From positions 199 through 64,198 of the forward strand of contig DBFVEH010000013.1 in NCBI GenBank assembly GCA_048526005.1: 64,000 nt of DNA, given 5' to 3'. A program made the position numbers and the translations under genes. Shown piece after piece: positions 1 through 64,000 of the stretch. The notes under the pieces are model-generated. The model was not told the DNA's origin, made no database searches, and saw nothing but the letters and a program-made list of their open reading frames with translations. This DNA comes from Eubacteriales bacterium (GTDB lineage Bacteria > Bacillota > Clostridia > Oscillospirales > CAG-272). Numbering within the stretch: position 1 is the stretch's first letter; each line of letters opens with the position of its first letter.

Positions 1-850
1 TTCTTGTACGGACAAGAAAAGAACACGTTTCTCCTTTATCAAAGGAGAAGAATATGTACTTTTCTCCGCAGGGAGAAAAGATACCAAAAGAGCTGTTGAG
101 GCTCCGCCTCAAACTCCCATGCTTCTGTTGGGAAGCATATACACACGGCTCCCAACAGACGGAACCGCGCACCTGTGTGCGCTCTCCGTCATTCGCCGTG
201 CGGGAAGTAACTGCCGCTGGGAAGCCCGAACCCGCAGGCGCAAGGCGCGCGCCGCGTGAGCGCCTTCCGGTGCGATATTGACGAACATGGCGGCGATTGA
301 CGGATCACGCGAGCCCCGCGAGCGTGGACGCCGTCTTTCATAGCCGCCATCGAACCGCTGCCGGCCGCACGAACAGTCAAGCCGGAGGCTTGCGGCTTCT
401 TTTCGTTCTTTTCTTTCCGCAAAGAAAAGAACATGTTTCTCTCCTTTCCAAAGGAGAGGATATGTACTTTTCTCCGTAAAGAGAAAAGTACCAAAAGATT
501 TACCGAGACTCCGTCTCGGACTCTCAACTTTCTGCTGGGAAGCACATACCCACGGCTCGAGAGGTGTTGCAGTGCTCGCGAAGCTCGCACAGGCCACCAC
601 TCGCCGTGCGGGAAGTATGTGCCGCTGGGAAGCCTGCGCACGCAGGCGCAAGGCGCGCGCCGCGTGAGCGCACTCCGGTATGATATCAATAAAAACGGCG
701 GCGGTTGACGGATCACGCGAGCCCCGCGAGCGTGGACGCCGTCTTTTATAGCCGCCACCGAACCGCTGCCAGCCGCATATACGGCCAAGCGGAACGTTCG
801 CGGTTTCTTTTCGTTCTTTTCCCCCTCGCACAAGAAAAGGACATGAAATG
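1..850. repeat. Tandem array (one unit cut by the window edge plus two units) of a ~408-410 bp hairpin-dense mosaic repeat; same family as 12337-13212
   Basis: Anchor GAAAAGAACAYGTTTCTC recurs at 16 and 424, with a degenerate copy at 834. Long blocks are nearly identical between units (e.g. GGCGGCGRTTGACGGATCACGCGAGCCCCGCGAGCGTGGACGCCGTCTTT at ~289-340 and ~697-748). ORFs on both strands run through the units (track ORFs of 75-254 aa), but the translations are Arg/Pro-rich nonsense. Confidence 0.9.
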
Positions 851-965
851 TTAATTTTCTTTGAAAAGCACATTTATAAGGGAATTATTTGCAAAATAAT
901 ATTGCAAATAATTCCGGTTAATGATATACTAATCTTATAAGAATCTTAAAATAAGAGGTAAAAAT

Positions 966-2261
966 ATGAACTACAATAAGAAAACCATCGAGGATATCGA
1001 TGTTGCCGGCAAAAAAGTTCTTGTCAGATGCGATTTCAACGTCCCGCTCAAGGACGGCGTTATCACAAGCGACAAACGGATTGTCGAGGCGCTTCCTACC
1101 ATCAAATATCTGCTCGATAAGGGCTGCAAGGTCATCCTTTGCTCCCATATGGGCAAGCCGCATAACGTGCTGACCGAGGGCTTCGGACTCAACAAAAAGG
1201 AGAAAAAGAAGCTCGAAGAGCTTCCGGTGGAAAAACAGGCCGAGGCCAAGGCGGATCTGCTGAAAAAAGCGCTCGGAGACAAAGAAAAATTCTCTTTGAA
1301 GCCGGTTGCGGAGAGACTCAACGAATACCTCGGCGGCAAAGTGACGTTCGCTTCCGATATCGTCGGAGACGACGCAAAAGCGAAGATTGCCGCGCTGAAA
1401 GGCGGCGACGCCGTTCTGATCGAGAACGTGCGCTTTGACGCGAGAGAAGAGAAGAACGACGCGGAATTTTCAAAAGAGCTTGCCTCTCTTGCCGAGATTT
1501 ATGTCAATGACGCATTTGGTTCCGCGCACCGCGCACATGCGTCCACAGCGGGCGTAGCCGCTTATCTGCCGGCTGTCTGCGGATATCTCATCCAGAAGGA
1601 AATCGGCGTGATGGGCGCGGCTTTGGAAAATCCGAAGCGTCCGTTTGTCGCGATTCTCGGCGGTGCGAAGGTTTCCGATAAGATCGGCGTCATCAATAAC
1701 CTGATGGAGAAGGTCGATACCCTCATCATCGGCGGCGGTATGGCGTATACGTTTTTCGCCGCGATGGGAAATTCCGTCGGGACATCTCTCTGTGAGACGG
1801 ATAAAATCGAGGATGCAAAGGAAATGATGGTAAGGGCACGCGCCAAGGGTGTCAATTTCCTCATTCCGGTCGATAACGTAGTCGGACGCGAATATGACGA
1901 AAACACCACGCATATGGTGATCTATTCCGACTCCATTCCGGACGGATGGATGGGACTTGACATCGGTCCTGTGACCCGTGAGCTGTTTTCTAAGACCATC
2001 GAGGGCGCCGGCACCGTCGTTTGGAACGGACCGATGGGCGTTTCCGAATGGGCGAATTTCGCGGCGGGCACCGAATCCGTTGCGAAGGCTGTCGCCGATT
2101 CCGGCGCGATTTCCATTATCGGCGGCGGAGATTCTGCGGCTGCGGTGGAGAAGCTCGGCTTTGCCGACAAAATGACGCACATTTCGACAGGCGGCGGCGC
2201 ATCGCTTGAATTCCTTGAGGGCAAGGAGCTTCCCGGAATCGCCTGCCTGCTCGACAAATGA
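966..2261 (+). CDS. pgk: Phosphoglycerate kinase
   Basis: N-terminus [12 protein letters not shown] and motifs [30 protein letters not shown]; RBS AAGAGG before the ATG; followed by tpiA. Confidence 0.95.
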
Positions 2262-2283
2262 TCGGATGTAGGGGGAAGAGACG

Positions 2284-3051
2284 ATGGACAAAGCAAAACG
2301 GACTGCCGTCATCGCGGGAAACTGGAAGATGAATATGACCCCTGCCAAGACGACGGCATTTATAAAGGAGCTTGCTCCGAAGGTCGCAGGACTTGACGGC
2401 TGCAAGATCGTGCTCTGCGTTCCGTATGTGGATATCGCGGCGGCTGTAGAAGCGGCCAAGGGCACGAATATCGAGATCGGCGCCGAAAACGTTCATATGG
2501 AGCCGAAGGGCGCCTATACGGGCGAGATTTCCGGCGAGATGCTCGCCGAATGCGGCGTAAAATATGTCATTGTCGGTCACAGTGAGCGCCGTCAGTATTT
2601 TGGGGAAACCGATGTGACGGTGAACGGCAGGCTGAAAGCCGGTCTTGCGAACGGACTGCGCGTGATTCTTTGCGTCGGAGAGACGCTCACGGAGCGCGAG
2701 CAGGGCATCACGGCCGAGACGGTGTCAAGACAGACGAAGATCGCACTGCTCGGCGTGTCGGCGGAAGAGCTGAAAAACGTCATCATCGCGTATGAGCCTG
2801 TTTGGGCGATCGGCACCGGCAAAACGGCGACGGCAGCTCAGGCGGAAGAGGTCTGTGCGGCGATCCGCGGTGTGGTCGCATCGCTTTACGGTGCCGATGC
2901 GGCGGGGGCGACGACGATCCAGTATGGCGGCTCGATGAACGCGGGCAACGCCGCGGAGCTGCTCTCGATGGAGAACATCGACGGCGGGCTTATCGGCGGC
3001 GCGTCGCTCAAGTCCGATGATTTTACTGTAATTGTAAAAGCAGCACAGTGA
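2284..3051 (+). CDS. tpiA: Triosephosphate isomerase
   Basis: Motifs GNWKMN, VGHSERR, AYEPVWAIGTG, GGASL; RBS GGGGGAAGAG. Confidence 0.95.
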   Translation: MDKAKRTAVIAGNWKMNMTPAKTTAFIKELAPKVAGLDGCKIVLCVPYVDIAAAVEAAKGTNIEIGAENVHMEPKGAYTGEISGEMLAECGVKYVIVGHSERRQYFGETDVTVNGRLKAGLANGLRVILCVGETLTEREQGITAETVSRQTKIALLGVSAEELKNVIIAYEPVWAIGTGKTATAAQAEEVCAAIRGVVASLYGADAAGATTIQYGGSMNAGNAAELLSMENIDGGLIGGASLKSDDFTVIVKAAQ

Positions 3052-3068
3052 CGAAAATGGAATATCAG

Positions 3069-3099
3069 AAAAAACCCCGTCTATCGACGGGGCTTTTTT
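3069..3099 (+). terminator. Intrinsic terminator of pgk-tpiA
   Basis: Stem CCCCGTC/GACGGGG (3075-3092) followed by CTTTTTT. Confidence 0.8.
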
Positions 3100-3118
3100 G
3101 GCGGCTGAAAAATTCGAT

Positions 3119-3154
3119 GAAAAAACCACCGGCTGATAAAAGCCGGTGGTTTTT
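3119..3154 (-). terminator. Intrinsic terminator of the minus-strand ABC operon (bidirectional hairpin)
   Basis: Stem CCACCGGCT/AGCCGGTGG (3126-3149), flanked by an A-run on the plus strand (a T-run on the minus strand). Confidence 0.7.
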
Positions 3155-3194
3155 GAAAAAGTCAATGACCGCTAAATTCTACAAGCTGTTTTTG

Positions 3195-5390
3195 TCAGTT
3201 CACGCCCATCGTGTCGATTTCTTCACCGTTGAGAAGCTTATGCGTATCGGAGAAAAGCTTGTCGATTGTCGCAGTACGGATATAGACTCCCTCTGTAGCA
3301 CGTTCGGTCTCTGTGCTGAGCAGCTCTTTTTCCCCGCCTGATGAGAGTCTGTAGGTGTTGGTCGTGATGGTCGGTACGACGTACATATAGGTCGGATTCA
3401 GCTGTCTTACCGTATTTCCGTTGATATCGGTATATTCGTCGTACAAATCGTAAATCTCGTATTCGTAGATTGTCTCGTCATATTCGCCGGAGGCGTTGTC
3501 CGGAAGAAACACCGTCACCTTGACGAGCCCGTTTCCGTCGTCGTCAAAGCCGTTCGGCTTTTCGACAGCGTCATTGGAGTCGACGGATTTTAAGAAGAAA
3601 CGCTTGGCATCCTCGTCATAAAATGCTCTGTCGTATGTGACCTGCCGCGTTGTCCCATCCGGAAGTGTCGTTGTGACAACAACGTTGTGGCAGAGGATAT
3701 TGCCTCCCTGATCGCGCAGCTGGGTTTCCTTGGTGCCGTTTGCACTGTATTTATAATATGAAATGCCGTGATCCTTCGGAGCGGTTTTGACGCGGACGAT
3801 CTTTGCCGGTGTGGAATCGACGCTGGTCATGTCCGTATCGATTTCCGCATAGAGCGCGAGCTTTCTTGTGATGAGAACGTAATAAAGATCGCGGAAGATC
3901 TCAAATTCTCCTTCATATTGGACGCCGCTGCCTACTTTGGTATAGGAGGTATCGTATACGAGCGGAATTTTTGTTCCCTCAGCTGTCACTCTATAAACAA
4001 TGGCTCCGTTATCGCCGGAGGTGGTGACCTCCACATGACGATTGCGCTCTTTTCCGGTGATGGTAAAGCGCAGATCGATGCCGTCGCGTTCCGAGATCAG
4101 CTCAAAATATTCCGTGCTGGTGAAATATTCAAAGTACATATAAGGATTGGTGAAGTTTGCAACGCTCCACTCAACGAAAGCAAAGTTTTCCGCCTGCACT
4201 TTTCCAATCACCTCATAGGAGGGCGAATAAACGTAATAATATTCAACGCCGTCTAAATCGGTAAATTTTTTGCTGAAATACAGAATAGAGGCTTTTTCCG
4301 AATAATTTTCAGATTCGGGGTCGGCACAGTTGAAGAGCAGAAGGGCATAGTTATGATCCGTTGCGGTTTCGATGCGTTCCTTATCGATGTCGAGCCCGAA
4401 TTTTTCATATACCTCGGGATCGTAGATGGATTCTCCGTATGCGACAATGCTGTCCGCCGTCACGGAGAGAAGCTGCATTAAAACATCGGAGCCGTAAACG
4501 TCTTCATTAATGAGATAGGATTTCGGGTACAGCATTTGGTAGGTCTGACTGGCAGCGGAAATCCCCTGCTCTTCGACAAGTCCGACCTGGATGATGACCT
4601 CGCGTTCTCCTGAGCTGCCGATTCGGGCAAGCGAGAAGTTGGACGTATTGTAAATGTCATTTCCGTAAGCGGGTGCCAGCGTCGTCGAAACAAGAAATGA
4701 GCTTTCAGCCAGCACGGTGCTGGAAAGTCCCGACTGAAGGGCATATACGATGTCATATTCGGAAACGGTGCCGTCCTCGTTTGTAACGGTGTTTTTCCGT
4801 CCTTCCAAAATCACGTAATAGCCTTTTGAGGTGGTCAGCGCGTTTCCGACATAGATCCGATAGGAGGAGCCGTCGACAAGCGTTACCTCGAACCATGAGG
4901 GATCGGAGGCCTCGTCGAGGCCGTAATGGCTGAGATCCTCCTCCGTCGCCCTTTCGTTGACTCTGTCCTGCCCTGCCGGAGAATTGGTCACAAGCACTCT
5001 TACATCTCCAAGTAAGGAGGAAACCTGCTCGTTTGAAAGAGCAATGTGCTCGTTTCCCTCGATCATGAACAGAATGGCGCCGTTGGATTCGTATGCGAGA
5101 AGCTTGTAATGCTCGTTTTCGTTTTTGATTTCGATGGATTGGATCTCCGAACGCTCGTATTGGCGAAGGATATAGATGGATTTGTTCTGATAGACCTCGC
5201 CGTCGAAAAGCGTGGGAACATAATTTTCCTCTGCGCGCAGCAGCGGGGCGATCGCCGCGAAATAGACGAGCACGCCTACGAGCGCACAGCAGCCGAGAAT
5301 AATCGAGATTTTGGCGGTTTTTTGGAGCGAAGTTTTTTCAACGTCGCTCTTTGTGAAAAGCGCCTTGATTTTTTGCCAGAATTTTTTCAT
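3195..5390 (-). CDS. Large membrane-anchored protein, last gene of the GldA/F/G-like ABC operon (DUF4340-like position)
   Basis: Start chosen at MKKFWQKIKALF, whose ATGA overlaps the upstream stop. One N-terminal TM helix, then a long extracytoplasmic region. The family call rests on operon position only. Confidence 0.45.
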   Translation of the reverse strand: MKKFWQKIKALFTKSDVEKTSLQKTAKISIILGCCALVGVLVYFAAIAPLLRAEENYVPTLFDGEVYQNKSIYILRQYERSEIQSIEIKNENEHYKLLAYESNGAILFMIEGNEHIALSNEQVSSLLGDVRVLVTNSPAGQDRVNERATEEDLSHYGLDEASDPSWFEVTLVDGSSYRIYVGNALTTSKGYYVILEGRKNTVTNEDGTVSEYDIVYALQSGLSSTVLAESSFLVSTTLAPAYGNDIYNTSNFSLARIGSSGEREVIIQVGLVEEQGISAASQTYQMLYPKSYLINEDVYGSDVLMQLLSVTADSIVAYGESIYDPEVYEKFGLDIDKERIETATDHNYALLLFNCADPESENYSEKASILYFSKKFTDLDGVEYYYVYSPSYEVIGKVQAENFAFVEWSVANFTNPYMYFEYFTSTEYFELISERDGIDLRFTITGKERNRHVEVTTSGDNGAIVYRVTAEGTKIPLVYDTSYTKVGSGVQYEGEFEIFRDLYYVLITRKLALYAEIDTDMTSVDSTPAKIVRVKTAPKDHGISYYKYSANGTKETQLRDQGGNILCHNVVVTTTLPDGTTRQVTYDRAFYDEDAKRFFLKSVDSNDAVEKPNGFDDDGNGLVKVTVFLPDNASGEYDETIYEYEIYDLYDEYTDINGNTVRQLNPTYMYVVPTITTNTYRLSSGGEKELLSTETERATEGVYIRTATIDKLFSDTHKLLNGEEIDTMGVN

Positions 5391-6994
5391 GAATGGCGTC
5401 TCCTTATATAAACATAGACTCCGAATCCTGCAACCAGTATCGGGATGACCACGACGCAGACAATCGTCCAAGCGCTTGCCGCAGAGGTCGATACCGTCAG
5501 TGCAGAGCTGTCGAATTCTTTGTAATCTATGCCTTCAAAGGTCGTAACGCTGTCCCACATAAGATTCAGCAGCGCATACATGATGCTTCTGTTGGCGCAG
5601 GAGCCTTCATATTCGCTGGAAAGAAAATCCGCCGAGCCAAGTGCGACGACATAGCTTACCTCGTTTGCGTTGAGCTCCCATACCATCCGCGACACGCCGA
5701 GCAGCGGGACCGAGCCGGTGGAGGTTTCTCCATCCGAGGTCCCCCGTGTACGTGCGGTGTCATAGGTTTGGAGCAAGGCAAAGGAAGATGCGGAGCCGTT
5801 CATGCCCTTCGGGATCTCGCTGTCGTCGAGGATGACGATTTCCTTCGGTGTTGAAAAAATGGTTGTCGGAAGATTGGAGGTGGTTCCGAACATTTTATCC
5901 AAAATCTGCGTGGCCATGGAGGGGGAGCTTTCGCTCGGCTTGTAGGTCTGCGTGTAGTCCACGATCACCTTGGCCGCGCCGGAGGAGGAAACGGAATGCT
6001 TGTCGTCGGTAACGGAGCCGCCGAAGCCGAGTCCCCATTCGGACAGGAGCCCTTCGAGCGCCGGCAGCTTCGGCGTGGAGGCATCCTCGACGACGATCAT
6101 GTTGCCGTAATTGGTGCCGAGGAAGGTCCTGATCTTTTTGACCTCGGAAACCTCCGTCGTCGAGAGCAGGTCGTATTTCGGACAGTTGATGATGACGATG
6201 CTGTCGTTGCTTGCTCCCTCTACGGGGAAATCCTCATTTGAGAGATTGATCTCCTGTACCTCGAAGCCGGCGAGCTCCAATACCTCCTGCCAGTCCGCAG
6301 CTTCTTCAAGCGTCGGTTCGCCATGCCCTTGCAGATAGTAGGCGACGGGCTTTTCCGTTTGCCCTGTGAGCTGCGCGACTGCGGAGAGCAGTCGCGCCTC
6401 CGCGTTATAGCCGATATAGCTGCCGCTCGAGGAGTCCGCCGTAAAGAAGGATTCGATCGCATATTTTTTCGCGGGGACGTTTTCGAGCGCGTTGTGATTT
6501 TCATCGCAGAGCTCAAGGACGACATCGGAGAGCGCCGGCGTATCGAGCGCCGTTCTCTTGTATTTTTCGGCAAGCTCGGGATGGACCGTCGTATTGTAGG
6601 CGACAAGCTCTATGTTGTCGAATTCCGCCACCAGCTCCTTCAACGTCCGGTATACCATGGCGGTCAGCGAGTTCATCCCTTTAAAATAGTCCTCCTCTGC
6701 CATCAGGACGATATTGAGGTATACGGGCTTTCCGTCCATCGTTTTAGAGAGCAGCTCCCCCATTTTTTCGGAAAAGGTGTCGGACAGCGAGTAGATGCCT
6801 GCTGCGGTCATGTCCGTATACCAGCCGTAAACGGAGGACAGCGAGGTCGCAATGATGTTCAAAACGATGATAAGCGCAACGAATATGACCGTGACGATGA
6901 CGGACAGGGAACCGTATTTCAGATTTCGCTTGTCGGACGGACGCTTCGTCTCGACTGCGTCCTTTCCGCTGTTTTTCTCTTTGTTGTTTGCCAT
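5387..6994 (-). CDS. GldG-like ABC transporter auxiliary component
   Basis: N-terminal and C-terminal TM helices flank a large extracytoplasmic domain. Sits directly downstream of the ABC-2 permease, as in GldA/F/G-type operons. Confidence 0.65.
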   Translation of the reverse strand: MANNKEKNSGKDAVETKRPSDKRNLKYGSLSVIVTVIFVALIIVLNIIATSLSSVYGWYTDMTAAGIYSLSDTFSEKMGELLSKTMDGKPVYLNIVLMAEEDYFKGMNSLTAMVYRTLKELVAEFDNIELVAYNTTVHPELAEKYKRTALDTPALSDVVLELCDENHNALENVPAKKYAIESFFTADSSSGSYIGYNAEARLLSAVAQLTGQTEKPVAYYLQGHGEPTLEEAADWQEVLELAGFEVQEINLSNEDFPVEGASNDSIVIINCPKYDLLSTTEVSEVKKIRTFLGTNYGNMIVVEDASTPKLPALEGLLSEWGLGFGGSVTDDKHSVSSSGAAKVIVDYTQTYKPSESSPSMATQILDKMFGTTSNLPTTIFSTPKEIVILDDSEIPKGMNGSASSFALLQTYDTARTRGTSDGETSTGSVPLLGVSRMVWELNANEVSYVVALGSADFLSSEYEGSCANRSIMYALLNLMWDSVTTFEGIDYKEFDSSALTVSTSAASAWTIVCVVVIPILVAGFGVYVYIRRRHS

Positions 6995-7009
6995 GTTTTT
7001 CTCCCCCTC

Positions 7010-7726
7010 TTACGATCTCGACCAGCGGCGCTTTTCAAAGACTCTTACCGTGAGGAAAAGGAATACGGCGGAAAGCGACACGAAATAGATCAGTGAATCA
7101 TAGCTGAAAATGCCGTTTGCAAAATACGCATACCGGCTTGTTATGGAAATACCGGAGAGGATATTCCGAATGAACTCGTTGTTGATATAGCTGTTGAGCG
7201 AGCTGATGAAAAGCAACAGCACGATCGCGCCGATGGTGCCGAACGCGGAGATGAACTGATTTTCCGTCAGGGAGGAGATGAAAATCCCGATGGAGATGAA
7301 CGCGCTGCCGACGAGGAATACGCCGAGGACACAGCCGACGTACATAGCGGTGTTCGGCTCCCCGTAAAGAGAGAGCGGAATATAATATACAATGGAGGAA
7401 AGGAGAAATGAACCGCCGAACATCGTGAGCGCGGCAAGGTATTTGCCGAACACGATTCCCGCGAGCGTGACGGGCGCCGTCATGATGAGCTGATCGGTCC
7501 TCATTTTTCTTTCCTCGCTGACGAGCTTCATGGTGATCAGCGGAATGATGATGACAAACAGGAACAGCAGAATGGAAAAATAGCTGGAAAAGCTGCTGTT
7601 TGAGCCTGCCTGGACGGTATACGTCATGAAAAGGAATGCGCTCACCGCGAAGAAGATCGCGCAGAACATATATCCCACCGGGGATGCGAAATAGGCGCGC
7701 ATTTCGCGCTTATAAATTGCAAGCAT
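7010..7726 (-). CDS. ABC-2 type transporter permease (GldF-like)
   Basis: N-terminus IYKREMRAYFASPVGY and about 6 predicted TM segments; lies between the ATPase and the GldG-like gene. Confidence 0.75.
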   Translation of the reverse strand: MLAIYKREMRAYFASPVGYMFCAIFFAVSAFLFMTYTVQAGSNSSFSSYFSILLFLFVIIIPLITMKLVSEERKMRTDQLIMTAPVTLAGIVFGKYLAALTMFGGSFLLSSIVYYIPLSLYGEPNTAMYVGCVLGVFLVGSAFISIGIFISSLTENQFISAFGTIGAIVLLLFISSLNSYINNEFIRNILSGISITSRYAYFANGIFSYDSLIYFVSLSAVFLFLTVRVFEKRRWSRS

Positions 7727-7740
7727 GTCGATTTGCCTCC

Positions 7741-8715
7741 TTACGCCTGTTTTTTGCCGGATTTGGCGGAGGCTTCTTCCGCTTCCGCTTCGTCTACGAC
7801 GGAGATGAAGATGTCTTCAAGGTTCGCGCCCGCAAATTCAAGCGACAGGATCGGCCATGAATTCTGCGCGAGCATGTAGAAAATCGGTTTGCGCACGTCG
7901 ATGGTGTTTTTGCTTTCAACGATGAAGACTGCGGACCCGTCCTCGAATTTTTGAGAAATTTCCGCGTAAACCACGCCGTTGATCTTCTTGATGGCGGAAA
8001 GCACGCTCGCCGCGGGACCGTCGATGCGGATGACGATCCGGCGGTTCCCGCGCAGAGCGCCCTCGATATTCTCCGTTTTTTCGTCTGCGACGATCTTTCC
8101 TTCGTTGATGATGAGGATCCGGTCGCAGACCGCCTTTACCTCGGATAAAATATGCGTGCTGAGAATGATGGTCCTTTCGCGCCCAAGCTCGCGGATCAGA
8201 TTCCGGATGTCGATGATCTGCTTCGGGTCGAGTCCGTTTGTCGGCTCGTCGAAGATGATGACCTCCGGATTGCCGACGATGGCGCCGGCGATTCCGACTC
8301 TTTGACGGTAGCCCTTGGAGAGATTTTTGATCATCCTGTTCATGGTGTCCTCGATCTTGACGACCCGACAGATTTCCGCGATGTGTTCCCTGCGGTTAAG
8401 CGTGCATTTTTTCAGGTCATAAATGAAATTCAGGTATTCCTTGACCGTCATTTCGAGGTAAAGAGGCGGCATTTCCGGCAGAAAGCCGATTTTTTTCTTG
8501 ACGGCCATCGGATGCTCCAATATATCGAGTCCGTCGATCATGGCCCTGCCGGATGTGGAGGAAAGATATCCCGTGAGAATGTTCATCGTCGTGGATTTTC
8601 CCGCGCCGTTCGGCCCGAGAAAGCCGACGATCTCTCCCTTTTTCACCTCAAAGCTGATGTCGTTTACGGCATACCGCTCGCCGTATTTTTTGGTCAGATG
8701 CTCAACCTTTATCAT
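7741..8715 (-). CDS. ABC transporter ATP-binding protein
   Basis: Walker A GPNGAGKST, signature LSKGYRQR, Walker B IIFDEPTNGLD. Start trimmed to MIKVEHL, which has RBS GGAAGGGG. Confidence 0.9.
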   Translation of the reverse strand: MIKVEHLTKKYGERYAVNDISFEVKKGEIVGFLGPNGAGKSTTMNILTGYLSSTSGRAMIDGLDILEHPMAVKKKIGFLPEMPPLYLEMTVKEYLNFIYDLKKCTLNRREHIAEICRVVKIEDTMNRMIKNLSKGYRQRVGIAGAIVGNPEVIIFDEPTNGLDPKQIIDIRNLIRELGRERTIILSTHILSEVKAVCDRILIINEGKIVADEKTENIEGALRGNRRIVIRIDGPAASVLSAIKKINGVVYAEISQKFEDGSAVFIVESKNTIDVRKPIFYMLAQNSWPILSLEFAGANLEDIFISVVDEAEAEEASAKSGKKQA

Positions 8716-8829
8716 AGTATCCGATACCCCTTCCGAGCTTATCCGGACAGGCCGGACAGCTACCAATAGTATATATTATAGATGTAAATAAACCTTGAAC
8801 CCGATGAAAATGCCCGTTCATATTTGCAT

Positions 8830-9702
8830 TCATTCGATCACGCGGACACGGCGCGGCAGGCATTTTACTGTCACTTCGGGATAATCGCCGCCGAATTCGC
8901 CGTCGAGCGTCCACGGCGCGCTGCCCTCAAAGCGGAAGGTGATTTCCTCCGCGGAGAATTTATAGACGAAATCGTTTTTCGTCTTTGGTGTGAGCAGTCC
9001 CGACAGCGCCTGCTGGAGCTGTCCCGGCGTGTCGGGATAGCGGATCATCATGACCTCGAGCCTGCCGTCGCGCAGCTCCTCCGCGGAATTGCCCTCAAAA
9101 AAGCGGATCCCTCCGACGGTTTTGGAGTTTGCGACCATGCCGTAAATGAAATCGTCGGTAATCTGCTGTCCCTCATAGAGAAAGGAAACACGGATCGGCG
9201 TCAGGGAGAAGAGCCGTTTTGCGGCTTCCGCAATGTAAGCGGTGCGGCCAAACGACGCCTTTGTGATCTGCGGCGTGAGATAAGCGACGTCCGTGAACGC
9301 GCCGAAGGCCGCCACATAGGAAAAGGGAAGCTCCCCGAGAAGTCCCACGTCATATTCGACCGGCGTGCCGGAAACGATTTTCTCGATTGCACCCTTGATT
9401 CCCTTCGGGATTTTATGGCTGGTCGCGAAATCGTTGACCGTCCCCGTCGGGATATATCCGAGCATGGGGCTTGTCCCCCCGAGATAAAGGCCGCGGATCG
9501 TTTCGTTGAGCGTACCGTCTCCGCCGCAGCAGACCACCGCGCCGTATTCTCCCGATTTTTCCTTTACGACGCGCGCGATATCTCCGGTCTGCTTTGAAAA
9601 ATACACCGTTACGAAATCGAAGCGCGTGAGAAGTCCTGCCGTGATGTCGTATACCCATCGCTTCGCCTCGCCGTCGCCCGAGTTCGGATTGATGATGAGC
9701 AA
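8830..9702 (-). CDS. Diacylglycerol kinase family lipid kinase (YegS/BmrU type)
   Basis: N-terminus MLIINPNSG and the GGDGTLNE motif. Confidence 0.85.
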   Translation of the reverse strand: MLIINPNSGDGEAKRWVYDITAGLLTRFDFVTVYFSKQTGDIARVVKEKSGEYGAVVCCGGDGTLNETIRGLYLGGTSPMLGYIPTGTVNDFATSHKIPKGIKGAIEKIVSGTPVEYDVGLLGELPFSYVAAFGAFTDVAYLTPQITKASFGRTAYIAEAAKRLFSLTPIRVSFLYEGQQITDDFIYGMVANSKTVGGIRFFEGNSAEELRDGRLEVMMIRYPDTPGQLQQALSGLLTPKTKNDFVYKFSAEEITFRFEGSAPWTLDGEFGGDYPEVTVKCLPRRVRVIE

Positions 9703-9903
9703 TGCGTTGTTTTCCGTTTCCGCGCACCTCTTTTCGTAGCATAATTACAGCGTTCCTACAAGATAATGTTAATTATAACCTGTTTTCCCTCAAAAATCAA
9801 GTCAATTGCCGTTCAAATTGCCTGAAACCGCGATATTTTTTTCCTCCGTTGACTTTGGCTGCCATATATTGTATAATATTGACCATAATAAAGGACGAAG
9901 GAA

Positions 9904-10575
9904 GTGAAAATTGTGAAGATTCTTTTTGAGGGAGACTCGATTACGGACGGCAACCGGTATAAAAGCCGCGCCTCCGAATGGGATAAAAATCATCAGATCG
10001 GACATAGCTACGTCTATATCATAACGGGACTGCTTGGACTCATGTATCCGCAGCGGCACCTTGAATTTATCAACCGCGCGGTGGGCGGCAGCCAGACGGG
10101 GGCGCTTCTTTCCCGTTGGGAGGAGGACGTGCTCGCGATCGGTCCGGATGTGCTTTCCATACTTGTGGGGGTCAACGACTGTATTTATCATGACCGCGAC
10201 GGGAAATGCGATTATTCCGCCGGCGATTTTGAAAGAAACTACCGAAAGCTTCTCACGTTATCCAAGGAAAAAAATCCGGCGCTGACGCTCATCCTTCTCG
10301 AACCGTTCGCCCATATCCCGGGTCAGAAAAACGCGCCCACCACAGATATCGCGCGTGCGGCGCCGCTTCGCAGCGAGCAAAAAATCGTCCGTCGCCTTGC
10401 GGCGGAATTCGGCGCGGTATTCGTGCCGCTTCAGGCGGTCTTTGACGAGGCGATGACGCTTCGCGAGCCGAAATACTGGATTTGGGACGGGACACATCCG
10501 ACGGAAGCGGGACATGCGCTGATCGCAAGGGAATTTTTGAAGCATACAAAGGATATCTTTGGATATGAATTATGA
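9904..10575 (+). CDS. SGNH/GDSL family hydrolase
   Basis: Block I FEGDSITDG, plus GVND and a C-terminal DGTHP block. GTG start is uncertain. Confidence 0.8.
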   Translation: MKIVKILFEGDSITDGNRYKSRASEWDKNHQIGHSYVYIITGLLGLMYPQRHLEFINRAVGGSQTGALLSRWEEDVLAIGPDVLSILVGVNDCIYHDRDGKCDYSAGDFERNYRKLLTLSKEKNPALTLILLEPFAHIPGQKNAPTTDIARAAPLRSEQKIVRRLAAEFGAVFVPLQAVFDEAMTLREPKYWIWDGTHPTEAGHALIAREFLKHTKDIFGYEL

Positions 10576-10617
10576 AAAAATAACCGCCGCACCGGTCGGC
10601 GGACTTCGGAGGGAACT

Positions 10618-12306
10618 ATGAAATTTACGGAAATGCCGTATGTGCGCCCGGACATGGAGCGGGTGCTTGCCGATTTTGATGCGATCGCCGCAAGGCTCGA
10701 CGATGCAAAGAGCGCCGAAGAGCAGATCGCGGCGTATGAGGCGGCGGACACGCTTAAAAAGCGGTTCATGACGGCGGCGGCGCTTGCATCCGTGCGTCAT
10801 ACGATCGATACCCGCGACGAATTCTATACGGCGGAAAACGATTTTATGGATGAAAACGCGCCCGTCGTGCAGGAAAAAATCCAGAAGATCCTCGAGAAAA
10901 TGCTCTCGTCCGCGTTCCGCAGAGAGCTGGAAGCGCACTTCGGAGAGCTTTTCTTCCGCAATCTTGAAATCGCGGCAAGGACGTTCAAGCCGGAGATCAT
11001 CGGACTTATGCAGGAGGAAAATGCGCTCGTTTCCGAATATCAGGCGCTTTACGCCTCGATGACGGTGAAGTTCGACGGGAAAACCCTGCCGATCACAAAG
11101 CTTTCCCCATATAAGCAGAGCACGGACCGCGCCGTAAGGCGCGCCGCCTATGCCGTCGAGGGAGAATGCTTCGATTCGCACAAAGAAAAGCTCGACGCGC
11201 TTTACGATAAGCTTGTGAAAAACCGCACGGCGCAGGCAAAGGCGCTCGGCTATGAGAATTATGTCGGGCTCGGCTACGACCGCCTCGGACGGAACTGCTA
11301 CGACTGTCATGACGTCGCCGCTTTCCGCGATCAGATCGCGGTGGATTTTGTTCCCGTTGTCGCCAAAGTGAAAAAGGCGCAGGAGAAGCGCATCGGCGTC
11401 GACCATCTGAAATTTTACGACGATATCTTCATGTTCCCGGATGGGAATGCGAAGCCCTCCGGCACATCGGAGGAGATTTTGGCCGCCGGCCGGAGGATGT
11501 ATCATGAGCTGTCGCCGGAGACGGCGGAATTCATCGATTTCATGTATGAAAACGGGCTTTTCGACGTGCTTGCGAAGGAGGGAAAGGCGCCGGGCGGCTA
11601 CTGCACGGAGTTTCCGGATTACGACGCGCCGTTCATCTTTTCCAATTTCAACGGCACCTCGGGGGATGTGGATGTGCTGACGCACGAGGCAGGACACGCG
11701 TTCGCGTTCTACCGTGCGGCAAGGCATGTCGCGCTCTCCGACTTCCACAGTCCGACCATCGAGGCGTGCGAATGCCATTCTATGAGCATGGAGTTTTTGA
11801 CGGCTCCGTATCATGCGCTGTTTTTCGGGGACGCCGTGAAAAAATACGAGCTGTCCCACTGTGAGGATTCCGTCATTTTTATTCCGTATGGCTGCATGGT
11901 GGATGAATTTCAGCATAAAATGTATGAAAATCCGGAGCTTTCGCCGGAACAGCGAAATGCCTTTTGGCTGTCGCTTGAGAAAAAGTATCGACCGTATATC
12001 GATTTCGACGGACTGCCGTTCTATTCCCGCGGTGCGGGCTGGCGGCGCCAGCTGCATATTTATATGTATCCTCTTTATTATATCGATTACTGCATGGCGC
12101 AGACCGTGGCATTCCAGTTTTGGTTTGCATCGCTGGAGAACAGAGAGGCGGCGTGGGAAAATTATCTCGGCTTTGTCGATAAGGCGGGGACAGAAACGTT
12201 CCGCGATCTTGTAAAAGGAGCGGGGCTTCTGCTTCCGTATGAAGCGGGAACGATGAAAAAAATCGGGGAAAAGCTTTCAAAATGGATCGAGAACAATCAG
12301 ATATAA
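10618..12306 (+). CDS. pepF: M3B family oligoendopeptidase F
   Basis: Zinc motif HEAGHAF, about 560 aa, RBS GGAGGG. Confidence 0.9.
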   Translation: MKFTEMPYVRPDMERVLADFDAIAARLDDAKSAEEQIAAYEAADTLKKRFMTAAALASVRHTIDTRDEFYTAENDFMDENAPVVQEKIQKILEKMLSSAFRRELEAHFGELFFRNLEIAARTFKPEIIGLMQEENALVSEYQALYASMTVKFDGKTLPITKLSPYKQSTDRAVRRAAYAVEGECFDSHKEKLDALYDKLVKNRTAQAKALGYENYVGLGYDRLGRNCYDCHDVAAFRDQIAVDFVPVVAKVKKAQEKRIGVDHLKFYDDIFMFPDGNAKPSGTSEEILAAGRRMYHELSPETAEFIDFMYENGLFDVLAKEGKAPGGYCTEFPDYDAPFIFSNFNGTSGDVDVLTHEAGHAFAFYRAARHVALSDFHSPTIEACECHSMSMEFLTAPYHALFFGDAVKKYELSHCEDSVIFIPYGCMVDEFQHKMYENPELSPEQRNAFWLSLEKKYRPYIDFDGLPFYSRGAGWRRQLHIYMYPLYYIDYCMAQTVAFQFWFASLENREAAWENYLGFVDKAGTETFRDLVKGAGLLLPYEAGTMKKIGEKLSKWIENNQI

Positions 12307-12307
12307 G

Positions 12308-12333
12308 AAAAAGGCGGATATTCCGCCTTTTTC
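12308..12333 (+). terminator. Intrinsic terminator of pepF
   Basis: AAAAAGGCGGA-TATT-CCGCCTTTTT hairpin with a T-run immediately after the stop codon. Confidence 0.75.
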
Positions 12334-12336
12334 CTT

Positions 12337-13212
12337 TATAAAAAATATGTGCTTTTCTCACTGAGGAGAAAAGCACCAAAAGACTCACCGAGACTCCCGT
12401 CTCGGACTCTCATGCTTCTGCTGAGAAGCGTATACACACGGCTCGAAAGGTGTTGCAGTGCTCGCAAAGCTCGCACAGGCCACCAGTATAAACTGGAAAG
12501 CGATCTATACCCTTTTAAAGTACAATGCTAAAATCAATCGTATCACAATGCAATGCTTCGCATTGCAGGGCAACCTCACCGTGCGGGAAACAACTGCCGC
12601 TGGAAAGTCCGCGACCGCAGGCGCAAACTGCCGGATTGCACTCGACGCCCGTTCGGCGTGTTCCGCCGTGGCTTGCGTACCCCTGCGGTACGCAAACACG
12701 TGTCGGGAGCCGACGGAATACATTTTTGGCTCGCACCAACGGTCAAGCCGGAGGTTTGCGATTTCTTTTCGTTCTTTTCTTGTTCGTACAAGAAAAGAAC
12801 ACGTTTCTCCTTTGCCAAGGAGAAGATATGTGCTTTTCTCACTGAGGAGAAAAGCACCAAAAGACTCACCGAGACGCTGTCTCGGACTCTCATGCTTCTG
12901 CTGGGGAGCGTATACCCACGGCTCGAAGATGTTGCAGTGCTCGCGGAGCTCGCACAGGCCACCACTCACCGTGCGGAAAGCAACGGCGGCTTGGGAAGCC
13001 CGCGCCCGCAGGCGCAAGGCGCGCGCCGTGTGAGCGCCTCCCGGGGCGATGTTCACAAACACGGCGGCGGTTGACGGATCACGCGAGCTTCGCGAGCGTG
13101 GATGCCGTCTTTCATAGCCGCCACCGAACCGCTGCCGGCCGCACGAACGGTCAAGCCGGAGGCTTGCAGTTTCTTTTCGTTCTTTTCTTGTCCGACGGGG
13201 AAAAGAACGCAC
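12337..13212. repeat. Second tandem array (two units) of the ~408-bp hairpin-dense mosaic repeat; fills the convergent pepF/serS intergenic region
   Basis: Anchors at 12792 and 13200 (408-bp period). Unit 2B is collinear with units at 1-850. Unit 2A starts inside the unit and carries a ~89-nt AT-rich insertion (12486-12574) and a substituted 3' module (~12625-12745). Confidence 0.9.
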
Positions 13213-13215
13213 TTT

Positions 13216-14505
13216 TTATTTTTTCGGAATCAGCTTTTCCTTCCCGCTCATATACGGACGGAGCGCGGCGGGCACGTTCACCGAACCGTCGGCGTTCAGA
13301 TTGTTTTCGAGGAAGGCGATGAGCATTCTCGGCGGGGCGACGACCGTGTTGTTGAGCGTATGCGCGAGGTATTTTTTGCCGTCCGCGCCGTTTACGCGGA
13401 TTTTTAAGCGCCTTGCCTGTGCGTCGCCGAGATTCGAGCAGCTTCCCACCTCAAAATATTTTTTCTGACGCGGCGACCATGCCTCGACGTCGACCGATTT
13501 GACCTTGAGATCGGCGAGATCGCCGGAGCAGCATTCGAGCGTGCGCACCGGAATATCTAAGGAACGGAACAGGTCGACCGTGTTCTGCCAAAGCTTATCG
13601 AACCACATCTTGCTGTCCTCGGGCCGGCAGACGACGATCATTTCCTGCTTTTCAAACTGATGGATGCGGTAGACGCCGCGCTCCTCGATGCCGTGCGCGC
13701 CTTTTTCTTTGCGGAAGCACGGGGAATAGCTGGTCAGCGTATAGGGCAGATTTTTTTCATCGAGGATTTGATCGATGAACTTGCCGATCATGGAATGCTC
13801 GCTCGTGCCGATGAGATAGAGATCCTCCCCTTCGATTTTATACATCATGGCGTCCATCTCGGCAAAGCTCATGACGCCGGTCACGACGTTTGAGCGAATC
13901 ATGAACGGCGGCACGCAGTAGGTAAAGCCGCGGTCGATCATGAAATCGCGCGCATAGCTGATGACGGCGGAATGGAGCCTTGCAATATCGCCCATGAGGT
14001 AGTAAAAACCGTTTCCGGCGACGCGGCGCGCGGAATCGAGGTCAAGCCCGTCGAAACGCTCCATGATATCGCTGTGATAGGGAATTTCAAAATCCGGAAC
14101 GACCGGATCGCCGAACCGCTGCACCTCGACGTTTTCGCTGTCGTCCTTTCCGATCGGGACGGAGGGATCGATGATATTCGGAATGGTCATCATGATCTTT
14201 GTGATCTTTTCGTCCAGCTCCGCTTCCTTGGCTTCCAGCGCGGCGAGCGCCTCGGAATTTTCTGTCACCTGCTTTTTGGCTTCCTCGGCCTCGGCCTTTT
14301 TGCCCTGCGCCATGTATGCGCCGATCAGCTTGGAGACCTTATTGCGGTTTGCGCGCAGAGCATCCGCCTCGCCTTTTGCCTTGCGGTTTTCCTCGTCGAG
14401 AGCAATGACCTCGTCGACAAGCGGTAGCTTGGCGTCCTGAAATTTGTTTCGGATGTTCTGCTTTACGATTTCGGGATTTTCTCTGAGAAATTTTAAATCC
14501 AGCAT
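13216..14505 (-). CDS. serS: Serine--tRNA ligase
   Basis: N-terminus MLDLKFLRENPE with a coiled-coil arm, then class II core motifs (e.g. YSPCFRKEKG). Start trimmed to the ATG at 14505 with RBS GGAGGAG. Confidence 0.95.
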   Translation of the reverse strand: MLDLKFLRENPEIVKQNIRNKFQDAKLPLVDEVIALDEENRKAKGEADALRANRNKVSKLIGAYMAQGKKAEAEEAKKQVTENSEALAALEAKEAELDEKITKIMMTIPNIIDPSVPIGKDDSENVEVQRFGDPVVPDFEIPYHSDIMERFDGLDLDSARRVAGNGFYYLMGDIARLHSAVISYARDFMIDRGFTYCVPPFMIRSNVVTGVMSFAEMDAMMYKIEGEDLYLIGTSEHSMIGKFIDQILDEKNLPYTLTSYSPCFRKEKGAHGIEERGVYRIHQFEKQEMIVVCRPEDSKMWFDKLWQNTVDLFRSLDIPVRTLECCSGDLADLKVKSVDVEAWSPRQKKYFEVGSCSNLGDAQARRLKIRVNGADGKKYLAHTLNNTVVAPPRMLIAFLENNLNADGSVNVPAALRPYMSGKEKLIPKK

Positions 14506-14519
14506 GTTGCTTCTCCTCC

Positions 14520-14755
14520 GTAAAAAATAAAAAAGCCTTTTCCTCCCTCCAAAATGGGACGAAAAGACTCCGTGTTGCCACCCAACTTGCCATGCCTCGG
14601 GGCACGGCCGCTCAACGGTATGATAAGGGATACCGTCCCGCGGATCTCTCCGCATGCTCCGGAAGCGGACAGAACCAAACCGCGCCTACGGGCTTGCACC
14701 GACCGCCGTTTCTCTTCCCGCGCAGCATTTGGACTGTTTTCCATCCTCGCAAATA
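14520..14755 (-). promoter_or_regulatory. T-box leader (tRNA-sensing riboswitch) of serS
   Basis: Read on the minus strand: stem I start TGCGAGGATGG, an AGAGA box (GGGAAGAGAAACGG), GGTGCAAGCC distal-loop motif, T-box sequence AAGTTGGGTGGCAACACGG, then a hairpin and T-run before the RBS. A UCU triplet followed by G lies in the candidate specifier region; I did not fold it. Confidence 0.7.
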
Positions 14756-14769
14756 AAATATTATGATTC

Positions 14770-14798
14770 ATTATAAGACTTATCTTCTGAAAAAGCAA
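14770..14798 (-). promoter_or_regulatory. Putative sigma-A promoter of the serS leader
   Basis: On the minus strand: TTGCTT, 17-nt spacer, TATAAT, just upstream of the T-box start. Confidence 0.4.
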
Positions 14799-14889
14799 GA
14801 GATTTTTGAAATATTTTTGATTTCTTTTCTTTTGAAAGGCTGCTATCGAAAGTCTTTACAAAAAAGTCATAGTTTATGTGCGGGTTTCC

Positions 14890-14918
14890 TTGATTTTTAG
14901 GGGCTTACGTGATATAAT
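14890..14918 (+). promoter_or_regulatory. Putative sigma-A promoter of the URO-D-family gene
   Basis: TTGATT, 17-nt spacer, TATAAT, with a TG extended -10. Confidence 0.4.
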
Positions 14919-14995
14919 TGATTTTGTAAATTGAATACGTATGCCGAAAACCGAATCGGTTTTTTCGTATCGGAATTATCAGGAGGAAAGGCGAT

Positions 14996-16006
14996 TTGTA
15001 TATGAAAAATGTTGAACGCTTCAATGCCGTCATGAATTTTGAAAAACCGGACCGGCTTCCCGTCATGGAATGGGCGGGCTGGTGGGGCGATACGCTGAAT
15101 CGCTGGTATGATGAAGGGCTGTCCCGCGAAATTCCGTGGGACAGGATCCAAACGCATCTCGGTCTCGATTTCATCCGCCGCATTTGGATGCCGCTTGAAA
15201 CGCCGGACTGTCCTCGACCTGCCTCTCACGGAGCGCCGCTGATCTATACCTCGGAGGATTACGACGCCTTTAAAAAATATCTTTATCCGAATGAAACGCA
15301 CAAAAATTGGCAGAATAAGGTCGATATTCTGAAAGCTCTGAAAGAGGAGCACGACTGCGGCGACGCCGTTCTGTGGTATTCCTATGACGGCTTCTTCTGG
15401 TTCCCGCGTGTGCTGCTCGGCATTGAGAACCATCTCTATTCATTCTACGACGAGCCGGAGCTGTATCATCGGATTTGTTCCGACCTCGCGGATTATATCA
15501 TCAGTCAGCTTCCGGTCATCTATTCGGTATGCAGTCCGGAGTTTATGGTGATTTCCGAGGATATGAGCTACAACAACGGGCCGATGCTCTCCGAGGAGCT
15601 GTTCGATGAGTTTCTGCTTCCGTATTATCAGCGCATCATCCCCGAGATCAAAAAATACGGCACCAAGGTCATTATCGACACCGACGGAGACGTTTCCATG
15701 ATGATCCCGTGGCTCATTCGCGCCGGAATCGACGGTGTGCTCCCGCTGGAAAGACAGGCGGGCGTCGATATCAATCGTCTGCGCGAGCTGTATCCCGATT
15801 TCCTTTTCATCGGAGGTTTTGACAAAATGACAATGCCGAGGGGCGAGGAGGCGATGCGCGCGGAATTTGAAAGGCTGCTTCCCGCGATGCGCGCGGGAGG
15901 CTTTGTCCCGTCCTGCGACCATCAGACGCCGCCGAGCGTTTCTCTCGAAAATTATCATATTTACGTGCGCCTGATGAAAGAGTATGCCGAGAAAGCGGTC
16001 AAATGA
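14996..16006 (+). CDS. Uroporphyrinogen decarboxylase (URO-D) family protein, MtaA/CmuA-like
   Basis: N-terminus ERFNAVMNFEKPDRLPV and ~335 aa are typical of URO-D-family methyltransferase-like proteins. Start is either TTG 14996 or ATG 15002. Confidence 0.6.
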   Translation: MYMKNVERFNAVMNFEKPDRLPVMEWAGWWGDTLNRWYDEGLSREIPWDRIQTHLGLDFIRRIWMPLETPDCPRPASHGAPLIYTSEDYDAFKKYLYPNETHKNWQNKVDILKALKEEHDCGDAVLWYSYDGFFWFPRVLLGIENHLYSFYDEPELYHRICSDLADYIISQLPVIYSVCSPEFMVISEDMSYNNGPMLSEELFDEFLLPYYQRIIPEIKKYGTKVIIDTDGDVSMMIPWLIRAGIDGVLPLERQAGVDINRLRELYPDFLFIGGFDKMTMPRGEEAMRAEFERLLPAMRAGGFVPSCDHQTPPSVSLENYHIYVRLMKEYAEKAVK

Positions 16007-16204
16007 AGAATTAACGGAATGGGCTTGTGTAATTTGTACAAAAAAAAACGAAAAAATTGTAGAATAAGCAGAATCTTCTTGATTAACAAAAGTAAGATTT
16101 GATTTATGGAGCATACCGGTGGTATAATATATTCTATCATCTGATTTTATATGGATTTTTGCTTCACAGTTTTGATAAAATATTTATCGGAGGAACATAG
16201 GAGA

Positions 16205-18076
16205 ATGAAAAGAGTATTGGCACTCGTCCTTATGCTGGCCATTTGTGTGGTATCGGCAGCCGGATGTACAAAGATATCCAAAGACGATCCGGCACAGAGG
16301 GGCGCGGAAATTGAAATGTATATGGGGACCAAGGTCATGGATCTCGATCCGGCCGTCGCCTATACGGACGAGAACGCGGTCAAGATACTGAGCCTGATTT
16401 TTGAGGGACTTACGAAGATCGATGAGAATGGCAAGCTCCAAAAGGCGCTCGCCAAGAAATGGGAGATCACGGAAAACCCCAAGACCGGCGCCCAAAGACT
16501 TGAGATCACCATCAACGACACCTATTGGAGCGACGGCTCCATGGTTCAGGCGAACGACGTGATATACGCATGGAAGCGGATCCTCGATCCATCTTTTGAT
16601 TCTCCGGCAGCCTCGATGCTGTACTGCATCAAGGGCGCAAAGGATGCCAAGATGGGACTGATCTCCATCGACGATATCGAGCTGTATTCCGTATCGAAAT
16701 CCAAATTTATCATTGAATTCGAGGAAGGCACCGACATCGACGAGTTTCTTTATAATACCGCAAGTCCGGCTTTGGTGCCGCTCCGTGAAAACAAGGTGGC
16801 GTCCTATCCGGATTCGTGGTCGAAGAGCGCGACCGACCTTTCCACCAACGGGCCGTTCCGTGTGAAAAAATTCTCGAGCGACCCCACGGAGCAGGTTGTG
16901 CTTGAGCGCTCCAAGTATTATTATCTGTCGCAGGAGGTAGAAACCGAGGCGATCGATAAATATGTGACGCCTTACAGGATCACCATCCGTTATGATGTCC
17001 CGCTTGACAAAACGCTCGTTTATTCCTCTGCGGAGACAGATGTTTTGACGATGTATAACAATAAGGAGCTTTTCTATATCTCAGGACTTACAGCCTCTAC
17101 GGCCGCGGCATACGGAAAATCCGTCAAAACGGAGGCGGAGGCATCTACCTTTGTTTACTACTTTAACCTGAATTCCCGCGATAACGCCAAGCTTTTCCAA
17201 AATGCCGCCGTAAGAGAGGCGCTTTCCATGGCGCTTGACCGGAATTATATTGCCGAGCTTGTCGGATGCGGCACGGAAGCGGCGACCGGACTTTTGAACG
17301 ATCAGGTATTCAATACGAAAAAGGGAACTTCCTTCCGCAAGTCGGGCGGAGAAATCATCAGCGCTGCCGGCGATATCGAAGGAGCGAAGCAGCTGTTGGC
17401 CGACAACGATATTTGGCCTGAGGATTATGACGATATTTATATTCTCATCCGTATGGATGAGATGAACGACAGCTATCAATCCCAGCAGATGGGCTATATG
17501 AGCAAGGAAAAGGCAGTCGCGCAGTATACGAAAACCGTGTGGGAAGAGCTCGGCTTCCACGTCGTGGTGAACGCTGTGGCCTCTTCCACTTATGAAGAGC
17601 TTTATGCGGCGGGAGATTACGACGTCATCGGACTCGATTATCAGATGCTCTCTGTTTATCCGCTTTATAATCTGACTGCCTTTACAAAGGAATACAATGG
17701 ACATGTAAAGCTTGTGACCTCTGCCGACAGGGATTTCGACGCATCCCGTGGGGAGACGATGTATTATGAAAGCGTTGCGCATGTGAGCGGATATTACAAT
17801 GCGGAATATGACGCGCTCATTGCATCCGCTTTTGCCGAAACGGATGCCAAAAAGCGGGCGGAAATTCTCCATGAGGCCGAAGCGCTTTTGCTGAGCGACG
17901 CAGTGGTGGTGCCGCTGCTCTTCAATGCGAACGCCTATGTGGTGTCGAGCGAGCTTTCCAAGGTTTCGACGAATTATTGGGGCGTGCAGATCTTCACGAA
18001 GACGGAGCTGAAAAACTATGTTCAGTATCTGTCGTCCGTGAGGGAAGCTGCGCAAAAAGAAGAAGAAAATCAGTAA
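16205..18076 (+). CDS. ABC transporter substrate-binding lipoprotein, family 5 (peptide/nickel type)
   Basis: Lipoprotein signal MKRVLALVLMLAICVVSAAGC, ~620 aa, SBP_bac_5-like sequence. No permease or ATPase genes are adjacent. Confidence 0.8.
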   Translation: MKRVLALVLMLAICVVSAAGCTKISKDDPAQRGAEIEMYMGTKVMDLDPAVAYTDENAVKILSLIFEGLTKIDENGKLQKALAKKWEITENPKTGAQRLEITINDTYWSDGSMVQANDVIYAWKRILDPSFDSPAASMLYCIKGAKDAKMGLISIDDIELYSVSKSKFIIEFEEGTDIDEFLYNTASPALVPLRENKVASYPDSWSKSATDLSTNGPFRVKKFSSDPTEQVVLERSKYYYLSQEVETEAIDKYVTPYRITIRYDVPLDKTLVYSSAETDVLTMYNNKELFYISGLTASTAAAYGKSVKTEAEASTFVYYFNLNSRDNAKLFQNAAVREALSMALDRNYIAELVGCGTEAATGLLNDQVFNTKKGTSFRKSGGEIISAAGDIEGAKQLLADNDIWPEDYDDIYILIRMDEMNDSYQSQQMGYMSKEKAVAQYTKTVWEELGFHVVVNAVASSTYEELYAAGDYDVIGLDYQMLSVYPLYNLTAFTKEYNGHVKLVTSADRDFDASRGETMYYESVAHVSGYYNAEYDALIASAFAETDAKKRAEILHEAEALLLSDAVVVPLLFNANAYVVSSELSKVSTNYWGVQIFTKTELKNYVQYLSSVREAAQKEEENQ

Positions 18077-18080
18077 TAGA

Positions 18081-18108
18081 AAAGGGACGGCAGCGCCGTC
18101 CCTTTTCC
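18081..18108. terminator. Bidirectional intrinsic terminator
   Basis: Stem GGGACGG/CCGTCCC flanked by AAA and TTTT, between convergent genes. Confidence 0.75.
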
Positions 18109-18132
18109 ATTGGTCTTTCGATTGCGAAAGGC

Positions 18133-18519
18133 TCAGAAGATGCCGTCGAGCGTAAAGCTTTCCAGCATTTTCAGCCTTTTCAGTCCGTCGCAGAAAGTCA
18201 TCCGCGCCACGGCGAAATCATCGCCGTCTCCGTCCCGGTAGCTGATATACATCAATAGGATTGCATCATCCGCACGGTTGATATTGTCGTAGCCGGCGGT
18301 AAAGGCGATTCGGTTGAAGCTTTCGTCCCACATCTGCCACAGCCGTTCCATGTTATCCTCGAGGGTATCCTTGCCGGCTTCAAACGCATCGGCGTCCGCC
18401 GGGAGCATCTCGGCGATTTCAAGCAGCGCATCGATCTTTCCGCCGATATAGCATGAATTGCAGATGACAAAGGTAAGAACAGCGCTGATCAGAAGAAGAG
18501 AAGCAATAAAGGTTTTCAT
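18133..18519 (-). CDS. Small membrane-anchored protein (DUF4363-like, partner of the DUF421 gene)
   Basis: N-terminal TM helix. Lies 4 nt downstream of the DUF421 gene, the arrangement usual in spore-forming Firmicutes. Confidence 0.5.
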   Translation of the reverse strand: MKTFIASLLLISAVLTFVICNSCYIGGKIDALLEIAEMLPADADAFEAGKDTLEDNMERLWQMWDESFNRIAFTAGYDNINRADDAILLMYISYRDGDGDDFAVARMTFCDGLKRLKMLESFTLDGIF

Positions 18520-18522
18520 ATC

Positions 18523-19197
18523 TCAACGCTCCTTTTTCACGATTTTGACGGTATCGCTGTCGTCCACGGTCATTAAAAATACGGTTTTGATATCATGGAT
18601 ATGCCTTTTTTTGAGCTGCTGTTCTACCCATTCCGGACTTTTTCCCGCATTTTTTACGGCATAATCCAAGATGTGTCCGTCGATGATCACCGAATGGGAA
18701 AGACCTGCGCCGTCTCCTGTCAGGTTCAGATCGGAGAGCGTCACCTGCTTTTCGCTGTCCTTGGGGAATACGGATATCTGTCCGTTCTGTTCGAGAATGG
18801 CATATTCCACCTCGTCCGGTGAAGCGATATTTTTGAGTCTCAGCTCGCATAGAAGATCATCCATGCTGAGGCGCATTTTGACCATTTCCTTTTGGTTGAT
18901 GACGCCTTTTCGGATGATGATGCTCGGCTTTCCGTCGAGAATGCGTTTCATGGCAGTGCTTTTGGTGGCGAGAAACGACATGATGATCTCAAGGCAGATG
19001 ATGACGACGATCGGGACGACCGAGTATAAAAAAGGGATGTTGGCATTCGTCAGAGGATGCGATGCGATCTCCGAGAGCAAGAACGTCGTGACAAGCTCCG
19101 AGAGCTGGATCTCCCCGATCTGTCTTTTCCCCGAAAGACGCATCGCGCCGATGAGAAGGATATAGATCAAAATTGTCCTTACAAAAATGGCTGCCAT
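18523..19197 (-). CDS. DUF421 (YetF/YrbG-like) membrane protein
   Basis: N-terminus FVRTILIYILLIGAMRLSGKRQIGEIQLSELV. Start trimmed to the ATG with RBS AAAGGA. Confidence 0.75.
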   Translation of the reverse strand: MAAIFVRTILIYILLIGAMRLSGKRQIGEIQLSELVTTFLLSEIASHPLTNANIPFLYSVVPIVVIICLEIIMSFLATKSTAMKRILDGKPSIIIRKGVINQKEMVKMRLSMDDLLCELRLKNIASPDEVEYAILEQNGQISVFPKDSEKQVTLSDLNLTGDGAGLSHSVIIDGHILDYAVKNAGKSPEWVEQQLKKRHIHDIKTVFLMTVDDSDTVKIVKKER

Positions 19198-19352
19198 ATG
19201 GATTCCTTTCCGCAAAGAGGCGCAAACGTGTTTACTGAATATATTATTTATGGAAAATATAAAAATATTTGTTGAAAAAATTCCCGTTATAGGTTATAAT
19301 CATCATGTATCATTCTATCAAAACGGCGGCAGAATCCGGAAAGGAGCCGAAA

Positions 19353-20321
19353 ATGGAAAGCTATAACGACGAATACGGCGCGGAATACAGCGTGCCGTTT
19401 GCCTCGGTCATAGAAGAATTCAAGCTTGAGGTGATCCATATCCCCGAGGGGAAAAAAGTCAAAATCACGCGCACGGACGTCAATCGTCCCGGACTTGCGC
19501 TCGCCGGCTTTTTTGAATGCTTCGACCACAACCGGATCCAGCTGATCGGCAATGCGGAGCATCAGTATTTGGCGTCTCTCTCCAAAAAAGAGCGATTCTA
19601 TAAAATGGAACAGCTCGCCGTGCACAATCCGCCGGCGATCATCGTCACGACCGGCCTTTCCATTTTTGACGAGATTTTGGAGGCGGCGAAAAAATACGGC
19701 GTCGCGCTGGCGCGCACGCAGGAGAAAACGTCCGCCTTTCAGGCGGCGCTGATCGCGTCGCTTAATATCAGCTTGGCGCCGAGAATCACAAGGCACGGCG
19801 TGCTTGTGGAGGTTTACGGCGAGGGAATTTTAATTCTCGGAGAAAGCGGCGTCGGAAAAAGCGAAACGGCGATCGAGCTTGTCAAGCGCGGGCACAGACT
19901 GATCGCGGACGACGCGGTGGAGATCAAACGTGTTTCCGCCAAAACGCTCGTCGGCACTGCGCCGGAGATCATCCGCCATTTTGTCGAGCTGCGGGGAATC
20001 GGCATTGTGGACGTGCGCCGCATCTTCGGTATGGGCGCCGTCAAGGAGAGCGAAAAAATCGATATGATTATCAAGCTGGAGCCTTGGGATCAGAATAAGG
20101 TTTACGACAGAATGGGACTGGACAGCGAGACGACCGACATTCTCGGCATCAAAATCACGACGACGACGATCCCCGTGCGTCCCGGACGGAATCTCGCGAT
20201 CATTCTTGAAATCGCGGCGATGAACAATCGTCAGAGGAAGATGGGTTATCATACGGCTGAGGAGTTCAACAAACGGCTGATGGAGCATATGACGGCCAAA
20301 AAGGAGCCGGAGGATGAATAA
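19353..20321 (+). CDS. hprK: HPr kinase/phosphorylase
   Basis: P-loop GESGVGKSETAIELVKRGHRLIADD. Start trimmed to the ATG after RBS AAAGGAG. Confidence 0.9.
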   Translation: MESYNDEYGAEYSVPFASVIEEFKLEVIHIPEGKKVKITRTDVNRPGLALAGFFECFDHNRIQLIGNAEHQYLASLSKKERFYKMEQLAVHNPPAIIVTTGLSIFDEILEAAKKYGVALARTQEKTSAFQAALIASLNISLAPRITRHGVLVEVYGEGILILGESGVGKSETAIELVKRGHRLIADDAVEIKRVSAKTLVGTAPEIIRHFVELRGIGIVDVRRIFGMGAVKESEKIDMIIKLEPWDQNKVYDRMGLDSETTDILGIKITTTTIPVRPGRNLAIILEIAAMNNRQRKMGYHTAEEFNKRLMEHMTAKKEPEDE

Positions 20322-20347
20322 ATCTCCGGGAAAACGGTAAATGGTAA

Positions 20348-21433
20348 ATGAATATGGAACATGAAAATAAAAAATCGTCCGTCAATCTGCGTTCGCTGTG
20401 GCTTACGATGGCGCTGTGTGCCGTCCTTTTGGCTGCGGCGGCCGATCTTGCGTTCGGGACGCGGCTCATCGGAATGATCGCCCTTATGGGAGCGGCAGGG
20501 ATTTTCACGGTGATTCTTTTGACGTGTGAGATCTATGTCTCCGTTCTCGACGGCGCGGTTTCCCTTGTGATTTTATATTTTGCAGGCGGTATGACGGCGG
20601 TGTTGCCGGCGCTTGGCGCCGTCTTTATCGTATGCGCGTTCGTTTTGTCGCGCCTTATCAAGAAAAAATGCTCGAAAACGTCCGCGGCGGTCGCGCTTAC
20701 GATCGTGCTGCTTTTGTACTTTCTCATCCTTGCGGCGGTTTTATACGCGGCGGACGGACATTCGCTGGCGCCTAAGGACGTGATGCATGATCTGAACAGC
20801 TTTTTTGATGAAGTGAAAAGTGAAGCCGCAGACTGGGGAAGGGCATATGTGGACGAACTTCCGGATCAGACGATCCGGTTTTACGAAAATATCGGCGTCA
20901 GCACGGAGGAGCTTCGGGAGTCGTATGCGGCGAGTGCCGAGGCGGCCGTGGACGCCGTGCAGATGTTTCTTCCGGGAGAAATCCTTCTTCTTTTGCAGGT
21001 GCTCGCTTATCTTGGCGTTTGCTTCTTTGTCCTCACCGTAAAGCAGGCGAGATATGAGGCGCTGCTTCCGGAGCCGCGATGGGTATTGTATCCGACGCAG
21101 GTGACGTGCATCGTCTTTATGGTGACGACCTTTGTATATATGATCGCCTCTTTCTTCTCCGGCACGACAGCTTTTGCGGTGGTCTCCGCCAATCTGATGC
21201 TCGCGCTTTGGCCGTCCATGGCGGCATGCGGCGTCAGAGGACTGGCGGTCCGCCTGAAGCATCCCGTGCTGAGGGGGCGGACGCTTCTCATTCTCGGCTT
21301 GTTCGTTTTGTTCGGACTTTTCATGCTGAACCTTACGCTTTCCGTTGCGGCGATCCTGCTGGCTTTTCTCGGAGCGAGAGACGTATCCTCGCTTCGCATG
21401 GCGGAAGCGGAGGCAAATAAAAAGAAGAAATAA
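20348..21433 (+). CDS. Polytopic membrane protein, YybS-like (DUF2232) by position upstream of gdpP
   Basis: Multiple TM helices. The yybS-gdpP gene order is known from Bacillus. No diagnostic motif recognised. Confidence 0.45.
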   Translation: MNMEHENKKSSVNLRSLWLTMALCAVLLAAAADLAFGTRLIGMIALMGAAGIFTVILLTCEIYVSVLDGAVSLVILYFAGGMTAVLPALGAVFIVCAFVLSRLIKKKCSKTSAAVALTIVLLLYFLILAAVLYAADGHSLAPKDVMHDLNSFFDEVKSEAADWGRAYVDELPDQTIRFYENIGVSTEELRESYAASAEAAVDAVQMFLPGEILLLLQVLAYLGVCFFVLTVKQARYEALLPEPRWVLYPTQVTCIVFMVTTFVYMIASFFSGTTAFAVVSANLMLALWPSMAACGVRGLAVRLKHPVLRGRTLLILGLFVLFGLFMLNLTLSVAAILLAFLGARDVSSLRMAEAEANKKKK

Positions 21434-21499
21434 CGCCGTCCCGCCGTTTTCGGGCGGCGGCTTGGATTTTGAAATTTATACCGGAAGGGAGGGATTGCC

Positions 21500-23545
21500 A
21501 TGCCGGAAAAGAACAATAAAATCAAAAGTCATTCCGTTCCGGTCGGCGCGATCGTATGTGCCGCTCTCGGACTCATCGCGCTTGCGGTAAGCGCGATCCT
21601 CATCGTTTACACGGATTATGAACCGGCCAATATCGTGATAGGCGCGCTCGGCTGTTACGGAGGCGCTGTGGTGCTGACCGCGGTGATAAGCTTTGTCGGC
21701 AAAAGAATGGTCGTCGGGGATTTTTCGGAGGTAAAGGGTTCGATATTCGGCACGATTTCCCTTGATTTTATCCAAAAGCTGTATCTCCCTGTCCTGATCT
21801 GTGATGAAAAGGGAAAAATCGTGTGGTACAATACGGCGCTTTCCTCCAAATTCAAGACGCGCGGCGTCCTGTACGGAAAGTATATCGACAATATCTGCAA
21901 CGCCACGATTGAACGGATCATCAAAAGCGACGACCAGGGAGCGGAGGTTTCCTTTATCTCTGCGAGTGAGATCGCCGATGACGACACGGAGGTTTTTGTG
22001 GCCAAGGGTTATCGCGTCGTGTCGAAAAGCAAAGTGTTTTATATCACCATTTTTGAAGATATCACCGAAATCAAAAAGCTGTATGCAAAGCTCGACGATG
22101 AGGAAACGCTCATCGCTTATGCGATGATCGACAATCTCGACGAGCTGATGCAGTATGTGCAGGAGCTGTATGCGAATGCCGCGAGCGATGTGGAGGCGAT
22201 CCTGCGCCGCCATATGGAAAGGGTAGGCGGCGTGCTGCGCGATTACGGTCACAATAAATTCATGTGCATGTTTGCGGCCAAGCATCTTGAGGAATTTGAA
22301 AAGGAACGCTTCTCCATGCTCGACGAGATCCGCGAGATTCATGTCGGCGACACCACGATGCCGGTTACGATTTCCATGGGAATCGCGACGATTTCGGGAA
22401 GCTTATATGAAAAGGAGCGCGCTACGCAGACGGCGCTCGATATGGCGCTTCAACGCGGCGGCGATCAGGTGGTCATCAAGACCGCCGACGGCGTGGAATT
22501 TTACGGCGGAAAGACCAAAACCGTCCAAAAACGCACCAAGGTGCGCGCCCGCGTGATCGCAAACGAGCTGATCATGCTGATATCCGCTGCCGACAATGTG
22601 CTGGTCATGGGACATAAATTCGCCGATTTCGACGCATTTGCTTCCTGTATCGCAGTCGTCCGGCTTTGCCGGTTCTGCGGGGTACAGGCGCTTGTCGTAT
22701 CGGATAAAAACGATAAAAATCTCGCCGGCTGTTTCAAACGGCTTGAGGGGAATCCCGAATACCGGAATCTGTTTATCGATAAAATCGAAGCGCAGGATAT
22801 GATTCACAGCGGCACGCTCGCGGTCGTCGTCGACGTGAACAACATCGATTTCTGCGAAGCGCCGGACGTCGTCAATACGGTACAGAATCTCGTCATCATC
22901 GACCATCACCGCAAAACCGCCGAATTCAAAAATACGCCGAAGATCGCCTATATCGAGCCGTCCGCAAGCTCGGCCTCCGAGCTGATGAGCGAATTTTTGG
23001 AGCAGATCCTCCCGCAGGGCACGCTTCCGAAGGTCGAGGCAGACCTTCTGCTTGCCGGCATTCTTCTCGATACCAAGCGGTTCACGCACAATACGGGTGT
23101 CCGCACCTTTTCCTCCGCGCTGTATCTGCGCAGCGAGGGCGCGAGTCCGATCGACGCGCAGGATCTTTTCAAAATGGGCATCGAGGATTTCCTTTCCGAA
23201 GCGAAATTTGAGAGCAACGTCGTCATTTATAAATCCGTCATCGCCATCGCGCTCAACGACAGCGACGAAAACACATCCATCGGGCGTGTCAACGCCGCGC
23301 GCGCCGCAGACCGGCTGCTTGGCGTGGAGGGCGTGCTTGCCGCATTCGCACTTTGCCGGATCGGGGATACCGTTCACATTTCCGCACGCTCTCAGGGAAG
23401 GATCAACGTTCAGTTGATTTTGGAGAAGATGGGCGGCGGCGGTCACTTCGATTCCGCCGGTGCACAGATGAAAAGCTCGTCCGTGGCGAACGCTCTGACG
23501 ATGCTGCGCACGGCGATTGACGAATATTTAGCGGAAAATATGTGA
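21500..23545 (+). CDS. gdpP: Cyclic-di-AMP phosphodiesterase GdpP (TM, PAS-like, degenerate GGDEF, DHH/DHHA1)
   Basis: Two N-terminal TM helices, DHH-type motifs (GHKFADFDA, DHHR), GGGGH in the DHHA1 region, ~680 aa. Confidence 0.85.
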   Translation: MPEKNNKIKSHSVPVGAIVCAALGLIALAVSAILIVYTDYEPANIVIGALGCYGGAVVLTAVISFVGKRMVVGDFSEVKGSIFGTISLDFIQKLYLPVLICDEKGKIVWYNTALSSKFKTRGVLYGKYIDNICNATIERIIKSDDQGAEVSFISASEIADDDTEVFVAKGYRVVSKSKVFYITIFEDITEIKKLYAKLDDEETLIAYAMIDNLDELMQYVQELYANAASDVEAILRRHMERVGGVLRDYGHNKFMCMFAAKHLEEFEKERFSMLDEIREIHVGDTTMPVTISMGIATISGSLYEKERATQTALDMALQRGGDQVVIKTADGVEFYGGKTKTVQKRTKVRARVIANELIMLISAADNVLVMGHKFADFDAFASCIAVVRLCRFCGVQALVVSDKNDKNLAGCFKRLEGNPEYRNLFIDKIEAQDMIHSGTLAVVVDVNNIDFCEAPDVVNTVQNLVIIDHHRKTAEFKNTPKIAYIEPSASSASELMSEFLEQILPQGTLPKVEADLLLAGILLDTKRFTHNTGVRTFSSALYLRSEGASPIDAQDLFKMGIEDFLSEAKFESNVVIYKSVIAIALNDSDENTSIGRVNAARAADRLLGVEGVLAAFALCRIGDTVHISARSQGRINVQLILEKMGGGGHFDSAGAQMKSSSVANALTMLRTAIDEYLAENM

Positions 23546-23575
23546 TGATAAATACGCAAATCAAAAGGAGCTTTT

Positions 23576-24334
23576 ATGGCGACGAAGATTTGGGCGCACA
23601 GAGGCGCTTCAGCCTATGCGCCGGAAAATTCTCTGTATGCGTTTGACCTTGCCGTCGAGATGGGCGCGGACGGCGTGGAGCTCGACATTTATGAAACCGC
23701 GGATGGCAGGCTCGTCATCCATCATGACAATGATATCGAACGCATGACCGGCACGCCTGCGAAGATTTTGGAGACGGATTTCGACGTTCTGCGCTCCTAT
23801 AATTTCTGCGGCGATTGGGGAGACAAATTCGGATTTGTGAGGATCCCCGAGCTTTGCGAGGTGCTGGAGCTGTTCCGGGATACGGATATGACGGTCAATG
23901 TCGAGCTGAAAGAGGGTTCGGTGAATTATCTGAGGGCAATCGACAGAACGGTGACGGATTTCGGTATGCAGGAGCGGATTCTCTATTCCTCCTTCGATCA
24001 TTTCAAGCTGTATCATATGAAGAAGATTGCTCCTTCCTGTAAAACTGCGGCGCTGTATTCCGAAAACAGGATGTTCCCGTGGGTGTCCGGAAAAATGCTG
24101 GAGCTTACGGCGCTTCATCCGCATTACAGCCAGCTCTACCGGCATTTTGATTTGGGGATCGATTATGTGAGAGAGGCGCATCTGTATGGGCTCGAGGTCA
24201 ACGTTTGGACGGCGGACAAGGAAGCGGTGCTTCGCGAGATCGCTTCATGGGGCATCGACCATATCATAACGGATTATCCCGATGTCGCAATGCGGATTAT
24301 CGAGGAGGAACGGAAAAAGAAAGGGACTTTATAA
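23576..24334 (+). CDS. Glycerophosphodiester phosphodiesterase
   Basis: N-terminus IWAHRGAS..APENS and the ELDI motif of the GDPD family. Confidence 0.9.
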   Translation: MATKIWAHRGASAYAPENSLYAFDLAVEMGADGVELDIYETADGRLVIHHDNDIERMTGTPAKILETDFDVLRSYNFCGDWGDKFGFVRIPELCEVLELFRDTDMTVNVELKEGSVNYLRAIDRTVTDFGMQERILYSSFDHFKLYHMKKIAPSCKTAALYSENRMFPWVSGKMLELTALHPHYSQLYRHFDLGIDYVREAHLYGLEVNVWTADKEAVLREIASWGIDHIITDYPDVAMRIIEEERKKKGTL

Positions 24335-24350
24335 AGTCCCTTTCTTTTTT
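24318..24350 (+). terminator. Intrinsic terminator
   Basis: AAAGGGACTTT/AAAGTCCCTTT hairpin enclosing the stop codon, followed by CTTTTTT. Confidence 0.75.
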
Positions 24351-24498
24351 GCGGGAGAAAGTATGTCATATTTTAAATTTTTTGCATGAGAACGCCGGAT
24401 ATGCGAAAACTATTGATAGAAAAAATCCGATGACTGCTTCGCAGCTTCGGATAAAACTATCATATGGAATCCGTCCCATGGACGGAATGGAGGTTATC

Positions 24499-24702
24499 AT
24501 GGAAAAGAATATGACGAACGGCGAAATTCCGCTCGGCCTTGGAATGGCGTTCGCTCAGAACACGGCGGCGATGGAACGCTTTGCCGCCATGAGCGAGCAG
24601 GAAAGACAGAATATCATCAGCATGGCGCAGAATGTAGGCTCCAAAGCGGAGATGGCGGCTTTTGTGCAGAAAATCGCCGACGGGCACGCTGCAAATTCCT
24701 GA
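24499..24702 (+). CDS. Small hypothetical protein (67 aa)
   Basis: RBS GGAGG with 5-nt spacing to the ATG. Helical, Ala/Met/Gln-rich sequence; no family recognised. Confidence 0.45.
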   Translation: MEKNMTNGEIPLGLGMAFAQNTAAMERFAAMSEQERQNIISMAQNVGSKAEMAAFVQKIADGHAANS

Positions 24703-24740
24703 GATGAGATTTTTTGCAAAAAGTTATACGGAGGCAAGAC

Positions 24741-26210
24741 TTGAAGAAGGAATCTCTATGGCATAAGACGGTCTCCGTTCCCGCTTATTCGCCGCTTTCG
24801 GAAGGGCTCCGCACGGACGTCGCCGTTATCGGCGGCGGCATCGCGGGCATTTTGACCGCATTCGAGCTGACGCGGCGCGGCGTTCGGTGTACTGTTCTGG
24901 AAGCCGGCAGAATATTGAGCGGACAGACGGGGAATACGACCGCCAAAATCACATCGCAGCACGGGCTTATCTATGATAAGCTGATCAATACGATCGGCTT
25001 CGAGCATGCGCGTGCATATGCTGCGGCAAATGAAAGGGCGGTATCGGACTATGGAAGGCTTGTCAGAGAGCGGGGCATCGACTGCGAATTTAAAACGCTT
25101 CCGTCTTATGTTTATTCCACTAAAAACGCGGAGTACCTAAAAAAGGAGGCGGAGTCCGCCGCTTCCTTGGGGATCGCTGCGTCCTTTGTCACGGACGTCA
25201 TGCTCCCGTTTCCGACGGCCGGCGCCGTCCGCTTTGAAAATCAGGCGCAGTTCCATCCGTTGAAGTTTTTGACATCGCTTCTGCCCGGACTTGAGATTTA
25301 CGAAAATACCGAGGTCTTGTCCGCAAAAGGGAACAGAATCAAAACGAACCGCGGCGTTGTGACGGCGGAAAAGCTGGTGTTCGCGACGAATTTTCCGCCG
25401 ATCAATTTCCCCGGTCTTTATTTTGCGAAAATGCACAGGGAGCGCAGCTATGTCGTGGCGCTGGACGGCGCGCCGATGCTGGGCGGCATCTATTACGGCG
25501 CCGACGAGGACGGTTTTTCTTTCCGAAACGCGGGGAATGGTTTGCTGCTTCTCGGCGGCGCGGGACATCGGACAGGGGAAAATCGGCGCGGCGGACGATA
25601 TGCGGCGCTCCGTACTGCCGCGGAACGCTTTTTCCCCGGCTCCCGCGTGGTGTATGAATGGTCGGCACAGGACTGTATGCCGGCCGATTCCGTGCCGTAT
25701 ATCGGGCGCTATTCCAAATCCGAGCCGAACTGGTACGTCGCGACGGGCTTTCAGAAATGGGGCATGACGAGCGCGATGGTTTCCGCCATGCTTTTGTCGG
25801 ATCTGATTTGCGGAACAAAGAATCCGTATGAGGAGGTCTTTTCTCCCGGGCGGAAAATCTCGGGCGAGTCGGTGCCGCAGCTTGTATCCGACGGCGCGAG
25901 ATCGGCGAAAAGCATCGCGGCGCGTGTCTTTTATCTGCCCGGAAAGGATTTTCACGAGATTGCCCCCGGTCATGCCGGCATCGTATGGGTCGGCGGGCAC
26001 AGACGCGGCGTATATCGGGAAATTCTGCCGGATGGAAAAACGAAGCTTCATGTCGTCTCGGTCAAATGTCCGCATCTCGGCTGTGAGCTTGCGTGGAATC
26101 CGGATGAAAAAAGCTGGGACTGTCCCTGCCACGGCTCGCGCTTCGATATCGACGGGAATTTGCTTGACGGGCCGTCCCAAACGGGCATCGGCATAAGCCG
26201 AAAGGCATGA
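24741..26210 (+). CDS. FAD-dependent oxidoreductase with C-terminal Rieske [2Fe-2S] domain (YhfW-like)
   Basis: Dinucleotide fold VAVIGGGIAG; Rieske motifs CPHLGC and CPCHGSRF. TTG start at 24741 has RBS GGAGG at 6 nt. Confidence 0.85.
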   Translation: MKKESLWHKTVSVPAYSPLSEGLRTDVAVIGGGIAGILTAFELTRRGVRCTVLEAGRILSGQTGNTTAKITSQHGLIYDKLINTIGFEHARAYAAANERAVSDYGRLVRERGIDCEFKTLPSYVYSTKNAEYLKKEAESAASLGIAASFVTDVMLPFPTAGAVRFENQAQFHPLKFLTSLLPGLEIYENTEVLSAKGNRIKTNRGVVTAEKLVFATNFPPINFPGLYFAKMHRERSYVVALDGAPMLGGIYYGADEDGFSFRNAGNGLLLLGGAGHRTGENRRGGRYAALRTAAERFFPGSRVVYEWSAQDCMPADSVPYIGRYSKSEPNWYVATGFQKWGMTSAMVSAMLLSDLICGTKNPYEEVFSPGRKISGESVPQLVSDGARSAKSIAARVFYLPGKDFHEIAPGHAGIVWVGGHRRGVYREILPDGKTKLHVVSVKCPHLGCELAWNPDEKSWDCPCHGSRFDIDGNLLDGPSQTGIGISRKA

Positions 26211-26211
26211 T

Positions 26212-26421
26212 ATGGGGTATTTCAGCTATCACGCCGTCGCACGGCGGCTGATAAAGGAAGGGAAGCTTGCGGGATATTACTTTGCGGACGATTATAACGG
26301 AATACGTCCCGCTTTGGTTTTGCTTTTTGACGACGATATCCATCCCGTCATGCCGATCAGAGAGCATCGCTGGGAGGAGTATCGGGAGCTGATTCCCGCA
26401 GAAAAGGAACTGAAAAAATAA
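26212..26421 (+). CDS. Small hypothetical protein (69 aa), translationally coupled to the oxidoreductase
   Basis: ATG lies 1 nt after the upstream TGA; a terminator follows. No family recognised. Confidence 0.5.
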   Translation: MGYFSYHAVARRLIKEGKLAGYYFADDYNGIRPALVLLFDDDIHPVMPIREHRWEEYRELIPAEKELKK

Positions 26422-26460
26422 ACGGCGCGGCCGGCATCGAATACCGGCGCGCCGCTTTTC
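26422..26460 (+). terminator. Intrinsic terminator
   Basis: GC-rich stem CGGCGCGGCCGG/CCGGCGCGCCG followed by CTTTTC. Confidence 0.65.
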
Positions 26461-26644
26461 TGTGTTCCGGCAAACCGGCCAAAAACGGTTGCAAAATACC
26501 GCGTCCGATGGTATAATGATGCTGCGGGCAAGAGATGTCCGCGCTGTCGGAAACGGAAATCCGCCGGATATGGAGGAAGCCGCGGCTTTCTTGGGTTTCC
26601 GGTATCCTATGGAAAAGAAAACAAAATTATCGGAGGAACCATAT

Positions 26645-29551
26645 ATGGAATTTACAAAGGAAACCGCGAGAGACGCTTTGGGGCTGCCTGAAAAAAAGCT
26701 GTGCCGGCTGTTCGGGGAAAGGATGACGGGCGAATGCTGTGCGTCCTATCTGTCCCTTTCGACGGAGCAGGTTGTCGGCGCTTCCGGACTGCCCTTTTAT
26801 GCCCCGCTTTCCGAGCATATCCTGAATTGTCCCGAAACGGCGCGCTATCTTGAAAATTTTCCCGGACAAAGTCATCTTTTTGTATTCGGAGAGACCATAA
26901 AACACTATACGGAGGGAGGTGAGCTTCCGCTTCCACGCGATATCGAGGCGGCGCTGCGGGAACAGTATGATTTCCTCCTTGGAAGCGCCGGTGTGCTCGA
27001 CGAAAACGGCGACCATATCCTTGACTTGAAATCGGAGAAGATCGGTACGCATTTCGACGTCAACCTGCTCATCGGCAACCGGATCGGCTTTCCGTCTCCA
27101 TTGCTCACGACGCCGAAGGGCGCGCTCGATTCGCTCGGCCGCGGCTCTTTCCGCGGCACCGCGGCAAGGCAGGTCACAGCGACGCGCTACAATCTCATTC
27201 CGGAGCAGAACGGCGAGCCCTGCAATCGTCAGTTCTATCTTGTCGAGGACGGCGAGCAGATCTTCTATTCCGCCGATGTGAAAACGAATGTGAGATCCGC
27301 CGTCTGCCGCCATTCGCAGAATCATTCCGTCATCACCTATGAAACGGAATGCGGTCTGCGCATTACCCGCACCCTCTTTATCCTGCCGCAGGAAAGGGAC
27401 ATGCCGGAGGCGGTCGAGGCACAGCACGTCACGGTCGAGAATCTGACAGGGCGTGAGCGGAAAATCAAGATCGTATTCACCGGCATGTTCGGGCTTGCCA
27501 CGCCGGAATCCGTCATGAACGACATCATCTACGCGAGCGTAACATGGGAATCCGGCGTTTGGAGGATTGACGGAAGGCCGGCGGCGCTTTCCCCGAGCCC
27601 GCATCCGCAGTATTTGAAGCCGTTCAAGCGTTTCGCCCTGCTTCTTTCGGAGGGCGCCTTTATGGACGAATACGCTGCGAATTACATGGATTTTGTCGGA
27701 AACGGGACGCTGGAGAAACCTCAGCATGTCGCGCATCTTGTATCGTCTCCGGCGACGAAGATCGTTCCGTTTTTTGCCCTCGGCAAGACGCTTGTCCTGC
27801 CCGAGGGGGAAGGCGTGTCCGCGGATCTCTTTGTCGGCATGACGATCACGCCCGACGGGACGGACGACGCTCTTCGCGGGATGCTTGACCGCCTGATTGG
27901 GACATATCAAAAGCCCGGCGCGGCGGAGGCCGCGCTTGCCAAGGTGCAGGACTTTACCAAAAAATATGCGGGATATCTTGAAGTTAAAACGGAGGACGCC
28001 GCTTTTGATGCCTATGTGAATCACAATTTGCCGTTTCAGGTATATTATCAGTCCTATGTGTCCCGTTCATTCGCGTGGACCCAGAAGGCCTACCGCGAGA
28101 TCGGCTTCCGCGAGATCCAGGACATGTTCGCCTCCCTTTACTACATAACCGGCATGGGGGAGGACGGGCTTGCGCGCGACATGCTCGGCGAATGGATCTC
28201 GAACGTATATGAGATGGGATATGCCAACCATAATTTTTATCATACCGGCAAGGAGCCCGGCATGTGCTCGGACGACGGGCTTTGGCTTGCGCAGGCGGTC
28301 TATCGCTATGTTTCCCTGACGGGAGACACGGCGTTCCTCTCCGCGCTGTATCCGATTGCGGGTACCAATGAGAAGCGCACGGTGATGGAAACGCTTCTCG
28401 CGGTTGTGACCTACAGCGGGAAAATCTCCGTCGGCGCGCATGGGCTCCCTCTTCTCGATAAGGCGGACTGGAACGACTGCTTAAAGCTCGACGACGATTG
28501 GATCGACGGCCCCGAAAAGGAGAAGCGGTATTTTGAGCAGCTTGATAGGACGGGTGAGCGCTATGGCGCGGCATTCCAAAATTCCTATTCCGAAAGCGTG
28601 ATGAACGCGTTTTTGCTCAAAATCGCATATGACGAGATCGCCGTCATGGCGGGACTTTGCGGGAATACCGCGCTGGAAACGGATATGCGCGGGCTGTCCG
28701 CCGCGCTGGCGGAGCGGATTCAGACGCATTGCTGGAAGGGCGACTTTTTCGCGCGCGCGCTGGTGGGCGGCGCGCGTGAGGGCGTCTATACCTATCTCGG
28801 TGCGGGCGGGGACGGGCTCAGTGCGGACGAGCGCATTTCCGGTACGTATTTTCTCAATTCGTTCAGCTGGTCGGTGCTGGCCGGCGTTGCAAGCGAGGCA
28901 CAGATCGGAACGATGCTGAAAAAGATCAAGGAATATCTTGTGACCGAAGCGGGGATCAAGCTTTGCACGCCGTGCGACCTTTCCCGTCTTGCCACGGGAA
29001 CCGCCACCAGCGCTTATTTCCCGGGCGACAGAGAAAACGGCGGCGTTTTCAAGCACGCGGCGATGATGGCGGCGTCCGCCTGCTTCAAGGCTGCAAAAGC
29101 CGTGTCGGATTCGTCTCTTGCAAAGGAGCTTGCCGAGCTTGCCTTTTTTGCCGTAGATACCGTCCTGCCGTATAAGACCTTGGAGCATCCGTTTACGACA
29201 AAGGGCAATCCGCGTTTCTGCACGCAGTATAACAACAGCATTACCGGCGAGAATATCGGTCCGATGCTTTCCGGAACGGCGAGCTGGCTGAATCTTACAG
29301 TCATGGAGATGCTCGGCGTGGATTATGAGGGCGAGGATATCGTGTTTTCCCCCGTTCTGCCTGAGAATACCGAAAAGACGTCCTACAAAATAACGTCGGG
29401 GGATACCGTTTTGGAGGTGGAGATCCGGAAGAAGCCCGGCTTTGCCCGTGTCACGCCGGACTCGTCGTTCCGTATGGACGGCGTGCCGTTTGCCGGACGG
29501 ACGAGGCGTCCTGCCGACGGAAAAACGCATATCATCGAAATCACGGTTTGA
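26645..29551 (+). CDS. GH94-family glycoside phosphorylase-like protein (cellobiose/chitobiose phosphorylase-like)
   Basis: DKADWNDCLKLD and PGDRENGGVFKHAA resemble the catalytic-region motifs of GH94 enzymes. Start trimmed to the ATG after RBS GGAGG. Confidence 0.65.
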   Translation: MEFTKETARDALGLPEKKLCRLFGERMTGECCASYLSLSTEQVVGASGLPFYAPLSEHILNCPETARYLENFPGQSHLFVFGETIKHYTEGGELPLPRDIEAALREQYDFLLGSAGVLDENGDHILDLKSEKIGTHFDVNLLIGNRIGFPSPLLTTPKGALDSLGRGSFRGTAARQVTATRYNLIPEQNGEPCNRQFYLVEDGEQIFYSADVKTNVRSAVCRHSQNHSVITYETECGLRITRTLFILPQERDMPEAVEAQHVTVENLTGRERKIKIVFTGMFGLATPESVMNDIIYASVTWESGVWRIDGRPAALSPSPHPQYLKPFKRFALLLSEGAFMDEYAANYMDFVGNGTLEKPQHVAHLVSSPATKIVPFFALGKTLVLPEGEGVSADLFVGMTITPDGTDDALRGMLDRLIGTYQKPGAAEAALAKVQDFTKKYAGYLEVKTEDAAFDAYVNHNLPFQVYYQSYVSRSFAWTQKAYREIGFREIQDMFASLYYITGMGEDGLARDMLGEWISNVYEMGYANHNFYHTGKEPGMCSDDGLWLAQAVYRYVSLTGDTAFLSALYPIAGTNEKRTVMETLLAVVTYSGKISVGAHGLPLLDKADWNDCLKLDDDWIDGPEKEKRYFEQLDRTGERYGAAFQNSYSESVMNAFLLKIAYDEIAVMAGLCGNTALETDMRGLSAALAERIQTHCWKGDFFARALVGGAREGVYTYLGAGGDGLSADERISGTYFLNSFSWSVLAGVASEAQIGTMLKKIKEYLVTEAGIKLCTPCDLSRLATGTATSAYFPGDRENGGVFKHAAMMAASACFKAAKAVSDSSLAKELAELAFFAVDTVLPYKTLEHPFTTKGNPRFCTQYNNSITGENIGPMLSGTASWLNLTVMEMLGVDYEGEDIVFSPVLPENTEKTSYKITSGDTVLEVEIRKKPGFARVTPDSSFRMDGVPFAGRTRRPADGKTHIIEITV

Positions 29552-29607
29552 GATATTTGATAGAGGCTCCTTTTTGGCTTCGCCGTTCTGTTTCCTCGAT
29601 AAGGATG

Positions 29608-29657
29608 AAAAAGACCGCCTGTGTGATTTTTCAAATCACACAGGCGGCATATTTTTG
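29608..29657. terminator. Bidirectional intrinsic terminator
   Basis: 15-bp stem CCGCCTGTGTGATTT/AAATCACACAGGCGG flanked by A- and T-runs, between convergent genes. Confidence 0.8.
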
Positions 29658-29666
29658 CCGTCCGGT

Positions 29667-30788
29667 TTAACCGTTGAGCTCGATGAATCTTTTCACGACG
29701 TCCTCGATGGAGAGCGAGGTGTTTCCTTTGAGGTAGGTGCAGACCGTGTCGTTGAAGCGGTCGTACCAGTGCGCGGGGATTTTGTCAAAGCCGATGCAGG
29801 CGCCGACAATGCTTCCCACGGTGGCGCCGGTGCAGTCGTTGTCAAGTCCCATGGCCACACAGTTGCCGATACATTTTGTGAAATCGTCTCCGCCGAGCAT
29901 GAGCGCGAAAACGATGATGCACATGTTGTTGATGGTGTGGACCGGGTGCATTTTCGGGAATTTCTCATCGATCAGCGCGCGTCCTCTCAGATAATTCGTC
30001 ACCTGTGCCTCGCAGGAGAATGCCCATTCGAGCGCCTGATAGAGCTCGCTTTCCTGTGGGAGCTGCTGCATGCCCTCTCTTACGGCGTCAAGGGGCGTTT
30101 TCGCGGTGAAAGCCGCCGCTACCGAGGCCGCGCAAAACATTTCGCCGTATATTCCGTTTTTGCGGTGTGTGAGGTATGCGTCGTTGTAGGAAAGCTTTGC
30201 CGCGGCTTCCGGATTGCCGGCCTCGGCGTATCCGAAGGCGTCCGCGCGGATGGCGGCGCCGATCCATTCCACATAGCCGTTGAAATTGGCGGCATATATC
30301 GGCTTTGTTCCCGAACGAAGCTGCTGGAGCGCCTCGTCCTCCGCAGTGCAGGCGTAGGGAAGAATGTCGAGCCAAAGCTCCGCCACATCGTCGACGGTAT
30401 AATTTTTGCCGTATTTTTCAAGCAGGAGCAGGTTGAGGATCGTATAGGTGATGTCGTCGTCAACCGGCACTTTGTCTATGTTCTCGAGCAGATAATCGGT
30501 TCTTTTATTGACCTGATAATGGATTTTTTCCGGACTGTCCGTCCCGGTCCAAAAGGCGTCGGGGGGATAGTTCATGCCGCAGTCGAGTGCGAGTGCCTGC
30601 ATTCTCGCGACGGAGTACAATTCGACCGGTATGCCGAGCACACAGCCTGCAAATCGACCGATCAGCGCACCTTTCATGCGGTTATATAGGTCCGACGGCT
30701 TCTCGGACGAACGGCGGGCTCCCTCCGGACGCAGCTCGAGGATCTCCTTGAGGGCATCCGGTTGAGTGATATCTTGGTTTCTGTACAT
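29667..30788 (-). CDS. ADP-ribosylglycohydrolase family protein
   Basis: GALIGRFAGCVLG near the N-terminus and GLDNDCTGATVGSIVGA near the C-terminus. Start trimmed to MYRNQD with RBS GGAGAAAAAGA. Confidence 0.85.
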   Translation of the reverse strand: MYRNQDITQPDALKEILELRPEGARRSSEKPSDLYNRMKGALIGRFAGCVLGIPVELYSVARMQALALDCGMNYPPDAFWTGTDSPEKIHYQVNKRTDYLLENIDKVPVDDDITYTILNLLLLEKYGKNYTVDDVAELWLDILPYACTAEDEALQQLRSGTKPIYAANFNGYVEWIGAAIRADAFGYAEAGNPEAAAKLSYNDAYLTHRKNGIYGEMFCAASVAAAFTAKTPLDAVREGMQQLPQESELYQALEWAFSCEAQVTNYLRGRALIDEKFPKMHPVHTINNMCIIVFALMLGGDDFTKCIGNCVAMGLDNDCTGATVGSIVGACIGFDKIPAHWYDRFNDTVCTYLKGNTSLSIEDVVKRFIELNG

Positions 30789-31017
30789 TCTTTTTCTCCG
30801 TTTCCATATAAATTCGGATAAATCCGTATGAACGGTTTGCATTATATCATGTAGACGCGATACATGCAAGAACAAATCTGTAATTTCCTGAAAAATTTTC
30901 AATTTTAAGGGTATCAATGGAACAAATTTATTGGACAGGGCCTATTTTATAGGTATCGATCCTTGTCGAGGCGCTGGTATGATAACGGCGTCTGCATCGG
31001 AGGTTTGGATGTGAACA

Positions 31018-31055
31018 AAGAAACGCGGGATTTCAAGAAATCCCGCGTTTCTTTT
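31018..31055. terminator. Hairpin terminator, probably bidirectional (serves the Cys-rich ORF on the minus strand)
   Basis: GAAACGCGGGATTTC/GAAATCCCGCGTTTC stem, with TTTTT on the plus side and TTTGTT on the minus side. Confidence 0.6.
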
Positions 31056-31222
31056 TACAGACGCCGCCGATGCGGCGGTATGTCTCTATATTTATATAAA
31101 GCTGCATTTACAGCGGATATCGATAATTTTTGCTTTTCAGAAGATTCTCTTTATGTGCTCCGATGCAGGTAACGGCACAGGAGCGCGTGACGGTCTCCTT
31201 CATAAGATGGAGAATGACGATA

Positions 31223-31552
31223 TTATCTTCTGGAGTTGGACGCAGCGACGCAGATCATTCCGGGGCAACGGCTGCAGCACCCGCATCCGCAGCTACATCT
31301 GTCGGACGTACCGCCGACGGTGTCATCATTGCTGCCGCATCCGCAGCCGCGTCTGTCGGAGACGCCGCCGACGCTGTCGTCGTCACGGTTTCTGCCGCAT
31401 CCGCAGCCGCGTCTGTCGGAGACGCCGCCGACGCTGTCGTCGTCACGGTTTCTGCCGCATCCGCATCCGCGTCTGTCGGAGACGCCGCCGACGCTGTCGT
31501 CATCACGGTTCCTGCCGCAGCAGAATCTGCTCATACAGTTTCCTAAACACAT
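31223..31552 (-). CDS. Cys-rich tandem-repeat small protein (109 aa), no recognised family
   Basis: Canonical RBS AAGGAGGTG, 6 nt, then ATG. Sequence MCLGNCMSRFCCG, then three near-identical 20-aa repeats (RNRDDDSVGGVSDRRGCGCG), then a CSCGCGCCSRC tail. About 19 Cys. All six frames are open here, so the strand choice rests on the RBS and the flanking terminators. Confidence 0.55.
   Translation of the reverse strand: MCLGNCMSRFCCGRNRDDDSVGGVSDRRGCGCGRNRDDDSVGGVSDRRGCGCGRNRDDDSVGGVSDRRGCGCGSNDDTVGGTSDRCSCGCGCCSRCPGMICVAASNSRR
31271..31520. repeat. 60-bp tandem repeat (three near-identical copies at 31331-31510 plus a degenerate copy upstream)
   Basis: Copies 31391-31450 and 31451-31510 differ at a single base. 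Copy 31331-31390 differs from 31391-31450 only at its first base. Confidence 0.95.
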
Positions 31553-31612
31553 TTTTATCACCTCCTTCAATGACATTATATGCCGGATTTGATTTCTGGT
31601 CCGTAAAAATGG

Positions 31613-31650
31613 ACAAAGAAAAACACCGTCCTCCGATGCGGCGGTGTTTT
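31613..31650 (-). terminator. Intrinsic terminator of yccF-like gene
   Basis: Stem AAAACACCG/CGGTGTTTT, followed on the minus strand by TTTTTCTTT. Confidence 0.7.
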
Positions 31651-31660
31651 ATCGGACAGG

Positions 31661-32026
31661 TTAGCCCGGTGTGACGGACGCGCCGAACGGCATCAGCGCG
31701 AGTTTGGCAAATTTAAAGCATTGCTTTCCGAACGGGATCCCGATGATGGTGATGCAAAGGACAAGCCCCGCGACCGCTGTCGTGGCGGCAAGCTCGATTC
31801 CCCCGAAAATGAGCCACAGGATATTGACAAGCAGGGAAAACGCACCGCCGCCATACACCACGCGCTTTCCGAACGGAGCAAGCATCAGCCCCGCCATTTT
31901 GAAGCATTGGAGCCCGACCGGGATCCCGACGATCGTGACGCACCATAAAAGACCTATGAGCGCCCAGCCGAGAAAAAGCCAAAATCCGCACAGAATGATC
32001 CATAATATATTTCCAATAAGACGCAT
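31661..32026 (-). CDS. yccF: YccF domain-containing inner membrane protein (DUF307)
   Basis: Duplicated motif TIVGIPVGLQCFKMA / TIIGIPFGKQCFKFA; 121 aa. Confidence 0.85.
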   Translation of the reverse strand: MRLIGNILWIILCGFWLFLGWALIGLLWCVTIVGIPVGLQCFKMAGLMLAPFGKRVVYGGGAFSLLVNILWLIFGGIELAATTAVAGLVLCITIIGIPFGKQCFKFAKLALMPFGASVTPG

Positions 32027-32184
32027 AAATCCCTCCGAAACCATAAAGAACAAGGCGATACACATTCCCCTAAGTATCGTCTCTTAGAAATATATTATAG
32101 CAGGATTTATAATATTATCAAGAGAGATAAGAAAAAATTAAGAAAGAGCGCACAGCGGAGCTGTGCGCTCTTTCTTGTTTGGCC

Positions 32185-33987
32185 TTACGAGGCTTGTTCA
32201 AACTGGCTGTTGTAAAGCTCGGCATAAAAGCCGCCCTTTTTCATCAGCTCTTCATGATCGCCGCTTTCGATGATATTTCCGTCCTTCATGACAAGGATCT
32301 TATCCGCGTTGCGGATGGTGGAAAGCCTGTGGGCGATGACAAAGGACGTCCGTCCCTTTGTCATTTTATCCATCGCCTCCTGAATCAGGATTTCCGTGCG
32401 CGTATCGACGGAGCTTGTCGCCTCATCGAGAATGATCATCGGCGCGTTTTCGATCATTGCGCGCGCGATGGTGAGCAGCTGTTTCTGGCCTGCGGAAAGA
32501 TTCATTTTATCGTCGATCACGGTATCGTAGCCGTGCGGAAGCGTGCCGATGAAGTGATGCAGTCCGACGGCGCGGCAGGCATCTTCCACCTGCTTGTCGC
32601 TGATGTTTTTCTTGCCGTAGACGATGTTGTCGCGGATGGTTCCCTCAAAAAGCCATGTGTCCTGAAGGACCATGCCGAAGAGATCGTGTACGTTCTCTCT
32701 CGTCAGCTCGCTTACCGGTACGCCGTCGATCTTGATGCTGCCTCCGTTGATATCATAGAATTTCATGAGCAGGTTGACCATCGTCGTTTTTCCGGCGCCC
32801 GTCGGTCCGACGATGGCGACCTTTTGGCCGGGATAGATGTGTTCGGAAAAATCGTGGATGATGATCTTGTCCTTGTCGTAACCGAAGCTTACATGCTCAA
32901 ATTCGACCTCGCCGCGCACGTTTTCGAGTACCGCTGTTTTATCCGATTCGTCCGGCATTTCCTCGGCTTCGAGAAATTCAAACACGCGGTCGGAGGCGGC
33001 TGCGGTCGATTGCAGGCTTGTCATAGCCTGTGCGATTTGGGAAAGCGGGCTTGAGAAGAGTCTGACATAGATAATGAAAGCGACGATCACACCGAAGTCG
33101 ATGGCTCCGTTCATGGCAAGCGCCGCGCCGACAACACAGACGGCGACATATCCGAAATTGCCGACGAAGCTCATGACGGGCATCATGAGTCCCGATAAAA
33201 ACTGGGATTTCCAGTTGCTTTCATACAGCTTTTCATTCATTTCATTGAATTTCTCACTTTGCTGCTCCTCGGCGTTATAGAGACGGACGATGTTATGTCC
33301 GGAGTAGACCTCCTCGATATGTCCGTTGATCTTGCCGAGCCATTCCTGCCGCGCCGTGAAATATTTCTGCGAGCTTTTGGTGACGATCATCACAAAAGCA
33401 AAGCCGATGAGAGAGGCGGCGATGGCGGTGATCGCCATGATCCAGTTCGTTTTGAACATCATGAAAAGGCAGCCGACAAAGAGCGCCGCCGCGGAAACGA
33501 TCTGGACGACGCTGCGCTGAAGCGTATCGCCGATGGAGTCCACGTCGTTCGTGACGCGGGAGAGCACGTCTCCGAAGCTTGTTTTGTTGTAGTAATCAAT
33601 CGGTAGACGATTGATTTTCTTTGAGATTGCGCCGCGCAGATTTTTGGAGACCTTTTGATTGACCGTCGTCATGATGAGCCCCTGCATAAGACTGAGCAGC
33701 CAGCTTGCCGCATAGAAGGCGACGAGCGTGTAGCATATGCTTAATACCGCGTCAAAATCGATTCCGGTGAGAAAGCCTTCGCTGATAAGGTTGGTAAGCT
33801 CGCTGACCTTATCCGGACCGATGACCGTGAATACGGCGCCGCCGACGGCACACAGCATGGCGACAATCACCGCCGGGACAAACGGACGGCAGAACGCGAT
33901 CAGCTTTCCCATTGACTTTTTAAAATTGACGGACTTTTCCGGCGTATTCGCCTGTCCTTTATGAATCATTCCCCGAGGATTTGTCAT
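32185..33987 (-). CDS. ABC exporter, fused permease/ATPase (heterodimer partner B)
   Basis: Six-TM N-terminal domain, Walker A GPTGAGKTT, signature LSAGQKQ, Walker B IILDEATSSVD. Confidence 0.9.
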   Translation of the reverse strand: MTNPRGMIHKGQANTPEKSVNFKKSMGKLIAFCRPFVPAVIVAMLCAVGGAVFTVIGPDKVSELTNLISEGFLTGIDFDAVLSICYTLVAFYAASWLLSLMQGLIMTTVNQKVSKNLRGAISKKINRLPIDYYNKTSFGDVLSRVTNDVDSIGDTLQRSVVQIVSAAALFVGCLFMMFKTNWIMAITAIAASLIGFAFVMIVTKSSQKYFTARQEWLGKINGHIEEVYSGHNIVRLYNAEEQQSEKFNEMNEKLYESNWKSQFLSGLMMPVMSFVGNFGYVAVCVVGAALAMNGAIDFGVIVAFIIYVRLFSSPLSQIAQAMTSLQSTAAASDRVFEFLEAEEMPDESDKTAVLENVRGEVEFEHVSFGYDKDKIIIHDFSEHIYPGQKVAIVGPTGAGKTTMVNLLMKFYDINGGSIKIDGVPVSELTRENVHDLFGMVLQDTWLFEGTIRDNIVYGKKNISDKQVEDACRAVGLHHFIGTLPHGYDTVIDDKMNLSAGQKQLLTIARAMIENAPMIILDEATSSVDTRTEILIQEAMDKMTKGRTSFVIAHRLSTIRNADKILVMKDGNIIESGDHEELMKKGGFYAELYNSQFEQAS

Positions 33988-35747
33988 GCTCCGAGTTCCT
34001 CCTTTGAAAGCTGTGAGAGAGCGATCTCACGGTATACGTCACAGGACGCCAGCAGCTCGTCGTGTGTGCCGATTCCGACGGCGCATCCGTCGTCGATGAC
34101 GATGATGCGGTCGGCATCCTTGATCGTCCCGATCCGCTGCGCGACGATGAGACTTGTCACGCCGGACGTTTCCTTCTTCAGTGCGGAACGCAGCGTCCGG
34201 TCCGTTTTATAGTCGAGCGCGGAGAACGAATCGTCAAAGATGTAGATTTCCGGCTTGCGGCAGATTGCGCGCGCAATGGAGAGCCGCTGCTTCTGACCGC
34301 CGGAGAAGTTCGCGCCGCCCTGCGCGACCGCGCCGTTATAAGTATTTTCAAGGTTTTCCACAAAGTCCTTGCTCTGCGCCGTTTTGACCGCCGCTGCGAT
34401 CTGCTCTTCGTCCGCAGGGGCCTTTCCGTTGTCGCCGAATGCCACATTGGATGCGACCGTTCCGGAGAAAAGCACCGCCTTTTGAGGGACATAGCCGAGC
34501 TTATTGTAGAGCTCAGATAATTTGTAATCTTTTACGTTGACGCCGTCAACGAGCACCTCTCCCTCCGTCGCGTCGTAAAATCTTGCGACAAGGTTGACGA
34601 TCGTGCTTTTTCCGCTTCCCGTGGCGCCGATGAAAGCGACGGTCTCCCCTTTGTGAGCGGTAAAGCTGATATTATGCAGCACGTATTCGTCCGCATCGGG
34701 ATATTTGAAGCTGACGTTGCGGAATTCCACCTCGCCGCGAAGCCCCGTTTCGCTGCCGTCGGAGGTCCCGTCGAGGATGCTTGGCTTTGTTTCCAAAACC
34801 TCGTTAATGCGCTTAGCCGATACGGAAGCACGCGGCAGCATGACGAAGATCATGGTGAGCATCATGAACGCCATGATGACCTGCATCGCGTAGGAGGAGA
34901 ACACGACCATATTGGAGAAGAGCGGGAGCTTGTCGAGCATATCTGCGGCGTCGATGAGATAGGCGCCGATCCAGTAGATGCCGAGGGTGATGCCGTTCAT
35001 GACAAGACTCATCGTAGGGCTCATGACCTGCATGGCGCGCTGTGCTTTCAGGTTGGTGTCGGTGAGCTCGTCGTTTGCCTTTTCAAATTTTTCCTCTTGA
35101 TATCCTTCGGCGTTGTAAGCACGCACGACGCGGATCCCCGTGAGATTTTCTCTTGTGACGCGGTTGAGATTGTCGGTCAGTCCCTGTATCCGCTTAAATT
35201 TAGGAAGGGCATATATCATGATGAACAGGATTGTCGCGATCAGAATGATGACCGCACAGGCGGTGAGCATAGACCATTGCCATGTTCCCTTGTTCTGGAT
35301 CTTGATAATAGCCATGACCGCCATGATCGGCGCCTTGACGATCATTTGCAGCCCCATAGCCACGATCATTTGGATTTGTGTGATATCGTTGGTCGAGCGG
35401 GTGATCAAACTGTCCGTCGAAAAGCCTCCGATCTCCTCCATGGAAAAAGATTCGACCTTTTCAAACAGCTCGCGACGCAGCCTTTTTGAGAGGTTCGCCG
35501 CAATCTGTGCGGCGAAAAATCCGACGATGACCGATGTGACAAGGCTTCCCAGTGCACATAGAAGCATTTTGCCTCCCGCCGTAAAAATTTCCGACATTTG
35601 GCTACCTTCGGTTTTGACAAGCTCTGTGATTTCCGTCATGTATTCGGGCAGCCTGAGGTCCAGCCATACCTGTACGACGATGAACAAAACGCTTATGATG
35701 ACAAAGCACCATTCCTTTGTTCTCAAATGCTTAAAAATTTTTATCAT
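33984..35747 (-). CDS. ABC exporter, fused permease/ATPase (heterodimer partner A)
   Basis: Walker A GATGSGKST, signature FSGGQKQR, Walker B YIFDDSFSALD. 4-nt overlap with the downstream partner. Start trimmed to MIKIFKHL. Confidence 0.9.
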   Translation of the reverse strand: MIKIFKHLRTKEWCFVIISVLFIVVQVWLDLRLPEYMTEITELVKTEGSQMSEIFTAGGKMLLCALGSLVTSVIVGFFAAQIAANLSKRLRRELFEKVESFSMEEIGGFSTDSLITRSTNDITQIQMIVAMGLQMIVKAPIMAVMAIIKIQNKGTWQWSMLTACAVIILIATILFIMIYALPKFKRIQGLTDNLNRVTRENLTGIRVVRAYNAEGYQEEKFEKANDELTDTNLKAQRAMQVMSPTMSLVMNGITLGIYWIGAYLIDAADMLDKLPLFSNMVVFSSYAMQVIMAFMMLTMIFVMLPRASVSAKRINEVLETKPSILDGTSDGSETGLRGEVEFRNVSFKYPDADEYVLHNISFTAHKGETVAFIGATGSGKSTIVNLVARFYDATEGEVLVDGVNVKDYKLSELYNKLGYVPQKAVLFSGTVASNVAFGDNGKAPADEEQIAAAVKTAQSKDFVENLENTYNGAVAQGGANFSGGQKQRLSIARAICRKPEIYIFDDSFSALDYKTDRTLRSALKKETSGVTSLIVAQRIGTIKDADRIIVIDDGCAVGIGTHDELLASCDVYREIALSQLSKEELGA

Positions 35748-36210
35748 GTAATTGATTCCTTTCCGTAGTGCTCTTTTTTGGTGCATTTGGCTTTGAAGCG
35801 GCGTTTTCAACGATCCGCTTCGTGATCCGAACATATTCCACAGCGTCCTTTTCACCAAGATCTTTCAGCATTTCGCTGGCGGATTCGAGGACGTGTGTTT
35901 TGTGGGCTTCGATATGGAAGGAACCTGCGTCGGTGAGCTTCACGCAGATTTTTCGTTTGTCCTTATCGTCCGGCACGCGGGTAATAAAGCCCTTTGATGC
36001 AAGTGTGGCCAAGAGCTTTGCCGTTCGGGCGGTGCTGATGTTCAGCTCGTCGCTGATCTCTCCCGGCGAGGCGGCGCCGTGATAGGATAAAAAGACCAGC
36101 GCAGGCATTTCTCCCCGCACGAAACGGTCGGCATTTTTTTGCATCGGAGCTTTGGAGAACTTCGGCATGTTTTCCAAAAGCTCCCGTGCCAGCTCTTGAT
36201 AGTCCGTCAA
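35731..36210 (-). CDS. MarR family transcriptional regulator
   Basis: Winged-helix region LNISTARTAKLLATLASKGFITR..DKDKR. TTG start has RBS AAGGAGGG at 6 nt. Overlaps the ABC gene start. Confidence 0.85.
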   Translation of the reverse strand: MTDYQELARELLENMPKFSKAPMQKNADRFVRGEMPALVFLSYHGAASPGEISDELNISTARTAKLLATLASKGFITRVPDDKDKRKICVKLTDAGSFHIEAHKTHVLESASEMLKDLGEKDAVEYVRITKRIVENAASKPNAPKKSTTERNQLHDKNF

Positions 36211-36247
36211 AATGATCCCTCCTTTGCAGACTTTATGTGCCAATTAA

Positions 36248-36260
36248 CTAACACTGTTAG
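36248..36260. promoter_or_regulatory. Candidate MarR operator palindrome CTAACA-C-TGTTAG
   Basis: Perfect 6+6 palindrome 38 nt upstream of the marR start. The same hexamers occur at the second marR promoter (44558-44573). Confidence 0.35.
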
Positions 36261-36562
36261 CAATTTTATAGGACGGACGCCGTCTTGTCAATAGACTTCA
36301 CAAAAAGTTTTATTTTCTATTACAGTTTATACAAGATTCATGTCTGTCCTTTGTAAGATATATTTCTTTTTGTTCTGACGGGGAAGATGGTTTTATAAAA
36401 AATTTTTTATAAGTTTTTAAAAACAGTGAACCGAATGACAAAAAAATACACTATATAAATATCATGACGACGTCATTCAACTAAAACTCTATCGATTTCA
36501 ACGACATGCTGATTGCCTTTTATCTTGGAAAAATGCTAAAATTGAATTAGGATCCATTCCGA

Positions 36563-37336
36563 ATGAAAAAATCGGCAGTAAGGAATATCGGGATCCAATT
36601 TGAGAAGGACTTGGCCGCGGTTTTGTCGGCAGATGGGAGAAAAACAATGGATTACAGAAAAAACATACGCTATTTTAAGAGCTCTGACGCACATTTTTAT
36701 GTAGGAATTCCGATCGTCATCATAGGGATCATTCTTTTTGTCATCGGTCAGTTCTTTTGGATTTATTTTATCCCATATCAAAGCATGACGGCACTGCTGG
36801 CGGTCTTGGCCGGCGCTGCGGTCGCATGGATCCCGCGCTGGAGACGCTCGGATGAAAAGGAGCTTGACGATTATATCGCCTCCAAAAAGGAGGATCATGT
36901 CAAGAAAGCCGAGGAAAGGCTCGGCCTTTCCTCCTCTCTTATGCCGGGCAGGGAACCGATCGTCATCGGCGGCTTCGATTTCGATTCCGGCGACGTTTTG
37001 TATCGGCGCGGAAAGGATGACAGAAAATACCGTTCGTCTCTTTATACGTCGTCGGTGCTTTTTCTGACAAAGAACGGGATCTGTGCCGTGCAGAAAAGCT
37101 TCTCGCTCACGGAGGATTTGGAGCATGAAACCGTGAAGGAAATCCCGTATTGCGATATCGACGACGCTAAGATTATTTGTGAGGAAAAAACGGTCGGTGC
37201 CGATAAAATAAAATATTTTTGTTTTGTGATTGCGGCAAATGGAGCTGAGCTTCTGCGCGTTCCGGCAGCGCAGGATGCCGTGCTGGAAGGAATCTGCGAG
37301 GATATCCGTACGGCCGCCGTGAAGGCGAAAGCTTGA
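36563..37336 (+). CDS. Hypothetical membrane protein (two TM helices plus soluble C-terminal domain)
   Basis: ORF with a terminator after it. The alternative start at ATG 36647 has the better RBS (GGGAGA). No family recognised. Confidence 0.5.
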   Translation: MKKSAVRNIGIQFEKDLAAVLSADGRKTMDYRKNIRYFKSSDAHFYVGIPIVIIGIILFVIGQFFWIYFIPYQSMTALLAVLAGAAVAWIPRWRRSDEKELDDYIASKKEDHVKKAEERLGLSSSLMPGREPIVIGGFDFDSGDVLYRRGKDDRKYRSSLYTSSVLFLTKNGICAVQKSFSLTEDLEHETVKEIPYCDIDDAKIICEEKTVGADKIKYFCFVIAANGAELLRVPAAQDAVLEGICEDIRTAAVKAKA

Positions 37337-37356
37337 TTTTTCTTCTTTTGTTTGAA

Positions 37357-37397
37357 TAAAAAACCCCGGCAGGCGCAAAGCCTGCCGGGATTTTTTA
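37357..37397. terminator. Bidirectional intrinsic terminator
   Basis: Stem CCCGGCAGG/CCTGCCGGG flanked by AAAAAA and TTTTTT. Confidence 0.8.
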
Positions 37398-37399
37398 TC

Positions 37400-37618
37400 T
37401 TATTTCACATCGCCCGTGATCTCTTCCGTATCGCGTTCGCGGAAAAGCAGTGAAATACACCAAATTCCCGCAAGAGCCACGATCGTATACACGATTCTGC
37501 TGACAAGAGCATCCTGTCCGCCGAAGATCCAAGCGACGAAGTCGAAACGGAAAAGACCGATGCTTCCCCAGTTGAGCGCGCCGATGATTGTGAGTATGAG
37601 CGCAATTCTGTCGAGCAT
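37400..37618 (-). CDS. DUF378 domain-containing membrane protein
   Basis: ALILTIIGALNWGSIGLF motif; 72 aa, two TM helices. Confidence 0.8.
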   Translation of the reverse strand: MLDRIALILTIIGALNWGSIGLFRFDFVAWIFGGQDALVSRIVYTIVALAGIWCISLLFRERDTEEITGDVK

Positions 37619-38016
37619 AATATTAACCTCCGATCATAATTTCAAAACGGCCGTCAAAACGGTGCGTTATTTTTTCATTATTTGAGTAAATATTTTTTAT
37701 CTTTCGACAGTATGTAGTTTCTCCGAATCCGCCCGTTTTATGCACGGGAATGAAAAAGCATTTGTAAATTGCGCCGGTTTTTACCAAAAAAGCCGTATTT
37801 TTCACTTGTTTTTTGCCCGATTTATCATATCATCACAGCATGAAATAAAAAGATGGTATTGTTATGACGAGCAAAGAACGACTTGACGGATATTTAAAGG
37901 GAAAGGCAGTGGACAGAAGACCGGATCTGGTGGTTGTGAATGTTGCTTTTTGACAGGCCGTGGCAGGATCGGCGGATAAATATTGTAGGCTTTTTGGAAT
38001 GGATATCTAAATAGGC

Positions 38017-38230
38017 GAAAGTCCGGCGGCGCGGGGCGGCGTATGCCGCCCCTTCCCGCGCGCAGACGGCTTTATGATGAGCAGTGACTGCCAAATCAAG
38101 TGCCGGACTTTGGAATATATGCGGAACTTCCGTCTGCGCGCGGTTTCCGGCCAAGCCGATAAAGTTTGCGTTTTGTTTTGTGGACGATTTTTCGGCTTGG
38201 CCGCGCCGCCGGACGCCATCCTATTTTTTT
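38017..38230 (+). other. GC-rich nested-stem element (~200 nt): candidate structured ncRNA or MITE-like palindromic element
   Basis: Perfect 14-bp outer pairing 38021-38034/38201-38214 encloses an 8-bp hairpin (38033-38052), a perfect 13-bp stem (38057-38069/38130-38142) and an 11-bp stem (38149-38159/38192-38202). T7 run at 38223-38229. No credible ORF. Confidence 0.35.
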
Positions 38231-38325
38231 GTTGCGTTTTCCCGCGGATTGTGTTAAAATGATTCTATCGTCATATTTGCGTTTGACGCTGATAATCAAT
38301 CGTTCATAAGGTAAGGATCATAAGT

Positions 38326-39000
38326 ATGCGGGTACGAAAACGGAAAAACGGAGAAGCGCGCCGTGCGGCATGCGGCAGCTTGCTTCTCCCTTTTGATAAA
38401 AATGAGCCGGCGAGGATGGAGCCGTCGGCGCTTTTTCCGGATAAAAAGCGGTTTCATCTCGAGATCGGATGCGGCAAGGGCGCTTTTATCACGACGCTTG
38501 CGGGGAAGAATCCGGAGGTCGGCTTTCTTGCGGTGGAGAAGGTGAGCGACGTCATCCTGCTTGCCGCGGAAAAGGCGAGGGGCGCGGCGCTTGAAAACGT
38601 CAGATTTCTGTGCTGTGACGCGGAATATCTCCCCCGTGTGCTTCCGGCGCATTTCGCGGAGCGGATTTATCTGAATTTCTGCGATCCGTGGCCGAAGGCG
38701 CGTCATGCGAAGCGCAGGCTTACGTATCGGGATTCCTTGACGCGAATCGCGGGCCTGCTTGCGCCGGACGGGGTTGTCGCGTTCAAGACGGACAACCGTG
38801 AGCTTTTTGATTTTTCGATTGCGGAATTTGAGGCGGCGGGCTTTTCGCTTCGTTATATCACCTATGATTTGCACGCCAGCGAATGGGCGTGTGACAATAT
38901 TATGACCGAATATGAGCGCAATTTCTCGGAAAAAGGATTCAAAATCAACCGACTGGAGGCCTTTTTGCCGCAATCTGCGGAATTTTCGGAAAATTTTTGA
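38326..39000 (+). CDS. trmB: tRNA (guanine-N7)-methyltransferase
   Basis: HLEIGCGKGAF SAM-binding motif, NFCDPWPK motif, ~224 aa. Confidence 0.9.
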   Translation: MRVRKRKNGEARRAACGSLLLPFDKNEPARMEPSALFPDKKRFHLEIGCGKGAFITTLAGKNPEVGFLAVEKVSDVILLAAEKARGAALENVRFLCCDAEYLPRVLPAHFAERIYLNFCDPWPKARHAKRRLTYRDSLTRIAGLLAPDGVVAFKTDNRELFDFSIAEFEAAGFSLRYITYDLHASEWACDNIMTEYERNFSEKGFKINRLEAFLPQSAEFSENF

Positions 39001-39134
39001 GTGAAAAGAAAAAAAGTCTTGATTTTTTTGAAAAACTATGCTATAATAATCAGCACTGTGTTATGATGCCTCATAAATGGGGAGTATTCTCCGTTTGTTT
39101 GAGATAATCCAAAAAATCGAGGGAGGTGCAGGAT

Positions 39135-39320
39135 ATGGCAAAATGTATGTACTGCGGAAAGGGCGTTACGTTCGGCAACAACGTTTCCCACTCCAACCGC
39201 AAAACCAGCAGAACCTGGAAGCCCAACATCAGAAAGGTCAGTGCCGTTGTGGACGGAACCCATAAGACCGTCACGGTCTGCTCACGTTGTCTGCGTGCAG
39301 GCAAGGTAGAAAGAGCCTGA
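39135..39320 (+). CDS. rpmB: 50S ribosomal protein L28
   Basis: MAKCMYCGKG..GNNVSHSNRKTSRTWKPN; RBS GGGAGG. Confidence 0.95.
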   Translation: MAKCMYCGKGVTFGNNVSHSNRKTSRTWKPNIRKVSAVVDGTHKTVTVCSRCLRAGKVERA

Positions 39321-39344
39321 TTTCAGAGTTTGAGGTCGCATGTC

Positions 39345-39380
39345 GAGTCCTTTCCGAAAGGAAAGGACTTTTGCATTTTT
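39345..39380 (+). terminator. Intrinsic terminator of rpmB
   Basis: Stem GTCCTTTCC/GGAAAGGAC followed by a T-rich tail. Confidence 0.7.
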
Positions 39381-39421
39381 GGATATTGGCTTGTTTGAAT
39401 GAATAGGAGGGAGCGCTTGGC

Positions 39422-40126
39422 ATGGGCCGGTATTATTTCATCAATGAAAATCTGCCGGCTTCGATGGTTTCGGCGCTGTCCGAATACGGCTGCTGTGTGA
39501 GACTGCCGGCTTTCCCGAAGCTTTCCGAGCCTGTCCTGCGGCATCCCGATATGCTGATTGCGGAGGTGGACGGCCGCCTGATCGTTCATCGGCATTATAT
39601 AAAAGGAAGAAAAGTCTTGGATACGCTCGGTATCCCGTATCTGTTATCGGAGGAGGATCCGGGAAATGAATACCCGCGGGATATCACGCTGAACTGCTTT
39701 TCAGCGGGCGGCTTTTTCTTTGCCAATCAGAAGTATGTGTCGCGGACGGCTTTGCATACAGCGAAAAAGACCGGACTTACGCCCGTCCATGTGAAGCAGG
39801 GCTATGCGAAATGCGCCTGTGTTATCGCACATGACGCGGTCGCAACGGCGGATTCGGGGATTTACGCGGCGGCTCTGCGGTACGGACTTCCCGCCTTGAG
39901 GCTGAATCCCGGCGGAATCGGGATCGAGCGGTACGATACCGGCTTTATCGGCGGCGCGTGCGGTCTTGTTGACCGGGACACGCTCGGCTTTTTTGGAAAT
40001 GTGGAGGAGTACGGCCGGTATGATGCGCTCCGCGCTTTTTTTGAACCGCTGGGCGTTCGGCTTTTGAGCCTTGGAGGGGAGGCGCTGTTCGATTACGGCG
40101 GCATGGTCACGGTGGAGATCCCGTAA
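39422..40126 (+). CDS. Conserved-looking hypothetical protein
   Basis: RBS AGGAGGG. Motifs HPDM, QGYAKC and GFIGGACG are faintly reminiscent of the pentein/amidinotransferase fold; this is not a confident assignment. Confidence 0.45.
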   Translation: MGRYYFINENLPASMVSALSEYGCCVRLPAFPKLSEPVLRHPDMLIAEVDGRLIVHRHYIKGRKVLDTLGIPYLLSEEDPGNEYPRDITLNCFSAGGFFFANQKYVSRTALHTAKKTGLTPVHVKQGYAKCACVIAHDAVATADSGIYAAALRYGLPALRLNPGGIGIERYDTGFIGGACGLVDRDTLGFFGNVEEYGRYDALRAFFEPLGVRLLSLGGEALFDYGGMVTVEIP

Positions 40127-40226
40127 GGAAAGGGTATACTGCTTGCCGGCGCTCAAAAAGCAATCCATAGGGGAAAGCCCCCGAAAAAGAATTTCTTTTT
40201 CAGGGGCTTATGATTTTGGGAACGGA

Positions 40227-41660
40227 TCACAGCTCCGTCACATCGTTTTCCCATTCGTCGGAGATCGCTTTGTAGGCTCTCGTATATTCTTTGAATATGC
40301 TGCGGATTTCAAGCAGATGCTCCATGGTGTCCGCCTCAAAGATCAGGACGAGCTCCGGCAGGTTGGACGATGCGCGGACAAGTCCCCAGCCGTGCTCGAA
40401 CTGAACCCGCGCGCCGTTGATATCGCATACGCGGCCGGGATAGGCGGCTTTCAGCTTTTCGACGAGCTCCTCCACGATGCCGTATTTCACAGTGTCGTCG
40501 CAGTGCGCCTTGATCTCGGGCGATACGACGTAATGCGGGAACGAATCTATGATCTCGGAGACGGTTTCCTCTTTGTGAGAAAGAAATTCCACAAGCTTGG
40601 CCGCGACGAATACGGCGTCGTCGAAGCCGTACCAGTCGTCGCCGGAGATGAATATATGTCCGCTGCGTTCGCCGGCAAGCTCCGCATCCAGCTCATGGAG
40701 CTTGGATTTGATATAGGAATGCCCGGTTTTCCACATGACGGGATGTCCGCCGTTCTGCTCGATGACGTCGATAAGCGCCTTGGAGCATTTGACGTCGAAT
40801 ACGACCGTGGCGCCGGGCTTCTTTTCGAGAAGCTGCTTGGCGATGAGCGCGAGGACCATATCGCTCCAAATGTTCTGGCCTTTTTCGTCGATGACGCCGA
40901 TGCGGTCGCCGTCGCCGTCGAAGGAAAGCCCGATATCCGCGTGGATATACGGATGGAGCACCATGTCGTGCAGGCGCTTTCTGCCGGCGACATCCGAGGG
41001 ATTCGGGAAATAATGCGGATAGGAGGTATCGGGGTCGCAGTTGAGCTGGAACGTCATGCAGCCCAGTCTCTGGAATACCTCGTAGATAAAGACGCCCGCG
41101 CCGCCGTTGGCGGCGTCGAGCACGACGCGCAGCTTTTTCGGCCCCATGTGGATTCTCGAAACGATGTCGTCAATGTAGGCGTCGCGCACGTCGACCTCCG
41201 TATAGACGCCCGTATGGGCGCTTTCCGTCGGCTGGTCGAGCAGGGAAAAGACCTCCTTGATATCGTCCGGCTCCAAGGTCTTGGAATAGCCGTTGGCGAG
41301 CTTAAAGCCGGACCAGCCGTCCGGATTGTGGCTTGCCGTGATCATGACCGCGCCCTCGCATTTCAGGTGATACTGCGCGAAATAGGCGAGCGGAGAGAGG
41401 GCGAGCCCGATGTAAAATACGTCGATGCCTTCCTCCAAAAGCGCGTCGACGGCGGATTTTGCAAACGCCGGAGAGCAGGAGCGGTTGTCGTAGCCGACGA
41501 CCGCGCGCATGATCTTTCTGCGGCGCAGATATTTGGAATATGCTTTTACGATCCTGTATACGTTTTCGGGGCAAAGCTCCTCGTCGCATACTCTTCCGCG
41601 GATGTCGTATTCGCGGAACATGCTGCGGAAGGCCTCCGGATATTTGGTATCTGTTATCAT
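40227..41660 (-). CDS. Phosphomannomutase/phosphoglucomutase (alpha-D-phosphohexomutase family)
   Basis: Active-site loop TASHNPDGWSGFK, metal loop FDGDGDR, GERSGH sugar-binding loop. Confidence 0.9.
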   Translation of the reverse strand: MITDTKYPEAFRSMFREYDIRGRVCDEELCPENVYRIVKAYSKYLRRRKIMRAVVGYDNRSCSPAFAKSAVDALLEEGIDVFYIGLALSPLAYFAQYHLKCEGAVMITASHNPDGWSGFKLANGYSKTLEPDDIKEVFSLLDQPTESAHTGVYTEVDVRDAYIDDIVSRIHMGPKKLRVVLDAANGGAGVFIYEVFQRLGCMTFQLNCDPDTSYPHYFPNPSDVAGRKRLHDMVLHPYIHADIGLSFDGDGDRIGVIDEKGQNIWSDMVLALIAKQLLEKKPGATVVFDVKCSKALIDVIEQNGGHPVMWKTGHSYIKSKLHELDAELAGERSGHIFISGDDWYGFDDAVFVAAKLVEFLSHKEETVSEIIDSFPHYVVSPEIKAHCDDTVKYGIVEELVEKLKAAYPGRVCDINGARVQFEHGWGLVRASSNLPELVLIFEADTMEHLLEIRSIFKEYTRAYKAISDEWENDVTEL

Positions 41661-41778
41661 TTTTTACTCCTCCATGCCGTCTGCCGGACGGCGAAAAATT
41701 TCTGCGGAGCCGGGAGCTCCGCGGTGTGCGGAGACGAACCGCTGTCCTTTCGCACACATTATAGTATATGAAAAAGCG

Positions 41779-42519
41779 TTACGCCTCGTCCCAGTTGTGC
41801 CAGACGTTCACGATGTCCTCGTTTTCTTCAAGGTTTTCCAGCAGCAGAGCCATGTGCTTGATATCATCCTCGTTTGTCAGGGTGACATAGGTGGACGGAA
41901 CCTTTTCGATTTCCGAGGAAAGGAACGCATAGCCCTTTTTGGAGAGATCGTCCGCGACGGCGGAGAGATCGTCCGGCTCGCAGTAGATTTCGTAAACGTT
42001 ATCCTCCTCGACAAAATCCGCGGCGCCCGCTTCGAGCGCTTCCTCCATGAGCTTGTCGCCGTCGACGACGCGGTCGCCCCATTCGTCGAGCGCGGATATC
42101 GCGATGACGCCCTTGGTGGAGAACAGGAAGCCGACGCAGCCGACCTGCCCGAGGTTGCCGCCGAATTTGTCGAAATAGTGGCGCACGTCGCCCGCCGTGC
42201 GGTTTCGGTTATCCGTCGCTGCCTCGACGATGACCGCTACGCCGGAGGGGCCGTAGCCCTCGTAGGTGATTTCCTCATAGTCCACGGCGTCCGAGCCGGA
42301 GGCCTTTTTGATGATGCGCTCGATGTTGTCGTTCGGAACGTTGTTGGATTTCGCCTTCTGAATCAGGTCGCGCAGCTTGCCGTTGGAATTCGGGTCTGCG
42401 CCGCCCTCCTTGACGGCGATGGCGATTTCCTTTCCGATCTTTGTGAAGACCTTGGCGCGCTGCGCGTCGGTCTTCTCTTTTTTATGCATAATATTTTTCC
42501 ACTTGCTGTGTCCGGACAT
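41779..42519 (-). CDS. yebC: YebC/PmpR family DNA-binding regulator
   Basis: N-terminus MSGHSKWKNIMHKKEKTDAQRAK; 246 aa. Confidence 0.95.
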   Translation of the reverse strand: MSGHSKWKNIMHKKEKTDAQRAKVFTKIGKEIAIAVKEGGADPNSNGKLRDLIQKAKSNNVPNDNIERIIKKASGSDAVDYEEITYEGYGPSGVAVIVEAATDNRNRTAGDVRHYFDKFGGNLGQVGCVGFLFSTKGVIAISALDEWGDRVVDGDKLMEEALEAGAADFVEEDNVYEIYCEPDDLSAVADDLSKKGYAFLSSEIEKVPSTYVTLTNEDDIKHMALLLENLEENEDIVNVWHNWDEA

Positions 42520-42549
42520 ACAAAACTCCTTATAAAAAGTATTTCGAAT

Positions 42550-44289
42550 CTATATTTTATCGGGATGCTTCATGCAGATAAGCTCCAGCGCGCGTCCGAG
42601 AATATCGTGTACGCCGCGCGTGAGCGTCAGGCGGAATGCACGGAGGTCTTTATCCTCGCAGGAAACGATGGGGCACTCCTGATAGAAGCGGTTGAAGGCG
42701 TTGCAGACATCGATGATATAGCGCGTGACAACGGACGGCTCCATATCGGCGATCGCCGCCGCGGTCTTTTCCGGGAACTGTGCGAGCGTCTTGATGAGCT
42801 CCCTTTCGGTCGGCTCAAGCGAGGCGACTTCGGTCTGTACGGCGAACCCGCCGGCTTTTTCAAGGATGCTGTTCGTTCTCGCATAGGTGTACTGGGCATA
42901 AGGACCGGTATTGCCGTTGAAGTCGAGCGCGTCGTCCATGATAAAATTGATGTCCCGCATACGGTTGCCGAAGAGGTAATAGAAGATGACGGCGCCGATG
43001 CCGACCGCCTCGGCCGTTTCGTCCTTGTTTTCAAGCGACGGATTCTTTTCCTCGATGATGCCGCGGCATTTTTCGGCGGCGGCCGCAAACAGATCGCGCA
43101 GGAGGATGACGTTGCCGGTTCGCGTGGCGAGCTTTTCGCCGCCGATGCTGACCGTGCCGTAGGGCACATGGATGAGCTTATCTGCAAAATCGTAGCCCAT
43201 CAGCTCCACGACCTTGAACCACTGGGCAAAATGGAGCGACTGACCGGCGGAGGTGACATAAATGCACTTGTCGAAATCATAGGTGCGCTTGCGGTAGACC
43301 GCCGCGGCGATATCGCGCGCCGGATACAGCGTCGAGCCGTCGGATTTGAGGATCAGGCACGGTGGCATGTTGTAGGCCGAGAGATCGACGAGCGATGCGC
43401 CGTTATCCAGCTTCAAAAGCCCCTTTTCCCGCAGAAGCTCCACCTGCTCCGGCATTTTGTCGGTGTAGAACGCCTCGCCGTTGTAGCTGTCGAAGGTGAT
43501 GCCGAGCTGACGATACGTTTTTTCATATTCCGCGAGACTGATCTCCTTGAACCATTTCCAAAGCTCGAGATTTTCCTTGTCGCCGTGCTCGAGCTTTGTA
43601 AATTCCGCACGGGAGGCATCCGCAAGGGCGGTTGTGCCCGCTTCTTCCTCCGCTTTGATCTCGTTGTTTATGCGCACATAAAGCGCGACAAGCTCGTCGA
43701 CGCCGCCTTTTTCGACCTGCTCCCTGTCGCCCCACTTGCGATAGGCGACAATGAGCTTCCCGAACTGCGTTCCCCAGTCTCCGAGATGGTTGATGCCCAC
43801 ACAGGTGTAGCCCGCGTATTCATGGAGCAGCTTTAACGAGTGGCCGATGACGGTCGTGCCGAGATGTCCGATGTGAAACGGCTTTGCCACGTTCGGAGAG
43901 GAGTAATCGAGCACGACGGTTTTTCCTTTTCCGAAATCGTGCGCGCCGAAATCGCGTCTTTTTTCGGCGATTTCCCTCAGAACGGTTCCGGAGAGATAGG
44001 CGTCGTCGATGCGGAAATTCAGATATCCGCCGCTGCACGTCACCTCCGATATCCCTTTCGGCGGGAAAAGGGACAGGCGCTCGTAAAGCGCCGCCGCGAT
44101 GGCGGACGGACCCATTCGCAGCGCACGGCTGAGCCGAAAGCACGGGAAAGCGAGATCTCCCATCGAGGTATCGGGCGGGACCTCCAGCACGGACGCGATC
44201 TCGTCGGGAGAAAGCGCGCCGGCGCCGTTCCCTATATCCGCGATGCTGCCGGATATGGCCTCGGCAATATTTTGTTTCAGCTTGTCCAT
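42550..44289 (-). CDS. argS: Arginine--tRNA ligase
   Basis: SSPNVAKPFHIGHL (HIGH motif), class I core, DALR-type C-terminus. Start trimmed to MDKLKQNI with RBS AAAGGAG. Confidence 0.95.
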   Translation of the reverse strand: MDKLKQNIAEAISGSIADIGNGAGALSPDEIASVLEVPPDTSMGDLAFPCFRLSRALRMGPSAIAAALYERLSLFPPKGISEVTCSGGYLNFRIDDAYLSGTVLREIAEKRRDFGAHDFGKGKTVVLDYSSPNVAKPFHIGHLGTTVIGHSLKLLHEYAGYTCVGINHLGDWGTQFGKLIVAYRKWGDREQVEKGGVDELVALYVRINNEIKAEEEAGTTALADASRAEFTKLEHGDKENLELWKWFKEISLAEYEKTYRQLGITFDSYNGEAFYTDKMPEQVELLREKGLLKLDNGASLVDLSAYNMPPCLILKSDGSTLYPARDIAAAVYRKRTYDFDKCIYVTSAGQSLHFAQWFKVVELMGYDFADKLIHVPYGTVSIGGEKLATRTGNVILLRDLFAAAAEKCRGIIEEKNPSLENKDETAEAVGIGAVIFYYLFGNRMRDINFIMDDALDFNGNTGPYAQYTYARTNSILEKAGGFAVQTEVASLEPTERELIKTLAQFPEKTAAAIADMEPSVVTRYIIDVCNAFNRFYQECPIVSCEDKDLRAFRLTLTRGVHDILGRALELICMKHPDKI

Positions 44290-44529
44290 AGCAGATAGCT
44301 CCTTTTTGCGGATTTTTCCGGCATTTGACCGCGCTCGTGCGGAAAAACACCGCTTATGAAAAATAATACACTCTATTATACAACAAAAAGCGGGGCGGCG
44401 CAACAAAAAAATATAAATTTGCGAAAAAAAGAGCGGAAATGCTTGCTTTTTCGGCTGGATATGTCATTTCGCCAAAATTGTTATGGACAGATGAGCATAT
44501 TTTTGTGAAAAGCTGTTCTTTATGTTATG

Positions 44530-44573
44530 TTGACATTTTGCAATCGATGCGGTATAATGTTAGTAACCTAACA
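44530..44573 (+). promoter_or_regulatory. Sigma-A promoter (TTGACA-17-TATAAT) overlapping the inverted repeat TGTTAG-N4-CTAACA (candidate MarR operator)
   Basis: -35 at 44530-44535, -10 at 44553-44558, inverted repeat at 44558-44573; upstream of the second marR-ABC-ABC operon. Confidence 0.5.
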
Positions 44574-44734
44574 ATTTGCGGTGGTTTTTCGCTTGTCATA
44601 AAAGAGCAGAAGCCGTATGACCATGTGTATCAGAGGGTGCTTTTCCCGCTGATACTTTTATATTTTATACTGTTTATGAAAGGAAAAATCCGCCTGAATG
44701 TTGTTTTGTTCATGCCAATCGAGGAAGGGAAGCT

Positions 44735-45199
44735 TTGATAATGGAGGAAGATCGCAGGCTTGGCTTTGAGATCAAAACCTTATCCAATTTGCTCAAAAGG
44801 GAAATCGGGAGTTCCAGGGGCGGAAAGTACGTTGCAAACGCGACCGGAACCAATGGCTTTGTCATAGCATATCTTGCGGAGAATGCAGACCGTGATGTAT
44901 TCCAGCGCGATCTTGAAAGGAAATTTTCCGTGCGCCGCTCTACGATGTCGAACATCATCATGCGCATGGAGAAAAAAGGCTTTCTCATTCGGGTCCCGGT
45001 GGAATACGACGCGAGACTCAAAAAGCTGATCCTGACGGAGAAGGGCTGGGAGATCCACGCTACGATGGAAAGCGCGGGCACAGATGCCGAAAAAAAGCTC
45101 ACCCGCGGTCTTTCGGCGGAGGAAATAGAGTTGCTTTTTTCCCTGCTCGAAAGACTGCGCCGCAACCTTGAGGACGGTAAACGGAACAAAAACGGTTAG
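44735..45199 (+). CDS. MarR family transcriptional regulator
   Basis: Winged-helix region with RSTMSNIIMRMEKKGFLIR..DARLKK; 154 aa. Confidence 0.85.
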   Translation: MIMEEDRRLGFEIKTLSNLLKREIGSSRGGKYVANATGTNGFVIAYLAENADRDVFQRDLERKFSVRRSTMSNIIMRMEKKGFLIRVPVEYDARLKKLILTEKGWEIHATMESAGTDAEKKLTRGLSAEEIELLFSLLERLRRNLEDGKRNKNG

Positions 45200-45274
45200 G
45201 TGTCCCGTATGAGGGTAAATTCTCGGGGGAAAGGAACGTCCGCGCGGTCTGTAGCGGGACGTGACGGGTAAATT

Positions 45275-47023
45275 ATGTTAAAACGACTTGCAAAATGCGT
45301 CAAGGGTTATACGAGAGAAACCGTTTTGACGCCGGTATTCGTATCGTTCGAGGTCATTATCGAGTGCATCATTCCGTTTATTACGGCGAAGCTCGTCAAC
45401 AATATCCAGGATGACTGCGATATGGATACGATTTTAAAATTCGGATGTATCCTGATTGCGCTGGCATTCGCATCGCTTATCTGCGGCGCGCTGTCGGGAC
45501 ATTTCTGTGCCACGGCGACGGCCGGCTTTGCCAAAAACCTGCGCCGCGATCTGTACTATAAGGTACAGGATTTTTCATTTTCCAATATCGACAAATTTTC
45601 GACCTCAAGCCTTGTGACAAGATTGACGACGGACGTGACCAACGTCCAGCAGGCGTTCATGATGATCATTCGAATCGCCGTGAGGGCGCCGCTGATGCTC
45701 ATTTTTGCGCTGACGATGGCGTTTGTCATGAGCGGCCCCATGGCTTTCATCTACGTGGGGATCGTGCCGCTGCTTGCTCTCGGGCTTTTTGCGATCATCC
45801 GTAAGGTCATGCCGATCTTCAAAAAGGTCTTTCATAAATATGATGACCTCAACGAATCCGTCCAGGAGAACATCGAGGGGATCCGCGTCGTGAAATCGTT
45901 CGTGCGCGAGGATTATGAGACCGAGAAGTTCAAAAAGGCGTCGGGCGAGGTGGAGCGCGGCTTCCGAAGCGCGGAGAAGATCCTTGTGCTCAACAATCCC
46001 TTGATGCAGATCGCCTTCAACATGGGTATGCTGCTTGTCAGTCTGTTCGGCACGAGACTGATCGTTTCGACGGGCGGCGAGGCGCTTGGGATCGGAAATT
46101 ATTCCATGCTGCTCGTGTACGGCGTCCAAATGCTTTCCAGCATGATGATGCTGTCGCAGATCTTTGTCATGGTCACCATGGCGGCGGAATCCGCTGCGAG
46201 AATCACGGAGGTGCTAAGCGAGAAAAGCACGATCACCGATTCCGCGTCCCCCGTGTTCGAGGTGCCGGACGGCAGCGTGGATTTTGAAAATGTCAGCTTC
46301 AAGTATTCCGCAGCGGCGGAGAAGAACGCCCTTTCGGAGATCGACCTTCATATCCGCTCCGGGGAAACCATCGGGATCATCGGCGGTACGGGAAGCTCCA
46401 AGACCTCGCTTGTGCAGCTCATTCCGCGTCTTTACGATGTGACGCAGGGCACGGTGAAAGTCGGCGGGGTGGACGTGCGTGACTACGACATCGAGGCGCT
46501 GCGGAACAGCGTATCGATGGTGCTCCAAAAGAACGTGCTGTTTTCCGGTACGATCAAGGAAAATCTCCGCTGGGGCGATGCGGACGCCTCCGACGAGGAG
46601 CTGGTCCGCATTTGCAAGCTCGCCTGCGCGGACGAGTTCATCACGGGGCTGCCGGACGGCTACGATACCTACATAGAACGCGGCGGCACAAACGTATCCG
46701 GCGGCCAGAAGCAGCGGCTCTGTATTGCGCGCGCGCTGCTCAAAAAGCCGAAGATCCTGATCCTCGACGACTCGACCTCCGCCGTCGATACCAAAACGGA
46801 CGCGATGATCCGAAAGGCGTTCCGGGATGAGATCCCGGGTACGACGAAGCTTATCATCGCGCAGCGGATTTCCTCGGTCGAGGATGCCGACCGCATTATC
46901 GTAATGGACGGCGGGCGTATCGACGCCGTCGGAACGCATGAGGAGCTGCTTGCGACCAACGCGATCTACCGCGAGGTATACGAATCTCAAAACAGAGCGG
47001 GAGGTGACGGCGATGAAAAATAA
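45275..47023 (+). CDS. ABC exporter, fused permease/ATPase (heterodimer partner A)
   Basis: Walker A GGTGSSKTS, signature VSGGQKQR, Walker B LILDDSTSAVD. Confidence 0.9.
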   Translation: MLKRLAKCVKGYTRETVLTPVFVSFEVIIECIIPFITAKLVNNIQDDCDMDTILKFGCILIALAFASLICGALSGHFCATATAGFAKNLRRDLYYKVQDFSFSNIDKFSTSSLVTRLTTDVTNVQQAFMMIIRIAVRAPLMLIFALTMAFVMSGPMAFIYVGIVPLLALGLFAIIRKVMPIFKKVFHKYDDLNESVQENIEGIRVVKSFVREDYETEKFKKASGEVERGFRSAEKILVLNNPLMQIAFNMGMLLVSLFGTRLIVSTGGEALGIGNYSMLLVYGVQMLSSMMMLSQIFVMVTMAAESAARITEVLSEKSTITDSASPVFEVPDGSVDFENVSFKYSAAAEKNALSEIDLHIRSGETIGIIGGTGSSKTSLVQLIPRLYDVTQGTVKVGGVDVRDYDIEALRNSVSMVLQKNVLFSGTIKENLRWGDADASDEELVRICKLACADEFITGLPDGYDTYIERGGTNVSGGQKQRLCIARALLKKPKILILDDSTSAVDTKTDAMIRKAFRDEIPGTTKLIIAQRISSVEDADRIIVMDGGRIDAVGTHEELLATNAIYREVYESQNRAGGDGDEK

Positions 47024-48950
47024 AGATGCCAATGTGCCGCGGCCGGCGAAGAAAGGGATCCTGCGCCGGATTTTAAAATTCATGATGAAATACTACAAGG
47101 CGTATCTTGCCGTTGTTTTGATCTGCCTTGTGATAAGTGCCGTCACAAGCTCGATAAGCTCGCTCTTTATCAATCAGTTTATCACCTATATCAACGAGGG
47201 GCTTGAGATTTATGCGGAAAGCGGAAAAGACGCCGCGCTTGCGGTGCTTATGCCGAAGGTGACAAAGGCCGTCCTGTTTTTGGCCTGCATTTATCTTGCC
47301 GGTCTTATCTGCAATTTTACTTATACGAGACTAATGACCTATGTGACGCAGGGCACGCTCAAAAATATCCGAAACACCTTGTTTGCCAATATGCAGAAGC
47401 TTCCCATCAAATATTTCGATACGCATCCGCACGGCGATATCATGAGCTATTATACCAACGATACCGAGACGCTGCGTCAGCTGATTTCGGAGAGCATCCC
47501 GAGCCTGATTTCGTCCGGTCTTATCGTGCTGGTGCTGCTCGGCATCATGCTGTATTTCAGCGTGTGGCTGACGCTTGTCGTGCTGGTCGGCGCTGCGGCG
47601 ATGATCATTGTGACAAAGACCGTCGGCGGCAGAAGCGCCAAGCACTTTGTCAAGCAGCAGCGTTCTCTCGGCGAAGAAGAGGGCTATATCGAGGAAATGA
47701 TGAACGGACAGAAGGTCGTCAAGGTCTTCTGCCATGAGGAAGCCTGCAAAAGGGATTTCGACGCGATCAACGAGCGGCTTTTCCACGACACGAGAGAAGC
47801 GCATAAATTCGCCAATATCCTGATGCCGATCCTCGGCAATATCGGCAATATCCTGTATGTGCTTGTCGTCTTTATCGGCGGTGCGCTCATTGTCGGCGGA
47901 AACGTACAGAATCTTTCGCTCTCAGGCATGGCGTTCGGCGTTGCGATCGTTGTGCCGTTCATCAATATGACGCGGCAGTTCGCCATGAACGTCAACCAAG
48001 CCTCCCAGCACGTCAATTCGATCGCGATGGCGATGGCGGGCGCCTCGAGGATCTTTACGCTGATGGATGAGGTACCGGAGACGGACGAGGGCTACGTCAC
48101 GCTTGTCAATGCCGCTTATGATGAAAACGGCAATATCAAGGAATCCGCCGAGCGGACCGGCATGTGGGCTTGGCGGCATCCCCACACGGCGGACGGCTCC
48201 GTGACCTATACGCCGCTTTGCGGCGACGTACGCATGTTCGACGTGGATTTCGGATATGTGCCCGAAAAAACGGTTCTGCATGACATCACGCTGTACGCGG
48301 AGCCGGGGCAGAAGGTTGCCTTTGTCGGCGCCACCGGCGCGGGAAAGACGACGATCACGAACCTCATTAACCGCTTCTACGACATTGCCGACGGCAAGAT
48401 CCGATATGACGGCATCAACATCAATAAGATCAGAAAAGCGGATCTGCGCCATTCGCTCGGAATCGTTTTGCAGGATACCAATCTTTTCACCGGCACCGTT
48501 ATGGACAACATCCGTTACGGCAAATTGGATGCGACAGATGAGGAGGTCTATGCGGCGGCGAAGCTCGCCAATGCCCACGACTTCATCACGCGGCTCCCGG
48601 AGGGGTATAATACCATGTTAAAGGGCAACGGCGCCAACCTCTCGCAGGGACAGCGTCAGCTGATTTCCATCGCGCGCGCGGCCGTCGCCGACCCGCCGGT
48701 CATGATCCTTGACGAGGCGACCTCGTCGATCGATACCCGAACGGAGGCGCTCGTGCAAAAGGGCATGGATTCGTTGATGAAAGGGCGCACGGTGTTCGTC
48801 ATCGCGCATCGCCTTTCGACCGTGCGCAACTCGGATGTCATCATGGTGCTTGAACACGGACGCATCATCGAGCGCGGCTCGCACGAAAAGCTTATTTCCG
48901 AGAAGGGCAAATATTATCAGCTTTATACGGGCGCTTTTGAGCTTGAATAA
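47013..48950 (+). CDS. ABC exporter, fused permease/ATPase (heterodimer partner B)
   Basis: Walker A GATGAGKTT, signature LSQGQRQ, Walker B MILDEATSSID. The ATG overlaps the upstream gene end. Confidence 0.9.
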   Translation: MKNKDANVPRPAKKGILRRILKFMMKYYKAYLAVVLICLVISAVTSSISSLFINQFITYINEGLEIYAESGKDAALAVLMPKVTKAVLFLACIYLAGLICNFTYTRLMTYVTQGTLKNIRNTLFANMQKLPIKYFDTHPHGDIMSYYTNDTETLRQLISESIPSLISSGLIVLVLLGIMLYFSVWLTLVVLVGAAAMIIVTKTVGGRSAKHFVKQQRSLGEEEGYIEEMMNGQKVVKVFCHEEACKRDFDAINERLFHDTREAHKFANILMPILGNIGNILYVLVVFIGGALIVGGNVQNLSLSGMAFGVAIVVPFINMTRQFAMNVNQASQHVNSIAMAMAGASRIFTLMDEVPETDEGYVTLVNAAYDENGNIKESAERTGMWAWRHPHTADGSVTYTPLCGDVRMFDVDFGYVPEKTVLHDITLYAEPGQKVAFVGATGAGKTTITNLINRFYDIADGKIRYDGININKIRKADLRHSLGIVLQDTNLFTGTVMDNIRYGKLDATDEEVYAAAKLANAHDFITRLPEGYNTMLKGNGANLSQGQRQLISIARAAVADPPVMILDEATSSIDTRTEALVQKGMDSLMKGRTVFVIAHRLSTVRNSDVIMVLEHGRIIERGSHEKLISEKGKYYQLYTGAFELE

Positions 48951-49134
48951 AAAATTGTTTTTCCTTTTGCCTTGGATATCCGATTTTATGTGTAAGCCGT
49001 TCTTCGGGAACGGGGACCCTCATATATCCGATTCAACTATATATAAACAACAAAATATGAATTTAAAAATACAATATAAAAGAAATATATGGTTCATTTT
49101 TGGAATAAATATAAACAAATTTTGCGATATATCA

Positions 49135-49163
49135 TTGACATGGAGTTTTTTGTGTGATATGAT
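49135..49163 (+). promoter_or_regulatory. Putative sigma-A promoter of the polysaccharide cluster
   Basis: TTGACA, 17-nt spacer, TATGAT, with an upstream TG; located in an AT-rich 230-nt gap. Confidence 0.4.
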
Positions 49164-49201
49164 TTAAATGCAAACGTCATATGAATAGGAGTATTTATGT
49201 G

Positions 49202-49837
49202 ATGAATATAAAACAAAAAAACAATTCCGAAGCTTGCATGGACCGGCGGGCTCCCAAACCGATTTATAGCGGTATCAAAAGAATATTCGATGTTGTTTTT
49301 TCTTTCATACTCCTTGTTTTTCTGTTTTTGCCGCTCATCCTCATCGCGCTTGCCGTGAAATTGGATTCGGCAGGCCCCGTTTTCTATAAGCAGGAACGGC
49401 TCGGCCTTTTTGGGGAACCCTTTGTGATGCTGAAATTCCGCACGATGATTCCCGACGCGGAGCGGGACGGTCCCGTATGGGCAAAAAAGGAGGATCCGAG
49501 AAGAACGAGGGTAGGTGTGTTTCTCCGGCGCTTTCATTTGGACGAGCTTCCTCAGCTTTGGAATATTCTTGTGGGGGATATGAGCTTTGTCGGGCCCCGT
49601 CCCGAGCGACCGATGTTTTACAAAGAGTTCGGAAAAATCGTGAAAGGATTTGAAAAACGCCTGCTTGTAAAGCCTGGACTTACGGGACTTTCGCAGATCA
49701 ACGGGGGATATGATCTTACACCGGCAGAAAAATGGCTCTATGACATGAAATACATACATGACCGTTCCATTCTTTTGGATTTGAAATGTCTCATATGGAC
49801 GGTGCCCGTAATCTTGACGGCGAGAGGCTCCCGATGA
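49202..49837 (+). CDS. Sugar-phosphate transferase (bacterial sugar transferase family, initiating polyprenyl-phosphate glycosyl-1-phosphate transferase)
   Basis: KRIFDVVFSFILL TM helix, GPVFYKQERLG, MLKFRTM, DELPQLWNILVGDMSFVGPRP. Start is uncertain (49181, 49199 or 49202). Confidence 0.85.
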   Translation: MNIKQKNNSEACMDRRAPKPIYSGIKRIFDVVFSFILLVFLFLPLILIALAVKLDSAGPVFYKQERLGLFGEPFVMLKFRTMIPDAERDGPVWAKKEDPRRTRVGVFLRRFHLDELPQLWNILVGDMSFVGPRPERPMFYKEFGKIVKGFEKRLLVKPGLTGLSQINGGYDLTPAEKWLYDMKYIHDRSILLDLKCLIWTVPVILTARGSR

Positions 49838-52056
49838 CGCCGCGTTTTCTTTTTGACGACCGCCGTCCCTCCGCCGTCACGGAGACCTATATGCGGATCG
49901 TCCGGGAGGCCGTATGCGAGGCGGGATTTTTTGCGCAAGACCGGAAGCTTTGCAAAAGGCCGTCCCGGAAGGATTATATCGTGACAAACGAAGCGCTTGT
50001 TACCGTTCGGTATCTTTTGTCGGGTTATCGCAGGCATATCGTGTGGATGCAGGGGATCGTGCCGGAGGAATCCTATCTGCGCCGCCATTCGCGGCTTCGC
50101 CGCGCCGTGCTCTCCTTTGCGGAAAAATTTGTTTTAAAGCACGCAGACCTGTTGCTGCTCGTTTCCTCCGAAATGCTTGCTCATTATGAAGCGAAATACG
50201 GACTTCCCCTCGCCGGCAAAAGCGTTATCATGCCGTGCTTTTCCGAGACGGAGCCTTATGCCGGCGCTTTCGCCGCCAAGGAGGAGGGAACTTTCGCCTA
50301 TGTGGGTTCTCTTTCCGCATGGCAGTGCTTCGCGCAGACGGCGGCGCTTTATGCCGAGATCGAAAGGCGCGCACCGTGCCGGACAAAATTGTTTGTATTC
50401 ACGGAGGACACAGCGCGGGCGGAACGGCTTCTCGCGCAGAGCGGCGCGAAAAATTATGAGATTTCCCATCGTGAGGGCGCCGCGCTTTTGGATGCGCTTT
50501 CATCGGTCAGATACGGCTTTGTCCTGCGCCGAGAGGATCCTGTCAACCGCGTTGCGACCCCGACCAAGCTTTCCGTATACGCCGCGTGTGGACTCACGCC
50601 CATTTATTCTCCCGTGCTTGCGGATTTTGCCCGTCGGGCTGTGCCGCTTGATTACGGCATACAGGTGAAGCTTCCGTTTGATCTGCATGATGTTTCCGCC
50701 GTCCTGCGGGATATGGAAAAGGACTGGGATCCCCGCCGTATGCGCGACATGAGCGCCCGAATTTTTGCAGATTATTACCATGCCGGTGGTTATAGGCAAA
50801 CGCTCGGGCAGCGGTTTTTGCGGCTTGCCGGAAATCCTCCCGCCAAACGCAGAATTTTGTTTATCGTCGGGAACACGCGCACAGGCGGGATTCCGAATGC
50901 GCTGTATGCGCTGCTGCATGAAATCCACGGATTCTATGATATTTCCCTTTTGGCTGCGGACGGCGGCGCGGACAGGGAAAGGCTTCCGGCGGATATTTCC
51001 GTTTTGGAGCCGGACGATATCCTGCGCGCCACCGAAACGCCGCTTGCCGGGCTCGGAGAGCTTTCCTTTCCCGCCGGAATCTTCCGGATATTCGGAGCCG
51101 CCTTTGCCAAGCTTTTTGGGAAAACGGTTCCGTTCCGGCTCGCCGCTCTTTGCCGGAGGGGAAAGCTTGGGGAATACGATGTCGCCGTTTCCTATACGCA
51201 TCCGACGGCAGACCGCAGCTTCTGCGGGATCGCCTGCGAGCTCGCGCTTTTCGGCTGTCGGGCGTCCCGCCGGCTCGCGTTCATTCATTGCGATTTTGCG
51301 GAATACGGCGGAAACACGGCGGCAAACAGACGGCTTTTGCGGCGTTTTGACAGGATCTGCGCCGTATCGGAGGGCGTAGCGGCGCGTTTTCTGTCCGTGC
51401 TGCCGCGGGAGGCGGAAGCGCTTTCGGTCGTGCGCAATGTGATGGATGCGAAAAGAATTTTCGCGCTTGCGGCGGAACCGGTCACGGAATTTCCGAGCGG
51501 CCGTCGTCCGGTGATTCTGAGCGTCTGCCGGCTTTCGCCGGAAAAGGGACTGCTGCGCTGCATTCCGATCATGCGGCGGCTGCGGGACGAGGGCTTTGCT
51601 TTTACATGGCACATCGTAGGCGACGGACCGTGCCGGCATGCGCTTGAGAACGCCGTCATAGAGCAGGGACTTGCGGGAACCGTCGTTTTGCACGGTGAGA
51701 AGAAAAATCCTTACGCGTACATGGCGCGCTCGGATTTTCTGCTTCTCCCGTCCTATCATGAGGCGGCGCCGCTTGTGCTGGAGGAGGCGTGTTATTTGGG
51801 ACTTCCGATTCTTGCGACCGACACCTCGTCGGCGGGGGAGCTTACGGGCGGCCATGCGGTGCTCTGCGGCACGGACGACGCCGCGCTCGCCGGTGCGCTG
51901 CGGCGATTTCTGTCGGAGAAAACCTATGAAGAGCTGCGCGGCGCGGCGGCGGACAGGGCCTCGCTCCTTCGTCTGAACGAGGAGTGGACGGCGGCCTCCA
52001 TGCGCGCGTTTCGGGAGGCCTGCGGGAAGGGGCACGCGGATGGCACACGTTTTTGA
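49834..52056 (+). CDS. Two-domain glycosyltransferase (N-terminal GT-B-like region fused to a GT4-type domain)
   Basis: ATGA overlap with the upstream gene. The C-terminal half has the GT4 signature region SYHEAAPLVLEEACYLGLPILATDTSSAGEL. The N-terminal ~330 aa has a similar Rossmann-like layout. Confidence 0.65.
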   Translation: MTPRFLFDDRRPSAVTETYMRIVREAVCEAGFFAQDRKLCKRPSRKDYIVTNEALVTVRYLLSGYRRHIVWMQGIVPEESYLRRHSRLRRAVLSFAEKFVLKHADLLLLVSSEMLAHYEAKYGLPLAGKSVIMPCFSETEPYAGAFAAKEEGTFAYVGSLSAWQCFAQTAALYAEIERRAPCRTKLFVFTEDTARAERLLAQSGAKNYEISHREGAALLDALSSVRYGFVLRREDPVNRVATPTKLSVYAACGLTPIYSPVLADFARRAVPLDYGIQVKLPFDLHDVSAVLRDMEKDWDPRRMRDMSARIFADYYHAGGYRQTLGQRFLRLAGNPPAKRRILFIVGNTRTGGIPNALYALLHEIHGFYDISLLAADGGADRERLPADISVLEPDDILRATETPLAGLGELSFPAGIFRIFGAAFAKLFGKTVPFRLAALCRRGKLGEYDVAVSYTHPTADRSFCGIACELALFGCRASRRLAFIHCDFAEYGGNTAANRRLLRRFDRICAVSEGVAARFLSVLPREAEALSVVRNVMDAKRIFALAAEPVTEFPSGRRPVILSVCRLSPEKGLLRCIPIMRRLRDEGFAFTWHIVGDGPCRHALENAVIEQGLAGTVVLHGEKKNPYAYMARSDFLLLPSYHEAAPLVLEEACYLGLPILATDTSSAGELTGGHAVLCGTDDAALAGALRRFLSEKTYEELRGAAADRASLLRLNEEWTAASMRAFREACGKGHADGTRF

Positions 52057-53338
52057 CCGGCCTGTCTGCCGCGACAAACTTGTCTTTTTCTGTACAGGAA
52101 TCGGACTGCTCCTTCTTTGCCGGGATGTTCTGTCTGTTCCGGTGAGCCGCATATTCTTTCTGCTTGTCGTATTTGCGGCGCTTGTCTGCTTGGATGCGGA
52201 GGAAACCCGTCTTTTTGTGTTTTTTCTGATGCCGCTTTACGCGGGACTGCCTGGCAACTATATCACGGTGCTGCTGATTGGTAAGCTCCTTTTTCTCGCG
52301 CTGTCGAACCCGGATCGCTTCCGCATTTCCGTTTCCTGCGCGGTGTGCTCAGTGTTTTTTGCCGCGTATGTGTTTATCCAAAATCTCTCGCTCGGTTATG
52401 TGAGCACGTATCATTTCGCTTTCTGTGCGGAAATTCTGCTGTTGATGCTGCTTGTCTCGGACGGCTCTCCCATCCCGCTGCGGCACATGACGGAGCTTTA
52501 TTCGGCGTCGGTGCTGATTTCGGGTATATGCGCGCTGTTTGTCTGCGCGGGAGAAAATTCTTTCTCCGACATTCTGACCGGCGCCGTCCGATTCGGCGAC
52601 GTTTACGGTACGGGCGGCATGCGGATGACGCTCGACCCGAATTTTCTCGGCTTTTCCTGTCTTTCCGGCATCGCAGCGCACGCGGAGCTTCTGCGCCGGC
52701 TTTTTGCATCCGGGAAGGAAAAAGAAAATCGCCGCGGCGTTTTTGTCTCGTTGTTTTTTATCGTTTCGCTCGGCTTTTTCGGATTGATCGGGCTGTCCCG
52801 CACCTTTTTCGTCTGCGCCGCGGTCTTGCTGCTTTTCGAGCTGACCGCCTGCGCGCGCACGCCTCGGATGCTTGTGAGATGCTTGCTTTTCCTCTCCCTT
52901 TCTGCCGTTTTCGCGTTCGCCGCCGTATCTGTTTTTTTGCCGGAGCTTGTGAAAACCGCCGTTTCCCGTTTTCAGTCGGCGGACCTTGCCGGCGCGAACG
53001 GCCGCGTGACCTTGATAAAGGAATGGGGAAGCGCATGGATGTCGTCCGCAGGAGCCTTGATGTTCGGCGTGGGGCTTTTTCACACGAACGTTCATTTTAC
53101 CGCGCTCCAATATGTTTTCGGACTTGGAATCGTCGGGTGCATCCTGGTTTTTGCCCTGTTCAGCCTTTTCGTTCGCGGAATCGGCTTCAGTCTAAGAAAA
53201 AGCGGGAAGATTCCCATATCGACTGCCGTCCTTATGTCGTGCGCGGTTCCCGCGGCCTGCTCGCTTTCCGCCCTGTTTCCTCTTGTTTTTGCTTTATATG
53301 CTTCGGCGGGGCTTGCCTGTTCTCCCGATGACGGATAG
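52040..53338 (+). CDS. O-antigen ligase/polymerase-like polytopic membrane protein (Wzy-type)
   Basis: About 10-12 hydrophobic segments and ~430 aa, inside a polysaccharide cluster. No diagnostic motif recognised. Confidence 0.5.
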   Translation: MAHVFDRPVCRDKLVFFCTGIGLLLLCRDVLSVPVSRIFFLLVVFAALVCLDAEETRLFVFFLMPLYAGLPGNYITVLLIGKLLFLALSNPDRFRISVSCAVCSVFFAAYVFIQNLSLGYVSTYHFAFCAEILLLMLLVSDGSPIPLRHMTELYSASVLISGICALFVCAGENSFSDILTGAVRFGDVYGTGGMRMTLDPNFLGFSCLSGIAAHAELLRRLFASGKEKENRRGVFVSLFFIVSLGFFGLIGLSRTFFVCAAVLLLFELTACARTPRMLVRCLLFLSLSAVFAFAAVSVFLPELVKTAVSRFQSADLAGANGRVTLIKEWGSAWMSSAGALMFGVGLFHTNVHFTALQYVFGLGIVGCILVFALFSLFVRGIGFSLRKSGKIPISTAVLMSCAVPAACSLSALFPLVFALYASAGLACSPDDG

Positions 53339-53509
53339 GAGCGGCGGCCGATTGCATATTTAAAATCGGACGGCACGCATAGGTACGGGCGACTTTTGTT
53401 TGACCGTATAATCGGGCGCCTATTTTTTGGAAGGAACAGCGCCTCCCTCGTCATATTTTTCCCGCGGCTGCGGCGCTGTTGTTATATATAAAATTCCCCG
53501 GAGGTTATT

Positions 53510-54064
53510 TTGCAAATGAAAAATCGTTTTTCCCGTGCCGTCGGCAGGTTCCTATATGCCGCGGCGTCGCATCTGCCGAGCTCCTATTCGAGATGCAGAG
53601 TTGGACAAAGGCGTCTGCGCGCGCTGTGCGCGAGGCTGATTCTGACGTCCTGCGGACATGAGGTGAATATCGAGAGGGGCGCTCGGTTCGCATCCGATGT
53701 GAAGCTCGGAGACTGCTCGTCGATCGGGATTCGCGCCTATATCGAGGAAGGAACCGAAATCGGAAATTTTGTCATGATGGGACCGGACTGCGCCGTCTTC
53801 ACCCGCAATCACCGATACGACAGAACGGATGTGCCGATCTGCGTGCAGGGCGGAGGGGATAGAGAGCCTGTCCGGATCGGCGACGACGTTTGGATCGGCG
53901 CCCGCGTCACCATCCTGCCCGGCGCCGATATCGGAAATGGGGCTGTGATCGGAGCGGGAAGCGTTGTCCGCGGAAAAATCCCTCCTATGGTGGTGGCGGC
54001 GGGAAATCCCGCGCGGGTCGTCGGCATGAGAGGAAATGCCGAAGGAGAAAGCTCCCTTGAATAA
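53510..54064 (+). CDS. Hexapeptide-repeat O-acetyltransferase
   Basis: Left-handed beta-helix repeats [31 protein letters not shown]. Start is TTG 53510 or ATG 53516. Confidence 0.8.
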
Positions 54065-55232
54065 GCGCCGCCGTGCGGCAATGGCCGTCCGTTTTTTGCT
54101 TTATGCCGCAGTGAAAGCGGCATGCGGTGCGGTTCTCTTTCGGAAGCGTTTCACGGATATATGGCTTTTTTCGGAACGGGGATATGACGCCTGCGACAAC
54201 GCATGGGCGCTTTTTCGCTATCTGCGGGAGCGGTATCCGGAGAAGAAGGCGTATTATATTCTTGACAGGAACGCCGTATGCCGGGAAAAGGTCGAGGTGG
54301 CAGGCAGGATTCTGAAAAAAGGCTCTCTGCGCCATGCGTTTTATTATTTTCTGCCGACGGCAAAGATCAGCACTCATATTTTTGGTGCGTCTCCGGATAC
54401 GGCGCTGTTTGCTTCACACGCAGGGAAGCGGTTTCTGCGGGCGCCGGGGATTTCCGTTTTCCTCCAGCACGGCGTGACCAAAGACGACATCCCCGCGCTG
54501 TATGCGGAAAATACGTCGGTCGATCTCTTTGTCTGCGGCGCCGCGCCGGAATATGAATTTGTAAAAAATCGGTTCGGTTATCCGGAAGGCGCGGTGTGGT
54601 ATCTCGGTTTTGCGCGGTACGATGCGCTCCATGCAGCCGTTCCGGGACGCGCGATTCTGTTCATGCCGACGTGGCGGGAGACGCTGTCCTCCCTTTCACC
54701 GGCGGATTTCGCAAAAACCGGATATTTTCTGGCGCTCCGGCGAATCCTGTCGAACAAGGAGCTTTCGGCTTTGCTGGAACGGGAAAACGTGCGGCTCGTG
54801 TTCGCACCGCATCCCGAGATGCGGAAATTTTCGCACCTTTTTCATGCTTCGGGAGATAGGCTTTCCGTCTGTATGGAGGATATCGGCGCCGCTGTCCGTG
54901 CATGTGCGGCGCTTATCACGGATTTTTCGAGCGTCATGTTCGATTTTGCTTATAGGGAACGTCCGGTCGTCTATCTCGCTATGGGAGGGCTTTCGCTGCC
55001 GAATTATCCCGCCGGATATTTTGACAGGGAACGAGACGGCTTCGGTCCTCTCGCGCGGGACGAGATAGAGCTGCTGCAAATCCTTGAGGCTATGATCCGT
55101 TCCGATTTTCGGATGGGAGCGGAATATAAGGCGCGCGCCGCGGGATTTTTCCCGCTCCGCGACGGGCATAACTGCGCGCGGAATGCGGAAGCGATCGCCG
55201 ACTGTATTGCAAAAACGAAGCGGCTGTGGTAA
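54036..55232 (+). CDS. CDP-glycerol glycerophosphotransferase family protein (TagB/TagF-like)
   Basis: FMPTWRE motif and ~400 aa are typical of the TagB/F family. Start is uncertain. Confidence 0.7.
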
Positions 55233-55306
55233 AATCATAGGAGAACGGATAAAATTTCCTTCTTTTGCGTATACTTTTTGGGAATGTTTTGCGGGAAAGG
55301 CGGCGG

Positions 55307-56413
55307 ATGGCTTTGAAAAAGATAATGCTGGTCTTTGGAACAAGACCGGAGGCGATCAAAATGTGCCCTCTTGTTTTGGAGCTGAAAAAGAGAAAAACTG
55401 TCGAAACGCTCGTCTGCGTGACGGGACAGCACCGCGAGATGCTGGATTCCGTTTTGCATATCTTCGGCGTCGTGCCGGACTACGATCTCGCAGTCATGAA
55501 AGAGGGACAAACGCTGTTCGACGTCACCTGCTTCGTGCTTTTGGGTATGAAAAAAATCTTGGAGGAGGCCTCTCCCGATGCCGTGCTGGTTCACGGCGAC
55601 ACGACGACGGCGTTTGCCGCCTCGCTCGCTTGCTATTATCTGAAAATTCCGGTCGGGCATGTGGAGGCGGGACTGCGCACGGGCGATCTTTACGCGCCGT
55701 TTCCGGAGGAGTTCAACCGCATGGCCGTCGCCTCGCTTGCCGCCTATCATTTTGCGCCGACTCTGTCCGCACGGGAAAATCTTCTGCGGGAGGGAAAGCC
55801 GGAGAAGAGCATTTATGTTACGGGCAATACCGTGATCGACGCCTTGAAAACGACGGTAAGGACGGATTATACGCATCCCATGCTGGAGCGTGCGGCGGGA
55901 CGCCGCATGATTCTCATGACGGCGCACCGCAGAGAAAGCCTCGGGGAACCGATGCGGCGGATGTTTTCCGCCGTGCGGGCGCTTTGCGATGCGCATCCCG
56001 ATATTTTTCTCATTTATCCCGTGCATCCCAACCCTGCGGTTGGGGAAGCGGCGCATGCGGCTTTTGACGGCTGTGCGAACGCGGTTTTGATTCCGCCGCT
56101 CGATGTTGTGGATTTTCACAATTTTATGGCGCGCGCGTATTTTATCCTCACGGACAGCGGCGGCGCCCAGGAGGAAGCGCCCTCCCTCGGCGTTCCGGTG
56201 CTTGTGATGCGCGACACGACGGAGCGCCCGGAGGGGCTTGCCGCGGGAACGGCAAGACTTGTCGGAACGGACGGTGCCGCCATTCTGTCGGCGTGTGAGA
56301 CGCTTCTTTGTGATTCTGCGGAATATGAGAGGATGGCACATGCGGAAAATCCATACGGCGACGGACACGCTTCGGAGCGGATCGCGGATATCCTTGCCGC
56401 GGACGGACGGTGA
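55307..56413 (+). CDS. wecB: UDP-N-acetylglucosamine 2-epimerase (non-hydrolysing)
   Basis: KIMLVFGTRPEAIKM, VHGDTTT, HVEAGLRT, DSGG.QEEAPSLG. Confidence 0.9.
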   Translation: MALKKIMLVFGTRPEAIKMCPLVLELKKRKTVETLVCVTGQHREMLDSVLHIFGVVPDYDLAVMKEGQTLFDVTCFVLLGMKKILEEASPDAVLVHGDTTTAFAASLACYYLKIPVGHVEAGLRTGDLYAPFPEEFNRMAVASLAAYHFAPTLSARENLLREGKPEKSIYVTGNTVIDALKTTVRTDYTHPMLERAAGRRMILMTAHRRESLGEPMRRMFSAVRALCDAHPDIFLIYPVHPNPAVGEAAHAAFDGCANAVLIPPLDVVDFHNFMARAYFILTDSGGAQEEAPSLGVPVLVMRDTTERPEGLAAGTARLVGTDGAAILSACETLLCDSAEYERMAHAENPYGDGHASERIADILAADGR

Positions 56414-56492
56414 TTTTTGCTTCCCGCCCGCGGACTTGTATAATTTGACAGGATAACCGGAAATAAATCCGGAAATATCGTCAATCTCACTC

Positions 56493-56521
56493 TTGACAAA
56501 AAACGAAGAAAACGATATAAT
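56493..56521 (+). promoter_or_regulatory. Sigma-A promoter of the pur operon
   Basis: TTGACA (56493-56498), 17-nt spacer, TATAAT (56516-56521). Confidence 0.55.
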
Positions 56522-56539
56522 AAGGTCGTAAATCAGAGG

Positions 56540-56655
56540 ATTTCCCGCAACCGACGGAGATGTGGAGCACCACAGGGGAACGGGGGATGATACCGAAGCC
56601 GACCGTCTGGGCAATCCTATCGAGAAGGATAGGACTGCCCTTTTTATGTTTTTGG
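56540..56655 (+). promoter_or_regulatory. ZTP (pfl-motif) riboswitch with terminator expression platform
   Basis: CCGACGGAG..TGTGG-AGCA-CCACAGGGGAACGGGGG parallels the pfl consensus CUGGCG..GGUGG-loop-CCACCGGGGAGCG. Downstream CCGTCTGGGCA parallels CCGCCUGGGCA, and GACGG/CCGTC can form the pseudoknot. A long hairpin at 56608-56640 is followed by TTTTTATGTTTTT. Located between the promoter and purE. Confidence 0.6.
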
Positions 56656-56681
56656 CTCGGAAAGAAAAGGAACGGAGTTTG

Positions 56682-57179
56682 ATGATGAAAAAAGTTGCAG
56701 TAATCATGGGCAGCGACAGCGACCTTCCGGTCGCGGAAAAAGCGATAAGCACGCTTGCGTCTTACGGCGTGCCGGCTGAGGTCCATGTTTTTTCGGCGCA
56801 CCGCACACCGGAGGAGGCGCGTGCGTTTTCCGTATCCGCGAGAGAGAACGGCTTTGGCGCCATCATTGCGTTCGCCGGGATGGCGGCGCATCTTGCCGGG
56901 GCGATCGCCGCGAATACGACGCTCCCCGTGGTCGGGGTCCCTGTAAAATCCGCAAATTTAGGCGGCATTGACGCTCTTTTATCGACGGTGCAGATGCCGT
57001 CCGGGATTCCGGTGGCGACGGTCGCGATAGACGGGGCTGCCAATGCCGCGGTTCTTTGCATCGAGATGCTCGCCATTGCGGACGATGCTCTCGCGGAGAA
57101 GCTCATGGCGGCAAGGACAGAGGGCACGGAAAAGGTGCTTGCCAAAAACAAGGCGATCGAGGAAAAATTCAATCGCTGA
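56682..57179 (+). CDS. purE: 5-(carboxyamino)imidazole ribonucleotide mutase
   Basis: VAVIMGSDSDLPV and GMAAHLAG motifs; 165 aa. Confidence 0.95.
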   Translation: MMKKVAVIMGSDSDLPVAEKAISTLASYGVPAEVHVFSAHRTPEEARAFSVSARENGFGAIIAFAGMAAHLAGAIAANTTLPVVGVPVKSANLGGIDALLSTVQMPSGIPVATVAIDGAANAAVLCIEMLAIADDALAEKLMAARTEGTEKVLAKNKAIEEKFNR

Positions 57180-57269
57180 AATAAAATAGGGTATATCTTC
57201 TGCCGCGGACGGCGGAGAAAAGGTTTGAAAATAAAATCAGACAGGAAAATCGAAAGGAAGCTTATCGTT

Positions 57270-57980
57270 ATGGAAAAAAGAGAACAGATTTATGAAGGCA
57301 AAGCGAAAAAGGTATTCGCAACGGACGACCCCGCTCTCGTGATCGTTTCCTATAAGGACGACGCGACCGCGCTCGACGGACTCAAAAAGGGGACGATCAG
57401 CGGCAAGGGTGTCATCAATAACCGCATGTCCAATTATCTGATGCAGATTTTGGAAAAGCACGGTGTTCCGACGCATTTTGTAAAGGAGCTTTCCGAGCGG
57501 GAAACGGTGGTGAAAAAGGTTTCCATCGTGCCGCTTGAGGTGATTATCCGCAACATCTCCGCGGGTTCATTTGCCAAGCGTTACGGCGTAGAGGAGGGCA
57601 TCGTTTTTGACGAGCCGACCATCGAATTTTCCTATAAAAATGACGACCTGCACGATCCGCTGATCAACGAATATCACGCGCTCGCGCTGAAGCTCGCGAC
57701 GAAAGAGGAAATCGACACCATTAAAAATATGGCGTTCACGGTCAATCGCGTGTTGAAGGAATATTTCGCGGGGCTTGGCGTGAAGCTGGTCGATTTCAAG
57801 CTGGAGTTCGGCAGACTGCCTGACGGAACTATCGTTTTGGCGGACGAAATCTCGCCGGATACCTGCCGTTTTTGGGATGCCGAAACGAACGAGAAGCTGG
57901 ATAAGGACCGTTTCCGCCGCGATATGGGCGGCGTTGAGGACGCATACAATGAAATGATGCGCCGCGTCGGTCTGAATTGA
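57270..57980 (+). CDS. purC: SAICAR synthase
   Basis: [10 protein letters not shown]-type N-terminus ([13 protein letters not shown]), [19 protein letters not shown]. Confidence 0.95.
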
Positions 57981-58083
57981 AGTCTGAAAGACGGGCTTTT
58001 CAGACTGCGGCTTTGTTTTGCTTGCAATATGGGCACGGTCAAAGCCGAACAAAGCCCATGTTGTCGAAAGGGATGATCGATCA

Positions 58084-59529
58084 ATGAGTGAAATCAGGGA
58101 AGAATGCGGCGTGTTCGGCGTTTTCTGCGATGCGCCGTACGATGTCGCGCATATGACCTATTACGGCCTTTTTGCCCTCCAGCACAGAGGACAGGAGAGC
58201 TGCGGCATCGTGGTGAACGACGACGGCGTTTTTCATACCTATAAGGATATCGGCCTTGTCAACGACGTATTTACGCCGGAGAATCTGCACGAGCTTGGCA
58301 TGGGCAATATGGCAGTCGGTCACGTGCGCTACGGCACGACCGGCGCGAGCGACCGGAACAACGCGCAGCCCGTCGTCGTCAATCACATCAAAGGACGCAT
58401 GGCGCTCGCACACAACGGAAATCTCGTCAATTCCTATGAGCTTCGCTCCGAACTGGAGCTGCAGGGCTCGATTTTCCATACCACGAGCGATACGGAGGTC
58501 ATTTCCTATATCATCACAAAAGAACGTCTTTCCGCAGGCTCGATCGAGGAGGCCGTGGACCGCGCGATGTACCGTCTTGCCGGCGCGTATTCGATGATCG
58601 TGATGTCGCCCTCAAAGCTCATCGCCGTGCGGGACGAGCACGGCTTCCGTCCGCTTTGCTACGGCAGGACCGAGGACGGCCGGTACGTTGTCGCCTCGGA
58701 AAGCTGCGCGCTCGATTCGGTCGGCGCGGGGTTTATCCGAGATTTGGAACCGGGCGAGATTCTCGTTTTTGAAAAGGGCGGCGTGCGCAGCATCCGCACG
58801 CATTGCGGCCGTGAAAAAAAGTCGCTCTGTATCTTTGAGTATATCTATTTTGCCCGTCCCGACTCTGTGATCGACGGCTGCTCCGTTCATTCGGCGCGCG
58901 TGCGCGCCGGCGAATTTCTGGCGGCGCAGCATCCGGTGGACGCGGATATCGTCATCGGCGTGCCCGATTCCGGGCTTGACGCGGCGCTCGGCTATGCGAG
59001 GGCGTCCGGGATTCCGTATGGAATCGGCTTCATCAAGAACAAATATATCGGCCGCACCTTTATCGCGCCCGGTCAGCAGAGCCGCGAGGACAAGGTGCGC
59101 ATCAAGCTCAATCCGATCGCGGATACCGTGCGCGGCAAGCGCGTCGTCATGATCGACGATTCGATCGTGCGCGGCACGACGAGCGCCCGGATCGTAAAGC
59201 TTCTGCGTGAGGCGGGCGCGGCGGAGATCCATATGCGCGTTTCCGCGCCGCCGTTTCTCAACCCATGTTATTACGGGACGGATATCGATTCGTGCGAGAA
59301 TCTCATCGCATGTCATCATACGGTGGAGGAGATCGCGGAAATCATCGGCGTCGATTCCCTCGGCTTTTTGAGCGTGGAGAACGCGAAAAAGCTTGCGAGC
59401 GGAGCTTACAGCGAGGAATACTGCACGGCGTGCTTCGACGGCGGATATCCGACTGATACTCCTTCTCATACGGAGAAGAACCGCTTTGAAGGAAAAATAT
59501 CGGCGGGAAATAAATCACAGTCGGTCTGA
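58084..59529 (+). CDS. purF: Amidophosphoribosyltransferase (with short propeptide before the Cys nucleophile)
   Basis: MSEIREECGVFGVF (propeptide plus CGVFG), RYGTTG, PRPP loop VVMIDDSIVRGTT, C-terminal Cys ligands (PCYYG, CTACFDG). Confidence 0.95.
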   Translation: MSEIREECGVFGVFCDAPYDVAHMTYYGLFALQHRGQESCGIVVNDDGVFHTYKDIGLVNDVFTPENLHELGMGNMAVGHVRYGTTGASDRNNAQPVVVNHIKGRMALAHNGNLVNSYELRSELELQGSIFHTTSDTEVISYIITKERLSAGSIEEAVDRAMYRLAGAYSMIVMSPSKLIAVRDEHGFRPLCYGRTEDGRYVVASESCALDSVGAGFIRDLEPGEILVFEKGGVRSIRTHCGREKKSLCIFEYIYFARPDSVIDGCSVHSARVRAGEFLAAQHPVDADIVIGVPDSGLDAALGYARASGIPYGIGFIKNKYIGRTFIAPGQQSREDKVRIKLNPIADTVRGKRVVMIDDSIVRGTTSARIVKLLREAGAAEIHMRVSAPPFLNPCYYGTDIDSCENLIACHHTVEEIAEIIGVDSLGFLSVENAKKLASGAYSEEYCTACFDGGYPTDTPSHTEKNRFEGKISAGNKSQSV

Positions 59530-59572
59530 CAGACCGTGAAGCATGAAACTGAACGAAAGCAGGAAATCATAA

Positions 59573-60997
59573 ATGGGTGGATTTTTCGGGATATCATCAA
59601 AGCGGGATTGCCTTGCGGACGTGTTTTTCGGCACGGACTATCATTCGCATCTCGGGACACGCCGCGGCGGACTTGCGGCATATGACAGGGATATCGGCCT
59701 GCAAAGGGCGATTCACAACATAGAAAACTCGCCGTTCCGGACGAAATTCGAGCATGTTTTTGAGGAGATGCAGGGCACCTCGGCGATCGGCTGCATCAGC
59801 GACAGCGACCCGCAGCCGCTGCTGATCCGCTCGAAGCTCGGCACATATGCCATTTGCATCATCGGGATCGTGAACAATGCGGAGGCTCTGACAGAGAAAT
59901 TCTTTTCCAACGATGCCGGCCATTTCAACGCGATGACGGGCGGTGCGGTCAATGCGACGGAGCTTGTCGCCGCGCTGATCAGCCGGCAGGATAATTTCGC
60001 CGACGGCATTCGGTTTGCCCAAGAGGTCATCGAGGGCACGGCCTCGATTCTGATTTTGAAGGACGACGGAGCGCTCATCGCCGCGCGTGACAAGGTCGGA
60101 CGCCTGCCGGTGCTGATCGGCAAAAACGAGGACGGCTACGCCGTCACCTTTGAATCCTTTGCCTATAAGAAGCTCGGCTATGAGGATGAAAAGGAGCTCG
60201 GTCCCGGCGAGATCGTGGAGATCACGCCGGAGGGGATAAAGCAGCTTGTTCCCCCGGGCGAAAAAATGAGGATATGCGCTTTTCTGTGGTCTTACTACGG
60301 CTATCCGACCTCCAATTATGAGGGAGTTAATGTGGAGACGATGCGCTACCGCAACGGAGAGGTCATGGCGGAAAGCGACAAGGCGGCGGGCAACGCCGAG
60401 GATATCGATTATGTCGGCGGCGTGCCGGATTCGGGAACGCCCCACGCGATCGGTTATGCGAATAGGAGCGGCGTGCCGTTCGCTCGTCCGTTCATCAAAT
60501 ATACGCCGACGTGGCCGCGCAGCTTCATGCCTCCAAAGCAGACCGAGCGCAACAAGGTTGCGAAAATGAAGCTTGTTCCCGTGCATGAGCTGATTCAGGA
60601 TAAGAGCCTTTTGTTTGTCGACGACTCGATTGTCCGCGGCACGCAGCTGCGCGAAACGGTGGAATTTCTCTACGACAACGGCGCCAAGGCGGTACATATG
60701 CGCTCCGCCTGTCCGCCGATCATGTATAGCTGCAAGTACCTCAACTTTTCAAGAGGGACAAGCGATATGGAGCTGATCGCACGGCGCGTCATCATGGAGC
60801 TTGAGGGAGAAGAGGGCTTTCATCATATCGAAGAATACAGCGACGCCTCGACTGAGCGCGGCAAGAACCTGAGAAAAACGATCTGTGAAAAATTTCACTT
60901 CGCGTCGCTGGAATTTCAGTCGCTCGACGGGATCGTCAAGGCGATCGGCCTTGAACCCTGCAAGCTGTGTACCTATTGCTGGAGCGGAAAAGAATAA
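59573..60997 (+). CDS. Amidophosphoribosyltransferase-like paralog lacking the N-terminal Cys nucleophile
   Basis: The N-terminus MGGFFGI replaces the canonical MCG(I/V)FG. PRPP loop LLFVDDSIVRGTQ is retained. C-terminal Cys residues are present (CPPIMYSCKY, CKLCTYCW). Confidence 0.8.
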   Translation: MGGFFGISSKRDCLADVFFGTDYHSHLGTRRGGLAAYDRDIGLQRAIHNIENSPFRTKFEHVFEEMQGTSAIGCISDSDPQPLLIRSKLGTYAICIIGIVNNAEALTEKFFSNDAGHFNAMTGGAVNATELVAALISRQDNFADGIRFAQEVIEGTASILILKDDGALIAARDKVGRLPVLIGKNEDGYAVTFESFAYKKLGYEDEKELGPGEIVEITPEGIKQLVPPGEKMRICAFLWSYYGYPTSNYEGVNVETMRYRNGEVMAESDKAAGNAEDIDYVGGVPDSGTPHAIGYANRSGVPFARPFIKYTPTWPRSFMPPKQTERNKVAKMKLVPVHELIQDKSLLFVDDSIVRGTQLRETVEFLYDNGAKAVHMRSACPPIMYSCKYLNFSRGTSDMELIARRVIMELEGEEGFHHIEEYSDASTERGKNLRKTICEKFHFASLEFQSLDGIVKAIGLEPCKLCTYCWSGKE

Positions 60998-61448
60998 AGC
61001 GCGCCTCTATGGAGAGGGACCGAAAATCCTCTCTGCCCCGCAAGGCGTACCAGCCCAAGCGGTGCTCTGCGGCGGTGGCTGGATGAATGCCGCTCGAACT
61101 GGTGAAAAACGATTTTTCGGTGTCTTGGAGAGCTTTGATCGCCGCGCTTCCTGCTATGGACGGCGGCTGAATCTGCGATCATGACGAGCAACGCGACATG
61201 TTTCTTTGCGCTTGCGGTTTTTTGTATCCCGGAACTGTCGTCCCGCCCGAGGGGGGTCCGTTATGAACCGGCGGCGTCGCGGCCTTGGGATCGGCGGACG
61301 AAAAATCGGCATACCGACGGCTGTTTCCGAGGCGGGAAAAGGATACGTCATAAGCGTGCGTGAGGTAAAAATCGGCGTTTGCCGGAGCCTCATATAAAAC
61401 CATGATAAACGACAGAAAGCCGCAAAGGCGGCAGAATGGAGAGTAGAT

Positions 61449-62489
61449 ATGCAGAATTCCAAATCAGAAAGCTACGCCGCGGCAGGCGTCGACATCACCG
61501 CCGGCTACCGCGCCGTCGAGCTGATGAAAAAACACATTGCCAAAACCATGACATCCGGCGTGGTGTCGGATATCGGCGGCTTCGGCGGTCTTTTTGCGCT
61601 CGATCTCGGCGAATTTTCCCATCCGGTGCTCGTCAGCGGCACCGACGGCGTCGGCACGAAATTGAAGCTTGCGTTTCTCATGGACAAGCATGACACCGTC
61701 GGCATCGACTGCGTCGCCATGTGTGTGAACGACATCATTTGCAGCGGCGCGCGTCCGCTCTTCTTCCTCGATTATATCGCCTGCGGCAAAAATGTGCCGG
61801 AAAAGATCGCGGCGATCGTCTCCGGCGTGGCGGAGGGCTGTGTGCAGGCCGGCTGCGCGCTGATCGGCGGCGAGACTGCGGAAATGCCCGGCTTTTATCC
61901 CGCGGACGAATACGACCTCGCCGGTTTTTCGGTCGGCGCTGTCAACAAAGAGGACATCATCGACAACAAAACGATGAAAGCGGGCGACGTGATGCTGGCG
62001 CTTCCGTCCTCCGGCGTGCATTCCAACGGCTTTTCGCTTGTGCGCCGCGTCTTTGACGTGGAAAACGCCGACATCCAGTCGCCGGTCGCGACTCTCGGAG
62101 GAAGATCCGTCGGGGAAACGCTTCTCACGCCGACTAAAATTTACGTAAAGCCCGTCATGGCGCTTCTTTCTAAAATCTCTGTCAAGGGGATCTCCCATAT
62201 CACGGGCGGCGGCTTCTATGAAAATATCCCGCGCAGCATTCCGGACGGGCTCGGTGCAAAAATCGAAAAAAGCGCTGTGCGCGTGCTCCCGATTTTCGAT
62301 CTGATTGCCAAGAAAGGCGGGGTCCCGGAGCGCGACATGTTCAACACATTCAATATGGGCGTCGGCATGAGCGTCGTCGTGGACAAAAACGACGCGGATG
62401 CGGCGCTTGCCATCCTGCGGGAGCACGGCGAGGACGCCTATGTGCTCGGCGAAATCGTGGAATCGGATGAAAAGGTAAGCCTATGCTGA
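61449..62489 (+). CDS. purM: Phosphoribosylformylglycinamidine cyclo-ligase (AIR synthase)
   Basis: [30 protein letters not shown] motifs. Confidence 0.95.
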
Positions 62490-63169
62490 GGCGGGACATT
62501 ATCCTCGGCGTGATCGCCGGAATTTTAATCGGCATCGGCGGGAGCGTTTATCTCGCCTGCGACAGCAAATACGTCGGCGCGGTGCTGTTTTCGGTGGCGC
62601 TGCTCTGCATCTGTATGCGCGGCTTTGCGCTGTTCACAGGCAAGGTCGGTTTTCTCGTCGTATCGCACGGGAAAGCGGACGTTTCAGCGACGCTTCTTTC
62701 GCTTGCCGGCAATCTTGTCGGCACCTTCCTCGCCGGTATCGCGGTGCGTTTCGCTCTGCCGGCGCTTGGCGAGCGGGCGCTTTCCTTATGCGAGGGAAAG
62801 CTTGCGCAGACCGTGCCCGAAACGCTTGTCCGCGCCGTGTTCTGCGGGATTCTCATGTATCTCGCCGTTGTGATTTGGCGTGAGAACCGGTCGCCGCTCG
62901 GCATTTTTCTCTGCGTGCCGGTCTTTATTCTCAGCGGCTTTGAGCATTCCATCGCCAATATGTTTTATTTTTCGGCGTCCGGTATCGTGAGCTTTGAGGC
63001 TTTTCTGTATCTGTGGCTCGTTATTCTCGGCAACGCCGCGGGCGGAATGCTCCTTCCGGCGCTTCTGCTCCTCTGTCGGGAAAAGCCGAAAGAGGCGGCC
63101 GTCCCGTCGGAGCCTGCGGAGCAGGGTGATACGAATTCCTTGTCCGTCGGCGCCGCCGCTCATAAGTAA
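62483..63169 (+). CDS. Formate/nitrite transporter (FNT) family channel, short form
   Basis: [30 protein letters not shown] and [13 protein letters not shown] match FNT signature regions. The ATG overlaps the purM stop by 7 nt. Confidence 0.75.
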
Positions 63170-63190
63170 AAAACGGAAAGGATTGTGCCT

Positions 63191-63829
63191 ATGGCTTCTC
63201 TTGTGAAAATCGCCGTTTTCGTTTCGGGCGGCGGCACCAATCTACAGGCGCTCATCGACGCGCAGCGGACGGGCGTTCTGCATTCCGGTACGCTCTCCCT
63301 TGTCATTTCGAGCAAAGAGGGCGTATACGCGCTGGAACGCGCCGAAATGGCGGGGATTCCGTCCTGTGTAGTATCAAAAGCCGCCTGCGGCTCGCAGGAG
63401 GCGTTTGAAGCGGAGATCAAGCGGATTCTGCGGGAAAACAAAATCGAGCTCATCATCTTGGCCGGCTTTATGAGCATTCTGTCGGCGGATTTTACCGCCG
63501 CCTATCCGAAGCGCATTATCAACGTACATCCCGCCCTGATTCCGTCGTTCTGCGGCAAGGGCTTTTATGGGCTTCACGTGCATGAAGCGGCGCTCGCTTA
63601 CGGCGTCAAGGTGACGGGCGCGACGGTGCATTTTGTCAATGAGGTCCCCGACGGCGGAGAGATTCTTCTGCAAAAGGCGGTCGAGGTCAAAGAGGGAGAC
63701 ACGCCGGAGAGCTTGCAGCGCCGCGTGATGGAGGAGGCGGAATGGAAGCTGCTTCCCGCGGCGGCGGAGATGGTTTCGGCAAAAATAAAGGAGATGGGAG
63801 AAAATTATGAGCATATACGAAATTCATGA
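63191..63829 (+). CDS. purN: Phosphoribosylglycinamide formyltransferase
   Basis: IAVFVSGGGTNLQALID, NVHPALIP, ATVHFV, D..DGG motifs. Confidence 0.9.
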   Translation: MASLVKIAVFVSGGGTNLQALIDAQRTGVLHSGTLSLVISSKEGVYALERAEMAGIPSCVVSKAACGSQEAFEAEIKRILRENKIELIILAGFMSILSADFTAAYPKRIINVHPALIPSFCGKGFYGLHVHEAALAYGVKVTGATVHFVNEVPDGGEILLQKAVEVKEGDTPESLQRRVMEEAEWKLLPAAAEMVSAKIKEMGENYEHIRNS

Positions 63830-64000
63830 GATGGGCGAGGCGGTACGCGGCAACAGCTATGTCGGACGCGGCATCGTCGTCGGCAAAAGCGCGGACGGAA
63901 AAAAGGCGGTATTCGCTTATTTTATCATGGGACGCAGCGAAAACAGCCGCAACCGGATTTTTGTGGAAAATGGGGACGAGGTCATCATTCATCCGTTCGA
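63806..64000 (+). CDS. purO: IMP cyclohydrolase, PurO-type (5' part; runs off the window)
   Basis: Own translation from ATG 63806: MSIYEIHEMGEAVRGNSYVGRGIVVGKSADGKKAVFAYFIMGRSENSRNRIF. The YFIMGRSENSRNR block is characteristic of the PurO-like IMP cyclohydrolase family. RBS GGAGATGGGAG. Confidence 0.65.

Follow-up and report, generated by a model that had tools for sequence, protein, structure and literature searches.

A ~410-nt hairpin-dense mosaic repeat in tandem arrays of a Eubacteriales bacterium, a possible BOX/BIME-like non-coding element

Two tandem arrays of a hairpin-dense repeat with a unit of ~408 nt were found in the window, as the whole analysed stretch of 64,000 nt from a Eubacteriales bacterium (GCA_048526005.1, contig DBFVEH010000013.1) is called here. 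The chances appear about even that the repeat is a lineage-restricted, non-autonomous, non-coding interspersed mosaic element, which resembles BOX and BIME sequences but has a much larger, tandem unit and would be mobile or recombining. Comparison of conspecific strains, which differ in unit number and in flanking genes, showed that the arrays act as portable homology.

A repeat search of the window gave direct repeats spaced by 408/410 nt over positions 1-843, among them the triplet 9-25, 417-433 and 827-843 and the pair 190-413/598-821 with 86% identity. Unit against unit, array 1 reached a mean column identity of 86% in a full-length pairwise alignment and 79% over 402 nt in blastn. The tandem ~408-bp repeat with a 408/410-nt period, as described in the initial annotation, was confirmed. 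Array 1 (window positions 1-845) consists of the tail of one unit followed by two complete ~408-nt units that are ~80% alike. It was not reported by TRF, presumably because only ~2 diverged copies are present. A repeat-free relative (L053, Pgk 94%) is homologous from 845/846 onwards; the 3' boundary of the array is thereby set at ~843-845 and not at 850, where it had been drawn before. The window opens in a junction hairpin (1-24), which in all other arrays follows a unit body, and from this we infer that array 1 extends upstream of position 1. The claimed second locus is present as well: array 2 is located at 12349-13208 between the M3 peptidase gene and serS, and only 5-8 nt separate its end from the stop codon of serS (13216-13218, minus strand).

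The unit is composed of modules. Hairpin h1 (TTTCTCCTTT-nnn-AAAGGAGAA) contains a perfect Shine-Dalgarno-like sequence, usually with an ATG behind it. This ATG opens frames of 5 or ~75 codons, depending on the unit, and some units have ACG, GTG or TTG in its place; no small hydrophobic ORF is conserved from unit to unit, as it would be in LDR-like type I toxin-antitoxin systems. Hairpin h2 is a 28-nt palindrome, GTGCTTTTCTC-n6-GAGAAAAGCAC (..CTTTTCTC..GAGAAAAG..). The GC-rich body of ~330 nt comprises h3, h4, a replaceable module h5, more stems, a near-invariant core of ~100 nt (GGCGGCGRTTGACGGATCACGCG..GCGAGCGTGGAYGCCGTCTTTYATAGCCGCC..) and a short GC hairpin with a T-rich tract. The junction hairpin hJ is built as GTTCTTTTCTTGT-n4-ACAAGAAAAGAAC. 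Both h2 and hJ are versions of one palindrome of 28-30 nt and bracket the body, and the stretches between them are in turn a short linker (h1) and a long one (the body), which is the clustering pattern of REP/BIME sequences.

All modules of the window are read on the plus strand. Positions 1-24 hold the 3' part of hJ (..TTCTTGT-acgg-ACAAGAAAAGAAC) and belong to the unit preceding the window start. Unit A (type 1, 25-432; nhmmer 14-422, 461 bits) has the SD-like h1 (TTCTCCTTT..AAAGGAGAA) at 29-49, then the ATG at 54-56, h2 at 56-84, h3 at 96-112, h4 at 120-137, a GC-rich body with the near-invariant core at ~287-362, the 3' hairpin at 378-392 followed by the T-rich tract, and hJ at 405-432. In unit B (type 1, 433-845; nhmmer 422-841, 486 bits), whose boundary was taken from the repeat-free relative L053, h1 lies at 437-460, h2 at 464-491, h3 at 503-519, the core at ~695-770 and the 3' hairpin at 789-801, which can be extended by the window sequence to CCAAGCG-gaa-CGTTCGCGG; hJ at 813-842 and three terminal nucleotides close the array at 843-845. 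Immediately before array 2, the intrinsic terminator of the M3-peptidase (pepF-like) gene (GAAAAAGGCGGAtattCCGCCTTTTTCC, 12307-12334) occupies the place of h1. Unit C (type 2, 12349-12800) has the shared 5' modules (h2 12349-12376, h3 12388-12405) up to ~12486, an alternative middle at 12487-12731, including an AT-rich insert, and the shared 3' end (hairpin 12744-12758, hJ 12771-12800). Unit D (type 1, 12801-13211; nhmmer 12790-13207, 476 bits) has h1 at 12805-12824, h2 at 12830-12857, h3 at 12869-12885, the core at ~13060-13135, the 3' hairpin at 13152-13166 and hJ at 13179-13208. The ends are common to both unit types and the middles differ. Hairpins that had been listed previously, including 96-112, 464-491 and 503-519, are real, and those at 437-460 and 405-432 were found in addition. 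The sequence CTTTTCT..AGAAAAG occurs six times in the window compared with 0.01 expected, each time inside the repeat.

Terminal inverted repeats had been stated to be absent, but the unit ends are inverted repeats (14-24 against 405-415, 11/11) next to which the h2/hJ palindromes bracket the body. Together with the following unit they form the 28-30-nt junction hairpin; because one arm of hJ closes a unit and the other arm opens the unit that follows, each unit has inverted-repeat ends. The arrays themselves start at h1, or between h1 and h2 with a foreign hairpin in the place of h1, and end after a complete hJ plus 3 nt or after one extra h1. Since neither boundary of an array coincides with an end of the inverted repeats, the arrays do not have the ends of MITEs, and with such boundaries a TIR/MITE register as well as site-specific integration at hJ or h1 were rejected. 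A repeat/spacer organisation is indeed lacking, as noted before: the ~380 nt between junction hairpins are also conserved and contain no unique spacers, and a CRISPR array was rejected.

The distribution of the family was followed in several collections. An exact-pattern scan of GTDB species representatives identified the 3'-end pattern at 13 loci on four contigs of one MAG, CAKSDZ01 ("uncultured Eubacteriales"), and no second genome with true units; L004 and L014 from the same scan were chance pattern matches with no homology to the unit. Scanning metagenomes with the core pattern gave 26 stretches, of which at least two records are labelled human gut. Many of the fetched stretches end at contig ends, indicating that the repeat breaks assemblies. 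Arrays contain 1-4 units, always head to tail. No match to the repeat was obtained by blastn in PLSDB plasmids or INPHARED phages, and none to the core pattern in viral contigs; the 3'-end pattern gave one "viral" match (L016), whose sequence is that of a MAG locus (L009). In relatives with Pgk identities of 94/87/85% or SerS identities of 96/92/89%, the fetched 8-9-kb loci contained no unit, and a 33-sequence nhmmer profile found nothing in their pgk and serS loci. Look-alikes of a spurious ORF spanning array 1 numbered only 36 among 1.84 billion protein-cluster representatives (full HMMER pass). Based on these few look-alikes, the unit-free loci of relatives and the single MAG of the GTDB scan, the family appears confined to one species-level clade, an uncultured lineage of Clostridia of the human gut, as judged from few relatives at two loci.

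The units of the family are mosaics. Among 33 distinct full units the median pairwise identity was 80%. Each hairpin module occurs as two to four discrete alleles, and the variation is not clock-like. Nearly all pairwise allele combinations were seen in the 33 units, even for h2 and h3, which are ~12 nt apart, and the five-module haplotypes numbered 21. Only 1.3% of unit pairs are >90% alike, and the best match of the window units is ~88%. No near-identical units at different loci were observed among the units compared; recent transposition or a recent burst is thus not indicated.

At orthologous loci (L010 versus L030; the window versus L011), array boundaries are fixed and the content is replaced. 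Upstream of pgk, 1, ~2.6, 3 or 4 units (at least 3 in one contig that stops within the array) were counted in strains whose Pgk is identical and whose flank is 99.87% identical. The gene before the pgk array differs by strain (groEL, EF-G or another), and the match of these strains to the window starts within the core, at position 697. At a second array, behind rplT, the gene order changes as well, and the arrays thus coincide with recombination break points.

All arrays are extragenic and often lie between two terminators, in either orientation to their neighbours. In about nine of the ~16 arrays inspected at the 5' boundary, the array immediately follows the T-tract of an intrinsic terminator, such as that of groEL, EF-G or the M3 peptidase gene. 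Several arrays are situated between convergent genes and ~4 adjoin the start of a divergent gene. Relative to the upstream gene there was a weak, non-significant tendency to the same direction; one array is antisense to both neighbouring genes, and two arrays 3 kb apart have opposite orientations. Upstream of the arrays, an A/T-rich ..AWAT precedes starts at h2 and T-tracts precede starts at h1, with no single motif. A direct repeat of flank sequence at array ends was not seen, where the 3' boundary was the one compared with a repeat-free relative, and a filled/empty pair with both boundaries clean was not found among the loci compared. The difference between L013 and L036 was rejected as an empty site, being a deletion into the neighbouring gene, and the 758-aa gene of L008 is a different gene from the DUF4340 gene of the window. 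Relatives of the serS locus are not syntenic on the array side.

The predicted MFE fold of unit B has nine hairpin loops and an energy of -171.6 kcal/mol, compared with -140.1 ± 6.6 kcal/mol for dinucleotide shuffles (z = -4.8). In the consensus structure of the 33 distinct full units, 98.4% of cells are paired, a value that fell to 35-51% in slid controls. Compensatory changes were identified at 13 pairs across several helices, and 79 double-change cells were counted versus 28.6 ± 3.7 in shuffles (0/500). The 3' end of every unit is a terminator-like hairpin with a T-rich tract and shows covariation (helix 14). In the core, unpaired stretches are conserved while the flanking helices vary. This very stable fold, the compensatory changes, the many kept helices, the near-invariant core and the covarying unit end all speak for a unit that is the gene or a domain of a new large structured ncRNA, with the arrays as multi-copy RNA genes and a core that would bind protein or be catalytic; a possible extended -10 (TGCTAAAAT), seen in type-2 units at the sequence level only, points in the same direction.

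Such an RNA gene is nevertheless rather unlikely, as the opposite strand of unit B folds almost as well (z = -4.6), folding and covariation are equal on both strands and terminator-like hairpins occur on both. No sigma-70-type promoter was found within the units, and the position of arrays between two terminators in either orientation also argues against RNA genes. Two unrelated cores with common ends are the reverse of the pattern of an RNA family. The number of units varies from 1 to 4 depending on the strain, and the spread is narrow, with relatives free of units at both sampled loci. A preference for the plus strand based on G-U versus A-C pairs was withdrawn, since the reverse-complement alignment folded with equal energy and had G-U pairs of its own; a hammerhead-like CUGANGA..GAAA in the h2 loop was rejected because it is found in one allele only. 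The Rfam comparison proposed in the initial annotation was performed, and E-value scans of both arrays against Rfam 15 (OLE, GOLLD, HEARO, ROOL, raiA, ribozymes, group II intron and others) matched no described RNA family, the best score being 27.9 bits versus a threshold of 100. A gathering scan of the window had as its sole match a ZTP riboswitch outside the repeat. A large structured RNA gene family, one of three options in that annotation, is a less likely reading, for which promoter, defined strand and broad distribution are missing. Somewhat more doubtful is a specific version of it, in which the units would be transcribed as a new class of ~400-nt structured RNA, the ~100-nt core would be catalytic or serve as the binding site of a protein encoded in trans (such as a nuclease or recombinase, compare omega-RNA), and the hairpin alleles would originate from hairpin-guided template switching. 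To our knowledge, this mode of diversification is not described for bacterial repeats.

Of similarly low probability is a non-autonomous ssDNA transposon of the IS200/IS605 (PATE) or REP/RAYT kind, in which h2 and hJ would be end hairpins for a Y1 transposase encoded elsewhere. Tandem arrays would then result from an element end that itself looks like the target (hairpin plus T/A-rich stretch), and the body might encode a guide-RNA-like scaffold. PATEs, which are derived from IS200/IS605, and omega-RNA scaffolds are non-coding, lack terminal duplications and have subterminal hairpins and a structured interior. The repeat is likewise non-coding, with no terminal duplication seen, related palindromes just inside both ends and a strongly structured interior. 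Insertion beside hairpins or terminators, the head-to-tail orientation and arrays of diverged units, as expected from serial insertion, would agree with this as well. However, no replication-strand bias was detected, as the flanks, taken in the orientation of the element, had a positive GC skew at 6/12 and a negative one at 6/12 MAG loci, and the sequence 5' of the arrays shows no conserved target of 4-5 nt. In ~430 kb of fetched sequence (partly redundant, window included) no h2/hJ-like palindrome was found outside arrays, and no transposase is annotated in the gene tables returned for the fetched loci. In contrast to PATEs, neither a cognate tnpA/tnpB nor a variable guide-like segment nor recent, near-identical copies were seen in the fetched loci, and HEARO or any other Rfam family was not matched. 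A Cas9 fragment near a unit in L049 is encoded on the other strand with one gene between, and its proximity seems coincidental.

Group IIC introns insert after intrinsic terminators, and the repeat resembles them by its position directly behind terminator stem-loops and its head-to-tail tandem copies. They were rejected, since ~410 nt is too short and neither a domain V, a reverse transcriptase nor an Intron_gpII match was found.

Local tandem duplication, or a satellite of this region, would account for two adjacent copies with a regular period, but is highly improbable, since units occur at 13 or more loci of one MAG and at many others in metagenomes. Adjacent units are moreover as diverged as units of different loci (78.7% alike versus 79.7% for all pairs), which means that the arrays are not recent local duplications. 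The satellite-like local DNA that had been offered as an option was discarded on these grounds; copies restricted to the two loci of the window would have spoken for it, and the related MAG and the metagenome stretches contain many others.

Just as improbable is a protein-coding repeat with a 136-codon period (408 = 3 x 136) on the minus strand, although a 254-aa ORF (109-873) spans both units of array 1, 7/16 units have long minus-strand open frames and the protein databases hold 52 "homologues": units differ by indels of only 1-2 nt, stops are scattered through every frame, substitutions are compensatory for stems, the Arg-rich product has a junk composition and no Pfam domain, and every "homologue" is a gene call on another copy of the repeat. 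A plausible ORF had been denied at first; the ORF does exist, and it is spurious. The description of the repeat as non-coding, free of a transposase and unclassified was borne out.

Of the three options considered initially, that of a new non-autonomous element, either mobile or recombining, has the best support. The statement that the repeat fits no known class has to be revised, since its architecture of palindromic modules parallels BOX, BIME and NIME sequences. It is grouped with BOX, BIME/REP and NIME because it is dispersed, non-coding, modular, palindrome-rich, extragenic, terminator-proximal, species-restricted and mosaic, and has neither a promoter nor an enzyme of its own. BOX elements (boxA-boxB(n)-boxC) consist of modules of 45-59 nt and are usually <300 nt long (PMC3049150, Croucher et al. 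2011, where they are treated with RUP and SPRITE). Their species restriction has been read as parasitic, they have extensive secondary structure, and large elements create ORFs on both strands (PMC3049150). By description, the repeat is similar to pneumococcal BOX in being non-coding, modular and extragenic, with stable hairpins and many copies per genome, in its confinement to a species and its closest relatives, its tandem internal modules, the lack of an own transposase and the slow turnover; large copies likewise give spurious ORFs on both strands. Unlike in BOX, the unit has ~410 nt and whole units are arranged in tandem, and we know of no description of BOX elements that have alternative cores or freely reassort hairpin alleles. 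Homology to boxA, boxB or boxC is unlikely, given the organism and its GC content.

With REP/BIME sequences and REPINs (PMC3116915, PMC3733652) the repeat shares extragenic palindromes of 20-40 nt, often after stop codons or terminators. As in BIMEs, the palindromes alternate with short and long linkers (here hJ - h1 - h2 - body - hJ) and the arrays are strain-variable, but the long "linker" is here a conserved, structured body of ~330 nt. REP palindromes have a GTAG or CGTC tag at one end (PMC3733652), whereas those of the repeat begin with (AT)GTGC.., (AT)GTCG.., CGTTC.. or GATGC.. and show no GTAG/CGTC tag by eye. The host also belongs to the Bacillota and not, as those of REP/BIME, to the Proteobacteria. 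In the neisserial NIMEs, dRS3 palindromes flank variable, poorly structured repeat units of 50-150 nt, and dRS3 is the target of phage and IS110-type integration. The repeat resembles them in the alternation of a conserved palindrome with interchangeable units, in its strain-variable mosaics and in its location at sites of recombination and rearrangement, but its ~410-nt unit is larger and strongly structured, and we know of no phage or IS110-type integration partner for it.

If the repeat is such a BOX/BIME-like mosaic, the family would lack an enzyme of its own and would persist in transcriptionally dead regions, as selfish or commensal DNA and not as a host function. Loci would gain or swap units through recombination or template switching, which would take place at the invariant core and at hairpin feet and might be aided by an enzyme acting in trans. 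That the stems stay paired suggests that a single-stranded form may matter, either read-through RNA, as a terminator or 3'-UTR structure, or ssDNA. Alternatively, the arms of the palindromes might correct each other, a process known as quasipalindrome template switching. Several observations argue against this reading. The near-invariant ~100-nt core and ~9 kept hairpins exceed the usual constraint on cis-acting ends, and the unit is ~3-10 times the size of BOX, BIME or REP. The fetched loci yielded neither a mobilising enzyme nor a target-site duplication nor a clean filled/empty pair, near-identical units are not shared between loci, and a reassortment of modules ~12 nt apart is hard to achieve by ordinary homologous recombination.

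If this reading is true, the genomes of a gut commensal lineage contain tens of copies of a tandem mosaic repeat that is unusually large and highly structured, breaks short-read assemblies, seeds spurious ORFs in protein databases and is found where conspecific strains differ in gene order and copy number. The repeat would then be an annotation hazard and possibly a marker for strain typing. Textbook recombination does not explain the kept hairpins, the invariant core and the reassortment of modules over ~12 nt, and this combination of maintained structure and reassortment could expose a new structured RNA or a template-switching mechanism.

Upstream of pgk, a near-perfect 17-nt palindrome (GGAATTATTTGCAAAAT/ATATTGCAAATAATTCC, window 881-915) could be identified, which overlaps promoter-like sites immediately 5' of the gene. 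The palindrome is largely kept in L053, a repeat-free relative, and resembles an operator at which a repressor would control the glycolytic operon. The Pgk encoded downstream (window 966-2261) comprises 431 amino acids and carries a Lys/Glu-rich insert at approximately residues 68-105. Bacterial Pgk proteins are typically ∼395 amino acids long and such an insert is not expected in them. The Pgk proteins of the listed close relatives have lengths of 424-441 amino acids, mostly 431-432, which is consistent with the insert being common to them.

Elsewhere in the window, a ZMP/ZTP riboswitch was identified on the forward strand (56537-56619; 57.9 bits, above the gathering score), which lies 5' of a purine-biosynthesis cluster whose first gene, at 57225, is purC-like. 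A GC-rich 60-nt tandem repeat is present at 31281-31519 in ∼4 copies with 90-97% identity, and several overlapping open candidate ORFs were observed on both strands of this stretch. The region at ∼35860-41510 has a low GC content (0.44-0.45) and widely spaced ORFs, with gaps of 677, 917, 448, 420, and 515 nt. The ORFs within it are unusual in appearance, no tRNA was found in this stretch, and it may represent a degraded or foreign region.

Among the other loci bearing the hairpin-rich repeat, a type-2 unit, which has the shared ends and an alternative middle, is located at 6678-7183 of a contig classed as viral (L016, IMG/VR UViG_3300045988_165406). This contig is 99.9-100% identical to L009, a chromosomal locus of the MAG CAKSDZ01; either it belongs to a prophage or it is chromosomal and was wrongly classed as viral. 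In locus L049, a 605-aa ORF (3205-5022) gave a significant match to Cas9_REC (E = 3.6e-17) and a weak match to the Cas9 RuvC domain, and is a truncated Cas9-like gene. A repeat unit lies ∼1 kb away on the opposite strand, with a SpoVT-like gene between them; the Cas9-like gene is probably unrelated to this unit.

When loci L043/L044 were compared with L045, rplT was followed in some strains by two units and a SpoU-methylase gene (after rplT, 9003-9787), whereas in another strain it was followed by one unit and an inverted block containing PFK, DUF6062, and others. This site is a second rearrangement break point located at an array. Furthermore, in one strain a deletion has left a repeat unit, broken off in its middle, fused to the adjacent P-loop gene at codon ∼17 (L036, ∼2478, compared with L013, 2591-3073), with the junction at a short GCCG microhomology. 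This deletion is an example of the part of the repeat in gene loss.
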